Assembly (NCBI GenBank): GCA_963783575.1
Contig: CAWAOD010000016.1
Location: 192,001-256,000, forward strand
Reading direction: 5' to 3'
Length of the DNA: 64,000 bases
Source of the DNA: an uncultured Spirochaetota bacterium
GTDB taxonomy: Bacteria; Spirochaetota; Brevinematia; Brevinematales; JAOACQ01
Shown: piece by piece, positions 1 through 64,000 of the stretch
Layout: each line of letters starts with the position of its first letter
How positions within the stretch are numbered: the stretch's first letter is position 1
Position numbers and translations under genes: made by a program
Notes under the pieces: generated by a model
Told to the model about the DNA's origin: nothing
Database searches by the model: none
Seen by the model: only the letters and a program-made list of their open reading frames with translations

Positions 1-240
1 TTAAAATCAAAAAAACTGAAAATATTTTCTATTAGAATCGCAGCATAGCTGCGAGGAATTAACCGGGTCAAGCGGCACGCTTGTTAAATTCCGTATTGTC
101 ACCTGCCAGCTTCCCCCTTTGAAAAGGGGGAATGACTCAAACAAAAAACACCGCACATGAAATATAATTAATACTTATTATAATGCGGTAATTCATTACG
201 GTCAATAATAACCCCTTTAAGAATATATTTTATGGAGGAC

Positions 241-270
241 TTGACAGTAGTATACTTAATATGATATAAT
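241..270 (+). promoter_or_regulatory. sigma70-type promoter of csoR-copA operon
   Basis: TTGACA (241-246), 18-nt spacer, TGn-TATAAT (265-270) upstream of RBS AGGAG and ATG 313. Confidence 0.75.
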
Positions 271-271
271 T

Positions 272-292
272 TATAGGGTAGTGGGGTATACT
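272..292 (+). promoter_or_regulatory. putative CsoR operator
   Basis: TATAGGGTAGTGGGGTATAC: G-tracts flanked by TATA immediately after the -10, resembling G/C-tract CsoR/RcnR operators. Confidence 0.55.
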
Positions 293-312
293 ATTGAAAA
301 GGAGTTTATTTT

Positions 313-627
313 ATGGAAAGAAAATGCGCGCATTGCGATGCCAATGGCGAAAATAAGGCCCATCATTCCGAGAAATTAAAAAACAATATGGTTTCAAGGC
401 TGAACAGGATCGAAGGGCAGATTAGGGGTATAACAAAGATGATCCGGGAAGATGTTTACTGCGATGATGTATTGAACCAGTTTCACTCCGTTGAGGCGGC
501 CCTGAACGGAGTGAAAAAAGTACTTCTGGAAGCCCATTTCAGGAGCTGCGTTTTAGGCCAGATTCATGAAGGAAAAGAGGAAATAGTAGATGAATTTCTT
601 GAGACTGTGGAAAAAATGATATGTTAA
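313..627 (+). CDS. csoR: CsoR/RcnR family metal-sensing repressor
   Basis: RLNRIEGQIRGI..C.D...Q....AL...LLEAH...C motif with Cys/His/Cys ligands; first gene before Cu-ATPase. Confidence 0.9.
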   Translation: MERKCAHCDANGENKAHHSEKLKNNMVSRLNRIEGQIRGITKMIREDVYCDDVLNQFHSVEAALNGVKKVLLEAHFRSCVLGQIHEGKEEIVDEFLETVEKMIC

Positions 628-656
628 ATATTTATATTTGGAGGAATTAAATAACT

Positions 657-3105
657 ATGGAAAAAACAGTAACTTTAGGTATTACCGGAATGTCCTGCGC
701 ATCATGCTCACTGAGGATCGAAAAAGGACTTGCAAAACTTCCGGGGGTCTTGTCGGCAAACGTAAACCTTGCCCTGGAAAAAGCGCAGGTCTCGTTTGAA
801 GATGCCAGGGTCAGGATCGAGGATATTAAAAGTAAAATCGAAAATATAGGTTACGGGGCTATTCTTCCCAGGCAGGAACCGAATAAGAAAAACGGAACCG
901 CAGAGTTCGCGATCAGTGGCATGACCTGTGCTTCCTGTAGCGCGAGGATTGAAAAAAAGCTTGCTTCCCTCGATGGGATATCAAATGCTGCGGTTAATCT
1001 TGCATCCGAAAAAGCCTTTGTCGAATATGACTCAAAGGTAATAAATTCTTTAAGTATGATTAAAGCAATTCATGACCTGGGATACGGTGCGGAAGAGATC
1101 AGGGATGAATCTGTGGATAAGGCGGCCATAGCGCGTAAAAAAGAAATGCGGAAACTGCATATTCTTTTTGTTTCATCCGCTGTGCTTAGTTTTCCGTTAT
1201 TATTGGGAATGCTGTTTATGCTGCTTAAAATTGAAATTCCTTGGCTTGAAAATCCTTACATCCAGCTTGCGCTTGCTACACCGGTGCAGTTCATTATCGG
1301 GTTCAGGTTTTATAGAAACTCATGGCATAATATTAAGTCCCTCTCGCCCGGAATGGATGTCTTGATCGCGCTGGGTACGTCAGCATCATACTTTTTCAGT
1401 TTTTACAACGCCTTTCTGGGCGGCGATCCCAAACAGCTTTATTTTGAAGCCGGAGCCGTAATCATAACTCTTGTACTTCTAGGCAAATACCTGGAATCGG
1501 TCGCAAAGGGGAAAACCTCCGAGGCTATTAAAAAACTCCTGTCGCTTCAGGCTAAGACGGCCCGCATAATCAGGGACGGCATCGAACAGGACATATCCAT
1601 TGAGGAAGTAATTACCGGAGACAGGATAATCGTAAAACCGGGTGAAAAAATACCGGTTGACGGCATTATAATAGAAGGATATTCTTCAATAGATGAGAGT
1701 ATGGTTACCGGGGAAAGCATACCTGTCGAGAAAAAAGCCGGTTCGAATGTAATCGGCGCTACAATGAACCAGAACGGAAGCTTTATTTTTGAGGCCCTTA
1801 AGGTCGGTAAAGACACGATGCTGGCGCAAATTGTTAAGTTTGTGGAGGATGCACAGGGTTCGAAAGCCCCCGTTCAGCACCTGGCCGATAAAGTCGCGGG
1901 AGTTTTTGTCCCCGCGGTTCTGGTTATAGCGCTGATCACTTTTGGAATCTGGATGTTTCTGGGGCATGATCTTGCAGAGAGCCCTGATATCGGCTGTCTC
2001 TGTTCTTGTGATCGCTTGCCCCTGCGCGCTCGGGCTTGCCACGCCGACCGCTATAATGGTAGGAACAGGAAAAGGTGCTGAAAACGGCATTCTTATCAAG
2101 AGCGGCGAAGCCCTGGAAAAGGCATACCGGTTAAGCGCAATTGTTTTTGATAAAACCGGGACCATCACAAAAGGCAGGCCGGAACTGACCGATATTACAC
2201 CTGTCAACGGTTTCACGGAAGATGATGTTCTGCAGTATGCGGCCATAGCCGAAAATAATTCCAGCCACCCGCTTTCAAAACCCATTGTTGATAAGGCAAA
2301 AGAGAAAAACATTCTGGGGTCATCCGAGAAATTCGAAAACATCCCCGGAAAGGGCGTAATTGCTTATTACAAAGGGAAAGAAATATTGTTTGGAAATAAA
2401 ATGCTTTTAACGGAAAATCATATTGATATTCAGAACACCGGTTCCATAATGGAAAAACTGGAAAGCGAGGGAAAAACCGCCATGCTGGCAGCATACGGCG
2501 GAAAGGCCGCCGGTGTGATAGCTGTCGCTGACACAATAAAAGAGAATTCACATATGACAATTCAAGCTTTACAGAAAATGGGGATTAAAACCATAATGAT
2601 AACCGGCGACAATGCCGGGACGGCGAAGGCGATAGCAAAACAGGCGGGGATAGAAAAGGTGATAGCCGAGGTTTTACCGGGCGATAAGGCAAAAGAAATA
2701 GAACTTTTAAAAGAAGCAGGGGAAATTGTCGCGATGGTTGGAGACGGCATAAATGACGCTCCGGCCCTGGCCGCGTCGGACATCGGCATCGCTATCGGCG
2801 CCGGAACGGATATCGCAATTGAGGCCTCGGATATAACACTCGTCAGGAACGACCTTATGGCAATCGTTGACGCAATAAGGCTGTCCAGGAAAACCATGGG
2901 GAAAATCAAACAGAATCTTTTCTGGGCTTTTGTTTACAACTGCATCGGCATACCTTTTGCCGCTTTCGGGCTCTTAAACCCTGTAATCGCAGGGGGCGCA
3001 ATGGCCTTCAGCTCGGTTTCGGTTGTGACAAATTCTCTTTCTTTGAAAAGGGTTAAATTGGGTAATTTTATAAAAAAACAGGAGTTACATTATGAGCACG
3101 CGTAA
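657..3105 (+). pseudogene. copA: Cu(I)-translocating P1B-type ATPase split by one +1 frameshift near 1971-1974 (possibly a sequencing error)
   Basis: ORF 657-2081: two GMxCASC HMA domains, TGES; ORF 1942-3105: [18 protein letters not shown] and MAFSS motifs; removing one base in GATCTTGCAG joins them. Confidence 0.9.
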
Positions 3106-4855
3106 GATTTTTAAAATTGAAGGAATGTCCTGCCATCATTGTGAGGACACGATCGAACGGTCTTTGAAAACAAAAGGTATTCTGAAAGTGGAAGCGCATC
3201 ATGCGAAAAAATTCGCAAGAATTGAGTATGATCAGGATATGGTATCCGAAAAAGAGATTAAACAAATTATTAATGAAGCCGGATACCAGGTTACGGAAGT
3301 AATTGAGGATAACGGCCCGGATAAAAAGACAGTTGAAATCGCGCAGTTTGTCGGCATTACAATTGCTTTGCTGGGTATATATTTCCTGATCCAGAAAACG
3401 GTCGGTTTCAATTTTATTCCCCAGGTCAATTCAACAATGGGATTCGGTATGATATTTGTTGTCGGCCTCATAACTTCTCTTCACTGCGTGGCGATGTGCG
3501 GGGGAATCAGCATTTCCCAGTGTGTGGAAAAGGAGGGCAATAAATATACGAACGGTATATTTTATAATGCCGGAAGAGTTGTTTCTTATACAATTCTCGG
3601 CGGAATAATCGGAGCGCTCGGTTCCGTGTTCAATTTCTCCCCGGCTGTAAAAGGCGGAATTGCTCTCGGCGCAGGGATCCTTATGGTGTTTGTCGGACTC
3701 AGAATGGCCGGTGTATTTTCTTTTCTTAAGAAGATTAAAATTCCTGGCAGCGATATTTTTTCAAAACTTACGCCCAAAAAAGCAGGCTTAAAGGCCTATC
3801 GCTATGGACCATTTTTTGTCGGACTTTTAAACGGCCTGATGCCATGCGCCCCTCTTCAGGCGATGCAGCTTTACGCGCTTGGAACAGGAAGCGCGCTGAC
3901 AGGCGCTTTATCGATGTTCTTTTTCTCATTGGGAACCGTTCCGCTGGTGTTCGGACTGGGTACCGCGGCATCTTTATTTACGCGTAAATTTTCCGGCGGG
4001 CTTATCCGGATCAGCGCAATAATAGTTATTTTTCTCGGCCTGGTTATGGTAAACCGCGGTATGTCATTGTCCGGTAAAATACTTCTGCCTGTAGCCGCGA
4101 ATGGAAACACGGCGGAAGTACAGAATGGTATTCAGGTAATCAGGAGTGTTTTCAAGGCGAACAGCTATGCTCCAATCACTGTGCAGAAAGGCATACCTGT
4201 GAAGTGGATCATTTCGATAGCAGATGATGATCTCAACGGTTGTAATGGAACCATGATTATTCCGGAATATAATATCAATAAAAAACTAGCGCCGGGTGAA
4301 AACATCGTCAATTTCACTCCAGCCAGAAGCGGTACGATCGGTTATTCATGCTGGATGGGTATGATCCGAAGTTCCATCACGGTTGTTGAAGGCCGGAATA
4401 ATTCTTCCGCCATCGCTCAGACGAACACGGATACACCGCTGCCAAATGCGGCGCCGGTTACCGATTCGGATATCTTTGTCTCAAAAAGCAATGGCATTGA
4501 GGAAGTCAAAATCCATGTTAACGCTACCGGCTATACACCGAGAATGATTGTCCTAAAAAAGAATACCAGGGCTCGTTTCACTTTCATTGTAGATCAGCTA
4601 TCAGGGTGCAATACCTTTGTCGTTTTCCCTGAATACCGGGGAGGATTGGATTTAAGCAAAGGCCAGACTCAAACTCCCGAGCTGAACATTACTCAGGACT
4701 TTCACATACGTTGCGGAATGGGAATGCTGAACGCCACTGTCAAAGTTGTGGACGATCCCTCTAAAATCGACCGCGAAGCCTTAAAAAAACAAGCTGCCGC
4801 AATCGTATCCGGTCAAACCGGAGGTTGCTGTTCGATATCACCTCCCAGAAGTTGA
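3092..4855 (+). CDS. HMA domain + TauE/SafE (DsbD_2-like) membrane domain + two cupredoxin-like domains
   Basis: [17 protein letters not shown] and GLMPC in TM region; CWMGM and CGMGM C-terminal Cu motifs. Confidence 0.8.
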
Positions 4856-4871
4856 GGAATATAAACGTCTT

Positions 4872-4899
4872 ACAGGCGGATATTCTATTCCGCCTGTTT
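4872..4899 (+). terminator. hairpin terminator
   Basis: ACAGGCGGA..TCCGCCTGT followed by TT after operon end. Confidence 0.6.
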
Positions 4900-5045
4900 G
4901 ATTTCACCCTATGCCGGTTATCGCTATATATTCGGCAATATAAATCTGGATGGATTGAACGATTCTTCTCTCCGGAATTTTAATTTTGGGATCAACCTGG
5001 ATTTTGGTATATTTTAAATACTAATTTTCTTAGTATTTATCCTTA

Positions 5046-5074
5046 TTGACTTCTAACCCTGATCTGTTTATATT
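5046..5074 (+). promoter_or_regulatory. sigma70-type promoter
   Basis: TTGACT-17 nt-TATATT upstream of AGGAGG and ATG 5102. Confidence 0.55.
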
Positions 5075-5101
5075 GAATTATAAAACAAAAGGAGGCGCGT
5101 A

Positions 5102-6043
5102 ATGTCCAATAGATTATTTAAAGGGGTTTTGTTGTTGAGTATAGCGCTGGTTATTCCCGCAATTGCTTCAACGCAGAGTATGATGGGCTGGGGGAATGGG
5201 AGCGGAGGGATGATGGGCGGTTTTTATAACAACCGGGGCGAAGCGGTGGAAAAATCCGAAAAAGTCCGGTCGGTTCTTTCCGAAATACGCAAGGAGCAGG
5301 GTTTGAAGGAAGGGGAGCCGGTCAATGCTGATAAAGTCAGCCCGAAGCTTCTGGGCGAACTTGGGGATGAGGTCATGGAAGTTGTTATCGGAAATCACGA
5401 GAGGCATGAATGGATGGACAATATGATGGGAGGGGAAGGCTCCGCAAGACTGGAAAATATTCATGAGCAGATGGGATACCGGTATCTTCTGGGATTACCA
5501 ATAGGAATGATGGGCTGGGGTTACGGAACCGGAGGAACGGGGAACGGTTACAACGGCGGTATGATGGGCGGCTACGGCAATATGATGGGATATTATGGGG
5601 GCTTTTACGGCAATAATCCGTATATACCTATGATGTCATTAGGCTCTTTTATGGGTATGGGTACGCTTATGGACATCAACTGGATATTGGATTACAGGTT
5701 TGCCGATTTTTTAGGACTGACAAAGGATCAGGTGAAAAAAATAACTGACTTGAAGCTTTCATATGAAAAAGATGTCGATCCGGTTCGATCGCAATTACTG
5801 GATAAAAGAAAACAGATTTTCGATCTCTGGTCGGCAGCAAAGCCTGATGAAGATGCTATAAAAAACGCGGATAAAGATGTTTTAAATTTAATTTCTGCCA
5901 TCTCCGACAAGGGGACCGAATACCGGATCAAAGTCCTTCAGATATTGACACCCGATCAGCGGAAGAAAATGGACTATAATGGGATGACGGATTATCAAAA
6001 CCGGTACTTAAACCGGAATGAGCAGGGTAAAACAAATAAATAA
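5102..6043 (+). CDS. exported Met/Gly-rich protein with C-terminal Spy/CpxP/ZraP-like domain
   Basis: signal peptide, GMMG repeats, LGLTKDQ...ILTPDQR (LTxxQ) motifs. Confidence 0.7.
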   Translation: MSNRLFKGVLLLSIALVIPAIASTQSMMGWGNGSGGMMGGFYNNRGEAVEKSEKVRSVLSEIRKEQGLKEGEPVNADKVSPKLLGELGDEVMEVVIGNHERHEWMDNMMGGEGSARLENIHEQMGYRYLLGLPIGMMGWGYGTGGTGNGYNGGMMGGYGNMMGYYGGFYGNNPYIPMMSLGSFMGMGTLMDINWILDYRFADFLGLTKDQVKKITDLKLSYEKDVDPVRSQLLDKRKQIFDLWSAAKPDEDAIKNADKDVLNLISAISDKGTEYRIKVLQILTPDQRKKMDYNGMTDYQNRYLNRNEQGKTNK

Positions 6044-6074
6044 AGAAAGTAAAAAAACTATTTAAGGAGGATTT

Positions 6075-6728
6075 ATGCTTAAAAGAAGTGCAATCTACCT
6101 GTTCAGTCTTGTACTGCTTATTTGTTTTTCAGGCGTTTTTGCCGTTGATGATACGCCTAAAAGCATAGAAGCGGTAATGAATGAAATCAGACAGGAACAG
6201 GGGCTTAAAACGAATGAAACTATCAATGTTAACAAAGTAAGCCCGGCGAAGCTGGAAGAGCTCGGCGACTCAGTGATGGAAGCTATGATAGGCAACCACG
6301 CTTTGCACGAACAGATGGACAGAATGATGGGCGGGGAAGGATCGGCATCGCTTACAGCTTTACATCAGAGGATCGGGTATAACTACCTGGCCGGATATCC
6401 GCTCGGAATGATGGGATTGATGGGCGGAGGCATGTTGGGTTACCCGTTTAATACTGCCAATGCTGGCAGAGGAGGATATATGATGGGTGGATACGGTTAC
6501 GGCGGATATGGCCCGGGTATGATGGGCTGGTTCGGCTGGGGAGGCATGTTTATGGGGCTGATATTTCTTGTTATATTGGTTTTGATAATTGTCTTTGCGG
6601 TAAGGGCGGCAAGCGGGAGCGCTTTCAGATTTTCAGGTTCGGAAACAGCGCTGGATATCCTGAAAAAACGATATGCAAAGGGCGAGATATCAAAGGAAGA
6701 TTTTGACAGGATGAAAAAGGATATATAG
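6075..6728 (+). CDS. Met/Gly-rich membrane protein with C-terminal SHOCT domain
   Basis: signal peptide, GMMG repeats, TM helix, ALDILKKRYAKGEISKEDFDRMK. Confidence 0.75.
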   Translation: MLKRSAIYLFSLVLLICFSGVFAVDDTPKSIEAVMNEIRQEQGLKTNETINVNKVSPAKLEELGDSVMEAMIGNHALHEQMDRMMGGEGSASLTALHQRIGYNYLAGYPLGMMGLMGGGMLGYPFNTANAGRGGYMMGGYGYGGYGPGMMGWFGWGGMFMGLIFLVILVLIIVFAVRAASGSAFRFSGSETALDILKKRYAKGEISKEDFDRMKKDI

Positions 6729-6843
6729 TTTTTTAATTTGCCGGTGCCCGATGACTTCGGCTTTTATAAACAGAATAAGTCATATTTCTTGATGAAGATA
6801 AACAAAAACAATTCCTCGCAATAACGGCAATTTTTATTATACC

Positions 6844-6868
6844 AGCCTGGGGGACCCCCCAGGCTTTT
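6844..6868 (+). terminator. hairpin terminator between convergent genes
   Basis: AGCCTGGGGG-AC-CCCCCAGGCT followed by TTT. Confidence 0.65.
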
Positions 6869-6922
6869 ACTTTCTGTCTTTAATAAAACCCTGGCTCCTG
6901 CCGAACCAGAGGGGCATGCCTG

Positions 6923-7411
6923 TTAAAAATAACCGATCCCATTCTGGAGGTCGGCGACGGTTATTAGAACTTTACAGTTTTTGAAATTCCGATCAAGCGG
7001 TATGGGGTTGCACGAACCTGTTTCCGTATTGATCTTCACGGAAGGATAACGTTTCCCGCAATTGTTACAGACCGTAAAATCGCCTTCCTGATGGAATCCC
7101 TTTTTAGATCTATAACAGATTACACATCCGTCAAAAGCCGCACGGATTACACCGTCAGATGAACGTATTACCAGAAAACGGACGCTGGCATCTTTGAACC
7201 TGTAAATATAAAATTTAGCTACTCCGGCTGCGAAATCTTTTTCCGAAAATTCCAGGACTCCATTTTTATCCTGCACAACCTTGAAAGGAACTGCCGAATT
7301 TGCCTTTTCTACTGCCGGGTTGCCTTTTTGCGCCCACATCATACCTGATATGAAGAATCCCGACAAAATAACCATTGATAAAATTTTTTTATTTAATATA
7401 TATCCGATCAT
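6923..7411 (-). CDS. DUF2318-like exported Cys-rich (metal/Fe-S binding) protein
   Basis: AFDGCVIC, CNNCG, GSCNPIP motifs; N-terminal signal/TM. Confidence 0.75.
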   Translation of the reverse strand: MIGYILNKKILSMVILSGFFISGMMWAQKGNPAVEKANSAVPFKVVQDKNGVLEFSEKDFAAGVAKFYIYRFKDASVRFLVIRSSDGVIRAAFDGCVICYRSKKGFHQEGDFTVCNNCGKRYPSVKINTETGSCNPIPLDRNFKNCKVLITVADLQNGIGYF

Positions 7412-7502
7412 GTATTTCTCCTCTTAATTTAAAATTCAATATGTAAGTTTATGATGTTAAAAATATAAAAAAATAAGAATTGTATTTGGTAGATTTGAGT
7501 TA

Positions 7503-7895
7503 TCAGCAGAGAAGCCGGATTTTTTTGATCATGAAATAATAAACTGTTGAGTTTTTATCAGTAACTTTATTTGACCTAAGTAAGGATATAATATCAGTAT
7601 TGTTTAAAGCAAGGAAAGTTTTAAATAAAGTACTTACGGCCTTTTCTTTTATTTCGGGATTTAGCGTGTCGGGAACGCTGCCGGATTGAAAGATATCCTT
7701 GATATTAAAGCAGGATTGTGTATTTTGTGTTATGTAGTTCCGAATATTACCATTAGAGCAACCGTCATTTTCACATGAAGAAAATACTTTATTGTATGTT
7801 TAACTATGATGAAAATAACACTTTATGCTTTCTATCGAGAAATGCAGTAGACTTAAAATAAAAAAAGGCAGTATGAATGCTTTTTTATAAACCAT
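7503..7895 (-). pseudogene. possible small exported protein split by a +1 frameshift near 7801
   Basis: MVYKKAFILPFFILSLLHF... stops after 31 codons; a ~100-codon open frame continues at +1. Confidence 0.3.
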
Positions 7896-8002
7896 ATAAT
7901 TATAATAAACTGCATAAAGAAAATAATCAAGAAATCTCCTCCGGTTATTAAGAAGGCCGGCGAGCGGAATATCTCACCGGCACCAACTAACATTTTCAAA
8001 AC

Positions 8003-8656
8003 TTACTGGTGGAAACCAACCTGCATAATGAAAAGCGGCTGCTCATCCTTGCCGAGCTTTAAAACCGAAGCAATATCCTTCGGCTTGATATTGTACATTA
8101 TGATAGAATCCATTTTCATGGCGCCTGCCGCAAGCGCGGCGTTCTGAGCGCCGTAACTTGCCGATCCGTCCACAATCTGCGAAACCATAGCCGCATTACC
8201 TTTTAAGAAAGCCGGAACTTTTGAATTGTCATAGGTAAAGAGTATGATGAAAGCCGAAGTTTTAATAACTTCAGGAGTCAGCGAACTGCGTAAATCACCG
8301 TTTGCTATCAGCTTTAGCTGATTATTCACCGGGTCGTACGCATAGGCGCCTTTGTCATTAAAAAGATAAACGTTGATATAGTCAACGTCACCCGATATTG
8401 GAATGGTCCTGTTGGCTTTACTGGCGGAAGTTACAGCGTCGGCTCCTTTTTTCAGCCCGTTTGCCGCCCACAGGATTGTCGAAAGATCCTCAGGCGCGGC
8501 ATCATGTTTAACAAAATTCCTGGCTGCCTTTCTTCCATTGATTGCCTCCAGCAGGTCGATTCCCAGCTTTGCTTTCGGTTCGGGAAGGGAGATGTCCTGT
8601 CCGAATAGCATTGCCGCCATAAAGATAAGGATAATTGAGAGAATAATTTTCTTCAT
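8003..8656 (-). CDS. nitroreductase family protein with signal peptide
   Basis: LLEAINGRKAARNF..LSTILWAANG..RT.P; start placed at ATG 8656 after GGAGG. Confidence 0.8.
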   Translation of the reverse strand: MKKIILSIILIFMAAMLFGQDISLPEPKAKLGIDLLEAINGRKAARNFVKHDAAPEDLSTILWAANGLKKGADAVTSASKANRTIPISGDVDYINVYLFNDKGAYAYDPVNNQLKLIANGDLRSSLTPEVIKTSAFIILFTYDNSKVPAFLKGNAAMVSQIVDGSASYGAQNAALAAGAMKMDSIIMYNIKPKDIASVLKLGKDEQPLFIMQVGFHQ

Positions 8657-8723
8657 TGAAATCCTCCTATAATAATCATTATTTCTCATATTAGAATATA
8701 AAAAAACAGATATCCGTTCTCTT

Positions 8724-9062
8724 TTACAGGGCTTCTTCCCCGGCCTGTCCCGTCCGGATTTGAACTGCTTCTTCAATCTGGCTGATGAATATCTTACCGT
8801 CGCCATGCTGACCGGAATGGCATATTGTACGTATTTTTTCCACGATATTCTTCACCAGGGGGTCGCTTGTAAAGATTTCCAGTTTGGTTTTCGGTACTAA
8901 TGCCACATCGCCCTCGGCAAACTCAATTAAGCTCTGGTGCCCCCGCTGGTGGCCGAAGCCTCCTGCTTCAATCACCGTAATTCCCTGTACTCCCATGTCG
9001 GAAAGCGCTTTTTGAACTTCCGCAAGCTTTGATCTTCTGATAATCGCCTCAATTTTTTTCAA
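8724..9062 (-). CDS. P-II family nitrogen regulator
   Basis: MKKIEAIIR, GFGHQRG, PKTKLEI, GDGKIF, IRTGQAG. Confidence 0.9.
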   Translation of the reverse strand: MKKIEAIIRRSKLAEVQKALSDMGVQGITVIEAGGFGHQRGHQSLIEFAEGDVALVPKTKLEIFTSDPLVKNIVEKIRTICHSGQHGDGKIFISQIEEAVQIRTGQAGEEAL

Positions 9063-9210
9063 GCATACCTCCCGGATTAAAATAACCTATTAAAATTAAA
9101 CATTAATTTGAAAATTTTCAATTAAAAGAAAAAAATTTGGAGGATTTTTTTATATAAAGAAATATTAGTATGGCAAAAGTAAGAATGAGAGTAAGCTTGC
9201 GAAATGGCTT

Positions 9211-10518
9211 TTATGGTTTTTTATTCTGAAGCAGCCAATTATAGAATTCCGGATCCATATATGTATCGGTCCAAACATCATGATCATGATCTTTCAAAAT
9301 TGTGAACCTGATATTGACCCCTGAATTATTGAAATCATTTATTGTATTCTGAGCTTTATTCACCGGAACAATAATATCATCCGACCCATGAATCTCCCAT
9401 CCCGGAATCTGTTTTAACCTGCTTAAAGGAATGTCTTTCATTTCCGCTTCTTCCCGGTAGTAAGCGGAATCATATTTTGCCTGAAACCCCGATAACGAAG
9501 CAATTGCGGCGAATTTTTCAGGGTGTTCTAAGGCAAAACGGTAAGTTGCCTCTCCGCCCATGCTAATCCCTGTCAGATAAACCCTCTTTTCGTCAACCCT
9601 GTAATTACCCATCACCTCATCGAGCACACCTTCGAGATAACGTTTAGGAAATGAACGGAAATCCTTCGACAGATTCAAAATCGGAGCAACAATGATAAAA
9701 GAAAGCGGGCCTTTTTCCCGGATCATCATATATGGGCTTGCCTTTGCAAGCAGGAATACATTTGTACCGCGGTCGCCCGTTCCATGAAGGAATAAGATTA
9801 AAGGCCATTTCTCATTGGTTTTCTCTTCATATCCCTCCGGGAGATATATCATATAGCCTTTTCCGTAATTATTCAATTCAGTATTTTTATAATTCCTTGT
9901 ATAAATTCGTTTGCCAGCCAGGTATGCCTGATAATCTTTATATACATAAAATGATTTATTACGGCCCAATTCGATTTTATCAGGACCTCTAAAGTTTCCG
10001 TATGACATTTCACCGATCAGGCGGTCTTTTGTTTTATTATATCTTAATTTGAGAAGACCAGGGATTACTGTAAATTGTCCGGTCCAAAATGCGGCTTCAA
10101 TTGAAGGGCTTTCTCCCTTAACAACTTTAAATCTTATTTTTTCGATTCCCGCAGGATATTGCAGATTATAACCGTAGTAAATTACTGCCTCCCCGCCCCG
10201 ATCATTAATCTTTTTTATGCTCAGTATTATTTTCATATCCATCTTTACCGGAGGATTATAGTTATACCCTTCCCATCTCCCCGGAAAAGGCTGCAAATCT
10301 TCGGAAAGATCTTTTGACGGAGATGAAACAGGCACTTTGCCAAGGATTAAAAATTTATTAGTATCTTCATCCGAATTAGAATGAAGTTTTACAAAGTCTT
10401 CTCCTGAAATTTCCGCTACAGGCGATATCACTTTATTTATTATAAAATAAAATGAAAATACACATACGATAATAACAAGCCCTGTAATAACCGTTATTAA
10501 TTTTGTCTTTTTAATCAT
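9211..10518 (-). CDS. membrane-anchored alpha/beta hydrolase (esterase/peptidase)
   Basis: PLILFLHGTG, GISMGG nucleophile elbow, HGSDD, HDVW. Confidence 0.8.
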   Translation of the reverse strand: MIKKTKLITVITGLVIIVCVFSFYFIINKVISPVAEISGEDFVKLHSNSDEDTNKFLILGKVPVSSPSKDLSEDLQPFPGRWEGYNYNPPVKMDMKIILSIKKINDRGGEAVIYYGYNLQYPAGIEKIRFKVVKGESPSIEAAFWTGQFTVIPGLLKLRYNKTKDRLIGEMSYGNFRGPDKIELGRNKSFYVYKDYQAYLAGKRIYTRNYKNTELNNYGKGYMIYLPEGYEEKTNEKWPLILFLHGTGDRGTNVFLLAKASPYMMIREKGPLSFIIVAPILNLSKDFRSFPKRYLEGVLDEVMGNYRVDEKRVYLTGISMGGEATYRFALEHPEKFAAIASLSGFQAKYDSAYYREEAEMKDIPLSRLKQIPGWEIHGSDDIIVPVNKAQNTINDFNNSGVNIRFTILKDHDHDVWTDTYMDPEFYNWLLQNKKP

Positions 10519-10846
10519 AATTCTTATTCTCCTTCTGATTTAATAAATTATAGTCAGCAGTTGAATTTTAATCAAAAAAACTGGGGGGGTTGACCTTATA
10601 AATAAATCATTTTGAATTGCCGATTTTGTTTCCCCGCTTGAATGATATTCTGCGAACCGTAATCAAGGGCATTCCAATCCGTTTCTGCCATTTTCAACAA
10701 GGGCTTCCTGCTATTCTGCATTTATAATACCCCGCAGCGCTTGCACTGAGCTAGTCGAGAGTGTGCTGTGCTGCGGGGATAGTTTATTATCGAACCGTAA
10801 TATTTCTATATATTGAGACAATATTGAGATGCTGCTATAATATAAT

Positions 10847-11401
10847 TTGAGGGATAAAGTGATAGAAAAGTATTTAAAACTGTTTGGACTCAATCCGGAT
10901 GCGGCTTTAAGCGATGTCAAAAAAGCTTATAGAATGCTAGCTAAAAAAAATCATCCCGACCGTTTTACTGATGATGAACAAAAAAAAGATCAGGAATTAA
11001 TAATGATCAGGATAAATGAGGCCTATAAAAAGATTATTGAATATTTTAAAAGCAAGAAAACAGAACCAATATCTGATCAGAAACAAGAAAGCGATTATGA
11101 GCTTTACAAAAAAGGCATCGGATACTTTAACAAATGCTACGAAGGCATACTTGTTAAAATGGAAAAACATGACTTGAAAGAAAAAGAAAATAGCCTTATA
11201 AAAGCCGGATCATATTTCTCAAAAGTTTTGGAGGAATATCCCGAAAGCGACTGGGCTTTTGATTCGGAAATAAAATTGAGGAAAATCGAAAAGATGCTTT
11301 CGAATCTCAGAGACTTAAATTCAAATTTCGAAACTCAGCCTTTGCCCCGTAAAGATCAAGACTTTTATGCTCATAAATTCAAAAAGATGTTCGAAAAATA
11401 A
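10847..11401 (+). CDS. J-domain protein (start may be GTG 10859)
   Basis: VKKAYRMLAKKNHPD..INEAY; TPR-like C-terminal helices. Confidence 0.8.
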   Translation: MRDKVIEKYLKLFGLNPDAALSDVKKAYRMLAKKNHPDRFTDDEQKKDQELIMIRINEAYKKIIEYFKSKKTEPISDQKQESDYELYKKGIGYFNKCYEGILVKMEKHDLKEKENSLIKAGSYFSKVLEEYPESDWAFDSEIKLRKIEKMLSNLRDLNSNFETQPLPRKDQDFYAHKFKKMFEK

Positions 11402-11417
11402 TTATATTCTTATGCCG

Positions 11418-11936
11418 TTACCATTTTCCCATGCCGATAACTCTTCCTACCCCGAACAAAAGCAGCAAAAGCGGTAAAGCTACAGCCGTTCCAGCCGCCA
11501 TAGATATTATTATTGTTTTGATAGTAAAGAAGCCTTCTTTCAAGCCCCTCCTCAACAGGTAAAGGGTAACAGGAATATTTAGTAAAACGCCTGTGATAAC
11601 ACCCGGAGCATAACGCCCGGTTAAAATCGCGGCAAACAGGTGGGGAATAAATACATTTGCAAGTATGACACCTAATACAGCGCTGATTATATAATTGGAA
11701 AAGCCGCTTTTACTCACTGAGAAATAATATATCAACCCGTAGAAAATCAAAGTTATGACTATTACCGCAAACCTGAATTCGAATGCCCCAACTGAGGGAT
11801 GCCATATTCCAGCTGTGCGCGACCATCCGGGAAGCCATATGGCTTCTTCTAAATTGTGTAAAGTCTCGCAAACCGCTAAAATCCATATTATTCTCTTAAA
11901 ACTGATCTGATCAAGCCGTTTAATTATCTTATTCAT
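11418..11936 (-). CDS. HXXEE domain membrane protein
   Basis: LHNLEE motif, YAPGVITG, multiple TM helices. Confidence 0.8.
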   Translation of the reverse strand: MNKIIKRLDQISFKRIIWILAVCETLHNLEEAIWLPGWSRTAGIWHPSVGAFEFRFAVIVITLIFYGLIYYFSVSKSGFSNYIISAVLGVILANVFIPHLFAAILTGRYAPGVITGVLLNIPVTLYLLRRGLKEGFFTIKTIIISMAAGTAVALPLLLLLFGVGRVIGMGKW

Positions 11937-12181
11937 AAAACATCCTTAAAAATTTCATTTTGCGCTAGCAATAACACTTCGAACAAATTCTCTTGTGGTA
12001 TTTATATCCTTATCATCATGGTGTTTCCTGTTGAGCGCCCGTCAATTGAATTATTAACCGTTATAATTATCATTTATGTGTTAAAGCGGATGGAATGACC
12101 TAAAATCATCATCAAACAGGAATGCGCTTCCTTTTCCTGACATCATATAAATGATCTATCACTTTCATAACATCATCCCGG

Positions 12182-14973
12182 CTATTCCTTTAAATGCTTC
12201 CTGATAAAATTTTCAATTTCAATCAAATTAATATTTTTAGCCAGTAATTTTAATCTTGAAGCAAATGGGAGCATTTCGGAATTGGCAGACGATTCAATGC
12301 TTTCAATATACTTTCTTATATTTACAATATCCCCGATTTTTGCCATTGAATATAAAGCTTTAAGTTCATCCGCCGGCGGAATCGGGATTTCCCAGTCCTC
12401 TAAACCGTTTCCGTATTTTCCGAAAGTAACAGCACTGACATTGGTAAAATCTTTATTCAATAAAATGAAGCTTGTATCAAACCAGAATCTGCTGCCTTTG
12501 CCGATTTCGCTTTTTACATAAAGATCACTTCCCAACAATTTTGCAAGGTTCCTGCTTATTGTGAGACCAAGGCCTGTCCCCTTTGTTTTCGGCTGGCCGG
12601 TATCAAGCTGCTGGAATGAATCAAAAATTATTTCCAGCTTTTCTTGTGGAATACCAATGCCTGTATCTTCAACTTCAAAATGCAGTTTATCTGTTTCAAT
12701 CATGCCAGCCCTTAACAATACCTTCCCTTTTTCTGTAAATTTAACGGCATTGCTTAAAAGATTTAGGAGTATCTGGTTAAGCCTTTTACTGTCGCCCAGG
12801 ATATTTACAGGTAAATCCGAAAAGGATTCAAATATGAATTCGAGACTTTTTTCTTCGGCCTGGACCTTGATTATATCAACAATTTTATTTAATAGTTCAG
12901 GTAGTGAGAATGCATTATTTTCAAGCTTCATCTTACCGGCCTCGATTTTTGACATATCAAGCAGGTCGTTAATCATATTAAGAAGATGCAAACTGCTGTT
13001 ATACATCATAGCTATGCTTTCAGTCTGCTTTTTAGTAAGGCTGTCTGTTGTCCCGAATAACTGTATGTAGCCAAGGATGGCATTCAGAGGTGTACGGAGT
13101 TCATGGCTGATATTTGCTATGAACATGCTTTTTGCCTGGTTCGCTTTTTCTGCGGTCTCTTTGGCCTTGAGTATTTCCATTTCGGCGGTTTTACGTTCGG
13201 TTATATCATGAGCGACCACAAAAGCGCCGACAATTTTATCATCGCTGAATTTGAACCTGCTTTTGAGTATGCCCCAGACTTCATTCCCGTCCTTCCTAAT
13301 CGCCTTATACTCGATGGATTCTTCCGGGAGCTCTTCCTACCCGGGCTTTTCTGATTCTCTCAAGGAATATCTCCCTGCTTTCTTTATCCAGGATTTCTAA
13401 TGGGTTCATTCCAAGGAGTTCGGTTTCCGTATAACCGAGCATTCTGCAAAGCCCGTCATTTACTGTCTTGAAACGGTTATCAATGAAATCAATCTCGTAA
13501 ATTGCGGTAGGAGCATATTCTACAAGGAGCCTATATTTCTCCTCACTTTCCCGGAGCGCCTGTTCGGCTTTTTTGCGGTCGGTGATATCAGTATGGTTCC
13601 AGAGACGTCCGTATTTTTTTTCACCGAGATGAATGGGAATAAATTCGCGCAGAAGAGTTCGTCCATTGCTCATTCGAATGTCTTCGGTCTGAACCGGCTG
13701 CCCCAGCCTGACTATTTCATTGATTCGCTTTATGGCAGCGTCAGGATTAATATATGAAAACCGTATTTTTTCAATCAATTCGTTAGAGGACAAATTCGAA
13801 AGATCGGCCGGAGAATTTTTCAAACCGAAAATATCACAAAAAGCCTGGTTGGTAAATTCTATCCGGTCTTCATTCGTAACCAGCAGTATTCCATTATGCA
13901 TACTTGAAAGAAATCAGATAAATCCGCTGTATTGTGGATTGCAGTTTTTCCTCCGCGTTCTTCCGTTCGGTTATATCTTCGGAAAGAATAAAAATACCCT
14001 CCGGAACAGGCTGAAAACTTAAGAAAAAACTTCCCATCGAACCGTCAGGAAAAGTAAATCTGTTTTCAAAGTTCTTAGCAGCCCTTTTTTCCATGCAATA
14101 TTTCAATGTTTTGAACATTTCAGTGTCTTCAATTCCGGGAAACCTCTCCGTCATTTTATGACCGGTAAGTTCTTCTTTTACGTATTTTCCCTGTTTTGCC
14201 GCCGCTGAATTTACATAAATATATGTGAAATCAAAGCCGATGATCTGGCAGCCTTCAAGCATATTATCCAGGGTTTCCCTGTACCGTTCCTCACCTTTTT
14301 GCAGGGCTGTTTTCATTTCAATGCCCTGTTCGATAAGTTTCTGGTTTTGAAGGATGATAAAACTGAGGGTAATTCCTATGACGGTAAAATCAATAATTAA
14401 AATAATCACAGTCGTCATCATATCGCTGTTAAATATTGACTGCATAGGATTAATAAATGCGGATATTGTCCGGATCAAATAAAATAAGACATTTAAAGCC
14501 AGTATTAGTATGATAATATATAAAGAAGTGGCTCCGGATTTTTTAACATTCTTAATGCAGAGAAAACCCGTAAAAAAATCAATAAAAGCGACGAAAGATG
14601 AAAATAAGGCAACACGGATATAAGTTAAAGGAATGATGTATGTAAAAATGCAGGTTAAAATTATATAAATAATTGTATAGGCAATTAAAAAATATCTGTT
14701 AATCTTTAACTTTAAGAACTGCAAGAGCCCGATTGAAAGAAATATAACGGAAGCAACTAAAAGTGTATTTGACAATATTATTCCCAGAAAAACGGATGTA
14801 TAGCCCTGGGCTGATATGAATGCAAGGCCGGCAGTTTGCAGAACAAGCCAGGCCGAAAGCGAACGGCTTCCTGGCAGCCTGCGGCGCGTACTTGAGGATA
14901 TGATCATTAGCAGGGAACACAGTAAGCATGTTATTATCAACATAAAAACCATTGTCCTGTTATCCATATCCAT
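12182..14973 (-). pseudogene. membrane multi-PAS sensor histidine kinase split by two +1 frameshifts (near 13910 and 13335)
   Basis: TM region + PAS (13894-14973), PAS (13305-13901), [29 protein letters not shown] (12182-13219); frames join on removing one base at each site. Confidence 0.85.
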
Positions 14974-14999
14974 CTCCTTTTATTTTTCATCCGGATAAA

Positions 15000-15232
15000 T
15001 ATTTTTCCCGGTTAACTTTTCAATTACCGTCAGACGATAGCCGATCTAATATTTTCAATTCCCTTATTTTAATAATAACCCTTTTCTTTACCATTTCACA
15101 TAAAGCTTTCATTTCATCATCCGATTGGAATCGGGATTCCCCCGTCTTCTAAACTGTTTTCGGATTTCATGAAATTTACAGCACCGGTATTGGTAAAATT
15201 TTTATTCAATAAAATGAAGCTTACATCAACCC
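15000..15232 (-). pseudogene. degenerate remnant of a paralogous histidine kinase 3' end
   Basis: 15118-15232 aligns with 12367-12483 (e.g. TTGGTAAAAT.TTTATTCAATAAAATGAAGCTT). Confidence 0.7.
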
Positions 15233-15382
15233 TTTTGCCTCAGCCCTCGCTCTTGTATTTCGTATTATTAAAAATTGAGCCATTTATTGTGTTGGAGCCT
15301 TTGTTATTTGCCGTATAATTGCTGATAACGCAATTGATTACAATAGAGTTGGAGTTATTCCAAAAGCAATTCCGCCGCCCAT

Positions 15383-15531
15383 GGGTTCACTGAAAATCAG
15401 TATAAATCTTAAAATGTTTAATAAACAGTATTTTATTGGTGTCATATCCTATTTTATAATAATGAGTTATAAATGCAATTAGAAAAGGCTGGTTATAGTT
15501 TTCTAGTTTTAACTCATTTTTCAGTGAACCC
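15383..15531. mobile_element. 149-bp MITE
   Basis: 14-bp perfect TIR GGGTTCACTGAAAA / TTTTCAGTGAACCC; 6-bp target duplication GCCCAT (15377-15382, 15532-15537); no ORF. Confidence 0.85.
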
Positions 15532-15880
15532 GCCCATGCCACTATCTATTCCACCTGAGCCGTTGCAATTCCGGTGCGGATAAACCCGTTTATTAACATT
15601 AACAAAAAGAAACCAAGCGAACCCGCTTTGATAATAACTGTTTGAATGGTTTTTACGTGTGAATTCAAAGTCCTGGGATTTGTGTCATTTCTATTTGTCA
15701 CGATATAGACCGCATTTTTGATTGAGTTTGAACTATCAGAAGAATTGAAAATTCATTTTTCATTATGGCCCCTATAAAATATTATATTAAAAATATTTTG
15801 ATAGAAAGTGCCTTATCCAATATTTTTAATTATTATAGCATATTAAATGGAAATAGGTCAACCCGCCCTAAAATTTAATT

Positions 15881-16225
15881 TCAGGCAATGATGCGCTTCC
15901 TTTTCCTGACTTCCTCATATGCATGGTCGATCATTTTAAAAACATCTTCTCCGGCAATTCCTTTATTATAATAGACGGTGTTTTTAAATTTCTGCTGAAA
16001 ATGCGGGACATGGTATCCGGGTATGACAATCCCGGGATATTCCATCCTGAGAAATTCCGCCAGGCCAGGATCACATCGCAATGTAATTTTCTCCTGTTCG
16101 GGATAAATTTCAGCGGCAATCATTCCAAAGGCTTTTATACAAACCGGGATATCACCGAATGGGAACTCAACGGATGCGCCTTCTTTTTTCAGACAGTAAT
16201 CGGCTATTTGGGAAGCTGTTAACAT
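15881..16225 (-). CDS. MmcQ/YjbR family protein
   Basis: YCL.K.G...FPFG, LRCDP..A..LR..YPG..PGYH, MIDHAYEEV. Confidence 0.85.
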   Translation of the reverse strand: MLTASQIADYCLKKEGASVEFPFGDIPVCIKAFGMIAAEIYPEQEKITLRCDPGLAEFLRMEYPGIVIPGYHVPHFQQKFKNTVYYNKGIAGEDVFKMIDHAYEEVRKRKRIIA

Positions 16226-16333
16226 TATTTGACCTCAAAGCGTAAATTTTTATCTGCCGCTGAGCCGTGGCAATGTGGCTTTTTTACTTTCTTTTTCCAG
16301 TCCGCGGAAAAAGAAAGTAATCAAAGAAAAAGG

Positions 16334-16600
16334 CGTCCCCTCCGCATGAACGCCATTTCATGTAAAGCGATCTTATTGTACTGCGGTGTTGTTATTCAAT
16401 ATATCCTCAAACATCTCTTTTATTAACCGCCTCCTCATCAGTCCGTCCGTGGACTGATTCGTCGGTTTTTGCCCTCCGTGGCAAAACCCTCAAGATTGCT
16501 TAGTCTATGTTAATTATGAATAACAATGTAGATTGTCTCAAGTTCGCGTTTAACCGCAGTGAAGATTAATCAGAAATGGCATTAATGCTGCGGGGGGGGA
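16334..16600 (-). repeat. structured ~265-bp repeat, copy A
   Basis: reverse complement is homologous to 19501-19765; self-complementary ends; two GGA-loop hairpins. Confidence 0.75.
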
Positions 16601-16756
16601 TTTATCCTTAACAAGCAAATATCTATTGCTATTAATCACTTTTTTCATTATCAAGACATTTTTTTAAATTTTGATATTGATCAATTAACACAAGGGGTCA
16701 CCAAATATCCTAATCAATTTTAATATCTAAATATATGAAGTCAAGATTAATGTTTC

Positions 16757-17554
16757 CTATTTATGTAATTTTAGTAATATTTGATTGACTGCTTGTCTTA
16801 TTATTCTATGCAAATTCTTTCCCTTTATTATCAAATCTAAAGTGAATTTAACATTATTTTTATTTTCCCATCCATAAAATGGTAATTGAGCAAAATTTGA
16901 ATTTAACATACAAAGTATATGATAAAGATCATGTAATTTATTGAAATCAATATACTTATCCAAATAATCTTCACACAATATCATTTCTATTACAGATCGT
17001 TTTAATATAATTAGTGGAGACACAGCTCTTACATCATTCTGTTCCAGATCTATTTTAATAATATCTAAATAATGCTCATTAAAATCAAGTTCTTTTAATA
17101 AGCTATTTAACTTTCCTTCAACATTTACTAAATTTACTTGTCTTAATTCTTTAATTTTATTTCCATCAAAAAAATGCAGTCTATTTTTATATTGATTAAT
17201 ATTCAAATCGCGTAAAATTATTTCAATTGCCGATTGTTTATACTCCTCAGATATCATAACATAAAAGTAATTAATATAGACATTTTCTTTTGATATAATA
17301 TCTGGAAATGGCATATTGAAAGCTCTTTTGATATGTTCAATAATATCTCCCATATCACCTTGATTTTTACCATTAATATTTTTGAATTTTACTTGAGCAG
17401 CATGATATTGTTTTATTCCAAAACGATTATAATCTGAAAACAGAATATCCTTACCAAATTCGTCTATTCCATGATTATTCCTAACATCGCTAAAACCCAT
17501 ATTTTGAAGTAACGGTATTATTATCTCATTAGTATATTCTTCTTCATCATTCAT
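16757..17554 (-). CDS. putative Mrr-like PD-(D/E)xK restriction-endonuclease-fold protein
   Basis: N-terminal LLQNMGF..HG.DEFGKDI...AQVK pattern; AT-rich. Confidence 0.6.
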   Translation of the reverse strand: MNDEEEYTNEIIIPLLQNMGFSDVRNNHGIDEFGKDILFSDYNRFGIKQYHAAQVKFKNINGKNQGDMGDIIEHIKRAFNMPFPDIISKENVYINYFYVMISEEYKQSAIEIILRDLNINQYKNRLHFFDGNKIKELRQVNLVNVEGKLNSLLKELDFNEHYLDIIKIDLEQNDVRAVSPLIILKRSVIEMILCEDYLDKYIDFNKLHDLYHILCMLNSNFAQLPFYGWENKNNVKFTLDLIIKGKNLHRIIRQAVNQILLKLHK

Positions 17555-17627
17555 CTATTCCCTCCATTCTTTCCATCTCCCTCACAATCCTTACTGTCTC
17601 CACGCTTACCGTGCAGGCCCAGCGGAT
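17547..17627 (-). repeat. Type ISP R-M C-terminus remnant, copy 1
   Basis: translates IRWACTVSVETVRIVREMERMEGIDE*; stop overlaps start of 16757-17554 (ATGAATGA). Confidence 0.65.
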
Positions 17628-18295
17628 TTATCTTTATTATTCAGAATTCTAAAATACTCTCTAAGACGATAAATTCTTCTGCAAGAATCTCTATTAGCAT
17701 TTATCAAAAATATTATTATAATAAAAATTAAAATTCCAATGGGTAAATATTCCCAGACCATATATAATTCTTTATATAATAAAATTTCAACTGTAAAATA
17801 TACAATTGAAATCATCAAAGCGATGGCTGTATTTCCCGTCGCTTCCATAATAACATCTAACCGCTCCAGCACAAGCCTTTGTGATTCATACCATTCGTTC
17901 ATTGGTATCTTATTTTCTTTTTCCTCAATTTTCTGAAGTTCATAAGTTATTTTTTCAAAACCAAATTGAATCTTATAGTTTTTATCTAATTGATCATTAT
18001 CAAACTCATTTGATTCTATATCCTCAATAATACCTACAATACCTATAATAGGGATACTGCCTAAAATTAATCCTATTCTTTGAATTGCAAATCCTATGAT
18101 CCAGGCAAAACCTATTATAAAAAGCCAGGACATGAAGCTCTGTTTTTCAATAAGGGTTATTAGATAATTTGAATAGTGAAAATGTATGTTATAAAGTGTA
18201 TTAATTAATATAAAACCCGGCAGTATCTTGCTGAGGAAATCCCTTAAAACAAAATGAGTATAAAAATATTTTATTAAGTCGGTAAAATCCTTCAT
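17606..18295 (-). CDS. hypothetical multi-TM membrane protein
   Basis: 229-aa ORF with GGGAGG RBS and ~4 hydrophobic helices; AT-rich. Confidence 0.65.
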   Translation of the reverse strand: MKDFTDLIKYFYTHFVLRDFLSKILPGFILINTLYNIHFHYSNYLITLIEKQSFMSWLFIIGFAWIIGFAIQRIGLILGSIPIIGIVGIIEDIESNEFDNDQLDKNYKIQFGFEKITYELQKIEEKENKIPMNEWYESQRLVLERLDVIMEATGNTAIALMISIVYFTVEILLYKELYMVWEYLPIGILIFIIIIFLINANRDSCRRIYRLREYFRILNNKDKSAGPAR

Positions 18296-18310
18296 AAATA
18301 AAAGCCTCCC

Positions 18311-18445
18311 TTATATTCTTAAAGTTTCCCTTTCCATCTCCCTTATAATCCCCACCGTCTCAACGCTGACAGATCAGATACACCGGATTAAATCAATCGC
18401 CGATTCCTTATAATCCTTAAACCTGCTATACGCCGTCGGGTTCGT
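18311..18445 (-). repeat. Type ISP R-M C-terminus remnant, copy 2
   Basis: translates PTAYSRFKDYKESAIDLIRCI*SVSVETVGIIREMERETLRI*. Confidence 0.7.
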
Positions 18446-18458
18446 AGTTAATTAACAA

Positions 18459-19001
18459 TTATGCATTTCTATAAATAATTAAACCTATTTTATCATTACC
18501 ATCGAATTTTACAGTTAAGTTATTATTATCATTTATTGGTATACGTTCATATGAATTTATATCAAATAGGCTTATACAAAATTCTGATTGTATTTCGCTT
18601 GATGAAAATGGTAAATCAAAACGTTTTATATTTCTTTTACTTTTTTCTCGTGCATAAGTTGGTAATGCAGTATATTCCTCTATTTTATGAGAGATATCAG
18701 TTAGTTGGCAAGAAACATTACCATTTTCAGGATTTAAATTAAATTTTATTTTAGCAACAGCTTCTGTAGAATTTATATCATAATTAAAACTTGGAGACAT
18801 ATGAGTTCCATTATCTTTTAATCTATTTCCACCATTTATAATTTGATTATTATTGAGATGAAACCATAAATGTTCATGTGTATTACCTCCTACACAATTA
18901 ATAAATACATCATTTGTTCCATCTTCTCTACCACCAGTGCTTAAAGTAACACAGTATTTATTAAACCAATAAATTGCATAACCATTTTGATATTCAGGCA
19001 T
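18459..19001 (-). CDS. hypothetical protein
   Basis: 180-aa ORF with AGGAGG RBS; AT-rich; no family recognised. Confidence 0.65.
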   Translation of the reverse strand: MPEYQNGYAIYWFNKYCVTLSTGGREDGTNDVFINCVGGNTHEHLWFHLNNNQIINGGNRLKDNGTHMSPSFNYDINSTEAVAKIKFNLNPENGNVSCQLTDISHKIEEYTALPTYAREKSKRNIKRFDLPFSSSEIQSEFCISLFDINSYERIPINDNNNLTVKFDGNDKIGLIIYRNA

Positions 19002-19140
19002 ATTAGCCTCCTGTTTAATCTCTTTGGGTTAATTCCCCGTTGCTGCGGGGTAGTTTATTTAACCACAGATGGGCACAGATAAACACAGATATTTACTAAT
19101 CTTATCCGTGTGCATCCACGTTCATCTGTGGTTGATTCTT

Positions 19141-19224
19141 TCACGTTTTCATTTCCTCCATCTCCCTCATAATCTTCACCGTCTCGATACTCACAGTACA
19201 GACCCGCCGGATATAATCAATTAC
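19141..19224 (-). repeat. Type ISP R-M C-terminus remnant, copy 3
   Basis: translates VIDYIRRVCTVSIETVKIMREMEEMKT*. Confidence 0.7.
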
Positions 19225-19372
19225 AAAATTTAAACAGAGCGATTCTAAATATCAGGCAAGCTTTTAAAGCCGACATTACCTTAGCATAATCAGTGTTGAT
19301 AAATGCATGTCATATGCCGGGAAAATCATAATACTTATGTTTAAACAAATCAAATTATCGAGACGTCAGTCA

Positions 19373-19483
19373 TGCCGGTCACTTCGATACGCGTTTAACC
19401 TAATCTTTTAACAAAGCCTCGGTCACTGAGTAGGGCTTCAGCCCGTATCGAAGTGACCATAAACAAGCCGCTACTCAGTGACC
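19373..19483. repeat. REP-like palindromic repeat (CTTCGA/CTCAG family)
   Basis: TGCCGGTCACTTCGATACGC identical at 35245-35264; internal inverted copy GTATCGAAGTGACC. Confidence 0.65.
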
Positions 19484-19500
19484 AAAGCCATCTTAAATGC

Positions 19501-19765
19501 TCCCCGCAGCATGAACGCCATTTCCGATTGAACCTTTGTGTAGTCATAATAGAACTCGGCTTAATAATTGTTGTTATTCCTGTTAAACCTGATTTAAACA
19601 AGTTAAAGGGTTCGGACAGGGATGTCCGAAACCGAGGAATCAGTATAAGGATGTACTGATGACGAGGCGGTAATAAAAAGATATCTTTAATAAAAATACT
19701 TGAATAACAACACCTCAGAATAAACAGATTTCTTAACATGAAATGGTGTTAATGCGTAGGGGTCG
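19501..19765 (+). repeat. structured ~265-bp repeat, copy B
   Basis: homologous to reverse complement of 16334-16600 with compensatory changes in hairpins. Confidence 0.75.
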
Positions 19766-19783
19766 TTCCTTTCTCTTCGACAG

Positions 19784-21474
19784 CAGACTGTGTGAAAACT
19801 CAGTAAAATTTTATAGTAAAATCGATTAATTATACAAAAACTCCATTTTTTGATATATTTTTCAAGCTAAAAAAATCTTAGTTTAAAAAATCTATCCGAA
19901 TACGATAAACGATGGTTTATTAGCATCAAACCAGAGTCATAAGTCTCTTTATTCCCAATATATTCAATACTTTTATTAAATTATGAATGAATCCTGCCAA
20001 ACTGGATTCCGTCAGAACGCCATCCTTTCCCTTCATTAAAAAATAACTGTAACCCATATTCCTTTTTATCGATCCAAATGGATGTTCACATATCTCTTTC
20101 CTTTTCTCTATGATCTTTTTCCCGGCTTCAGAACGAATTTTCCTCTTGAAGTTCTCAATTTCTTCTTTTCTAACTGGTACTTTGATACTTCGTCCTTCCA
20201 CGCTTTCAGTACACTTATTTCTTACTTCACATTGGCTGCATAAGCCGCACTTGTACCTGACTATCTCTTTTCCTCCATTGACCTTCTCTACTTTTTTCCC
20301 ATTTCTCACTAATGGGTTTCCCTCCGGACAATAATAAACATTTTGTCCCGGATCATATTTGAATTTATCAACCTGGTATTCTTCAGCAGGTACTCCTTTA
20401 TTATCTTCTTTGCCTCGAATCCTTGCCTTATGTCCGTCATCCGGATTCGGCATATATACGTTATGTCCCTTATCTATACATTCCAGTATCTGCGGTTCGC
20501 TGTAATAACCGGCATCCGATACTTTGACCGTTTCAGTCTCTACCTTAAGCTCGTCCTTTATTTCTTCTACTCGGTCACACATTCCTGCCATCTGTTTGAT
20601 ATCATTGTTTTCATTCGTCACATCAATCGCCACAATCAGTTTATTCGCATCATCTACTGCCATCTGCAGATTATATGCAATGTCGGATTTCCCTTTATCA
20701 TTCATAAACCGGCTTTCCGGGTCATTTGAATAATATTTCTCCATTTCAGGATTTCCCTCAAAAATCTTTTTAATAGCCTCAACTTTATCCTTTTTTGTTT
20801 TCATTTTCTTTAAACGTTCCGCTATCTTTCCGGAAAGAAATTCAAATTCATTCTTTTCTTCCTTATCGTTCTTATCCATCTCATTCAAATATTCTTCGAT
20901 CTTTTGATCTATTCTATGTATGATTTCTTCTATGTTTTTCCTATGATAAACATTGTTATTGTGGTTTTGCGCACTGATCTTGGTTCCATCAATTCCAACA
21001 ACGTCAAATGATAAAAGCCCGGCTTTATGACATATCTTCAAAAATTCTCTGAATATCGACTGTATTCCCTTCTTATTATCTTTCCTGAAGTCGGCAATCG
21101 TCTTGAAATCCGGCGCTAGTCGTCCAGTCAGCCACATCAACTCTGTGTTTCTTCGGCACTCTCTCTCTAATTTCCTGCTTGTCCTGATTTTATTCAAATA
21201 TCCGTAAATATAGATTTTTAAAAGTATTTCGGATTTATATGAACTTCTGCCGGTTGATGCTTCTTTTACTTTAAAACCAACTCCTTTCATATTTAGCTTA
21301 TCAACAAAAATATCTATAAACCTTACCGGATCTTCTTCTCCTAACAGATCTTCCAGTGTTTCATTGAACAGAACTATCTGATCCCTTGATTCTCCCTCAA
21401 TATGCTTCATCTTTTACTCCGATTATTTTTGTTCTAATAATTATAGCATATTTACTGTGTTTTCACACAGTCTG
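19784..21474 (-). mobile_element. IS1182 family insertion sequence
   Basis: 16-bp TIR CAGACTGTGTGAAAAC (19784-19799) / GTTTTCACACAGTCTG (21459-21474) around transposase. Confidence 0.9.
19926..21410 (-). CDS. IS1182 family transposase
   Basis: SRKLEREC..WL....PDFKTIADFRK, IDGTK, DAGY, CPEG..C..C, EHPFGSIK. Confidence 0.92.
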   Translation of the reverse strand: MKHIEGESRDQIVLFNETLEDLLGEEDPVRFIDIFVDKLNMKGVGFKVKEASTGRSSYKSEILLKIYIYGYLNKIRTSRKLERECRRNTELMWLTGRLAPDFKTIADFRKDNKKGIQSIFREFLKICHKAGLLSFDVVGIDGTKISAQNHNNNVYHRKNIEEIIHRIDQKIEEYLNEMDKNDKEEKNEFEFLSGKIAERLKKMKTKKDKVEAIKKIFEGNPEMEKYYSNDPESRFMNDKGKSDIAYNLQMAVDDANKLIVAIDVTNENNDIKQMAGMCDRVEEIKDELKVETETVKVSDAGYYSEPQILECIDKGHNVYMPNPDDGHKARIRGKEDNKGVPAEEYQVDKFKYDPGQNVYYCPEGNPLVRNGKKVEKVNGGKEIVRYKCGLCSQCEVRNKCTESVEGRSIKVPVRKEEIENFKRKIRSEAGKKIIEKRKEICEHPFGSIKRNMGYSYFLMKGKDGVLTESSLAGFIHNLIKVLNILGIKRLMTLV

Positions 21475-21623
21475 TAATCTCAGGGCAGGCTTTGTATGCT
21501 TATCAATATACAAGAGATTTACTTCGGTTGCTGAGCTTGTCGAAGCATTCCTGACGAACTCAGGAAAGAGAGGAACAAAGCCGTATGCCAAGGCTCTGTG
21601 GCAAATCGCCCCTCGGGCGAAAC

Positions 21624-22343
21624 TTATTTTTTTCCATAAGGGCAAACATAAAGGCACATTCCACAAACATCTTTTATTTTAGTGTTTTTTTTCAACTCAT
21701 CAAAATAATTCTGGCATTTAATAAAATCAAGTCTCCGGCTCCTGTCTTCTCCGTCAACATAATTCCGGCCTTTGATTGCGCCAACCGGGCATATTTCCCG
21801 GCATTTGTTGCAATTATTGCATTGCTGGTCCAATGGTTTTCCGGTCGGCTTCAAGGGAGCGTTTGTCAGAAGACTTGTAAATCTGACGCGGGGGCCATGT
21901 TTTTTCGTAATTAAAAGACAATTCTTTCCTATCCATCCCAGGCCGGCTAAATGGGCTATCATTTTATGAGATACCGTGGGTATCGCGTTATCGATATCCG
22001 TTCTTTCGGCGGAAGGAATGGGAAGCGTGCTATAGCCGTTTTTATTTAAATAAGAAGCGATCATAGATGCCGTAATATTCAACCGATTGTTTATTATTTC
22101 ATATGCATGTGTTTTATATTCACATGCAATATCTTTATCATTTCTACCCGGTAAAAAATCTACAATTGTTTTAGGTAAAACAATACCGATACTGATGCCG
22201 TATTTAAAGCCTTTTACAATTTTACCGCCGAATGATTCAATCTCAGCCTGATAATCAGTTAAATCCGCAACGCCAAAATAATCAATAAATTGGGTTTGCA
22301 GTATCTTTTGGATCTTTTTGTTCATTATTTCCCCTTTTTTCAA
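21624..22343 (-). CDS. epoxyqueuosine reductase-like 4Fe-4S protein
   Basis: SHK..A..AGLGWIGKN.LLI...GPRVR, CNNCNKCREICP, CGMCLYVCP. Confidence 0.8.
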   Translation of the reverse strand: MKKGEIMNKKIQKILQTQFIDYFGVADLTDYQAEIESFGGKIVKGFKYGISIGIVLPKTIVDFLPGRNDKDIACEYKTHAYEIINNRLNITASMIASYLNKNGYSTLPIPSAERTDIDNAIPTVSHKMIAHLAGLGWIGKNCLLITKKHGPRVRFTSLLTNAPLKPTGKPLDQQCNNCNKCREICPVGAIKGRNYVDGEDRSRRLDFIKCQNYFDELKKNTKIKDVCGMCLYVCPYGKK

Positions 22344-22553
22344 ATAAGCGAAAGTATTCTATATTTTTGCATCAAAATACCCGGGATACAACTCCTTAAA
22401 TTTTAATTCTGAATGTAAAATAATACAATTATTCAATTTTATAAGATTTATTCATATCAGAATATGGACTTTATTCGGAGCGCGCTCTAAACTTAACATT
22501 ATAATTCCAGAAATCCGGTAAAAATTCTACCGGCGAAAAAAAGGCGGTATTTA

Positions 22554-23999
22554 ATGGAAAATCCTCAAATCGTTCAGGGCGGGATGGGTGTCGGAGTGTC
22601 GAACTGGAAACTAGCGCGGGAAGTTTCCCTTACCGGCAATATTGGGGTTGTTGCAGGAACTGCTATGGATGTAATTATTGCCAGGCGGCTTCAGGACGGC
22701 GATCTCGATGGATCGATACGTCGCGCGCTGGCTCACTTTCCCGATCCTGAAATTGCGGGAAGAATCCTTGCGGAATATTATGTGGAAGGCGGAATTAAAC
22801 AAAAAAACTGTTATAAACAAGTGCCTATGTTTACCATAAATCCTCTTAAGCAACTTATCGAGCTAACAATCGCGGCGAATTTCGCCGAAATTTACCTTGC
22901 CAAAGAAGGCCATAACGGGCTGATCGGCATCAATCTGCTGGGAAAAATCCAGCTTTCCAATGTTTACTCAATTTACGGCGCAATTCTCGCCGGAGTCGAT
23001 TATGTTATAATGGGCGCGGGTATTCCCCTGGAGATTCCGGGAGTACTGGAGCGTCTGTCCCAGAACAATGCTGTTGCCGTTCGGCTGAATGTATTTAACA
23101 GTGGCCCTGACGATAAATTCGAACTGCATTTTAATCCCGGTGAAATTATCCGGGAATCGGCTTTACCGGATTTGTACCGTCCGCGCTTTTTCCCGATCAT
23201 ATCATCAAATGTGCTTGCCGCGACTATGGTTAAACGGGCCAGCGGCAGGATTGACGGCCTTATTTACGAAAGCTATATTGCGGGCGGGCATAATGCACCT
23301 CCTAGAGGAAAACTGGAATTAAGCGATTCGGGCGAACCGGTTTACGGTATTAAAGACGAAGTAGATATTCAGGGTTTAAAGCAATACGGACTTCCTTTTT
23401 ATCTCGCGGGCGGCTACGGCAACCCGGCAAAGCACAGGGAAGCGCTGGAATTGGGAGCGGCGGGGACACAGATCGGGACTCCTTTCGCTTTCTGCGAGGA
23501 ATCAGGCCTTGCCCCGGAAATCAAAAGCAATATTTTACAGGATATTTTAAACGGCGTTTCAAAAGTTTTTACCGATCCGTTCGCGTCGCCGACCGGATTT
23601 CCCTTTAAGGTTCTGAGCCTTATCGATTCGATATCAGAGAAAATCCAGTTCCTGAACAGGCCGAAGATCTGCGACCTGGGATATCTGCGGCAGATCTTTA
23701 AGAAAGATGACGGAACCGTGGGCTACCGCTGCCCTTCCGAACCTGAAAAAGATTACTTGAAAAAGAATCTTAACGGCGATGAAATCATCGGCAGGAAATG
23801 CCTCTGCAACGCTCTTATGGCGAATATCGGCATTCCCAGGCGGCAGAAGTCCGGATACCTTGAAAAGCCGCTCATCACGGCCGGGGATTACCTTAAATCC
23901 GTCGCGAACCTTATCAATTCAGGCAAATTGGCATATACTGCCAGGGATGTGATCAATTATATTTTGAATAAACCGGAAAAGGCGATGGGCATACGGTGA
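22554..23999 (+). CDS. nitronate monooxygenase / FabK-like flavoenzyme
   Basis: IVQGGMGVGVS, MGAGIP, AGGHN, LAGG, GTQIGT, SPTGFPF. Confidence 0.85.
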   Translation: MENPQIVQGGMGVGVSNWKLAREVSLTGNIGVVAGTAMDVIIARRLQDGDLDGSIRRALAHFPDPEIAGRILAEYYVEGGIKQKNCYKQVPMFTINPLKQLIELTIAANFAEIYLAKEGHNGLIGINLLGKIQLSNVYSIYGAILAGVDYVIMGAGIPLEIPGVLERLSQNNAVAVRLNVFNSGPDDKFELHFNPGEIIRESALPDLYRPRFFPIISSNVLAATMVKRASGRIDGLIYESYIAGGHNAPPRGKLELSDSGEPVYGIKDEVDIQGLKQYGLPFYLAGGYGNPAKHREALELGAAGTQIGTPFAFCEESGLAPEIKSNILQDILNGVSKVFTDPFASPTGFPFKVLSLIDSISEKIQFLNRPKICDLGYLRQIFKKDDGTVGYRCPSEPEKDYLKKNLNGDEIIGRKCLCNALMANIGIPRRQKSGYLEKPLITAGDYLKSVANLINSGKLAYTARDVINYILNKPEKAMGIR

Positions 24000-24025
24000 T
24001 TCCGATAATTATTCTTTTGATTTAG

Positions 24026-24424
24026 TCAGCATGTTCCATGGGCTAAAAGAGCAACTTTCTTACCTTTTTTAAAACATTCATTATAAATCCGGCAGGCTGC
24101 GGGGGTTTTTTCTATGATCAGTTTCTTTATTCCTTTTTTAAGAATAAATTCCCTCACCTTATCAGGGCATTCCAGCATTCCGTCGGCTCCTGTCCCAATT
24201 ATCAAAACATCAATTTTATGCTCAAAGATTCCTGTAATCATTGTTTTATCCAGATTATGCCCCTTCCTTTCCTTCCATTTTGACACTTCGGTCCCGATCA
24301 TACGGATATCTTTTCCCTCACCGGTTTTACCCGCGCCGGTCTTGCTGTGCTCCTTACCGCAAACGACAAACTTTCCCCAGGAATAATGCTCTATAGGACC
24401 TTCCGGATCATCGAACATAATCAA
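24026..24424 (-). CDS. Mth938-like domain protein
   Basis: LIIGTG..G, T..AC..YN, C-terminal HGTC. Confidence 0.8.
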   Translation of the reverse strand: MIMFDDPEGPIEHYSWGKFVVCGKEHSKTGAGKTGEGKDIRMIGTEVSKWKERKGHNLDKTMITGIFEHKIDVLIIGTGADGMLECPDKVREFILKKGIKKLIIEKTPAACRIYNECFKKGKKVALLAHGTC

Positions 24425-24427
24425 CCT

Positions 24428-25237
24428 CTATTTTACCGGTGATTTATTGATCGCCGCAAAGCTCTTAGGATTAACACCCGCATATTTTTTGAAGGACTTC
24501 GAAAAATGGCTTTGATCGTAAAATCCAAGATCAAGCGCGACGGCAGTAATCGGTTTTCCAATCCGCAGGTCTTTGAGAGCTTTATTAAGCCTCATCTGGC
24601 GCAGATAGACGTGCGGCGGTATTCCGAAAGCCTGCTTGAACAGCCTTGTAAAATGAAAACGGCTGCAGAAAGCGGCCTGTGAAAGTTCATCCAGTGAAAC
24701 ATTCTCATGGCACTTTTCCCTGATATAATCGCGGATGCCGGCCAATCTGGCATTTTCCAATGAATTACGCCTCAATCTTTGAGATGAATATTTACCGATT
24801 AATCGCTTTATTACCGAATCCAGTTTTTTATTATAATCATCGCGCGAATTATTTAATACTGATAATTGAAACAATTTTTCCAGCTCATGGTACAAAGTTT
24901 TGTCATGGATGATATTTTTAATAACAGCTTCACAGTTCACGTATGGCGCCGGTATTTTACCGTTAATATATTCCACCGGAATGCTTACAGCCGAATAAGA
25001 CGATCCATTATCTTCGCAGTAATGCGGCTGATCCGGGTTTACTGTAAAAACGCCGCCTTTCCTCAGAATATTCCGCTGTCCATTGATAAAAAATACTCTT
25101 TCACCGCCCGATACTATACCGATGACATAATTTGAATGCGGATGAACCGGAAATCTGTTCCGTACACTTTTCCCATAAACCAGTCCGAATCTTGCATTGA
25201 CGGCTGCAAATTTGAATAAAATCTCATTTTTTTTCAT
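24428..25237 (-). CDS. AraC family transcriptional regulator
   Basis: HPH cupin-type N-terminus; SRFHFTRLFK, GFYDQSHFSKSFKK. Confidence 0.9.
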   Translation of the reverse strand: MKKNEILFKFAAVNARFGLVYGKSVRNRFPVHPHSNYVIGIVSGGERVFFINGQRNILRKGGVFTVNPDQPHYCEDNGSSYSAVSIPVEYINGKIPAPYVNCEAVIKNIIHDKTLYHELEKLFQLSVLNNSRDDYNKKLDSVIKRLIGKYSSQRLRRNSLENARLAGIRDYIREKCHENVSLDELSQAAFCSRFHFTRLFKQAFGIPPHVYLRQMRLNKALKDLRIGKPITAVALDLGFYDQSHFSKSFKKYAGVNPKSFAAINKSPVK

Positions 25238-25243
25238 ATCATA

Positions 25244-25621
25244 TTATAGTAATGAAGGCGTAAATTTTGCAAGCAGCAGCAGGCCTTTTTTCCCGGCAAT
25301 CACTTTGTGGGGCTTATTCTCGGGAATCAGCGCTATACTTCCCGCCCTGTAAGAAATTGATTCCTTCTCAATTTGACAGATTCCATCACCATCAATGACT
25401 TCATGCACCTCAAATTTCCCCTCATGAATATGTTCCCCGATTTCGCACTCCGGATCAATTTTAACCAGATGGCAGCTAATTTTCCCATTTGTTTCCGCCC
25501 CCTGTATCAAATGTTTTAAAAACACTCCTTTAAATATGGAATGCGGGTTCCATGGCAAATCTTCAGTAATAAGTCTTTTCCCATTGGTAAAGATTTTGCC
25601 GCTCTCAAATTGCTCAATCAT
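25244..25621 (-). CDS. cupin domain protein
   Basis: HIHE..E.H motif 1 and P....H motif 2. Confidence 0.85.
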   Translation of the reverse strand: MIEQFESGKIFTNGKRLITEDLPWNPHSIFKGVFLKHLIQGAETNGKISCHLVKIDPECEIGEHIHEGKFEVHEVIDGDGICQIEKESISYRAGSIALIPENKPHKVIAGKKGLLLLAKFTPSLL

Positions 25622-25917
25622 AAATTCCTCCCGATATTTATAATTATTTTATATCTGAAGAATATAAAAATATTGTAAAAAATTGCTTTTTTTTCACAAA
25701 CAGGATATTTTAATAATTCAAAAGTGATAATTTTTTCCGGTAAAAATAATTTACCTTTCTAAGGGTTTTCCCTGATGACGAGATTCGACAAATTATATAT
25801 AATTTTATAATATAAAGAATAGAAGGCGGTAATATTTTTCAATTTTTCACCGCTTAAAAATGAAATATAAATTATCTTTAATTAGATATTTATTATAGGA
25901 GGTGGTATGATAAAAAA

Positions 25918-26082
25918 GGTTGAAAAATAAAAGAGCCCGCATCAAAATAGATGAGGGCTCTGAATAGGACAAAGATCGAATCAATTTGTGGGGATAAACC
26001 CCGTTAGGAGTATGATCGAATCCTTGTCCGAACCACCATTTTGAGGATAAACCTCGTATTGGAGTATGGTAATTTTTCAACC
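25918..26082 (+). ncRNA. candidate bridge RNA of IS110 #1
   Basis: closing stem GGTTGAAAAAT/ATTTTTCAACC, 5' hairpin and two similar internal-loop hairpins; lies downstream of a junction-formed promoter. Confidence 0.65.
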
Positions 26083-26138
26083 GGATTAATATACCACTAA
26101 AAGATTCAGGCCTCCCAAATAAATTAGGGAGGAAAACG

Positions 26139-27149
26139 ATGGACGCAAAAAAGTGGATCGGAATTGATATCCACAAAAAGCAAATTACCGTTTGCATTAT
26201 TATAGAAAACGGTAAAAAATCAATCAAGCAATATGAGAGAAATGAAAAAGAATTAGCGGAATTTGAGAAAGAGATTGACAAAGAAACGATAATCGGGATT
26301 GAATCGACAAACTGGACATGGGATTTAATCAAACGGTTAAAAGATAAAGCAAAGGATGCGGTTATTTTCAATACTATTGATTTAAAAAGATTAATGGATC
26401 GATTTAAAAAAACAAACAAGGAAGATGCAGAAAGAATGGCGATTATATTACAAAGATTTGAAAAAGAAGAGCTAAGTACCTGTCAGATAAGAAGCGACGA
26501 AGACGCTGAAATAAGAGGATTATTATCTGTGAGGGAAGAAATGGTTAGCAATAAGAAAAGCTATAAGACAAAGATAATAGCGATGATGGAGTATTGGGGG
26601 ATTAAAACCGGAGACAAAATGTTCAACAATTTTGAAAAGAACACAAACTGGGTCAAAGAACAAAACATACCTGAGAGTATAAAGAGAGCCGTAATCCAGA
26701 TGTATGTTATGTTAGAAAATCTCAAAGAAGACATTAAGGTACTGGATAAAGAAACAGAAGCCTTAAGCATAAAGAGACCCGGATATAATGAGATTAAAGA
26801 ATTAACGGGAATAGGCACAACAACCGGCGCATACATCATAACGAAGGTAGGCAATATAGACCGCTTTAGTACCTCAAAAAAATTTGTATCATATATGGGA
26901 TTAGCACCAAGAGTTAGTGAAAGTGACGGAAAAGGAACAAATGGTCAAATTACACGAAAAGTAGACGGTGCTTTTTTAAGGGTCATAGTACAAGCAGCCT
27001 GGGTTCGTGTGAGATATGATAAAGAAATGAAATCGTTTTATGAGAATATTCGAACAAGAAGAGGAAAACAAAAAGCGATCATTGCAGTAGCGAGAAAAAT
27101 TATTGTGGAAGTATATTATAAGTTGTTGAATCTGAAATCTGAGGCTTGA
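26139..27149 (+). CDS. IS110 family (DEDD) recombinase/transposase
   Basis: GIDIHK, IGIEST, KTNKEDA, GIG, F...KKFVSYMGLAP..ESDG, AVARK. Confidence 0.92.
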   Translation: MDAKKWIGIDIHKKQITVCIIIENGKKSIKQYERNEKELAEFEKEIDKETIIGIESTNWTWDLIKRLKDKAKDAVIFNTIDLKRLMDRFKKTNKEDAERMAIILQRFEKEELSTCQIRSDEDAEIRGLLSVREEMVSNKKSYKTKIIAMMEYWGIKTGDKMFNNFEKNTNWVKEQNIPESIKRAVIQMYVMLENLKEDIKVLDKETEALSIKRPGYNEIKELTGIGTTTGAYIITKVGNIDRFSTSKKFVSYMGLAPRVSESDGKGTNGQITRKVDGAFLRVIVQAAWVRVRYDKEMKSFYENIRTRRGKQKAIIAVARKIIVEVYYKLLNLKSEA

Positions 27150-27188
27150 ATCTTAAAATAAAACTTGACAAATTACATAGGAGGAAAT

Positions 27189-27644
27189 ATGAATCTTAAA
27201 AACGTTTTTGAAGGTACAATTGTTTTGCTTTCTACTTTGATCATTTTATCCGGATGCAACCTTTCCAGCCAGTCTTCATCATCAAGCTCAAGCGCGAAAC
27301 TGCTGTCTACATGGAACGGAACATACCATCATCATGACGGTTCCACAGGTTCTATTTCAATAAAACTATATGATGACAACACAGCTTCTGTTACCGCGGC
27401 CAACGGCAATCAAACCGCAAGCGGTTCCGGGAATTATACGCTCAGCGGAACCACATTCACCGTTACAATAAACGGAACGGCAAATAATCCCGGAGCTTCA
27501 CCCGCATCTTCAGGATTTAGCGATAATGTTACCGGTACTCTTGGTGCCAGCACCGGATCGGGTTCATATAATATTACTTATAACAATTCCGGGTGGAACA
27601 GCACGGCCGGCGGAAGCGGAACCTGGAGCGCAACCAAACAATAA
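27189..27644 (+). CDS. Ser/Gly/Thr-rich lipoprotein
   Basis: GGAGG RBS + ATG 27189; lipobox LSGC followed by poly-Ser linker. Confidence 0.8.
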   Translation: MNLKNVFEGTIVLLSTLIILSGCNLSSQSSSSSSSAKLLSTWNGTYHHHDGSTGSISIKLYDDNTASVTAANGNQTASGSGNYTLSGTTFTVTINGTANNPGASPASSGFSDNVTGTLGASTGSGSYNITYNNSGWNSTAGGSGTWSATKQ

Positions 27645-27855
27645 TAATAAACTGAATTAAGGATTTAACCGGGATATAATGCTGCCGCCCAGCCATCAGT
27701 CAAAAAATTGTTTCTTATTTACCTGTTAGGTTGAAATTATCAAAAGACTCAAAAATGTTATCATTATTTTTTCCCACTCGAAAACAAAAAAAATCATCCA
27801 TTGATTTTGATTATTCTTTTTCTCCAATAAATTATTTTTTATCCATTGTGATAAG

Positions 27856-28066
27856 TGCCGCCCGAGAGGGCGGGTTATTGACGGGAAGAACGTTGCGAAA
27901 GAATGTGACTTTTGCGGCCCTCCGTAACTCGCATCCCTGCTTCGGACAGATCTGCGGGCACGCCGGCGTCCTGCCGGCTCGCAAAAGTAACATTCTTTCT
28001 CCGCTGTGCTTTCCCGTGAATCTTTGCGCAATCATTACGCTGCCGAACTTTCGTTCGGCCGGATAT
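27856..28066. repeat. GC-rich palindromic intergenic element
   Basis: nested inverted repeats GAAAGAATGTGACTTTTGCG/CGCAAAAGTAACATTCTTTC, GCCGGC-GTCCT-GCCGGC, GCCGAAC-TTTC-GTTCGGC. Confidence 0.55.
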
Positions 28067-28280
28067 TTATATTTGGGTGGATATCATGGCGCAGTCCTTA
28101 CGCCCGAGGTTACTTGGCTTCACTCCTGATTGAAAGTATTCCATTATGACCAATAATAATCTGAAATTGCCGGTTCTTTTTGTTTTTTGGCCGGCTGTTC
28201 TAAATTATTCTTTGATAGAAAATCACAATAGTACCCAAGTTGCGATGTTATGATAAAATGAGGAAATAAAAAAAGAAATT

Positions 28281-28309
28281 TTGACAGGTGAGGGAGATGG
28301 TATTAAACT
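28281..28309 (+). promoter_or_regulatory. internal promoter of IS110 #2 non-coding end
   Basis: TTGACA-17 nt-TAAACT. Confidence 0.6.
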
Positions 28310-28520
28310 CTGCCCGGATATACTCAAGATGGGTATAAAAAGGCAGAAGAAGGCTGGCTGCTCCCCTGGGATATAACGGGATTCTTTTTGAGAATACCGA
28401 ATAAAGCCCGAAGCTGCGAATAGTCCAGCCTTCTTCCTTACCAACATTATGGGACCGGAGCAAAGCTCCTGAACCCGAATAGACGGATGGCTGCCATTAC
28501 TCAGCCCGTCAAGGTGACTT
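28310..28520 (+). ncRNA. candidate bridge/seek RNA of IS110 #2
   Basis: long stem GAAGAAGGCTGG/CCAGCCTTCTTC enclosing an internal loop with an 8-nt match to the right flank. Confidence 0.6.
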
Positions 28521-28569
28521 TTTTATATTTCTTCTTAAGTATTCTAAAACATAAGAAGGAGAGTGTCAA

Positions 28570-29640
28570 ATGTATTACGGAGTTGATTTGCATTCGGATA
28601 ATCTGAAGGTTGCGATTCTTGGGGATAATGAAACTGAACCGAGGATATTCAGATCGAGCCTTGAACCAAAGTATTTTGAAAAGTTTTTAAACCGGTTAAC
28701 AAAAGATGATTACATCGCAGTAGAAGCATCAACAAACACATTCTGGTTTTATGACCAGGTTAAACCTCTTATCGCAGAATGTTATGTAATCAATCCCGGT
28801 AAATTCCAATTGGTTTCAAACTCAATGGTCAAGACAGATAAGAGGGACGCTATCAGTATTGTAAGAATGCTTAAATATAGTGTAATTACCGGAGAACCTT
28901 TACATACCATTTATATACCTAATTTGGAAGTAAGGGAAATCCGCGGGCTATTTACAACATATAAGCTTTTTAAGACGGATATTGTCAGAATGAAAAACAG
29001 GATTCATTCATTATTAAAGCAGAACGGTTACAAACAGGAACGGGAAAGCCTGAATGTTAAAGGTACAAAAGAACAAATTCTTCAGCTTGATTTAAGCGAA
29101 ACTGTAAAATTTGAGATAAATCTATTGTACAAGCAGATGGAAGAAATGATTAACAGTGCTAATGAAATAAAGAAAGAGATCTTGGTAAAAGGCAAGATAT
29201 TCAAAGAGGAAATAAAATTACTAATGAGTATAAAAGGCATTAGTCCATTTACCGCGATAGGAATAATGTCGGATGTGGCTGATATTAACCGTTTTAACAG
29301 TGTAAAAGACTTTTGTTCTTATCTGAGATCGGCTCCAAAAGTGGATTCCTCGAATAAAATGACGAAAATCGGAAAGCTTAATAAGAAGTCAAGACGTTTA
29401 ACGATGGAGTTATTAATCCAGAGCATTCAACACTTTCGGGATTGTAAGAAATTTAATTATTTTTATGAAAAGAAAAGTAAAGGTAAGTCAAAAGGCAAAG
29501 TCAGGGTTGCATTAGCAAGAAAAGTCATGGTAGCTATTTATCATATGCTTAAAAAGAAAGAGTTGTTTTACTACATTGATAAGAAGTGTTATGAAAGCAA
29601 AATGTGTGAGTACAATAATTTCTTAAAAAAAGCCGCTTAA
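28570..29640 (+). CDS. IS110 family (DEDD) recombinase/transposase
   Basis: GVDLH, VEAS, KTDKRDA, SIKGIS, YLRSAP...SS, VALARK. Confidence 0.92.
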   Translation: MYYGVDLHSDNLKVAILGDNETEPRIFRSSLEPKYFEKFLNRLTKDDYIAVEASTNTFWFYDQVKPLIAECYVINPGKFQLVSNSMVKTDKRDAISIVRMLKYSVITGEPLHTIYIPNLEVREIRGLFTTYKLFKTDIVRMKNRIHSLLKQNGYKQERESLNVKGTKEQILQLDLSETVKFEINLLYKQMEEMINSANEIKKEILVKGKIFKEEIKLLMSIKGISPFTAIGIMSDVADINRFNSVKDFCSYLRSAPKVDSSNKMTKIGKLNKKSRRLTMELLIQSIQHFRDCKKFNYFYEKKSKGKSKGKVRVALARKVMVAIYHMLKKKELFYYIDKKCYESKMCEYNNFLKKAA

Positions 29641-29735
29641 ACTCTTTAGTTTTATCATAGACGGGGAGCAATTTGATTCTTTATCTGAATTAAGATAATT
29701 ATCACGACAATTGTATTAAAATTAATTATAATAAT

Positions 29736-30857
29736 TTATTCTTCTTCAATAGAATTTGTATATTCTTCAGTTCTGATCTCAATACCTTTTTCAAAATAAG
29801 TTTTTTGAATATAAATTTTATTATCATCAGCGGGCAACTCAGGTAATCCTTCTACTTTTTTCCCGGCATACCGGTAATAAATTAATTTATCGCCATTCCA
29901 ATAAGGATCAACTATTGTCTGGTAACCCGAATTAAGTACATGATGCCCTGTTTTAAGATCAAAAGCATTAAGTCCCCTGCCTCCTGCGCTAGTTCCAGTA
30001 TCCAGAAATATATATCGTTTATCATAAGACATCATCATTATTGATGTGTTGTCTTCATTATCAAATCTGAATGCCCATTTCTTATTTTGACAATCAAACA
30101 AACCGAAAACAAATATAGTAACATCAATACCACCTATAGAAACTACCAGATATTTATCTTCATAATTTTGAGTTAATTTTAAATCTTTAAATAATATTTC
30201 ATAGCCTTCCGGTATTGATATTTTTTCTTTATAATAAATTGTTTTGGAATCTCCCGATTTTATGTAAAGTATATTTTCATCTAAGAAAGCTTTTAAATTA
30301 TAGCTTTGATTATCGCCTTCAATTTTATCCTTATTTTCTCCCCATAAAACTATATCGCTGACGGATATATCTTTCCATTTACTTCCATTATTAACTTCAT
30401 CAATTATCATTTTAATCTTTTTTACATTTTTCTGCTCAGTATTAAAGCTGTCAAAGCCTTTAATATCTTTGAAATTCAGTAAAATCGGATTTTTATACTC
30501 ATCATTTATAATTACTGTAGCTTTTTTTATTCTGCTGTTTAAAAAATACAAATCTCCGAAGTGTTTGTCATAATGCTGGAAACCATTGGCAATATTAATA
30601 TTATACAGCTTAATAGGTTCTTTAAGATAAATTTCAATCCAGGGCTTTACGTTACTTTGATATTGAACCTGCCAGCAAGTTGCCAGATCACTATCCAGAA
30701 CATTTTCGGGAACAAAAGAATAATCCGAGTAAGGGCTTAAATAAGAAGAAGCCTTGACATTCTTTATGAGATAATTCACATCTTCAAAATTATTTTTTGT
30801 CTCAGGAAAAATTAAATTTACTGAAAATAATGTTAACAAAACAATCAATCTTTTCAT
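29736..30857 (-). CDS. secreted protein with discoidin-like/NADase-type glycan-binding N-terminal domain
   Basis: signal peptide; ASSYL..Y..ENVLD...TCW, I.NGF...NSRIK, G.KWKD..VSDI. Confidence 0.6.
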   Translation of the reverse strand: MKRLIVLLTLFSVNLIFPETKNNFEDVNYLIKNVKASSYLSPYSDYSFVPENVLDSDLATCWQVQYQSNVKPWIEIYLKEPIKLYNINIANGFQHYDKHFGDLYFLNSRIKKATVIINDEYKNPILLNFKDIKGFDSFNTEQKNVKKIKMIIDEVNNGSKWKDISVSDIVLWGENKDKIEGDNQSYNLKAFLDENILYIKSGDSKTIYYKEKISIPEGYEILFKDLKLTQNYEDKYLVVSIGGIDVTIFVFGLFDCQNKKWAFRFDNEDNTSIMMMSYDKRYIFLDTGTSAGGRGLNAFDLKTGHHVLNSGYQTIVDPYWNGDKLIYYRYAGKKVEGLPELPADDNKIYIQKTYFEKGIEIRTEEYTNSIEEE

Positions 30858-31214
30858 ATGGCCTCTATATTACGTGAAATAGTAATATACGTAAATTTCT
30901 ATTTAATAAATAATATTATCAATACAAAAATTGCTCCTGATATGGCATAAATTAATAGATTTATTCCTTTTGGGCCATACAGAAGTTTGCCTTTCAGAAA
31001 AATTGATATGCCCACAAATATTGATAGTAAAATAATAAAAAACAATCTTATCATTAGCCGCCTTTTAAATAAATATTAGAAATTATTTTTCACTATGTCG
31101 CTGCTCCGAGGTAGACACTTCACATTTATCACTTTTGGGCATTATAATATTCCTTAGTTTTTATCGAAATATACCCTATAGAAGTACAGATCGTAAATAA
31201 AGTATATAGATATT

Positions 31215-33993
31215 TCATGAAATCTTTTCTTCAACTTTTATTGGAATACCAATTCTTGCTCTAATTTCTTCATAAATTGGAAGGTCAATGTTAAAAAGGC
31301 TATTAACTTTTTCTACTGCTTCTAATGTTACAGCTAGACCATAATAAACATCTTCATCTAATGTTTTTGCGTCTTCTCTGCATACAACTGAAATCTTCAT
31401 AAATTTACCATCATGATAAGATACTACTTTTGAACCCTCAAAAACTTCATGTTGAACGGTGCCATTTTTTACCTGTTGCCAATCCGCATTTATTCTTTCA
31501 ACCCCTATGTCATCCATAGGTGGTTCAATTGATAAATTAGCTTTTCTATACTTTCTATTTGCAGGATTAATAGGGCTAAACCATGCTAACGTAATAATCA
31601 ATCGTTTTATTTCATTTATACCACTTAAACATGGGGGCAAAGGAAACTGAAAGTCATTCTTTTCATCTTTTTTTATTTTCCCAAAACCTATTGCGGTTGC
31701 TCTCTGTGAAGCACATTCAAGAACGCGTTGAATGTTTGGTATGCCAAAACCCATATATCGTGCAAAATTTCTCTTAAATTGTTTTTTATTTTGATTTGTA
31801 CTGAATATTTTTTTTAGAATGCTATAACCTTCACCCCATGATGCACTATGAACCAATAAGGCTTTTAAAATAACAGCGACATTGCTTTCATCAATTGAAA
31901 TATTATTTTCTAATATTAATGGGCTTAGCATTTCATAAATTTGAGATGCAGTCCGTGTAGCAAGCGCCGCGGAATTACTTGTTCCTCTGATATAAAAGCA
32001 TCGGTTCAATTCTCCTCCACTTGTAGGTGATGTAGCTACGCATTGGCCGGGAGCTAATCCTGAATTTGAAATTTTATAAATCTTATTTATTTCATCAAAT
32101 AATTGTCTTCCACCAGATATATATAATTCCGGTTTTATGGAATTCTTATAACCCAATCCATGTGCAGAAATTGGCGATGGTAAATCCTGGTTTGGTAAAA
32201 TATCAATTCTGTTGCCAATATTAGTTGCATTTGATTTATCAGCATGAATAGAGCCTACTGTTATTGAATTTATAGAATCCGCTGGAGATAGTATTTTCCT
32301 GTTTCGTTTATCAAAATCAATTTTTTCCATTGTAAGTCTTAAAATAGTATCATTTGGCAGAGATTTTATTTCGTTTAAGCTTTTTTGAAGGTCAATATCG
32401 GCATCAATATTACCTGCACTAACACAAAAAAGAACCTTATATTTGTTTGAAAGCCAGTCTAATAGTTTCCCACATGAACTCAAATTATTAAAAAACATCT
32501 TTGACTTATCTGCTATTGAAATGTTGATTATTTTTATTGATGGAGCTGCTGCTGCTTCATTTGGACCACCTTCAAATATCCTACGAACAGAACGTAGAAT
32601 CAAGTCTTCCATAAAATAATCTTTGGGGATATTTTCAAGAGGTGGATTGCTAATAAAGTCTTCTGTATCAGGTTTCATAATTGGTCTAAAATAAATTGGC
32701 CTGTTAAGAGGTTCTTCATGAGCGTCCAATTCTCCATGGCATATCAGTGAAGCCATCGCAGTACCATGCTTTCTTGCGTTTGCCGGATAGTTATTTTCAT
32801 CTATAAAACCATCAGGATCATCTAGATTTATTCTATTTTTCAAAAGATTATGCTGCACAAAGGGAACGCCATCGAGCACAGCAACAATAGGCTCTCCAGT
32901 GGTGTTTCCAGATTTGAAATCACCTTCCATGCTTTCTGAAGGTATAAACACTTTACATTGTCCTACTGGAGGACGGAATGATCTTATACCATCGCAAGTA
33001 AAAATTTTTGAATAATCTGAATTAAGTACTTTCTCAATACTATGTATTGGTAATTCAACTTTAATCGCATGAAACCCTATTTCATTGATAGTACAAGATG
33101 ATAATATCTTTCCTTCCTCATGAATAACAAAATTCATAATACTTTTTTCTGTTATATTTCTTTGTTGTTCATTATTTCTATACCAAAGATCAATTTCAAA
33201 AAATATTTTTGATGCGGTTCCCTTTTATTTCTAATTCTTCTTTCCAAAGATCGTCAATATGGTAATCTCTTAATCGGTCTTGTACATCCCATCTTCTGAT
33301 TGTTTTTATTTGTTTGAAAATTTGAACCCATTTCCCATATCCCGGTAATTTTTTACCTCCAGAATCCCATTGTTTCCATATACCAAATAAGTCTTCTAAA
33401 GTCTGTCTGTTGCTCATACTGAGGAATAGACGTCCGCTTATAGCTTGTTTCCTGCTTGAAATAGATTCTTCTTTAATAATATTTATTATTTCTTCATTGT
33501 AATTAGAAAATTCGGGTGGGATTAATTTTTTAAAAGTATAAATATCTTTATTCGCTAAATAACCATTATTGTCAATATAAGCATTATCCAGAAGCAGATT
33601 CTAAATCAGTGAAGATTGTTTTCTGTTTATGGATTCTATCTTTGTACAAAAACTCAATTTCCCAATTTTACAATTCTGATAAAAATAATCATCAGCTTCA
33701 ATAGTTTCTTCATCAATCTCAGCAAGCCATTCAAGGCCTGGAATAGCATGTACTGCTATTTGAAAATCTTCAATCTGGCCAATAGTCTCTATTACCAACA
33801 CATATTCAGGTTCAAGACCATCAGCCGTATCACTAATGAAAGCATCTAACATGGATTCAAATTGCGGGGTAAGCCTGTCTTTTTGGTTTTGAAAAGTTGG
33901 GAAATGATATATAACTTCTCTTGGAAGTGCTTTTTTCTTTTCTCGAGATGTTGGAGTTGGTACAGGAAATATTAAAAGAGGTCTACCGGCCAT
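31215..33993 (-). pseudogene. S8 subtilisin-like protease (IetS-like) with in-frame TAG (33601-33603) and a +1 frameshift near 33220
   Basis: triad VAVLDG / HGTAMAS / GTSNSA; fragments 33601-33993 and 33196-33417 are in one frame through the TAG. Confidence 0.85.
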
Positions 33994-33996
33994 TTA

Positions 33997-34974
33997 TTAT
34001 TCCTCAATATTGTTACCCACAATAAATTTATTTTCCCATTGTTTCAGTTTTTCAATAATTAATGACTTTGTATTTTCATGCTTATGTTCTAAAATTGTTT
34101 TTCTTAAAATATCTGTAAAAAAATCTTCAATTTCCGAATAACTTTTACCATTTAATTTTTCAATAAGCTTTTCCATAACATAATTAATGCTAATCCCTGT
34201 CTTTTTTATAAACATCTCTATAAATTTTTGAATTTGTATCTTATTTGGTCCTTCAAGATTTAATCTTATTTGGAACCGTCGCCATACCGCACGATCAAGA
34301 AGTTCCGGATGATTACTTGCCGCGATAACAACAACATAACTTGGAAGCCTGTCCATTTGAAGAAGTAATGAACTTACAACACGCTTAATTTCACCGGTTT
34401 CTTTTGTATCGCCTCTTTCCTTACCAATCGTATCAAATTCATCAAGAAAGAGAACACATGTTCTTGTTTTTATATAATCGAACATATTACTAAGCCGTGT
34501 TGCTGTTTCCCCTAAGTAACTGCCAATTAAGTTTTCATAGCGAATAACAAATAAAGGATACATTAATTGTGTTGCAATAGCCTCTGCAAGGCTTGTCTTA
34601 CCATTGCCTGGAGAACCTGTTAATAAAACTCTGTTTCTGGGTTCAAGACCATAAGAATGAAGTAAATCGGCTCTATGCTGTTCTTCTATCAAGTCTTTAC
34701 AAATTATTAAGGATTGATCCTCAATTATTAAATCATCAAATTGTTTTTGAGGGGTAATTTCAAAAACCAAATCTTTTGATTGTCCATTGGGACGAATAAT
34801 CGCATTATTCTTATTGACATTTTCATTTAAAATTGCAGCCAATCTGTCAGCAAGAATATCATGTTTTTTAGCCCTTTCTTCAGCAATTAGACTTTCAACG
34901 GATTTACGAAAAGAAATCATATCATTTCGATTTGCTGACTGTACCAAACTCAGTAAAATATCTGCCCTAGCCAT
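33997..34974 (-). CDS. AAA+ ATPase (IetA-like), partner of S8 protease
   Basis: GSPGNGKT Walker A, LFLDEFD Walker B, SYLGET, GEIKRVV, LDRAVWRRF. Confidence 0.9.
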   Translation of the reverse strand: MARADILLSLVQSANRNDMISFRKSVESLIAEERAKKHDILADRLAAILNENVNKNNAIIRPNGQSKDLVFEITPQKQFDDLIIEDQSLIICKDLIEEQHRADLLHSYGLEPRNRVLLTGSPGNGKTSLAEAIATQLMYPLFVIRYENLIGSYLGETATRLSNMFDYIKTRTCVLFLDEFDTIGKERGDTKETGEIKRVVSSLLLQMDRLPSYVVVIAASNHPELLDRAVWRRFQIRLNLEGPNKIQIQKFIEMFIKKTGISINYVMEKLIEKLNGKSYSEIEDFFTDILRKTILEHKHENTKSLIIEKLKQWENKFIVGNNIEE

Positions 34975-35244
34975 TATAATTCCACCTAGACTCTTATATT
35001 TTATATAAAATCTATATTATTAGATTGGTAAGACAATTTGAATTGCTAATAATTTCAATTAGAAATATTTTACTTCTCGTCTGTTAAAAACACAAAAATA
35101 ATGATGATTATGTCTAAAATATTTTAATTCTTTAATTAAAATAATATTTTTTAATAGGGAATTATAATGTTGCTCGCTGTATACTTTGCCATTTTTGATT
35201 AAGTTTTTATGTGTCAAAAAGAACTTGCGAAATGTATTAGCTTC

Positions 35245-35425
35245 TGCCGGTCACTTCGATACGCATCTTTGACTCTTTAACTAGCCCCGGTCGCCGAGTG
35301 ATTTTTGCATCAGCAAAAATTGTATCGAGGCGATCGTCAACACGCGCCCCTCGACTTGTGCTGAGTTTATCGAAGTATACAATCGCTTTCGCGATAACAC
35401 TTCGATAAACTCAGTGCACCGCTCG
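35245..35425. repeat. REP-like palindromic cluster (CTTCGA/CTCAG family)
   Basis: shares 20 nt with 19373-19392; CTGAGTTTATCGAAGT/ACTTCGATAAACTCAG inverted pair. Confidence 0.65.
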
Positions 35426-35448
35426 AGGAGCGAAGAGGGGGTAGGGGG

Positions 35449-36800
35449 CATAAGCGCTAACTTGATTCTTGATATTTTTACAAATCATAGCTATAATATT
35501 TATATGGAGGCGGCTATGATTAATGAAGATTGGAATATTTTAGTTTCAATGTTTCCAATAGGTTGGCGTGAAAAGGCAAAGGAAACGGGTGCATTAAGGG
35601 GATTGCGTAAGTGCAAATCTGAGGAGGACTTGCTCAGAACCCTTTTGATTCATCTGGCTGGCGGGTTTTCTCTAAGAGAAACAGTAGTAGGGGCTCGTGA
35701 AGCCAATTTAGCAGATTTATCTGATGTTGCCTTGCTGAAGCGATTAAGAAAGAGTTCGGATTGGTTGGCGTCATTATGTGAAGGTTTATTTGAGGAGCGA
35801 GGTGTGAAACTGGAAAATAAAGATGGATTTGAAGTTCGCCTTCTTGATGCTACTGTAGTTAAAGAACCTGGAAGGACGGGAAGTTTATGGAAGGTTCATT
35901 ACAGTCTTAGACTACCTACATTCAAGTGTGACTACTTTCGCGTAACTCAAATGAACGGTATAGGGACGGGTGAGTCGTTTAAACAATTTGATTTGAAACC
36001 GGGTGATTATATTATAGGTGATCGAGGTTATGGTCAGGCTCCGGGAATAAAGTTTGCCGTTGAGCAGAAAGCTTCTCTATTGGTCCGCATCAGCCCTCAT
36101 CATGTTGTAGTTAGCGATTCATCCGGTAAGCCATTTAATTGGCTGGATAGATTATCAGAAGTTTCGAAATCGGGACAAGCATGTTCAATGGAATGTTCAT
36201 TTACAATGCCCTGATAAAACCACTGTTTCCGGTAGAGTTTGTGTTATAAGAAAATCTGAACAAGCTATTCTTAAGGCTCACAAACGTATTAAAAAGCATG
36301 CTATAAAAAAGAGTCAGAAGTTAAAACCGGAGACACTAATATATGCGGAGTTTGTGATTGTATTCACAACTTTTGAAGAGTCAAGTTTTCCGCCGGCAGA
36401 AATACTGCGATGGTATAGATTACGATGGCAGGTTGAATTAGTATTTAAACGTTTTAAGCAACTTGCGGAACTTGGGCATTTGCCTAAATATACAGATGAA
36501 AGTTCCAAGGCTTGGCTGTATGGCAAATTGTTTGTGGCCCTGTTAAACGAAAAACTTATCTGGCAAGCCCAGACTTTTTCCCCCTGGGGTTATGATATTA
36601 TTAATCAGGGCAGGGATAGTAAGCCGTTGGCGTGAATTTGCATTTATGCTTCATGAAATGCAGAGAGTAATTATTCCATGCCTTTCGCTTACCGGTATTT
36701 TTATAAATTGGATAAGAATTTCCAGAGGACTTATTAATAAAAAGAGAAGAAGAAAAATGCAAATTGTGGAATATTTTTCCTTAACAAGTTAGCGCTTATG
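35449..36800 (+). mobile_element. IS4 family insertion sequence
   Basis: 16-bp TIR CATAAGCGCTAACTTG / CAAGTTAGCGCTTATG, inserted in a G-run. Confidence 0.88.
35503..36635 (+). pseudogene. IS4 family DDE transposase with +1 frameshift near 36185
   Basis: LLDAT, GDRGY, Y.LRWQVELVFKRFKQ (YREK) motifs across two frames. Confidence 0.85.
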
Positions 36801-36910
36801 GGGCATGCCCCCTTGCTCTGATTCCATTGCCGCTCAGTAATGATTTCCCTTGATTTTATAACTATTGTTTATTAGATTTATTAAGAGAATTTAAATATAA
36901 GGGAAAAAAT

Positions 36911-37888
36911 ATGAATAATATCAATAAATCATGGAAAGAAAATCCGTTCGATATAAAAAAGATAGATTTAAAGAAAATGCTTACGCCTCAGCAATATAAT
37001 GTGGTATGCGAGCACGGAACCGAAAAGCCTTTCGACAACGAATACTGGAACAATAAAAAAGCAGGTATTTATGTGGATATTGTTTCCGGTGAACCTCTTT
37101 TCAGTTCAGCCGATAAATTCGATTCCGGAACCGGATGGCCGAGTTTTACAAGGCCTATTGATAATAAAGCTGTTATTGAAAAGAAAGATAAAGGTTATGG
37201 TATGGTCCGCACCGAAGTATTAAGCAGTACTGCAGGATCGCACCTCGGGCATGTATTCGATGACGGGCCTGAACCGACCGGCCTGAGATATTGCATGAAT
37301 TCGGCGTCGCTCAGGTTTATTTCCGTGGAAAAAATGGAAGAAGAAGGCTACTCCGATTTGCTGTATCTATTTCCTGATAAAAGCAATAACCAGGTGAATA
37401 CTGAGCTGGCAACATTTTCCGCCGGTTGTTTCTGGGGGGTTGAGGCTTATTATAAGAAGGTGAAAGGCGTTATCGGCACAACTGCGGGCTATGCCGGAGG
37501 CACAAAAGAAAATCCAGGTTACGAAGAGGTTTGTACCGGTAAAACCGGCCATGCGGAAACCGTTCATATCGAATATGACCCATCGATTGTGAGTTTTGAG
37601 AGGCTGCTTTATCATTTCTGGAAAATCCACGATCCGACAACATTAAACCGCCAGGGTAATGATGTCGGTACCCAATACAGGTCTGTGATATTTTATCACA
37701 GCCCCGAACAAAAAAAATCAGCCGAAGAATCCAGATCGGCGCTCGAAAAATCAGGAAAATTCAAGAAGAAGATAGTTACTGAAATAATCCCTTTCGGGAA
37801 ATTCTGGCCCGCCGAGGAATATCATCAGGATTACCTTGATAAAAATCCATGGGGATACTGCCATGTCGATCTTTCAAATGTTGATTGA
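36911..37888 (+). CDS. msrAB: bifunctional peptide methionine sulfoxide reductase MsrB-MsrA
   Basis: [17 protein letters not shown]...RYCMNS; GCFWG, GHAE, AEEYHQ.Y. Confidence 0.95.
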
Positions 37889-37999
37889 TGATTAAATTTG
37901 ATTTTTCTGAAAACTGTTCTATAATTTAGGGTTGAGTTTGAGTATAAATAGACTATTTAATCCGTAAAAACGGAATCATAGATCAGGAGATAATAAGGA

Positions 38000-40900
38000 A
38001 TGCAGAAAAACGTAAAAGATACCGTGTATCGGTCGGTGGGCATATGCCTGGGGGCTTCAACATTTTCCATGGTGGAACTTGAAAATGGGGCGAACGGCCT
38101 TGAAATAAAGAACATCATCGTAAAAGAACACAACGGCGATCCCAAGGGAGTATTTTCCAGATATCTGGACGAATCAAATCTGGATGAAAGATATATTGCC
38201 ATAACCGGAAGAAAATTCAGGGAGATCACAAATATACCTTCGATTATCGAACCGGAGGCAACGGAGATCGCGTACCAGTTTTTGAACAAAGGTGTCAAAC
38301 ATTATGACGCGGTGGTTTCCGCGGGCGGCGAATCCTTCATCGTGTATGAAATAGATAAAAAAGGAAGGATATCGAGGATAAGTTCCGGAAATAAATGCGC
38401 TTCCGGAACAGGCGAATTTTTCTTACAGCAGATCAGGAGAATGAATGTAAGCATTAAGCAGGCAGTTGAGCTGGCAAGAACCTCAAACAATCCTCACCAG
38501 CTTTCAGGCCGCTGTTCCGTTTTCTGCAAATCCGACTGCACCCACGCGCTTAATAAGGGCGAAAGCATCGCCGATGTTACCGCCGGGCTCGCAAGGATGA
38601 TCGCGAAGAAAATCGAGGAACTTCTTGTAAGGATAGGCGCAAAAAGGGTTCTTATCGCGGGTGGAACCGCTCAGAACGACGTTGTGATTGATTTCCTGAG
38701 AGAGAGCTTTGAAGAAGTGACCGTTCCAAAAGAAGCTCCTTACTTTGAGGCTTTGGGTGCGGCTATCTGGGCGATGAATGAAAAGCAGCAGGTTAAGATT
38801 GAAAAAGGAAACTATTTTAAAGATATAAAATCCTCATTTGAATTTTTAAAACCTCTAAATCAATTTCTTGATATGGTGGATTTTAAGGAAATGCCATTTA
38901 AAAAGGCAAACGAAGGCGATGAATGCGTTGTCGGGCTTGATGTCGGTTCAACAACAACAAAAGCCGTTCTTTTCCGGGTTGAAGACGAAAAGATTCTCTG
39001 CGCCAAATATCTAAGGACTAACGGCAATCCGATTGAAGCATCAAGGCAGTGTTATCAATCGCTTTTCGATCAGCTTAACGGCACGAAAGTTAAAATAACG
39101 GGACTCGGGGTCACCGGCAGCGGCAGGTATATAGCCGGGCTTCACGCGGATACCGACGGTATAATCAACGAGATCATCGCCCACGCCAGGGCGGCGGCTC
39201 ATTTTGACGCCGGTGTGGATACAATTTTCGAAATAGGCGGCCAGGACGCTAAATATACATACCTCACCAATTCCGTGGCTTCCGACTACGCGATGAACGA
39301 GGCCTGCTCGGCAGGTACGGGAAGCTTTCTGGAAGAGTCGGCCTACGAAACGCTTGGTGTAAAAATGGAAGAAATTGCCGATATAGCTCTTTTAGCTAAA
39401 AAGCCGCCGAATTTTTCCGATCAATGCGCGGCTTTCATATCATCCGATATAAATACCGCTTTCCAGGAAGGAATCAGCAGGGAAAATATCATAGCCGGGC
39501 TTGTTTACTCAATCTGCATCAATTATGTCAACCGCGTCAAGGGTTCGCGGCAGGTCGGAAATAAGATATTTATGCAGGGCGGCGTTTGTTATAATAAAGC
39601 CGTTCCCGCGGCTATGGCTGCCCTTACAGGGAAAAAGATCATTGTACCGCCCGAACCCGGGCTTATGGGCGCATACGGAGTGGCTCTTGAAATAAAAAAC
39701 ATGATTTCAGTCGGCCTTCTTGATAAAAAAGAATTCGATTTAAAAATGCTAGCCGACAGGCAGGTTTCATACGGTAAACCGTTCATCTGCCAGGGCAGAG
39801 CCGAAAATTGCGACCGCCGCTGTGAAATAAGCATGATCCATATCGGGGATAAAAAATTCCCGTTCGGAGGAGCCTGCAATAAGTATTACAACCAGCTCCA
39901 CCGTTTGAATTATAATGTCGCGGATTTCAACCATGTAATAAAAAGACGGGAACTTCTTTTTGAGTCTTTCGCCATACCGAACCCTGAAATAAAAAAAGAT
40001 GCCCCGGTTGTGGGTTTAAACCGTTCATTTCAGGTCAATACGCTCTATCCGATGTTCTTTAACTTTTTCAATGAACTGGGCTGCAAAGTAATTATGCCGG
40101 ACAAAGTACACCAGACTGGGATCGATAAAGCAATGTCCAGCTTCTGTTTATCAGCGCAGGTCGCGCTTGGAATGTTTGAGGATTTGCTTGATAAAAAGCC
40201 GGATTACATATTTATGCCGCAGATAATGGAAATGCATGTCTCGGAGCAGAAGGATTACCGCAAGGAATACCAGACAGTCTGTATGTTTGTTCAGGGAGAG
40301 GCTTTTTACCAGAGCGCCACATTTTTAAGGGGTAAAAAAGACGGCCCGAAAATGATAACCCCGGCGCTTAATTTTATGTGCGGCTTCGACGCCGAAGAGG
40401 AAAAATTTATAGAGACCGCTTTGTTGATGGGCTTTACCCGTGAACAGGGAAAAAGGGCGCATAGCATAGCTTACAATAAGCAGATGGAATTCTTCGGCGC
40501 TATGAAAGCAGAAGGAAGAAGGATACTTTCAGAACTTGAGAAAAATCCTGAAAAGATCGCAGTTGTGCTCTTCGGCCATTCCTATAACGCGTTTGCCGAG
40601 GAAACGAACAAAGGAGTACCTTTCAAATTCGCATCCCGTGGAATAGAAATGATTCCTTACGATTTCCTGATGTACGAGGAAGAGGACAATTTCAGGAACA
40701 CTTATTGGGAAATGGGACAGAGAATAATAAAAGCGGCGCAGATTGTAAAGCGCCATAATCAGCTTTTCGGCTGCTACCTCACCAATTTCCTCTGCGCGAT
40801 AGATTCCATGATGGTTCCGCATTTCCGTGACCTGATGAAGACAAAGCCATCGCTGACTGTGGAAGTTGATACGCATACGGCGGACGCAGGAGTAAACACC

Positions 40901-42337
40901 AGGATTGAAGCCTTTATGGATGTTGTTAAAAATTATCTTAAAGTGAAGGACAAAATTCACGATCCTGTTCAGAATTTTATACCGGCAAGGACCGAGATAG
41001 ACTCGATGGGAAATATACTTTTTATCGGTTCGGATGGAAATAAATTCTCTTATAAAGATAAAAAAGTCAAGGCGGTATTCCCTTCGATGGGCGATCTGTT
41101 CTCAAGATTCGGAGCGGCGGCGCTTGAAAAGCTGGGCTGGAATGCGGAAGCCCTTCCGGTTTGCGACCGCGAGGCTCTTGACCTCGGCCGCTCGGTTACC
41201 ACAAGCAAGGAATGCCTTCCGATTATCAATATGATCGGCGAGCTTTTAAAATACCTCAAATACCGCAAAAACCCGGATGAAAAGCTGGTTCTTTTTATGG
41301 TCGCGGCCGGAGGATGCTGCCGTGTCGGGCAATACGAAATACTGCTGAATTCACTCATAGAAAAGCTGAAGCTCAAGGATGTTGCCCTCCTTACACTGTC
41401 AAACGACAACGGTTACGCGGGCCTTGGAATTCCATTCCGTTTGAACGCCGCGAAAGCAATGTATGTGACCGACGCTCTGGATGATGTCCGTTCAGTGATT
41501 AAGGCTATGGCTGTTGATAAAAAGAGCGGCATGGAAATTTTCAACAATGAAACAAATAAAATTATCGATACTTTCAACGGCAGGAATAAATTATCATTCT
41601 ATAAGCAGCTCAAGCTTTCCGTGAAGAATCTTTCAAAGATCAAGCTTATCCGGCCGGTAGAAGAAGCGAAATACGTGGGAGTTGTCGGAGAGATTTTTGT
41701 TAGAAGAGATCATTTCTCACTGATGGGAATCCCTGAAATCCTTGCCGAGAATGGTTTTGTAATGCTCGACGCGCCTGTATCGGAATGGGTAAGGTATACT
41801 GATTTTCTAAGGGATATTAAGATGTTTGAACTTAAAACAAACTTTATCGGTAACATAGAAGCCCTTATTTCAGATTTTGTTCAGAATTATCATGAAAAAA
41901 GAGTTAAAAAGCTGATGACTAAAACAGGACTTTTTGAGCCTGAAAAAATTGAGATACGGAAATATATGTCACACTCAACCCATTTCTTCCCGCTGACTTT
42001 GACGGGAGAGCCGGGATTATCTTCCGGTTCCGCACTGTATCATCTTGTGGATAAATATTGCGGAGTGATCAATGTTGGACCGTTCGGATGCATGAATTCA
42101 AGAATGACGGAAGCTGTTGCCACACCGGAAATGACTGTTGAAGGAAAGGAAAAGGCTGTCCGCAATGCAGGCGGGAAAACAGATATTTCTTATTTAAAAG
42201 AAAATAATGATATCCTGCCATTCCTCAGTGTTGAACTTGATGGGAATCCTTTTTCACAGATTATTCAGGCAAGACTTGAGACTTTTATGCTTCAAGCCGA
42301 TAGATTATATGAGGATATTCATAAAAACAATAACTAA
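38000..42337 (+). CDS. CoA-substrate-specific enzyme activase (two BadF/BadG/BcrA/BcrD ATPase domains + DUF2229-like)
   Basis: CASGTG, CSVF, GLDVGSTTTK, EIGGQDAK, MNEACSAGTGSF, PFGCM. Confidence 0.85.
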   Translation: MQKNVKDTVYRSVGICLGASTFSMVELENGANGLEIKNIIVKEHNGDPKGVFSRYLDESNLDERYIAITGRKFREITNIPSIIEPEATEIAYQFLNKGVKHYDAVVSAGGESFIVYEIDKKGRISRISSGNKCASGTGEFFLQQIRRMNVSIKQAVELARTSNNPHQLSGRCSVFCKSDCTHALNKGESIADVTAGLARMIAKKIEELLVRIGAKRVLIAGGTAQNDVVIDFLRESFEEVTVPKEAPYFEALGAAIWAMNEKQQVKIEKGNYFKDIKSSFEFLKPLNQFLDMVDFKEMPFKKANEGDECVVGLDVGSTTTKAVLFRVEDEKILCAKYLRTNGNPIEASRQCYQSLFDQLNGTKVKITGLGVTGSGRYIAGLHADTDGIINEIIAHARAAAHFDAGVDTIFEIGGQDAKYTYLTNSVASDYAMNEACSAGTGSFLEESAYETLGVKMEEIADIALLAKKPPNFSDQCAAFISSDINTAFQEGISRENIIAGLVYSICINYVNRVKGSRQVGNKIFMQGGVCYNKAVPAAMAALTGKKIIVPPEPGLMGAYGVALEIKNMISVGLLDKKEFDLKMLADRQVSYGKPFICQGRAENCDRRCEISMIHIGDKKFPFGGACNKYYNQLHRLNYNVADFNHVIKRRELLFESFAIPNPEIKKDAPVVGLNRSFQVNTLYPMFFNFFNELGCKVIMPDKVHQTGIDKAMSSFCLSAQVALGMFEDLLDKKPDYIFMPQIMEMHVSEQKDYRKEYQTVCMFVQGEAFYQSATFLRGKKDGPKMITPALNFMCGFDAEEEKFIETALLMGFTREQGKRAHSIAYNKQMEFFGAMKAEGRRILSELEKNPEKIAVVLFGHSYNAFAEETNKGVPFKFASRGIEMIPYDFLMYEEEDNFRNTYWEMGQRIIKAAQIVKRHNQLFGCYLTNFLCAIDSMMVPHFRDLMKTKPSLTVEVDTHTADAGVNTRIEAFMDVVKNYLKVKDKIHDPVQNFIPARTEIDSMGNILFIGSDGNKFSYKDKKVKAVFPSMGDLFSRFGAAALEKLGWNAEALPVCDREALDLGRSVTTSKECLPIINMIGELLKYLKYRKNPDEKLVLFMVAAGGCCRVGQYEILLNSLIEKLKLKDVALLTLSNDNGYAGLGIPFRLNAAKAMYVTDALDDVRSVIKAMAVDKKSGMEIFNNETNKIIDTFNGRNKLSFYKQLKLSVKNLSKIKLIRPVEEAKYVGVVGEIFVRRDHFSLMGIPEILAENGFVMLDAPVSEWVRYTDFLRDIKMFELKTNFIGNIEALISDFVQNYHEKRVKKLMTKTGLFEPEKIEIRKYMSHSTHFFPLTLTGEPGLSSGSALYHLVDKYCGVINVGPFGCMNSRMTEAVATPEMTVEGKEKAVRNAGGKTDISYLKENNDILPFLSVELDGNPFSQIIQARLETFMLQADRLYEDIHKNNN

Positions 42338-42357
42338 AGATAATGCTGGTTTAAGTT

Positions 42358-43851
42358 ATGAAATTAAAAAACATCCTGAGTGGAATAGATACGGTTCTTT
42401 ATATTGAACAGCTTCCTGATGTAGACATTCAGGACATTGATAACGATTCCAGAAACATGGGTAAAAATTCTTTATTTATTGCCGCTTCCGGTTATATTGA
42501 AGACGCTCATCCTTATGTGGTTTCGGCATATAAAAAGGGATGCCGCTACTTTGTTATCGATATTCAAAAATTCGACAGTTTCAGGGATAAATATAAAGGC
42601 GCTTTTTTCATACCGGTCAAACACTTAAATGACGCCCTGTTCAGAATTTCAAAAAACTTCTTTCAGGATCCTTCGTCAAAAATGAAGCTCATCGGTATTA
42701 CCGGTACAAGCGGGAAAACCACGACCGCATTTTCGGTTTATAAAACCCTGCGAATGATGGGAATAAAGGCCGGACTTGTTGGTACTATAGAATACCGGAT
42801 TAACGACCAGGTGATACCCGCGACAAATACAACGCCGGATGTTTTATTCCTGAACCGGTTGATGTTACAGATGGTTGATCAGGGTGTAAAATATATGGTG
42901 ATGGAGGTTTCATCACATTCCCTGGCGCTTGGAAGGGTTGCCGGGCTGAATTTTGATATCTCGGCTTTCACAAGTTTTTCACAGGATCATCTGGACTTTC
43001 ACAATACAATGGAGGAATACCTTCTTGCCAAGTTAGAAATATTCGATTTATTAAGCGAATCAAATAAAGAAAAAAAAGTTGCACTGGTAAACCGTGAAAT
43101 CGATCATTATAAAGAAATTAAAAATTATGCGCTCGATCTTCCATTTATTGAATTTAAAACATATTCTCTTGAAAACGAAAACAGCGATTATTACGCCAAA
43201 ACTCTTGAAATGAACGCCGTTCATTCAACTTTTAAGCTTTTCAATAATCCGATCCGCATATCGATGATTGGTATAACAAATGTTTATAATTTTACCCTGG
43301 TTTCCGCACTTTTGATAGAGCTTGGATTCTCCATCGATCAATTCGGCAATATCCTGAAGGATATATGTGTTCCCGGAAGGATGGAATACGTTCCGAACAA
43401 CAGGGAGATTTCAGTTCTAATCGATTATGCCCATAAGCCTGACGCCCTTGAAAAGCTTTTAATTACGCTAAAAGAAGTTGTAAATAATGAAGGCAGGATA
43501 ATAACTGTTTTCGGAGCCGGCGGAGACAGGGACAAATCTAAAAGATCAATCATGGGAAGAATTGCCGGAAAATATTCTGATAAGGTAATAATAACATCCG
43601 ATAATCCCAGGACGGAAGATCCTTATGGCATAATAAGAGAAATTGAAGACGGTTTAAAAGAATCGGATATGAAGGATTATACTGTTGAAGAAAACCGTGC
43701 AAAAGCCATACGCCTTGCTTTATCCGGTGCGAAAAAGAACGACATCGTTGTAATTGCAGGTAAAGGTCATGAAGATTACCAGATAATAAACAAAACGAAA
43801 ATACATTTCAGCGATCGTGAAGAAGTGGAAAAGTTTTTCAAACAATTTTAG
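42358..43851 (+). CDS. murE: UDP-N-acetylmuramoyl-tripeptide synthetase
   Basis: GITGTSGKTT, MEVSSH, QDHLDFH, DYAH.PD, DNPR, AGKGHE. Confidence 0.95.
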   Translation: MKLKNILSGIDTVLYIEQLPDVDIQDIDNDSRNMGKNSLFIAASGYIEDAHPYVVSAYKKGCRYFVIDIQKFDSFRDKYKGAFFIPVKHLNDALFRISKNFFQDPSSKMKLIGITGTSGKTTTAFSVYKTLRMMGIKAGLVGTIEYRINDQVIPATNTTPDVLFLNRLMLQMVDQGVKYMVMEVSSHSLALGRVAGLNFDISAFTSFSQDHLDFHNTMEEYLLAKLEIFDLLSESNKEKKVALVNREIDHYKEIKNYALDLPFIEFKTYSLENENSDYYAKTLEMNAVHSTFKLFNNPIRISMIGITNVYNFTLVSALLIELGFSIDQFGNILKDICVPGRMEYVPNNREISVLIDYAHKPDALEKLLITLKEVVNNEGRIITVFGAGGDRDKSKRSIMGRIAGKYSDKVIITSDNPRTEDPYGIIREIEDGLKESDMKDYTVEENRAKAIRLALSGAKKNDIVVIAGKGHEDYQIINKTKIHFSDREEVEKFFKQF

Positions 43852-43865
43852 TGTGGTTATTATAA

Positions 43866-44222
43866 ATGCATAACACTTTTTCAGGAACAGCATTAAACAA
43901 TCTCAAAGATTCCATAGCTTACAGCATATGGTTTACGGATTTGCTGATCGATGAAATAAAACCTGAAATGGCTGGAGAATCACTGATTCAGATTATAAGG
44001 GACATATATCTTTTACAAAAGAAAAAATACCTTCACACCGGAATATGTGAAGGATTGGCTGAAATCCAATTGAATCTTACAGAAAATGAGTTGTGTTTAT
44101 TGAATAAAATTGAAAAGTCAATGAGAAAGGAAGAAGAATATTTTGAGACTGTAAAATCCCTGAATTTGCCGGATTTGAAGTCTATCCTGTATAAATTAAA
44201 AAATATATTGCCGAAAGTGTAA
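43866..44222 (+). CDS. hypothetical protein
   Basis: 118-aa ORF directly after murE. Confidence 0.55.
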   Translation: MHNTFSGTALNNLKDSIAYSIWFTDLLIDEIKPEMAGESLIQIIRDIYLLQKKKYLHTGICEGLAEIQLNLTENELCLLNKIEKSMRKEEEYFETVKSLNLPDLKSILYKLKNILPKV

Positions 44223-44414
44223 AATATTTTGAAAATAAATAAAAATATATTTACATTTTTTATAAACTGTTTTATAATATGTAAGACCTAAATTATTATG
44301 GTTAAAAGCTGTGTAAAGCTTATCCTCTGATCCCCTTGAAAAAGGACGTCAGGGGGGTAAGAAGAAAGCAGGCTATTTTCTGTAGTAAAAGGTAAATAGA
44401 GAGGAGTAACGTAT

Positions 44415-44702
44415 ATGTTCCAAGACAAAACCCTAGTATGCCGCGATTGCGGTAAAGATTTCGTTTTCAGTGTATCAGAACAGGAGTTCTATGCTGAGAA
44501 AGGATTCCAGAATGATCCGGTTAGATGCCCGGACTGCAGAAAAGCTAAAAAAGCTAATAGCCGTGGAGGCTATGGAAGACAGGAGAGACAAATGTTCGAT
44601 GTAACTTGTTCTTCTTGCGGCCAGCCTACTCAAGTGCCATTCAAACCCAGCAATGACAGACCTGTTTATTGCAGGGATTGCTATACAAAAAGCCGAATGT
44701 AA
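44415..44702 (+). CDS. zinc-ribbon / CxxC-x17-CxxC domain protein
   Basis: CRDCG..F.F...EQEFY..KGF.N.P.RCPDCR; CSSCG...VPFKP...PVYCRDC. Confidence 0.9.
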   Translation: MFQDKTLVCRDCGKDFVFSVSEQEFYAEKGFQNDPVRCPDCRKAKKANSRGGYGRQERQMFDVTCSSCGQPTQVPFKPSNDRPVYCRDCYTKSRM

Positions 44703-44718
44703 ATCTCTGGTCATATCC

Positions 44719-44757
44719 AAAACGCTCCTGAAGTTAAACTTCAGGAGCGTTTTTTTA
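44719..44757. terminator. bidirectional intrinsic terminator
   Basis: AAAACGCTCCTGAAGTT-A-AACTTCAGGAGCGTTTTTTT between convergent genes. Confidence 0.85.
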
Positions 44758-45819
44758 TGGAATTTTTATTACAACACTCGTAAAACAGATATAACAAATC
44801 AGCAAAACAAGGCCTGAAATTAAAAAAGGCATAAAATTCTCTTTATACAATACCCTCCGCTTAATCTCTATCTTAGATTTTTCCAGCTTATCAATGTCAT
44901 CATAAACTTTGCCAAGTGAAGACGGGTCATATGCCCGGTAAAATTTACCGCCGGTTATATCAGCGATAGATTCCAGCGTCTTTTCATCCATGCCTTCCCC
45001 AACCTGAAGGACATATTCATTAAATTCCAGGCTCGCGGGCTGAAGATAGAATTCGGGATTACCCAATCCGATGGTATAGATGCGGATTTTCAAATCACGG
45101 GCTATATTCGCGGCGGAAATTGGATCTATCATCCCGCTGTTATTATTTCCATCGGTTAGTAAGATAATCACTTTGCTTTTTGATTCGGATTGCCTGAGCC
45201 TGTTGATGGAGGTAGCTATGCCCATGCCGATTGCCGTTGAGTCATTTTCCGGATTGTACTGAATACTATCAATGATCTGCCCAAGCATGTTTTTATCCAG
45301 AGTAAGGGGGCATTTGGTATAGCTGTACCCGGCAAAAACAACCACGCCGATCCGGTTAAAAGTCTGCTTGTTTACATATTGAGTAATTACATCTTTTGCG
45401 GAGTTTATGCGGTCATATTTTATAAGTTTATGTGCCTGATCATAGTATACCCGCTGGCCCATAATATCTTTATACGGCGTTTTTGAAGGAAGAGTATCCA
45501 CATCCATCATACTTCCGGAAACGTCGATGGCAAGAATAATGTCTATGCCGTAATATTTTTCATTATTGATTGACTGCCCGCCCAGAGGCCTTGCCAGGGC
45601 AATCGTGAAAAAAACCAGGGCGGCAGAGATTATTATATCGGAGACCGGGTGGAATATTCCGGAAAGAAAGGAATTTTTCTTTGAAAAAATATCCGTAGTT
45701 GAAAATAACAACGAGGGGTTCAGCATCATTTTAATTTTTCCAAAGCCTTTATATTTTAAAAAAAGATATATTACAGGTACTATTAAAAATAAAAGAAAAT
45801 AGGGACTTGCAAATTTCAT
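44755..45819 (-). CDS. BatA-like VWA domain protein
   Basis: IALARP, DVSGSM MIDAS, TAIG, LLTDG, TGGKFYRA. Confidence 0.88.
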   Translation of the reverse strand: MKFASPYFLLFLIVPVIYLFLKYKGFGKIKMMLNPSLLFSTTDIFSKKNSFLSGIFHPVSDIIISAALVFFTIALARPLGGQSINNEKYYGIDIILAIDVSGSMMDVDTLPSKTPYKDIMGQRVYYDQAHKLIKYDRINSAKDVITQYVNKQTFNRIGVVVFAGYSYTKCPLTLDKNMLGQIIDSIQYNPENDSTAIGMGIATSINRLRQSESKSKVIILLTDGNNNSGMIDPISAANIARDLKIRIYTIGLGNPEFYLQPASLEFNEYVLQVGEGMDEKTLESIADITGGKFYRAYDPSSLGKVYDDIDKLEKSKIEIKRRVLYKENFMPFLISGLVLLICYICFTSVVIKIP

Positions 45820-46751
45820 TTCTTTTCTCCTTCTGCATCTTCAGACCCTACCGGTATGGAAAATATTCCACGCGTCAAATTAACAAAATCAAAACTTTCC
45901 TCAATAGCGGTGTGTTTATGCTCGTTCTCAGGCAAGAATTTAGCGTATTTTACACGGTCACACATTCTAAAAATATGAAAAACGATTTCACATAATTCCG
46001 ACAATGATGCATTTGATTTCAACAGATTTTTAAATTCTCCCATTATTTCTGAAGTCGACATTTCCAGCGCGTTTATTTTAAAAATTCTTTCAATAAAACG
46101 CCTTATAGTTTCAGATATTTCAACAAATATCTCTTTTGAATTATTTTCATCCAGATTAATATCTTTTATCCTGTTTAAACTTGTTATTGCATCATCATAT
46201 GGATCAGTCTTTTCATTGATTTGGTCCTTCATTGCATAATTTTTCCTTTTTAATAATCTGAATATCACAAAACTTATTAAAGATATTATGAGTGCAGCAG
46301 CTATAATGACATAAAGAAGAAAATAATCCCGGATGGCAAAAATATCTTCAATAGGGGCCTTGTTAGTAATATTAACTGCAAGAGGATTTTGAACAACCGG
46401 GTATTCAGGCGTCAGGAATTCATTTGTTTTATTTTCCCTGACGGTCGTGACTCTTATCCCTGGTATGATAAAATTAGATAATTCAAGACTTTTGATTTTA
46501 ACACTAAAAGAATTGTTTGAAATATCTTCTAAAGATATCAATAGCGAGGTTTGAGCAAAATCATAATTTGTCGTTATAACATTCAGTATTTTTTCATTAT
46601 CGGGAAAAGTATAAACCCCTCTGAATTCCTTTAAAAACCTGACCTGATTTGTTTCCAGTAATATCTTTATATCTTTTCTGACTGTCTGTCCATAGAAAAA
46701 TGTAACGGAAAAGATAAACATCAGTATTGCCGAATAAATTATTTGTCTCAT
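45816..46751 (-). CDS. Bat-operon associated membrane protein
   Basis: signal + TM; ALEMSTSE and DRVKYAK motifs typical of the gene preceding batA. Confidence 0.65.
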   Translation of the reverse strand: MRQIIYSAILMFIFSVTFFYGQTVRKDIKILLETNQVRFLKEFRGVYTFPDNEKILNVITTNYDFAQTSLLISLEDISNNSFSVKIKSLELSNFIIPGIRVTTVRENKTNEFLTPEYPVVQNPLAVNITNKAPIEDIFAIRDYFLLYVIIAAALIISLISFVIFRLLKRKNYAMKDQINEKTDPYDDAITSLNRIKDINLDENNSKEIFVEISETIRRFIERIFKINALEMSTSEIMGEFKNLLKSNASLSELCEIVFHIFRMCDRVKYAKFLPENEHKHTAIEESFDFVNLTRGIFSIPVGSEDAEGEKK

Positions 46752-46856
46752 TTAAGCTTAATAACCTCTTTTTAATATTTAATTTGGTAAACTACCCTCT
46801 TTATCAAGGAGGGGAATTATTTTTTATCATTGGATTTTATTATATGTCTTAATTAT

Positions 46857-49043
46857 TTATTTTTTTGCGTATTCGATCCGTTTATGATAGTATCCCGACA
46901 GAAACTTAAAGAATTCTTCAGCTACAATTCTCAAGTCATAAAGAGTTATATCACAGTTGTCGAATTGTCCCTTTTCCATTCTCTTTTTTATAATATCATC
47001 AATTATGTCTTCAATAATATTCGTGGTAAATCTTTCATTATTTTGTGAATATGCCCTGACCGAAGCCTCAATACCGTCGGCAAGCATCAGTATAGCGGTG
47101 CCTTTTGTATGCGGTTTGGGACCCTGGTATTCATAATCCTCAATGTTAACATTCTCATCACCGAAAAGCCCAAGCGCCTGGTGATAAAAATAAGATATCG
47201 CAGTTGTCCCATGATGTTCTTTTATATAATCTATTACTTCATCCGGCAGCCTGTATTTTTTAGCCAGTTCAATGCCTGACTTAACGTGGGATTTGATAAC
47301 GGAGACGGACATTGAGACCTTTATTTCATCATGCCTGTTGTCTCCTTCCTGATTTTCAATAAAATATTGGGGAATTTCAATCTTACCAATATCATGGTAA
47401 TATCCGCCGGCTTTCGCAAGCAGTGAGTCAATGCCGAGTTTTTCAGCCGCAGCCTCGCACATATCGCCAAGTAGAAGCGAATGGTTATATGTACCGGGGG
47501 CTTCAATTTTCAGTTTCTTTAAGAGAGGGCTTGTTGTAGGATTTGTTAATTCTATAAGCCTGAACCTTGTCGGTATATTGAAAATATTTTCCAGGAGAGG
47601 CATTATTCCCGAGCTTATAATTGCGCTGATCAACCCGTTTCCGAATGAAAATAAAATAATGATGATCCATTCATACAAACCCATTTGTGAGATGCCAAAG
47701 TGCCTAACTTCACTGTTGAATATAAAATAAATAACTGAAAATACACATTCGATCAAACCTATAATCAGGGCAATGACAAAGAAATCATTCCTTTTTTTCA
47801 GAAGCTGCGATGTATAAATGGCGGAAAATGAGATAATAACAAGGTTTAAATACGTAATAAAGTCAAATGAGGGGTAAAACAATAAAAAAAATGAATATGA
47901 TATCATAAGAATAATGGCTACTCTTGTGTTATTCAGCAGAACCGGGAGCGATATGGATACAATGGCGAAAGGTATGGCCAGGAAATAAGGAATAAAGGGA
48001 ATTTCACTGTAGATATATATGGAATAATAAATGGCATTTACAAATATAAACCCAAGCATCGCCATATATAAATTGTAGTTTTTTGAAAACGTATCGCTTT
48101 CATATTTATAAAAACGGTAGATCAGGAACAGGTATAAAATCAGTGATAATAAATAATATATCCATAGTTTGGTTTTTAAATCATTTGTTTTATATTCAGT
48201 ATAAGCGATTATCTTTGCGTAGTTTTCCTCTGTAACCGTTTCTCCCCTATGAATTAGAAATTCACCGGCGTTAATCACCCTGTTGTCTTTAAGTTCCTGA
48301 ACTTCCAGTTGAATCATTTCATTCCTGATCTTAGGATCCCTGATTGCAAAAGGACGGGCAACATTAATAAAGATTTCAGAAAGCGAAGCTTTTAAAAGCG
48401 GTTCCATACCCGGGTAAATTCTATTCATATAGGATAGAACAAATTGTATATCAAGAGGATATACAATGGTTTTGTCGATCTGTACTTTTTCTATACCGGT
48501 TTTTTTTACTATTTCATAGTAATTGATACCTTGTATCGGACCCAATTCATCAATAATCGTATACTGGGAGGATATGATCTGGTAAATATATATCAGACGG
48601 TTTATGTATTTACTAATGAATTTTCTGTTTTTTAAAAGGTAATTATAGGTTTCCAGAGTAAACTGAAACTCTTTTTGATTAAAATCAAGTATAAGATTGT
48701 TTTCATCTTCAAGCAGGATATCTGAAAAATGCCTTAAATCATTATTGTAAATTTCCTCATGATTTTCGATAAAACTATAGTATTGCGGATTATTCGATTC
48801 GATCGATCTTACTAATTTTTCCAGTTCGAATTTATCGGAATAAAGAAAAGTGTATTCGGAACGTATCGTGCCTTTGGATATGCTGCCGATTTGATAATGC
48901 TTTATATCCGGTATAAGATGGCTTATTGTTATAAAAACAACAACCAGCAGGTATGTAAGGACAAATAACAATACCTGCCTGTAATTATGTGATTTGAGCC
49001 ATTCAAGTATCCGTCCGGCTATCTGGCTGTAATTTCTTTCCAT
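46857..49043 (-). CDS. 7TM-HD phosphohydrolase (PgpH-like)
   Basis: extracellular domain, 7 TM, APGTYNHS, YYHDIGK, EHHGT, MLAD. Confidence 0.88.
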   Translation of the reverse strand: MERNYSQIAGRILEWLKSHNYRQVLLFVLTYLLVVVFITISHLIPDIKHYQIGSISKGTIRSEYTFLYSDKFELEKLVRSIESNNPQYYSFIENHEEIYNNDLRHFSDILLEDENNLILDFNQKEFQFTLETYNYLLKNRKFISKYINRLIYIYQIISSQYTIIDELGPIQGINYYEIVKKTGIEKVQIDKTIVYPLDIQFVLSYMNRIYPGMEPLLKASLSEIFINVARPFAIRDPKIRNEMIQLEVQELKDNRVINAGEFLIHRGETVTEENYAKIIAYTEYKTNDLKTKLWIYYLLSLILYLFLIYRFYKYESDTFSKNYNLYMAMLGFIFVNAIYYSIYIYSEIPFIPYFLAIPFAIVSISLPVLLNNTRVAIILMISYSFFLLFYPSFDFITYLNLVIISFSAIYTSQLLKKRNDFFVIALIIGLIECVFSVIYFIFNSEVRHFGISQMGLYEWIIIILFSFGNGLISAIISSGIMPLLENIFNIPTRFRLIELTNPTTSPLLKKLKIEAPGTYNHSLLLGDMCEAAAEKLGIDSLLAKAGGYYHDIGKIEIPQYFIENQEGDNRHDEIKVSMSVSVIKSHVKSGIELAKKYRLPDEVIDYIKEHHGTTAISYFYHQALGLFGDENVNIEDYEYQGPKPHTKGTAILMLADGIEASVRAYSQNNERFTTNIIEDIIDDIIKKRMEKGQFDNCDITLYDLRIVAEEFFKFLSGYYHKRIEYAKK

Positions 49044-49993
49044 GACTCATTCTCTCTCTTTTCATAGATTTCAACAATTTCTTTAACCAGCCCATGCCGG
49101 ACAATATCAGATTGTTCAAAATAACTGAATTTTATTCCCTCTACTTCCTGGAACAATTCTACAGCCTGTTTTAGACCGGATTCCCTGCCATAAGGCAGAT
49201 CAATCTGCGTAATGTCGCCTGTAACCGCCATTTTGGAATTTTCTCCCAGCCTTGTCAGGAACATTTTCATCTGCATTGTTGTAGTATTTTGGCCTTCATC
49301 AAGAATGACAAAAGCGTTGGAAAGAGTTCTTCCCCTCATATAAGCAAGCGGGGCAAGCTCTATTATCTGATCTTCCATCAATGATTTCAATTCATCGGGG
49401 GACAGCATTTCATTAATCGCATCAAAAAGAGGACGCAGATACGGATCGATTTTTTCTTCCAGGGTGCCGGGAAGGAAACCGAGATTTTCACCCGCTTCAA
49501 TCACAGGCCTTGTTAAAATAACCCGTTTAACTCTTCCAATATAAAGAAGGTGTAATGCAAGACCGACCGCAAGGTATGTTTTTCCTGTTCCGGCCGGCCC
49601 AACAGCAAAAACAAGATCATAATTAAGCATCTGCCTGATATATTCTGATTGACGAAGACTTCTGGGTTTAAGCCTTCCCCCTTTTTTTGAAAGGATTAGG
49701 CCTTCTGAAATAAGTTTTTGATTACTGTAATTACCGTATTTATTTCCTTCTTCAATCATTATTTTTATTTCATTATGCGATACCGGCTGTCCTTTTCCGG
49801 TAAGAAGGCTTATATTATGCAGGACATTGCCCGCTTTTGTAACAGTTTCTTCCTCACCTTCGATAACTACCGATTCATTGGAAGGATATATTTTAACATT
49901 CAGAATTCTTTCTATCAGCCTCAGGTTCGCATCATGTACCCCGTATACAATAACAGGATCAGTACTTGAAGGAATGGGGATTTTTACCTTCAT
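49019..49993 (-). CDS. phoH: PhoH family ATPase
   Basis: GPAGTGKT, LGFLPG, PLAYMRGRT, DEGQN, GDITQIDLP. Confidence 0.95.
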   Translation of the reverse strand: MKVKIPIPSSTDPVIVYGVHDANLRLIERILNVKIYPSNESVVIEGEEETVTKAGNVLHNISLLTGKGQPVSHNEIKIMIEEGNKYGNYSNQKLISEGLILSKKGGRLKPRSLRQSEYIRQMLNYDLVFAVGPAGTGKTYLAVGLALHLLYIGRVKRVILTRPVIEAGENLGFLPGTLEEKIDPYLRPLFDAINEMLSPDELKSLMEDQIIELAPLAYMRGRTLSNAFVILDEGQNTTTMQMKMFLTRLGENSKMAVTGDITQIDLPYGRESGLKQAVELFQEVEGIKFSYFEQSDIVRHGLVKEIVEIYEKRENESWKEITAR

Positions 49994-50058
49994 TTATTTA
50001 TTTTTACCTCCAATTATTTTTGTCTTATAAAATATATATTATAGATTTATATCTGTCA

Positions 50059-50200
50059 ATTAGTCGTTTAGTCGAAAGTCTGTTAGTCGATTTGTCAGTC
50101 AGTTAATTAGTCGGCTAATCGGTAGTTGTAAATTGACATGCGGCTATCTGATAGGCTTACTAAATGACTGGCCGACTTTCGACTAATCCAACTAGGCAAC
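50059..50200. repeat. short TAGTC/GACTA imperfect repeat with inverted arms
   Basis: TTAGTCG reiterated on the left, CGACTAA-like units on the right. Confidence 0.55.
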
Positions 50201-50310
50201 TGGTCCCGGCTAATTTAATTTTATCTGTTTCTTTATTATATAATTAAAATAATATAAAATATGATTAATGTATTTTTTAATAAATTAATTTCCAGAGTTA
50301 AGGAGCGCTT

Positions 50311-52611
50311 ATGAGTATAAGGATATCAATTTCTGTTTTATTGAGTTATCTTTTGATCTTAACGGCTGGATGCGGCAAGAATCAGGGTTCGGCACAAAAA
50401 GAAAATAATGGAATTTCATCATCCTTTATTGAGGTTAATACGTTAAATGAAAGGACTTATTTCAAAAATGGCTGGAAATATATCTTTGATGATAATAAAG
50501 CTTTTTCCGATGTTGATTTCGATGACTCAAATTGGCCTGTTACAAATTTTCCCCAGGCATCATTTGTTTTTGACAAAACTAAAAGCCAATACTGCTGGTT
50601 TAGATTTACGTTTACTGTTTCTAAAGATCTTGAAAATCAATCGATCGGATTATTCACCGGTAAACTTCCCGATGCCTGTGAGGTTTATTTTAACGGTTCC
50701 CTAATTGGCGGTTCGGGTTCTATGCAGCCGGGAAAATTGTTTAGTGCACCCAATACACCGAGGAGTTTTATACTTCCCAGTAAACTAATCAATATCGGAG
50801 GTAAAAATGTCCTTTCATATAAGATCTATATGATGCGCAGAGTAGGAGTTTTTGCCGATGTTTTTACAACCGATGATAATGACCGTGTCCAGACATATTT
50901 TACAGATTTTTTTCTGAATTCTGTCGTCAGTATGATTGCCAGTATTCTTTCCGTTTTTGTATGCATTTATTTCATACTGCTCTATGTCCGTGAACAGCAA
51001 AATAGGTTTAACCTTTTTATCTCGATTGGTTTCCCTTTAATGGCCATATATTTTTCAACCATATACATTGAGGTTTTGCCAATGCCCTATTTGTTAATGA
51101 TGAAATGCCAGTTTATTTCTCTATACTTGGGGCTATGCTTTTTTGTATTTTATTTTCAAGGTTTTTATCATATTCATGACAATAAAATTTTTAAGATTGT
51201 ACTTTTAACTTTAAATTTAATAGCAGCAATTGTTCTCTTTTTTACAAAAACCATTCAGGATTTCGAGTTTCGGAATGGAACGGTTTTTTATCTGTCTTTA
51301 ATAACCCCGATGCTGATTTATATACTTGTTATAACAATAATTGCCATAAGAAAACGAAACAAATATGCGATATATTTTTTAATCGGAATAATTCTTGTTA
51401 TTTTAGCAGGAATCCGGGACATGGCTTTTGCTATGAATAATTATCAGCCTCGTTTCTGGATGACTTCATGGGGGATGAGCGCATTTATTTTGTCTATATT
51501 CCTGACATCGGCAAACTGGTCGGTAGACAATCATATCGAATCCGATGAAAAATCTAAAAAACTGGAAAATCAAACCGGTATACTTAAAAATATTTTCCAG
51601 AACATTAAGGATATTGGCGAAAGAGTTTCGGAAACCGGAAGATTGCTTGATATAAGCATTTCAGACGCCACTGCAACAGTACAGCAGATGGTCAATTCAA
51701 ACCGGATCATTCTTGATAATATGGGAAACCAGGTTAATACGGTTGAGAAAAATAGTGAAATTATAGGACGAATTGTCAATTCATTCAACGGAATAGTTGA
51801 AGAAGTTGACAGGCAATCCAAATTTGTTGATGAAAGTTCAAAAGTTATTACAGATATTGTTACATCAATTTCTTCTGTTTACCAGATTACAGAGGAGGCT
51901 AAAAAGATTTCCGATACACTTTCAACCGAAGCCGAGGGAGGGAAAGATCTGGTCCAGCAATCCTCTATTGCTATCCATGCCATTGAAGATTCTTCAAACA
52001 GCGTAAAAGATATAGTCGCCGGCATCAAGGAAATTGCCGAGCAGACAAATATTCTTGCGATGAATGCCGCTATTCAATCGGCTCATGCGGGAGAATACGG
52101 TAAGGGATTCGCCGTAGTTGCCAATGAGGTCAGGAATCTTTCAGAGAACTCAGCCGGCAGGGCGGCTGAAATAAATGACCAGATAGATCATATGGTGGAT
52201 AAAATATCAAGCGGTGTTAAGCTGTTTGACAGGGTTAAAGAAAAGCTGGAAAATATCCTAATCGGGACAAAGGAAACAGCGCACCTTATAGGCGATATAA
52301 CAGGTGCTTCTCAGAAGCAGTATAACGGGACAAGTAAGATTCTCTCTTCAATTGATTCTCTTGTGAAAGCGACTGAAAATTTGAAAAATCAAACCCAGAG
52401 GCAACGTGAAGAAAGTGAAAAGATCAAATTATCTCTTCAGGAATTAAAATCTGTTGCCGCAAATATAGAGTCTTCTACCCGCGATCAGAATACCGGCGGC
52501 AATGAGATAGCAAGTATGATTGAAAAAATAAGACATATTTCCGGAGATAATCAGGAAATTCTTCAGAAGCTTGACGGTTTGATTAAGATTTCCGAAAAAA
52601 ATATGGCTTAA
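50311..52611 (+). CDS. methyl-accepting chemotaxis protein with sugar-binding-like and 7TM sensor region
   Basis: IAEQTNILAMNAAIQSAHAGEYGKGFAVVANEVRNL; N-terminal GWKY..DD/FDDSNW/WFR beta-sandwich; 7 TM. Confidence 0.9.
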   Translation: MSIRISISVLLSYLLILTAGCGKNQGSAQKENNGISSSFIEVNTLNERTYFKNGWKYIFDDNKAFSDVDFDDSNWPVTNFPQASFVFDKTKSQYCWFRFTFTVSKDLENQSIGLFTGKLPDACEVYFNGSLIGGSGSMQPGKLFSAPNTPRSFILPSKLINIGGKNVLSYKIYMMRRVGVFADVFTTDDNDRVQTYFTDFFLNSVVSMIASILSVFVCIYFILLYVREQQNRFNLFISIGFPLMAIYFSTIYIEVLPMPYLLMMKCQFISLYLGLCFFVFYFQGFYHIHDNKIFKIVLLTLNLIAAIVLFFTKTIQDFEFRNGTVFYLSLITPMLIYILVITIIAIRKRNKYAIYFLIGIILVILAGIRDMAFAMNNYQPRFWMTSWGMSAFILSIFLTSANWSVDNHIESDEKSKKLENQTGILKNIFQNIKDIGERVSETGRLLDISISDATATVQQMVNSNRIILDNMGNQVNTVEKNSEIIGRIVNSFNGIVEEVDRQSKFVDESSKVITDIVTSISSVYQITEEAKKISDTLSTEAEGGKDLVQQSSIAIHAIEDSSNSVKDIVAGIKEIAEQTNILAMNAAIQSAHAGEYGKGFAVVANEVRNLSENSAGRAAEINDQIDHMVDKISSGVKLFDRVKEKLENILIGTKETAHLIGDITGASQKQYNGTSKILSSIDSLVKATENLKNQTQRQREESEKIKLSLQELKSVAANIESSTRDQNTGGNEIASMIEKIRHISGDNQEILQKLDGLIKISEKNMA

Positions 52612-52786
52612 ATATATAAAATTTTATATAAAAATTTTATATGTCTCGCCTTGACTTTTAAATTACCTAAAATATAATATATGGGCAGTCTATAAACTGG
52701 AGTTGCTCTTAGTTTTTGCAAGCATAAATGTGAGAAAGAAAAAGTAAAAAATATAAGAATTGATAAATTATTCAACTGGAAAAATA

Positions 52787-53704
52787 ATGACCAAACGGCA
52801 ATATATTAATGAAATTACCAGATTAAAGAAAGAAAAGGACGCAATAATACTGGCTCACAATTACCAGCTTCCCGAAATTCAGGATACTGCGGACTATATT
52901 GGTGATTCTCTTGGACTAGCGCAAAAGGCTGCTTCGATACAAAGTAGAATGATTGTTCTTTGCGGTGTCTATTTTATGGCTGAAACAGCAGCGATTTTAA
53001 ATCCCGGGAGAGATGTAATAATACCGGATGCTTCGGCGGGGTGCCCGCTTTCAGATTGCGCGAGTGCAGATATGGTGAAGGAATGGAGAAAGCTGTATCC
53101 GGATTATGAGTTTGTAGCATATGTAAATACAACGGCGGAAGTTAAAGCATTGGCTGATATATGCTGCACATCGGCAAACGCGGTTAAGATAGTTAGATCT
53201 TTAGATAATAAAAAAATCGTTTTTCTTCCCGATAAAAATCTTGGAGATTATGTAAAAATCAATGTACCGGAAAAAGAAATTGTTTTATGGCCCGGTTTTT
53301 GTGTTGTTCATGAAAATGCCAGTATCCAGGCCGTTTTAAAAACAAGGGATAAACACCCCAATGCGCTTATAATGGCTCATCCTGAATGCAGAAGAGAATT
53401 AAGAAATATTGCAGATGGGATATGCAGTACCGGCCAAATGTTTAAGTTTGTTGAAGACCATCCTGAAAATAATGAGTTTATAGTGGTCACCGAATGGGGA
53501 ATTAATTATGCCTTAAGAAAAAAATTTCCGGGGAAAAAGTTTATTGAACCGAATAAGCGTATGGAATGCATGAATATGAAGAAAATAACACTGGAGAAAT
53601 TATATCAAAGTCTAATTAATGAAAAAGCAAAAGTTACGGTAGATCCTGAGATTGCAAAAAAAGCCCGGAAATCAATTGAAAGGATGCTTGAATTAACGGT
53701 ATAA
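52787..53704 (+). CDS. nadA: quinolinate synthase
   Basis: AHNYQ, GDSL, CGVYFMAE, AGCP, YVNT, CVVH, AHPEC. Confidence 0.95.
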   Translation: MTKRQYINEITRLKKEKDAIILAHNYQLPEIQDTADYIGDSLGLAQKAASIQSRMIVLCGVYFMAETAAILNPGRDVIIPDASAGCPLSDCASADMVKEWRKLYPDYEFVAYVNTTAEVKALADICCTSANAVKIVRSLDNKKIVFLPDKNLGDYVKINVPEKEIVLWPGFCVVHENASIQAVLKTRDKHPNALIMAHPECRRELRNIADGICSTGQMFKFVEDHPENNEFIVVTEWGINYALRKKFPGKKFIEPNKRMECMNMKKITLEKLYQSLINEKAKVTVDPEIAKKARKSIERMLELTV

Positions 53705-53739
53705 CCCGGGAATCATACCGGATGAAATTGGAGGAAATT

Positions 53740-53892
53740 ATGGCCTATAGAGTAACTTTGGATGGAGCAATGAAAGGTGTTAAATTCGATACAAAAGAAG
53801 AAGCCGTTGATGCTATTTGGGAATTTTATAAAGATAAAATGTCTCGTCCTGATTACGAGAAATTCATACAGGAACATATTCAGGAAGCGTAA
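53740..53892 (+). CDS. small 50-aa hypothetical protein (not in ORF track)
   Basis: GGAGG RBS then ATG; MAYRVTLDGAMKGVKFDTKEEAVDAIWEFY...QEA*; fills the gap between nadA and the next gene. Confidence 0.7.
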   Translation: MAYRVTLDGAMKGVKFDTKEEAVDAIWEFYKDKMSRPDYEKFIQEHIQEA

Positions 53893-53901
53893 GGTATTCA
53901 T

Positions 53902-54582
53902 TTGAAAATATTAGCCATTAGCGATGTCGTAAGCAAAAAGTTATACGGCCCGTATATTAGTGAAATTGCCGGAGATGTAGACCTGATAATATCCTGCGGA
54001 GATTTACCGGCTTATTATTTGAATTACATTGTTACGAGCCTGTGCAAGCCCCTTCTTTATGTTTGCGGTAATCATGATCATTATATTAAACAAACAGGCA
54101 GTATGAACTCACTTTCAGGGTTAGAAAAATTCTATTTTGACGAATTGGAGTATCTGAATAGTTCCAGTAATTTTGGCGGTAAAAATATGGATAACCGGAT
54201 TGAAATATTCAATAAGGTTATTTTTTCCGGATTGGAAGGTTCGGTTTTATACAACCGGGGAGAGCATCAATATACTGATAATCAGATGAGAATGAAAATA
54301 GCAAGGCTTGCCCCAAAACTTATGCTGAACAAATTGACAAACGGACGATTTATAGATATTCTGATAACCCATGCTCCGCCAAGAGGAATTCATGATAAAG
54401 AGGATCTGCCGCATCATGGATTTAAACCGTTTCTGGGATTTATGGAAAAATACCGGCCGAAATACTTGATCCACGGCCATATTCATATATATGATAATAA
54501 TGAAGTCAGGGTTACCAGGTATCTTGATACAACAGTCATAAATTGCTACGAATATCAGAAACTGGATATTGAAATACCCTGA
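53902..54582 (+). CDS. metallophosphoesterase
   Basis: AISD, CGD, GNHD, THAPP, HGHIH. Confidence 0.9.
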   Translation: MKILAISDVVSKKLYGPYISEIAGDVDLIISCGDLPAYYLNYIVTSLCKPLLYVCGNHDHYIKQTGSMNSLSGLEKFYFDELEYLNSSSNFGGKNMDNRIEIFNKVIFSGLEGSVLYNRGEHQYTDNQMRMKIARLAPKLMLNKLTNGRFIDILITHAPPRGIHDKEDLPHHGFKPFLGFMEKYRPKYLIHGHIHIYDNNEVRVTRYLDTTVINCYEYQKLDIEIP

Positions 54583-54620
54583 TTTTGGAAGCTTAATAAA
54601 TTTATCAGAGGTTTTACTTA

Positions 54621-55547
54621 ATGAATGACTTAAACAGCGGATTCAGGTTGAAGGCCAGTTTCGATTTTGATAAAGCCAGGAATAAGGCATTCATTAACGA
54701 TATTATTAACAAAATTCTTCGTAAGAACAACGAACTTTTTCAGTTTGACGAGATCAAATATTTATTGTCACCGCATGGTATGAGTTACCGCGGAATGCAT
54801 GCAATTCCAATAAACAGGATCGTCGGCAGCGAAGGCCGGTATAACGACTTTGACAGGGACTTTCTTCCTTTAAGGGGAGATACAAGATCACGCTGGGAAA
54901 ATATCGATGTGGCAAAGATGCGGGAGGTTGTTTTACCACCGATAAGTGTTTATAAAATTCGTAATTATTATTTTGTACGCGACGGAAATCACAGGGTTTC
55001 GGTTGCCAGGGAATTAAAGCAGGAATTTATCGACGCGGAGGTAACTGAGCTTTTTGTAAAAGTTAATATTGAAGAATTAACGGAAAAAGGACTTTTAATA
55101 GCCGAAAGTATGAAGTATTTCCTTGATAAAACAAAATTCGATGAAATATTTCCTCAAACGGAAATAAACCTTACAAACCCATGGGGATATTACCGTCTGA
55201 TTGAGCATATTAAAACTTATCAATATCTCTTGAGTGAATCGGAACACAGGAAAATTCCATGGGAAGAAGCTGTAAAAAGATGGTATAATGAGCTGTTTCT
55301 AAAACTGGTCAAACTGATAAAAACCAGAAAAGTTCTGCGAAAGTTCCCGGGAAGAGAAGTAGGAGACCTATATATCTGGGTAATGGATCACTGGCATTTT
55401 TTAAAGGAAAATAAAGGCCCGGTATCGATGGAAAAAGCTCTGGAAGACTATGCTTTCCGCTATGGAAACGGAAAGATAGGTAAGATTTTTATCAAAGTTT
55501 TCGGATGGCTTAATAAATTTAATACAAAACGAAAAGAGAGGAAATAA
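54621..55547 (+). CDS. ParB/Srx-like N-terminal + DUF4032-like protein
   Basis: IVGS.GRY.DFDR.F.P, LPPI..YK, YFVRDGNHRVSVA, DLYIWVMDH. Confidence 0.7.
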   Translation: MNDLNSGFRLKASFDFDKARNKAFINDIINKILRKNNELFQFDEIKYLLSPHGMSYRGMHAIPINRIVGSEGRYNDFDRDFLPLRGDTRSRWENIDVAKMREVVLPPISVYKIRNYYFVRDGNHRVSVARELKQEFIDAEVTELFVKVNIEELTEKGLLIAESMKYFLDKTKFDEIFPQTEINLTNPWGYYRLIEHIKTYQYLLSESEHRKIPWEEAVKRWYNELFLKLVKLIKTRKVLRKFPGREVGDLYIWVMDHWHFLKENKGPVSMEKALEDYAFRYGNGKIGKIFIKVFGWLNKFNTKRKERK

Positions 55548-55552
55548 TCCGG

Positions 55553-56422
55553 ATGAATACTGTAAAAAGAGTTCTTATAATTGCAAATACACGGAAAATA
55601 CTTGTTGAAAGGGTTGTAGAGACGGCTCAGAAGGAACTCAGCCGAAGAGGCATCGATTTCTTTCTGATCTCGCCATCTTATTTTCGTCTGGATAATAAAG
55701 ACCTGCTGACAGATATTGATGCGCGTTATAAGCACAGGGATTATGACCTTATCCTTGCAATTGGCGGCGATGGAACATTTCTTTATACGGCCAGGACTTT
55801 CTTAAATTTCAATATTCCGATAGCGGGGATTAATGCCGGCAGAATAGGATTTTTAATGGAAATCAGTCCCGATGAGTTGAAGGATGCAATGGATAAAATT
55901 TGTTCAAACCAGGTGGAATTGGAAAAAAGGATGCTGCTTGAATTAAAGCTTTTGAGGGACGGCAGAAACATCTATCATTTCCCATTCCTTAATGATGCTG
56001 TCGTGTCCAAGGGCGTTCTCGCGAGAATGGTGGAAATTTCCCTTTCGCTTGGTAATGAGGCTCTTTCACAATACCGAGCCGATGGTTTGATTGTTTCAAC
56101 CCCAACAGGATCAACGGCATACAATCTTGCAGCCGGCGGACCTATCCTTACTCCTGACATAGAGGCTATGATCATTACTCCCATCTGCCCGCATACTTTA
56201 GGTATAAGACCGATTGTCACGGGAAGCGACAAAGAGCTGAAAATACACTTAATTGCTGGCGAATCGGATACAGCCATGACAGTTGATGGCCAGGAAAATT
56301 TTTATTTAAGAAAAGGCGATATGGTTATAATAAAGAAATCTGAAAGATATATCCACATTTTTGATTACGGCCAGAAACAGTTTTTCGGCGTCTTACGGGA
56401 AAAACTCGGGTGGCATATCTAA
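55553..56422 (+). CDS. nadK: NAD kinase
   Basis: GGDGT, GINAGRIGFL, ND, DGLIVSTPTGSTAYNLAAGGP. Confidence 0.95.
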   Translation: MNTVKRVLIIANTRKILVERVVETAQKELSRRGIDFFLISPSYFRLDNKDLLTDIDARYKHRDYDLILAIGGDGTFLYTARTFLNFNIPIAGINAGRIGFLMEISPDELKDAMDKICSNQVELEKRMLLELKLLRDGRNIYHFPFLNDAVVSKGVLARMVEISLSLGNEALSQYRADGLIVSTPTGSTAYNLAAGGPILTPDIEAMIITPICPHTLGIRPIVTGSDKELKIHLIAGESDTAMTVDGQENFYLRKGDMVIIKKSERYIHIFDYGQKQFFGVLREKLGWHI

Positions 56423-56542
56423 TCATACAAAAATTGAAAATTTTTGTATGATTAGATATGTAGTTTTGTATAGCATAAATAGTAGAAAACAAAACTACTT
56501 GTTTTTTTAATTAAGTATTAATGATACTCTTCATGATGTGAG

Positions 56543-58237
56543 GTGATCATGATAGAAAGGCTTTCAATCAAAAACTACGCGATAATCGATTCGCTTGATT
56601 TGGAATTCAATAACGGCTTTCATGTATTCAGCGGTGAAACAGGCGCCGGAAAATCCATAATTGTCGGAGCGCTGGGCCTTGCTATCGGTGATAAAGGCGA
56701 TTCTTCGATGATACGAAGCGGAGAGGAAAAAGCTGTTGTTGAAGCCGAATTCAGTATGAAGAAAGGGGAAGCCATGAAGGTTCTCGACAGACTTCAAATT
56801 GAAAGAGCGGAGTCTGTCCTTGTAAGGAGGGAAATAGCCCAGAACGGGAAAAATAGGATTTTCATCAACGGCCTTCAGGAGCCTTTGTCCAAGCTTGAAG
56901 AATTAGGCGAATGGCTGGTAGATATTCATGGCCAGCATGACCACCAGCTCCTTTTAAATCAAAAAGTACATCTGGATATTCTGGACAATTTTGGTAAGCT
57001 GAAAAAAGAAAAGGAAGAAATCAGGGAAACATATACAGACCTTATTAAAAAAAATGAGGAAATAATCGAATTGGAGCAGGATGAGAAAAAACTGAACGAG
57101 GAAAAGATATTCTGGGAGAACGCCGTAACTGATATTGAAAAGTCTGCTCTTTTATCAGGAGAAGAATCCAGTCTGGCCGAGTCATTAAAAAAGATGGAAA
57201 ACGCCGAAAGGCTTAATCTTTCATTCAATAATGCCTACAGCCTTCTTTACGAGGACGAACTATCTGTTTCAAGCAGGCTTTCAAGAGCCGTTTCATTGAT
57301 AAAAGAAACCTCCTCATTTGACAAACGCTATTCGGAACTTCAGGAAATTCTAGAGGACGCTTCGGTAAAAATCGAAGAAAGCACGGATCTGATCACACAT
57401 TTCAAAGATGAACTTGATCTTGACAGTAATACCATGGAAGAAACTATTGACAGGCTTGAATTGATCAAGGATTTGAAGCGTAAATACAAGAAAACCTCGA
57501 TAGAAGAACTGAATATATACGCCGGCGAATGCCGGGAAAAGCTCAGGCGTTTTGAAAACCGGGCCGAGGAATTGGCCAGGCTTAATAGAGAAAGAGAGTC
57601 GGTTAAATCAGGACTTATAGAAAAATCCATGCAGTTATCAAGGAAAAGGCAGGATACGGCAAAAGAACTTTCTATAAAAGTTAAAAAGGAATTACAATTC
57701 CTTGGAATGGAAAAAACCGAATTCATTGTAGATATAAAATATGTAAAGGATGAGGACAGCCAGATTATAATTAATGGAATCCCGATAAAAATAAGCGAAT
57801 CCGGAATTGACCGTGTGGAATTTTTCATTGCGGTCAATCCTGGGGAAGAACCGAAACCGTTGAAGAAAGCCGCGTCGGGCGGCGAGATTTCAAGGATAAT
57901 GCTTGCTTTGAAATCAATTTTTGCGGAGAATGATTCAATCGAAACCCTTATTTTTGACGAGATAGACGTCGGTATCGGCGGCCTGACCGCCAATAATGTC
58001 GCCGTAAAGATGAAAGCGATTTCAGAAACAAAACAGGTTATTGTCATAACGCATCTGGCGCAGATCGCTTCTCAGGCTGTATTCCATTATTTCATATCAA
58101 AATTTGTGCGGGAAGGCAAAACCTTTACAGCCGTTGAAAAACTTCAGGGTGAGAAAAGAGTTGTCGAAATTGCCAGGATGCTGGGCGGCGATTCAAAGGC
58201 CGCTATCGCGCATGCTAAGGAGATACTGAAGTATTGA
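56543..58237 (+). CDS. recN: DNA repair protein RecN
   Basis: GETGAGKS, IHGQH, SGGE.SR.MLALK, IFDEID.G, ITHLAQIA. Confidence 0.95.
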   Translation: MIMIERLSIKNYAIIDSLDLEFNNGFHVFSGETGAGKSIIVGALGLAIGDKGDSSMIRSGEEKAVVEAEFSMKKGEAMKVLDRLQIERAESVLVRREIAQNGKNRIFINGLQEPLSKLEELGEWLVDIHGQHDHQLLLNQKVHLDILDNFGKLKKEKEEIRETYTDLIKKNEEIIELEQDEKKLNEEKIFWENAVTDIEKSALLSGEESSLAESLKKMENAERLNLSFNNAYSLLYEDELSVSSRLSRAVSLIKETSSFDKRYSELQEILEDASVKIEESTDLITHFKDELDLDSNTMEETIDRLELIKDLKRKYKKTSIEELNIYAGECREKLRRFENRAEELARLNRERESVKSGLIEKSMQLSRKRQDTAKELSIKVKKELQFLGMEKTEFIVDIKYVKDEDSQIIINGIPIKISESGIDRVEFFIAVNPGEEPKPLKKAASGGEISRIMLALKSIFAENDSIETLIFDEIDVGIGGLTANNVAVKMKAISETKQVIVITHLAQIASQAVFHYFISKFVREGKTFTAVEKLQGEKRVVEIARMLGGDSKAAIAHAKEILKY

Positions 58238-58317
58238 TAAATTTTTATTGATCCGGATCCAAGAATTGTTCATATTTCATTTATTAGTTTTATTTAGCCT
58301 TCGTAAAGATAAATGAA

Positions 58318-58545
58318 ATGACGGTAATTAAGATTATCAAAATAATCAATCCCATCACCAAAATCCAGGACAGCGGCCGTGCCAATATTTATTATGTTCT
58401 CGGCTTTTATTCCTCCGGCAGCGATATTGAAATAGGGGGAATGCTGGAATCTTTTCATATAGATTTTGTAATTGAGGACACCTGGTATGATGGTTCCGAT
58501 TTTAGTGTAACGGGAAATATTTACAGAAAAGCATTATCGGAATAA
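58318..58545 (+). CDS. short hypothetical protein or gene fragment
   Basis: 75-aa ORF, weak RBS. Confidence 0.3.
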   Translation: MTVIKIIKIINPITKIQDSGRANIYYVLGFYSSGSDIEIGGMLESFHIDFVIEDTWYDGSDFSVTGNIYRKALSE

Positions 58546-58636
58546 TTGTTAAAGTATGCTTCCAATCCGGGAAAAGATTGATTTCTATTACATATCATCA
58601 TTCCTGGAAATTCAGTTCGGTTTATGGTGAATTTAA

Positions 58637-58665
58637 TTGACAATTCGGCAAATTTTTAATATAAT
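58637..58665 (+). promoter_or_regulatory. consensus sigma70 promoter of sugar locus
   Basis: TTGACA-17 nt-TATAAT. Confidence 0.8.
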
Positions 58666-58719
58666 TACTGACTTTGTAATATTAGGTTAAAAAGTATTTA
58701 TATTAATAGGAGTTAAGTT

Positions 58720-60537
58720 ATGTCAAAACAAAGAGATGAATTTATTCAAAAAAAAGTCGGAAATATGAGTCTTGCGGAAAAAGTAGGCCAGCTTCTGACA
58801 TTTACCTGGCGCGGTGCAATGTTAACGCCAAGCGGTATTGAACAGATCACAAAATTGCAATGCGGCGGCCTTTGCCTTGAACCCTACGCCGTTGAGACCT
58901 GTAAAAACCTTTACTGGGGCAATTCACAGTATGATAAAAACTTTCAAAAACCGAAAGATTATTTTTCAATTTCAAATACTTATTTTGCAGGAAAACAATA
59001 CGGCATTAGTATTACTCCTGAGGAATACACAAAAAGGCTGAATCAATTGCAGAAAATTGCAATGGAAAGGCCTTCCGGAATTCCTCTCCATATGACGATT
59101 GATTTTGAAGGTGATTTTAAAAATGATTATACTGCCGGCGGCATTAGGCAATTCCCGGGACCTATGGGTATGGCGGCTATCGGCGACACCGATTTAACCT
59201 ATAAAATCGGTTTGACTATAGCAAAGCAATTAAGTGCTATCGGTATTACGCAAATGTATTCACCAGTATGCGATGTAAATGTAAAACCGCAGAATCCTGA
59301 AATAGGAGTAAGGTCATTCGGCGATAACCCTGAGACCTGCGCGAAACATGCTGTAGCTTTGATTAAAGGTTTACAGGAAGGCGGCATAGCGGCAACCGGG
59401 AAACACTTCCCGGGAAGAGGCAATTCGGTAACCGACGCCCATGATGTACTGGAAGTTTTAAATATGGATAAAAAGACAATGCATGAAGTCGATCTTGTTC
59501 CTTTTAAAGCGGCAATAGATTTTGGGGTAAAAGCCATTATGACCGGGCACTCTGTTTACCCGGCTTACGATGATACATACCCGACAACCTTATCGGAAAA
59601 AATCCTTCAAGGGCTTTTAAGAAAGGAATTGGGATTCAAAGGCGTTATTGTTTCAGATGCTATCGGTATGGCTGCTATTCTTAAAAAATGGCCTCTCCCG
59701 CTGGCCTGCACAATGGCAATAAAAGCCGGTGTTGATACCATACTTTTAAAAGCCGATGATGAGTCCAGGTCTCAGTGCTTCTTTGGAATTAAACAAGCCG
59801 TTGAAAAAGGGGAACTGTCTGAAGAAAGGGTCAATGATGCTGTCACTCATCTCCTGGAAATGAAGTACGACCAGGGTTTGTTTGAAACAGCAGGTAAAAA
59901 AGATCCTCAGAAAACCTTAGAAATTACAACCAGTAAAGAAATTGTTGATTTTTCAATGGATGTTGCTAAGAAAGCATTAATAGTAATGAGAGACGACAAA
60001 AAAATACTTCCTTTAAATCCCAAACAAAGAATACTTGTTATTGAACAATGTATTCCTTATGAATTTGTTGGAAAAGATCCATATTTCCACTCTCATATGT
60101 TTTGTGAGCAAATGGTAAATAACTCAACAAACCTTATTTTAACTGATACAGCTTTCTCCGCATTCGATGAAGAGATAGAAGAATGCCTCAATCTTGCTAA
60201 ACAGGCAGACCTTGTTGTTATGACCAATTATTATGCCCGGATTGTAAAAACCGGCAACAATCAGCTGCTTATCAAGAAGCTGAAAGAGGCTGGTCATAAA
60301 GTTGTTGTTGTTACAAATTTCCCCTATTTAAAAGGAACAACAAAGGAAGCCGATGCTGTCATTTGCAATTTCAGCGGTACGCCTGATTCTATAAGAGCTT
60401 CAGCCGATCTTCTTTTTGGGAAATTCAAAACTACACCTTCAACAAAAGTACCTGTAAACCTTAGTGTTGAGCAGGAAACTTCCGCCGAAAAGTTGAAAGC
60501 ACCGAAGAAGCACCCTCTAGGCTTATCTTATTGTTAA
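58720..60537 (+). CDS. glycoside hydrolase family 3 (NagZ-like), cytoplasmic
   Basis: SPVCDV, IGVRSFG, KHFPGRG....DAH, IVSDAIGM; no signal peptide. Confidence 0.88.
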   Translation: MSKQRDEFIQKKVGNMSLAEKVGQLLTFTWRGAMLTPSGIEQITKLQCGGLCLEPYAVETCKNLYWGNSQYDKNFQKPKDYFSISNTYFAGKQYGISITPEEYTKRLNQLQKIAMERPSGIPLHMTIDFEGDFKNDYTAGGIRQFPGPMGMAAIGDTDLTYKIGLTIAKQLSAIGITQMYSPVCDVNVKPQNPEIGVRSFGDNPETCAKHAVALIKGLQEGGIAATGKHFPGRGNSVTDAHDVLEVLNMDKKTMHEVDLVPFKAAIDFGVKAIMTGHSVYPAYDDTYPTTLSEKILQGLLRKELGFKGVIVSDAIGMAAILKKWPLPLACTMAIKAGVDTILLKADDESRSQCFFGIKQAVEKGELSEERVNDAVTHLLEMKYDQGLFETAGKKDPQKTLEITTSKEIVDFSMDVAKKALIVMRDDKKILPLNPKQRILVIEQCIPYEFVGKDPYFHSHMFCEQMVNNSTNLILTDTAFSAFDEEIEECLNLAKQADLVVMTNYYARIVKTGNNQLLIKKLKEAGHKVVVVTNFPYLKGTTKEADAVICNFSGTPDSIRASADLLFGKFKTTPSTKVPVNLSVEQETSAEKLKAPKKHPLGLSYC

Positions 60538-60962
60538 CAAGCGTGCCGCTTGACCGGTAATAATCCTTAGCGGTTTCTAACCTATCAAGTGGCTTTCTTC
60601 AGCAACTTACCGAAGGGTCGAATGTTGCCGAGGGCATAGTTTATTAATAATTTTCGGGATTGACACAGATTAGAAGGTAGATAAAAAGATTTTTACCCTC
60701 CTAAGCTATGGCAAAGGGGGTAAATTTTGTTAAATTTAGCGAAGATAATATCATAAAATAATGAAAATAAAGTTAGAAGTCATAATAACCTGGCGGGGTA
60801 CCCAAAACAATGAAAGTATGTTTTTAGTCAAGATAATAAATAACAGGAAGAATGGAAGCAATGAAAATCAAGCTTAGTATATAGAAATAGCAAAAAAATG
60901 ATTTCTTCCCATCTTCGCGTCTTCCTGTGAATTGAAAATAATTTTCAAGGGAGGATTATTAT

Positions 60963-63524
60963 ATGCTGGAATCTGACAATTTAAATATAAGCGACGTTTT
61001 TACAATATCGGGAGATCAAATCAGTGAGATTTATAAAAAGAACAAAATGGCGGTCCATTTTCAGGGAATGTCAAAAACCCTTCAATTCCCTCATACCATT
61101 GCTATTCAGGGCGCTCCTACCTGTTCCATCGGCATATCCCCCGACGGCTTATACAACAGACTGAATGATGCCGGGAGACTGATATTATTAAATCAAAATT
61201 CCATCCAGTTTGCATCAGCGCCGTTTATCCGAATCTTTGCCGACCAGGATATGGAAGATGAGAGAGATACATATGTTATGCTGACTACCAAAGACCCTAA
61301 AGCTGCTGAGTCTTACGACGATGTACCGGCATTGAAAAATTATTATCATCCTCCGATATCTGAAAATCAGACAGCGGTTTCCATCGCTACACCATTACTG
61401 GAAATATCGTATAATATGGAAAAAATCAGTGTTATAAGAAAATATATTTCTCCTTTACTGTCCGGAAATTCACAGACGCTAATGCCAATCGGAGTAGAAG
61501 AATATAAATTACTGAATAATACCGGTAAGGCACAAAAAGTTACCCTGGTAATTCCAAGACCATCCCTGGTTAATCTTCAGGAAAAGGAATTAAAACCCAT
61601 GGATCAGGATTCTGTTTATTTATGCGCAACACCGGTTAAAGGTCATGTTCATAAAGAATTTAAATCCGGGGGTATGAGAGGAGTAATTCTTAGCAGCAAG
61701 GAATGCCCGGACAGGATGGTCATTGGCGTGCCTGAAATTGAAAATGTTGACATTGATACACAGCCTTATTTTTGCTTAAACAGGCTTAAACAGGATTTAT
61801 TATTAAATGATAACGGCACTTTTTATGAAAAAAGAGATCCTATTGTCAAACAGGATTATGGCGCCGCTATTAGCCTTACAATTACGCTTGATCCTAAAGC
61901 GGCTGTGACTATTCCGTTTGCATTAGTTCTGGACTTTCCTCAACAGCATTATATTGATGGAAAAGCATTTGAGCGTAAATATATAAAAAGTTTCAAGGAT
62001 GAAAAATCAAGAGCATTGGATATGGCAAAGTTAGCCCTGGAAAATTATCCTGAATGGCTAAACCGGACAATAACGATCCAAAACAGGATTTTTAATCTGA
62101 TACGACAAAACTCTTCCTATCAAGACGATAGAGACGGCGCTTTGAGGCTGACCCGGTTGATTTTAAACGAATTCAGTTTCCCTTTATCAAATGCCGCGGT
62201 CTGGACTGAAGATAAGGATGGTAATGATTCTGCAAGGTTCCTTGAATGTTTTGATTACGCATATATTGATCCCTCGGATGTTGACTGGTATTCCATGGTA
62301 TTACTTTTTCTTTTCCCAAACATAGAAAAAGAATTATGCCAGCGATTTATCGATTCGATACTTGCGGAGGATAATACTCCACGCTTTTATCATCTCCACT
62401 CATCTTTTGTCGAAGCCAGAAAGCATTATTTTGATTATACTGACGAATATGAAGGCGAGGTAATGACCCAGATAAGAGACGCTTTTAAAATAAAAGGAAG
62501 CGTTGCTCATGATCTGGGAGCTTTACCGAAAGGTCATGCCCTTCGTAATGTAAGTGATTATGCCTGGTACAATAATAATTATTGGATCGATCTGTTCCCA
62601 AAGCTGGTATTAAGAGTATTACGCGATGTTAAATTCCTGGGTGATATGGAATTCTTAAAGAAAAACTGGGATACGCTTAAATTCGGGCTGGAATTTTCAC
62701 TGACCCTGGATTTTGACGGAGACGGAGTTCCGGAAGGCAATCCCAATGAAGTAAAAAATACGTTTGATAATCTGACTTTATTTGGCGTTGATGCTTACGA
62801 TGTAACAACTTTTCTGGCCGGCTGCCAGGCAATGATTAAAATGGCGGAGATAATGAAAGATGAACCTGCTAAAAAGCGCATCACGGAAATATTTGAAAAA
62901 GCCTCGCTGAGTTTTGAAAAGCTCTGGAGAGAGGAAAAAAGCAATACAGGCCGTGAGTTGAAGTATTATATTACCTGCTTTGATCCGAAAACAGGGGAAA
63001 CAAATACGGACATCTGGACAAACCAGCTGGATTCCCTTTGGTATTTAATATCGATAGGCGAAGTACCTTTCATTTCAGAAGACAGGGCTAAAAAAATACT
63101 TAAAACGATTTATGAGAATAACCGTACAACTATGGGCTGGGCTATGTGCCGGACAGAGGACAGCGAAGCGGTTGAATCGGAGCAGGGGCAGGATGTTTAT
63201 ACAACGTCAAATTATGTTTTTGCCCAATTGCTCGAATATTATGGAATGTCCGAAGAAAGCAAAGAAGTATATAAAGCAATGGATAAGGTTGTTTTCCAGC
63301 ATGCCAATTCATTAATAACACCGGACAATATCCGGGCTGAATATGCAAAAGAAGATGGAGAATTGACTGAAGGATCGCATTATATTGTAGCGGCTTATCC
63401 AAGGCCGGGAGCAATATTAACTCACCTGGTAATACAGTTTATTAAAGACCGGCAGAAGAAAACCAATAATACAATAATTGAATCTGATCAATTGAAGTCT
63501 TTTGCGGCTGCATTAATGAAATAA
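60963..63524 (+). CDS. glycoside hydrolase, GH116-like
   Basis: RFLECFDY....DV.WY, HDLG, WIDL.PK, D.DGDG.PE, NTFD. Confidence 0.7.
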   Translation: MLESDNLNISDVFTISGDQISEIYKKNKMAVHFQGMSKTLQFPHTIAIQGAPTCSIGISPDGLYNRLNDAGRLILLNQNSIQFASAPFIRIFADQDMEDERDTYVMLTTKDPKAAESYDDVPALKNYYHPPISENQTAVSIATPLLEISYNMEKISVIRKYISPLLSGNSQTLMPIGVEEYKLLNNTGKAQKVTLVIPRPSLVNLQEKELKPMDQDSVYLCATPVKGHVHKEFKSGGMRGVILSSKECPDRMVIGVPEIENVDIDTQPYFCLNRLKQDLLLNDNGTFYEKRDPIVKQDYGAAISLTITLDPKAAVTIPFALVLDFPQQHYIDGKAFERKYIKSFKDEKSRALDMAKLALENYPEWLNRTITIQNRIFNLIRQNSSYQDDRDGALRLTRLILNEFSFPLSNAAVWTEDKDGNDSARFLECFDYAYIDPSDVDWYSMVLLFLFPNIEKELCQRFIDSILAEDNTPRFYHLHSSFVEARKHYFDYTDEYEGEVMTQIRDAFKIKGSVAHDLGALPKGHALRNVSDYAWYNNNYWIDLFPKLVLRVLRDVKFLGDMEFLKKNWDTLKFGLEFSLTLDFDGDGVPEGNPNEVKNTFDNLTLFGVDAYDVTTFLAGCQAMIKMAEIMKDEPAKKRITEIFEKASLSFEKLWREEKSNTGRELKYYITCFDPKTGETNTDIWTNQLDSLWYLISIGEVPFISEDRAKKILKTIYENNRTTMGWAMCRTEDSEAVESEQGQDVYTTSNYVFAQLLEYYGMSEESKEVYKAMDKVVFQHANSLITPDNIRAEYAKEDGELTEGSHYIVAAYPRPGAILTHLVIQFIKDRQKKTNNTIIESDQLKSFAAALMK

Positions 63525-63540
63525 TTACAAGTATATAATA

Positions 63541-63665
63541 ATACCCCGCAGCAAGCAGCGGGGTATTAAGTAAGAACACTAAAGGAATCCCCTTGACAGG
63601 GCTCGGGATAAACTTCGTAAGACTTCGAGAAATTAAACCGGGTCAAGCGGCACGCTTGTTAAATT
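63541..63665 (+). repeat. REP/MITE-like element with CCCCGC palindrome and conserved 30-bp end
   Basis: ATACCCCGCAGCAAGCAGCGGGGTAT; AACCGGGTCAAGCGGCACGCTTGTTAAATT identical at 61-90, inverted at 60534-60557. Confidence 0.75.
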
Positions 63666-63706
63666 TTCAATATAAAACTTATGATTATTAAGAGGAAATG
63701 ATTTTT

Positions 63707-64000
63707 ATGAATTATGATATAACTTTTATAGGCCATATGTGTTACGATGAGATTATTCCATTCGGAGGAAAACCCGTTGTTGCTCCCGGGAGCGCGGTAT
63801 TATGCGGCGCTATGGTTGCGGCAAGGGTCGGAAAAAAAGTTGCGGCTATTGTAAAAATGTCGAAAAAAGATGAAAGCATCTTATCTTCGATGAAAGAAGC
63901 CGGCGTTGACACTTATCTTATTTCAGCCGATGTTACTACATATTCAAGGGTCCTGCATGAATCATCAAACGTAGACGAACGAAAATTGACAATTGTCAGG
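63707..64000 (+). CDS. PfkB family carbohydrate kinase (partial, runs off window)
   Basis: MNYDITFIGHMCYD....PGSAVLCGAMVAARVGKKV N-terminal ribokinase-like pattern. Confidence 0.7.
   Translation, partial: MNYDITFIGHMCYDEIIPFGGKPVVAPGSAVLCGAMVAARVGKKVAAIVKMSKKDESILSSMKEAGVDTYLISADVTTYSRVLHESSNVDERKLTIVR

Follow-up and report, generated by a model that had tools for sequence, protein, structure and literature searches.

Repeated 3' ends of a DrdV-like restriction-modification gene between unrelated genes in a Spirochaetota genome and other phyla likely record gene capture

How did three different genes come to lie in tandem, each behind the last codons of the same restriction-modification (R-M) gene? 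This arrangement is found on the minus strand of the 64,000-nucleotide stretch of an uncultured Spirochaetota bacterium analyzed here (contig CAWAOD010000016.1; the window). The original prediction, made from the DNA letters alone, read it as an integron-like array in which the decayed 3' end of a Type ISP, LlaBIII/LlaGI-like gene anchors candidate defense genes. Both the three minus-strand repeats (here called stumps) and their translations were reproduced: stump 1 at 19141..19224 (the last ~27 codons plus the stop), stump 2 at 18311..18445 (the last ~36 codons, with an in-frame TGA at 18376-18374 and clear homology from about 18424), and stump 3 at 17547..17627 (the last ~26 codons plus the stop). 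A repeat search ranked them as the top direct-repeat family in the 10- to 30-kb part of the window (65 nt, 68 to 100% identity to the reference copy, spacing of 761 and 824). All three are dead copies, spanning the last 20 to 36 codons of the R-M gene, and have 42 to 51% GC. The genes that follow are indeed different, foreign-looking, and AT-rich, with open reading frames (ORFs) of 180, 229, and 265 aa at 26, 28, and 24% GC compared to 37% for the genome.

What was the parent gene? A profile of the stump peptides had a sole match in the PDB, residues 1003 to 1028 of 7LO5 (E = 1.4e-6), and it matched the final 36 alignment columns of 33 full-length parents at an hhalign probability of 99.2. Of the 120 homologues listed for this profile, 115 carry the domain PF18135 (Type_ISP_C), and full-length parents match this domain at E values of 1e-85 to 1e-90. 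Against the PADLOC models, stump 2 matched positions 977-1011 of 1024 of PDLC03621 (E = 7e-4), and stump 1 gave a weak REase_MTase_IIG match; in the DNA profile described below, stump 1 matched model positions 179-251 (33 bits). The profile searches thus bear out the part of the prediction that placed the repeats at a Type ISP C terminus, in that they are the terminal segment of PF18135 enzymes, and the parent family carries this C-terminal specificity domain. The assignment to LlaBIII/LlaGI-like enzymes was not supported as stated. Type ISP enzymes of ~1,570 aa carry an SF2 helicase-ATPase between nuclease and methyltransferase, whereas the nearest full-length parents (~1000 to 1230 aa) have no helicase Pfam domain; parent residues 155-1020 align with residues 717-1571 of LlaBIII and with nothing before residue 717; and the stump profile did not match LlaBIII or LlaGI at E ≤ 1. 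What the parents have in common with these enzymes are the coupler, methyltransferase, and Type_ISP_C domains.

The parents instead resemble DrdV-like Type IIL enzymes. Parent P0065 aligned with 7LO5 over its full length (1-1023 versus 1-1027, 1074 bits), and the family aligns end to end with this structure (PDB 7LO5/7LVV; bioRxiv 10.1101/2021.01.06.425610). It also fits the DrdV-like design of a single chain of ~1030 aa with a nuclease, helical connector, adenine methyltransferase, and TRD but no ATPase. On this sequence evidence, we conclude that the stumps represent the very last 3' segment of a DrdV-like Type IIL R-M gene that lacks a helicase and whose family is a cousin of the LlaBIII/LlaGI-type ISP enzymes and not a member. 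In contrast to DrdV itself, the window holds only the last 20 to 36 codons, three times over, without the enzyme; an intact DrdV-like Type IIL gene would provide restriction and one-strand methylation, and no such parent was found in the genome assembly.

An ORF survey and a DNA profile found no parent in the window, which agrees with the earlier reading that no intact Type ISP gene lies there. Searches by PF18135, protein profile, and DNA profile found none in the genome assembly, which is 89.85% complete; the sole PF18135 match is a distant, frameshifted gene on contig C11. The DNA profile, for which only the 3' ends of 66 parents from other organisms were used, recovered exactly the three stumps across the 4.9-Mb genome (E = 2e-10, 4e-8, and 1.5e-5), plus one further weak match to the distant gene on C11. 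Neither further clear copies nor an intact parent were found in this assembly; both were found in other organisms. Stump 1 is possibly all that remains of the parent.

Stump 1 ends 139 nt and stump 2 ends 15 nt before its own cargo. Stump 3 overlaps cargo 3 by 8 nt, its stop falling in codons 2-3 of the 265-aa ORF, and GGAGG lies within stump 3 immediately upstream of the cargo 3 start. The overlap proposed for copy 1 is thus that of the copy at 17547-17627, whose stop does not fall on the start codon. On the other side, the cargo 2 ORF terminates 22 nt inside stump 3, and one contig of public run X1, which may be from the same population, is identical across this junction (17588-17754). The spacer between stump 1 and cargo 1 (19035..19133) contains two small hairpin repeats (inverted repeat I8), and a portion of this spacer is found again at other places in the genome and in contigs of other organisms.

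Are the cargo genes defense genes? Cargo 1 (18459..19001, minus strand) encodes a 180-aa orphan of 26% GC with no membrane segment. It is predicted, at low confidence, to be all-beta (model pLDDT of 53, best fold Z of 4.6); no Pfam or PADLOC family scored above cut-off, and the best Atlas score (0.82) is a lead only. Cargo 2 (17606..18295, minus strand) encodes 229 aa with four predicted membrane segments, in line with its earlier description as a membrane protein, and its one partial homologue stops short of the C terminus. Cargo 3 (16757..17554, minus strand; 265 aa) has a predicted N-terminal PD-(D/E)xK Mrr-like nuclease fold followed by a four-helix bundle. Its putative active-site residues E4, D36, Q54, and K56 (an E...D...QxK pattern) are at least 90% conserved in 34 sequences. 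In the model (pLDDT of 95), residues 1-144 resemble AF1548 (1y88; Z of 11.4, rmsd of 2.4, 111 aligned), and the fold also matches FokI (Z of 10.8) and MspJI (Z of 9.0). Mrr_cat was detected in 8 of 21 homologues, 3 of them over the cut-off, and not in cargo 3 itself; Foldseek returned no match for it at E ≤ 0.001, and at the same threshold PADLOC matched 1 of the 34 homologues but not cargo 3. Conserved residues, homologues, and structure comparison together uphold the Mrr-like domain, and we regard cargo 3 as a candidate defense nuclease on the strength of its modeled fold.

Of the three cargo genes in the window, cargo 3 is the only defense-like one, and no similarity was found among the three. 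At other loci with the same layout (below), cargo is mixed. Genes for HNH, PDC-S06, PDC-S18, DUF559, a CBASS-type cyclase, and toxin-antitoxin systems lie downstream, together with numerous genes that have no link to defense. The longest array, at locus L018, carries NmrA, metallo-beta-lactamase-fold, and DUF4440 genes without a PADLOC match, and L193 carries signaling genes, among them paralogous kinases. The idea that the cargo is specifically defensive was thus not sustained. No cargo common to different arrays was found, and in two arrays no cargo was found.

The surroundings of the array hold mobile and repeated DNA. A multi-copy insertion sequence at 19784..21474 (minus strand; DUF772 and DDE_Tnp_1_6 transposase, 24-bp terminal inverted repeats, I9), presumably of the IS1182 family, occupies the place expected for the parent gene. 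A copy of a genome-wide ~290-bp dispersed repeat lies in the upstream flank (19502..19780), and a second, inverted copy, 71% identical to the first, lies in the downstream flank (16321..16596). We considered a composite transposon and rejected it because these flanking repeats are 71% identical and come from a dispersed family that has 10 copies at least 200 bp long. Rfam gave no match to RNA elements in the window at the gathering score, a promoter scan was uninformative (34 sites versus 22.5 ± 4.6 in shuffles), and no RNA run matching the window was present among the listed sequencing runs. The competence genes comEC and dprA are present in the genome but carry little weight, since they are also present in 10 of 14 control genomes.

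Is the layout peculiar to this bacterium? DNA comparison with 30 relatives returned essentially the insertion sequence and the dispersed repeat alone, and 42 class members and 300 phylum members yielded only distant PF18135 genes; the single same-genus genome compared is 57% complete. No searched relative holds the window locus or its empty site. The same layout, with 2 to 6 same-strand copies, was found at 11 other loci in Bacteroidota and Chloroflexota (12 with the window), most of which begin with a parent that is complete or cut by a contig end: L018 has a parent and five stumps, and L193 has a parent and 3 clear stumps. The 3' end thus recurs between unrelated genes in other phyla too, downstream of parents, in support of the original prediction. 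We scanned 255 kb upstream and 442 kb downstream of 67 parents with successive segments of the gene. Only the last one (the last 78 codons) had extra copies (11 copies at 6 loci, all downstream), while the 12 segments covering aa 1-936 had none. Extra copies accompanied 4 of 55 parents versus 19 of 2457 ORFs of the window's genome in the same DNA test (P = 0.001), three of these four loci coming from a pattern scan that favors multi-copy loci. Compared to neighboring genes of the same loci (5 of 209), the enrichment was weak (P = 0.09). A family sample of 300 Chitinophagales genomes contained no further arrays, and pattern scans of metagenomes and viruses gave 3 and 1 loci, respectively, without arrays. 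Searches of titles and abstract starts in the open-access literature found no description of this layout at R-M genes or of DrdV-linked hotspots.

How the stumps differ from one another bears on their origin. Variable columns fell at codon positions 1, 2, and 3 in numbers of 6, 2, and 11 for the window stumps (P = 0.024) and 9, 6, and 28 for those of L018 (P = 2e-5). The left ends of 22 partial copies start at positions 29 to 197 of the 262-nt model with no shared junction motif, and tails past the conserved motif differ from copy to copy. The excess of third-position differences and the variable starts suggest that the stumps likely came from different working alleles, with no fixed att site. 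Stumps are 79 to 91% identical to their own parent, and repeats of 49 to 222 nt surround inserts of 0.1 to 5.5 kb. In a cross-genus comparison of tails, the L087 stump keeps the tail and downstream sequence of an undisturbed parent at L016, and the parent at L087 has acquired a different tail, the stop of which overlaps the start of the cargo.

Similar repeats are described for insertion with long target duplication (Furuta 2010, PMC2853133, which cites Nobusato 2000). There, inserts without mobility genes lie within direct repeats of >30 bp and variable length; the repeats often span a stop codon, and one reported target is a Helicobacter pylori Type IIG gene. The present loci likewise have repeats of >30 bp, inserts of <20 kb, and no mobility gene inside. 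The cases in that paper, which does not use the word "tandem", are described as single events, and its first screen called for inserts with R and M genes; here, the two inserts that lie between window stumps are the 180-aa orphan and the 229-aa membrane protein, it is the R-M gene that serves as target, as many as five times over, and the repeats represent alleles that have diverged. A further precedent is offered by the arrays of Rhs C-terminal displacement (Jackson 2009, PMC2935791) and of Vibrio cholerae T6SS effector-immunity genes (PMC5361080). In these, an intact gene precedes strings of pieces of its conserved part; the pieces vary in length, and each is joined to a different stretch of low-GC DNA. 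Donors are close kin, no integrase is involved, and models with a circle or with homology-facilitated illegitimate recombination (HFIR) are proposed. An intact head, variable-length copies, distinct DNA, and close-kin donors are all seen at L018, L193, L087, L058, and L223, and the window lacks the intact head. The swapped Rhs/T6SS unit is an in-frame toxin tip with its immunity gene, and the tip can be joined to the core again, whereas here the stumps end in their own stop, the cargo genes are separate ORFs of mixed function, and the extreme end of an R-M gene serves as anchor. Paralogue clusters (PMC2568036) offer a loose analogy only.

By analogy with the origin proposed for Rhs orphan tips, our best reading is serial insertion that displaced older ends. 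We favor, at about even confidence, a history in which the array was built by repeated homology-driven insertion at the conserved end of the R-M gene and the parent was lost since. Incoming DNA carrying the 3' end of another allele and the gene coupled behind it would pair with the last ~250 bp of the resident gene, the most conserved part of the family. Integration would take either one crossover with a small circle or the combination of a homologous joint with an illegitimate one (HFIR). The resident gene would remain intact, with a different tail and first neighbor, and its former tail and neighbor would move downstream. Repeated rounds would stack stumps, each keeping the stop and the ribosome-binding region that serve the gene after it. 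In the window, the parent body would have been deleted later, probably with the insertion sequence and repeats now upstream; this history draws on other taxa, since the window has no parent and no searched relative has the locus or an empty site.

Could deletion have produced the same layout? Whole R-M alleles with their coupled genes may have piled up in tandem, with deletions then removing the bodies and sparing the last codons because the stop and the next gene's ribosome-binding site lie within them. We consider this main rival possible but doubtful. Two whole genes lie in tandem at L213, a parent end is followed by another parent start at L089, and some Bacteroidales genomes have 3 to 7 matches. 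Parents also decay: in the Nostoc group, a relA-linked parent is reduced to lone 3' stubs of many lengths, and L017, L041, and L184 have 5'+3' fusions left by internal deletion. These observations fit the decay of whole-gene tandems and count against serial insertion, as do the weak enrichment over neighboring genes, the two arrays without cargo, and the rarity of HFIR, orders of magnitude below homologous recombination according to PMC5361080. Third-position divergence and variable left ends are explained equally well by either history. However, no extra 5' or middle fragment was found near any of the 67 parents, L018 would need five independent ~3-kb deletions that each ended 1 to 26 nt past the stop of the preceding cargo, and none of 47 Nostoc-group loci has a multi-stump cargo array even though decay is common there. 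In another rival history, a single stump would have been duplicated locally two or more times, with neutral drift of the copies and unrelated genes inserted between them. For 8 of 10 stumps, the closest sequence is that of their own parent, which we also count for serial insertion; 50 nt are identical at L093, and the paralogous kinases of L193 would fit. We nevertheless find local duplication very improbable, given that differences concentrate at third codon positions in stumps that cannot be translated as enzyme, that the window cargo genes share no similarity, and that each copy has its own tail beyond the conserved motif.

A true cassette system, with a site-specific recombinase such as an integron integrase acting in trans on a site in the gene's 3' end, also appears highly unlikely. 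Integron cassette arrays do share with these loci tandem ORF-only units between related repeats, mixed cargo, and tight joints. In 14 cases, the start of the stump falls between -74 and +34 nt from the stop of the cargo, a narrower range than expected of random illegitimate joining, which counts against serial insertion. We take the L018 cargo to resemble typical cassette genes and a motif that immediately precedes stump 2, and also precedes the stump of L058, to be attC-start-like. A broken integron-integrase-like gene lies on contig C5 and scores below the family cut-off. The motif before stump 2 can equally be the deleted D-P-T...Y stretch of the R-M gene, however, and left ends spread over positions 29 to 197 of 262 without a shared junction motif weaken the idea of a defined site. 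No attC hairpin or fixed crossover was found, the repeat being coding-derived; no IntI lies among the ORFs of the 8- to 30-kb region around the array, no match in the genome reaches the TIGR02249 cut-off, and no recombinase was found beside the window array or among the annotated ORFs of L018, L087, and L193. The description of an integron-like array without an integrase therefore holds for the layout and the missing integrase but goes no further, as there is no fixed crossover site.

Taken across loci, the recurrent layout likely records repeated gene capture by recombination at the conserved end of the gene, without a dedicated integrase. In a broader version that we regard as unlikely, the last ~250 bp of DrdV-family R-M genes would serve different phyla as a common attachment site that needs no integrase. 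Units of one gene would be excised between adjacent stumps in the form of small circles, pass to related cells, and be integrated again behind the R-M gene through RecA, perhaps prompted by DNA breaks that the enzyme itself makes, so that the R-M operon would be an integron analogue sampling defense and other adaptive genes. If capture at the gene's end is true, a common defense gene doubles as a gene-capture point, and an unannotated stump of 60 to 250 bp marks the exact entry point of new genes. Stumps would then be a simple handle for mining candidate defense and adaptive genes, as well as a clean, small substrate for the unsettled mechanism (circle versus HFIR) of Rhs orphan arrays and long target duplications.

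The three diverged repeats noted on the minus strand of the window were present as described: stump 1 (19141-19224), stump 2 (18311-18445) and stump 3 (17547-17627), each the dead 3' end of a restriction-modification (R-M) gene. The assembly (4.9 Mb, 89.85% complete) contains no other copies: a DNA profile built from 66 foreign parent genes alone (parents being the full-length R-M genes whose last codons the stumps resemble) likewise recovered just these three (E 2e-10, 4e-8 and 1.5e-5). The locus reads, in order: insertion sequence (19784-21474), dispersed repeat, stump 1, hairpin spacer, 180-aa ORF (cargo 1), stump 2, 229-aa ORF (cargo 2), stump 3, 265-aa ORF (cargo 3) and dispersed repeat. 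GC content is 24-28% in the three cargo ORFs, 42-51% in the stumps and 37% in the genome. Stump 2 contains an in-frame TGA, cargo 2 terminates within stump 3, and stump 3 overlaps cargo 3 by 8 nt; positions 17588-17754 were spanned, with no differences, by one contig of a public sequencing run (X1). The dispersed repeat (16321-16596 and 19502-19780) belongs to an unannotated ~290-bp family with 10 copies of at least 200 bp and 27 matches in the genome; it also occurs in a same-genus genome, and its TwoAYGGAY scores were weak and under threshold. Another diverged direct-repeat pair (12315-12483 and 15063-15232; 74-83%) matches the 3' end of a histidine-kinase ORF (12182-13219) and may likewise stem from duplication of a gene end.

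Of 3802 candidate proteins, 1044 matched a profile built from the three stump peptides (E≤0.01), and PF18135 was carried by 115 of the 120 matches listed. Full-length matches contained coupler, methyltransferase and Type_ISP_C domains, without a helicase. PDB 7LO5 (1029 aa), which we take to be DrdV, in part from its length, aligned end to end with the full-length parent-type protein P0065, whereas alignment of P0065 with LlaBIII began only at LlaBIII residue 717. In the PDB, the stump profile matched 7LO5 alone (residues 1003-1028; E 1.4e-6), and it also matched the last 36 columns of a 33-parent alignment. The original identification as a Type ISP (LlaBIII/LlaGI-like) end was therefore close, but the parent is a helicase-less cousin. 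In the bioRxiv paper on DrdV, the enzyme is described as a Type IIL protein of 1029 residues, with methyltransferase and recognition domains of common origin with LlaGI and LlaBIII. No parent was found in the window's assembly except a distant frameshifted gene on contig C11, and searches of 42 members of the class and 300 of the phylum turned up none of the stump subfamily. At the C11 locus (G000:C11:378444-382166), an AT-rich 229-aa ORF lies behind this second PF18135 R-M gene.

Does the arrangement recur? A pattern scan of species genomes returned at least 123 stretches (80 with flanks), and group searches covered Nostoc (127 genomes, 40 regions fetched), a Chitinophagales family (301, 0), Anaerolineaceae (301, 20) and Bacteroidales (301, 20). 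Together they revealed at least 11 further loci with two to six same-strand copies (L016, L018, L041, L058, L087, L091, L093, L193, L194, L221 and L223). In L018, a near-complete parent is followed by five stumps, which set apart an unknown gene, NmrA plus a 146-aa gene, a metallo-beta-lactamase-fold gene and two DUF4440 genes; this stretch (L018:5640-13320; JANXQO010000001.1) is the best example of the parent-plus-stumps layout. L193 has a parent with five stumps (three clear, two weak), L016 a gene-free interval between its copies, and L091 a long copy running beyond the stop; the whole parent is absent from the sequence in view in L041, L194 and L221. Among the 70 genomes of the group searches that matched at E≤1e-30 (centre genomes excluded; many contigs short), four had an array.

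The stumps of L193 (200-11900; Anaerolineaceae) lie between a GGDEF gene and paralogous PAS histidine kinases, and in L210, also Anaerolineaceae, a lone stump precedes a PAS sensor gene related to those kinases. At L211:2600-4500, a SMODS nucleotidyltransferase (CBASS-type cyclase) and a 308-aa partner directly follow a lone stump. A Mg-chelatase-like ATPase gene, presumably comM/YifB, sits just downstream of the R-M gene or its stump in L197, L209 and L016; L209 has a 1040-aa Ig-domain gene at the place of the intact enzyme in L197. Some AT-rich Bacteroidales genomes (G788, G833, G857 and G987; L213-L232) have 4-7 R-M family matches each, as dispersed or tandem whole genes, often at contig ends. 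Internal deletions fusing the first 30-66 codons to the last 35-100 recur (L017, L041, L184; P0044, P0052, P0098).

The control looked around 67 parents (132 loci scanned, duplicates removed) for further copies of 14 segments of the parent, each a 78-aa window. None turned up for the 12 windows that span aa 1-936, and the last window gave 11 extra copies, in six loci, all downstream. In a DNA test, a solo downstream 3' copy accompanied 4/55 parents versus 19/2457 ORFs of the window's genome (P = 0.001) and 5/209 neighbouring genes (P = 0.09; L193 cargo make up two of the five), three of the four parents deriving from the pattern scan, which is biased toward multi-copy loci.

We favour, with about an even chance, serial insertion at the conserved R-M gene end, every step of which we infer. 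Insertion would have used a small circle or homology-facilitated illegitimate recombination, and in the window the parent would have been lost afterward. The L087 stump retains the tail and downstream sequence found behind the undisturbed parent of L016, and the tail of the L087 parent is new, its stop overlapping the start of the cargo; this is the signature of displacement. In the window, variable columns fell by codon position as 6/2/11 (P = 0.024); the figures for L018 were 9/6/28 (P = 2e-5), so the stumps likely diverged while still part of working genes. Identity between a stump and its own parent was 79-91%, and in 8 of 10 cases that parent was the closest among 150 full ends, as expected for close-kin donors. 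Serial insertion leaves unexplained the 14 stumps that start -74 to +34 nt from the stop of the preceding gene and the unrelated ORFs joined in frame to a stump (L087, P0010, P0056).

The main rival, a possible but less probable history, is that tandem whole genes decayed while the ends serving the next gene were retained. Against serial insertion, whole genes stand side by side in L213 and L089, and internal deletions have cut parents down to lone 3' stubs, commonly so at the Nostoc relA-linked locus. In Nostoc (L142-L181), the enzyme gene, often frameshifted, internally deleted or a lone 3' stub, mostly lies behind a conserved 756-aa gene that we take to be relA/spoT; none of the 47 Nostoc-group loci examined had a multi-stump cargo array. 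A site-specific system acting in trans fits poorly and is improbable: 22 partial copies begin at varying points between positions 29 and 197 of a 262-nt model and share no junction motif, which argues against a site-specific recombinase. Neutral local duplication is likewise a poor fit and improbable. The genome has a broken integron-integrase-like gene (G000:C5:457100-458200) and isolated, putative attC-start-like sequences at scattered sites on C4, C5, C12 and C13; no array was seen with them.

Cargo 3 had 1030 homologues at E≤0.001, with conserved E4, D36, Q54 and K56; Mrr_cat matches were weak and occurred in 8 of 21 homologues. In a confident structural model, residues 1-144 resembled restriction-endonuclease folds (AF1548, Z 11.4; FokI, 10.8; MspJI, 9.0), and we regard cargo 3 as a fair candidate for a defence gene. 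Because it is last in the array, it may have been the neighbour from the outset and not a later insertion. Four membrane segments are predicted in cargo 2, whose relatives are all hypothetical. For cargo 1, Pfam and PADLOC gave no family above cut-off, and fold comparison led to no assignment. Genes behind parents and stumps elsewhere were mixed in kind (NmrA, metallo-beta-lactamase fold, DUF4440, toxin-antitoxin, HNH, DUF559, SMODS, GGDEF and PAS kinases by Pfam); PADLOC matched 10 of 47 scanned at E≤1e-5, some through generic domains, and none of the six L018 cargo genes.

As a whole, the original prediction of an integron-like defence array anchored on these ends was partly supported; the array is neither an integron nor a Type ISP system. 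Searches of open-access text listed no account of the repeated stacking behind DrdV-family genes that occurs here in three phyla. A Type IIG gene is already recorded once as the target of an insertion with long target duplication, which each single array event resembles (PMC2853133), and arrays of the window's type would work like Rhs C-terminal displacement (PMC2935791) and the effector-immunity arrays of V. cholerae (PMC5361080).
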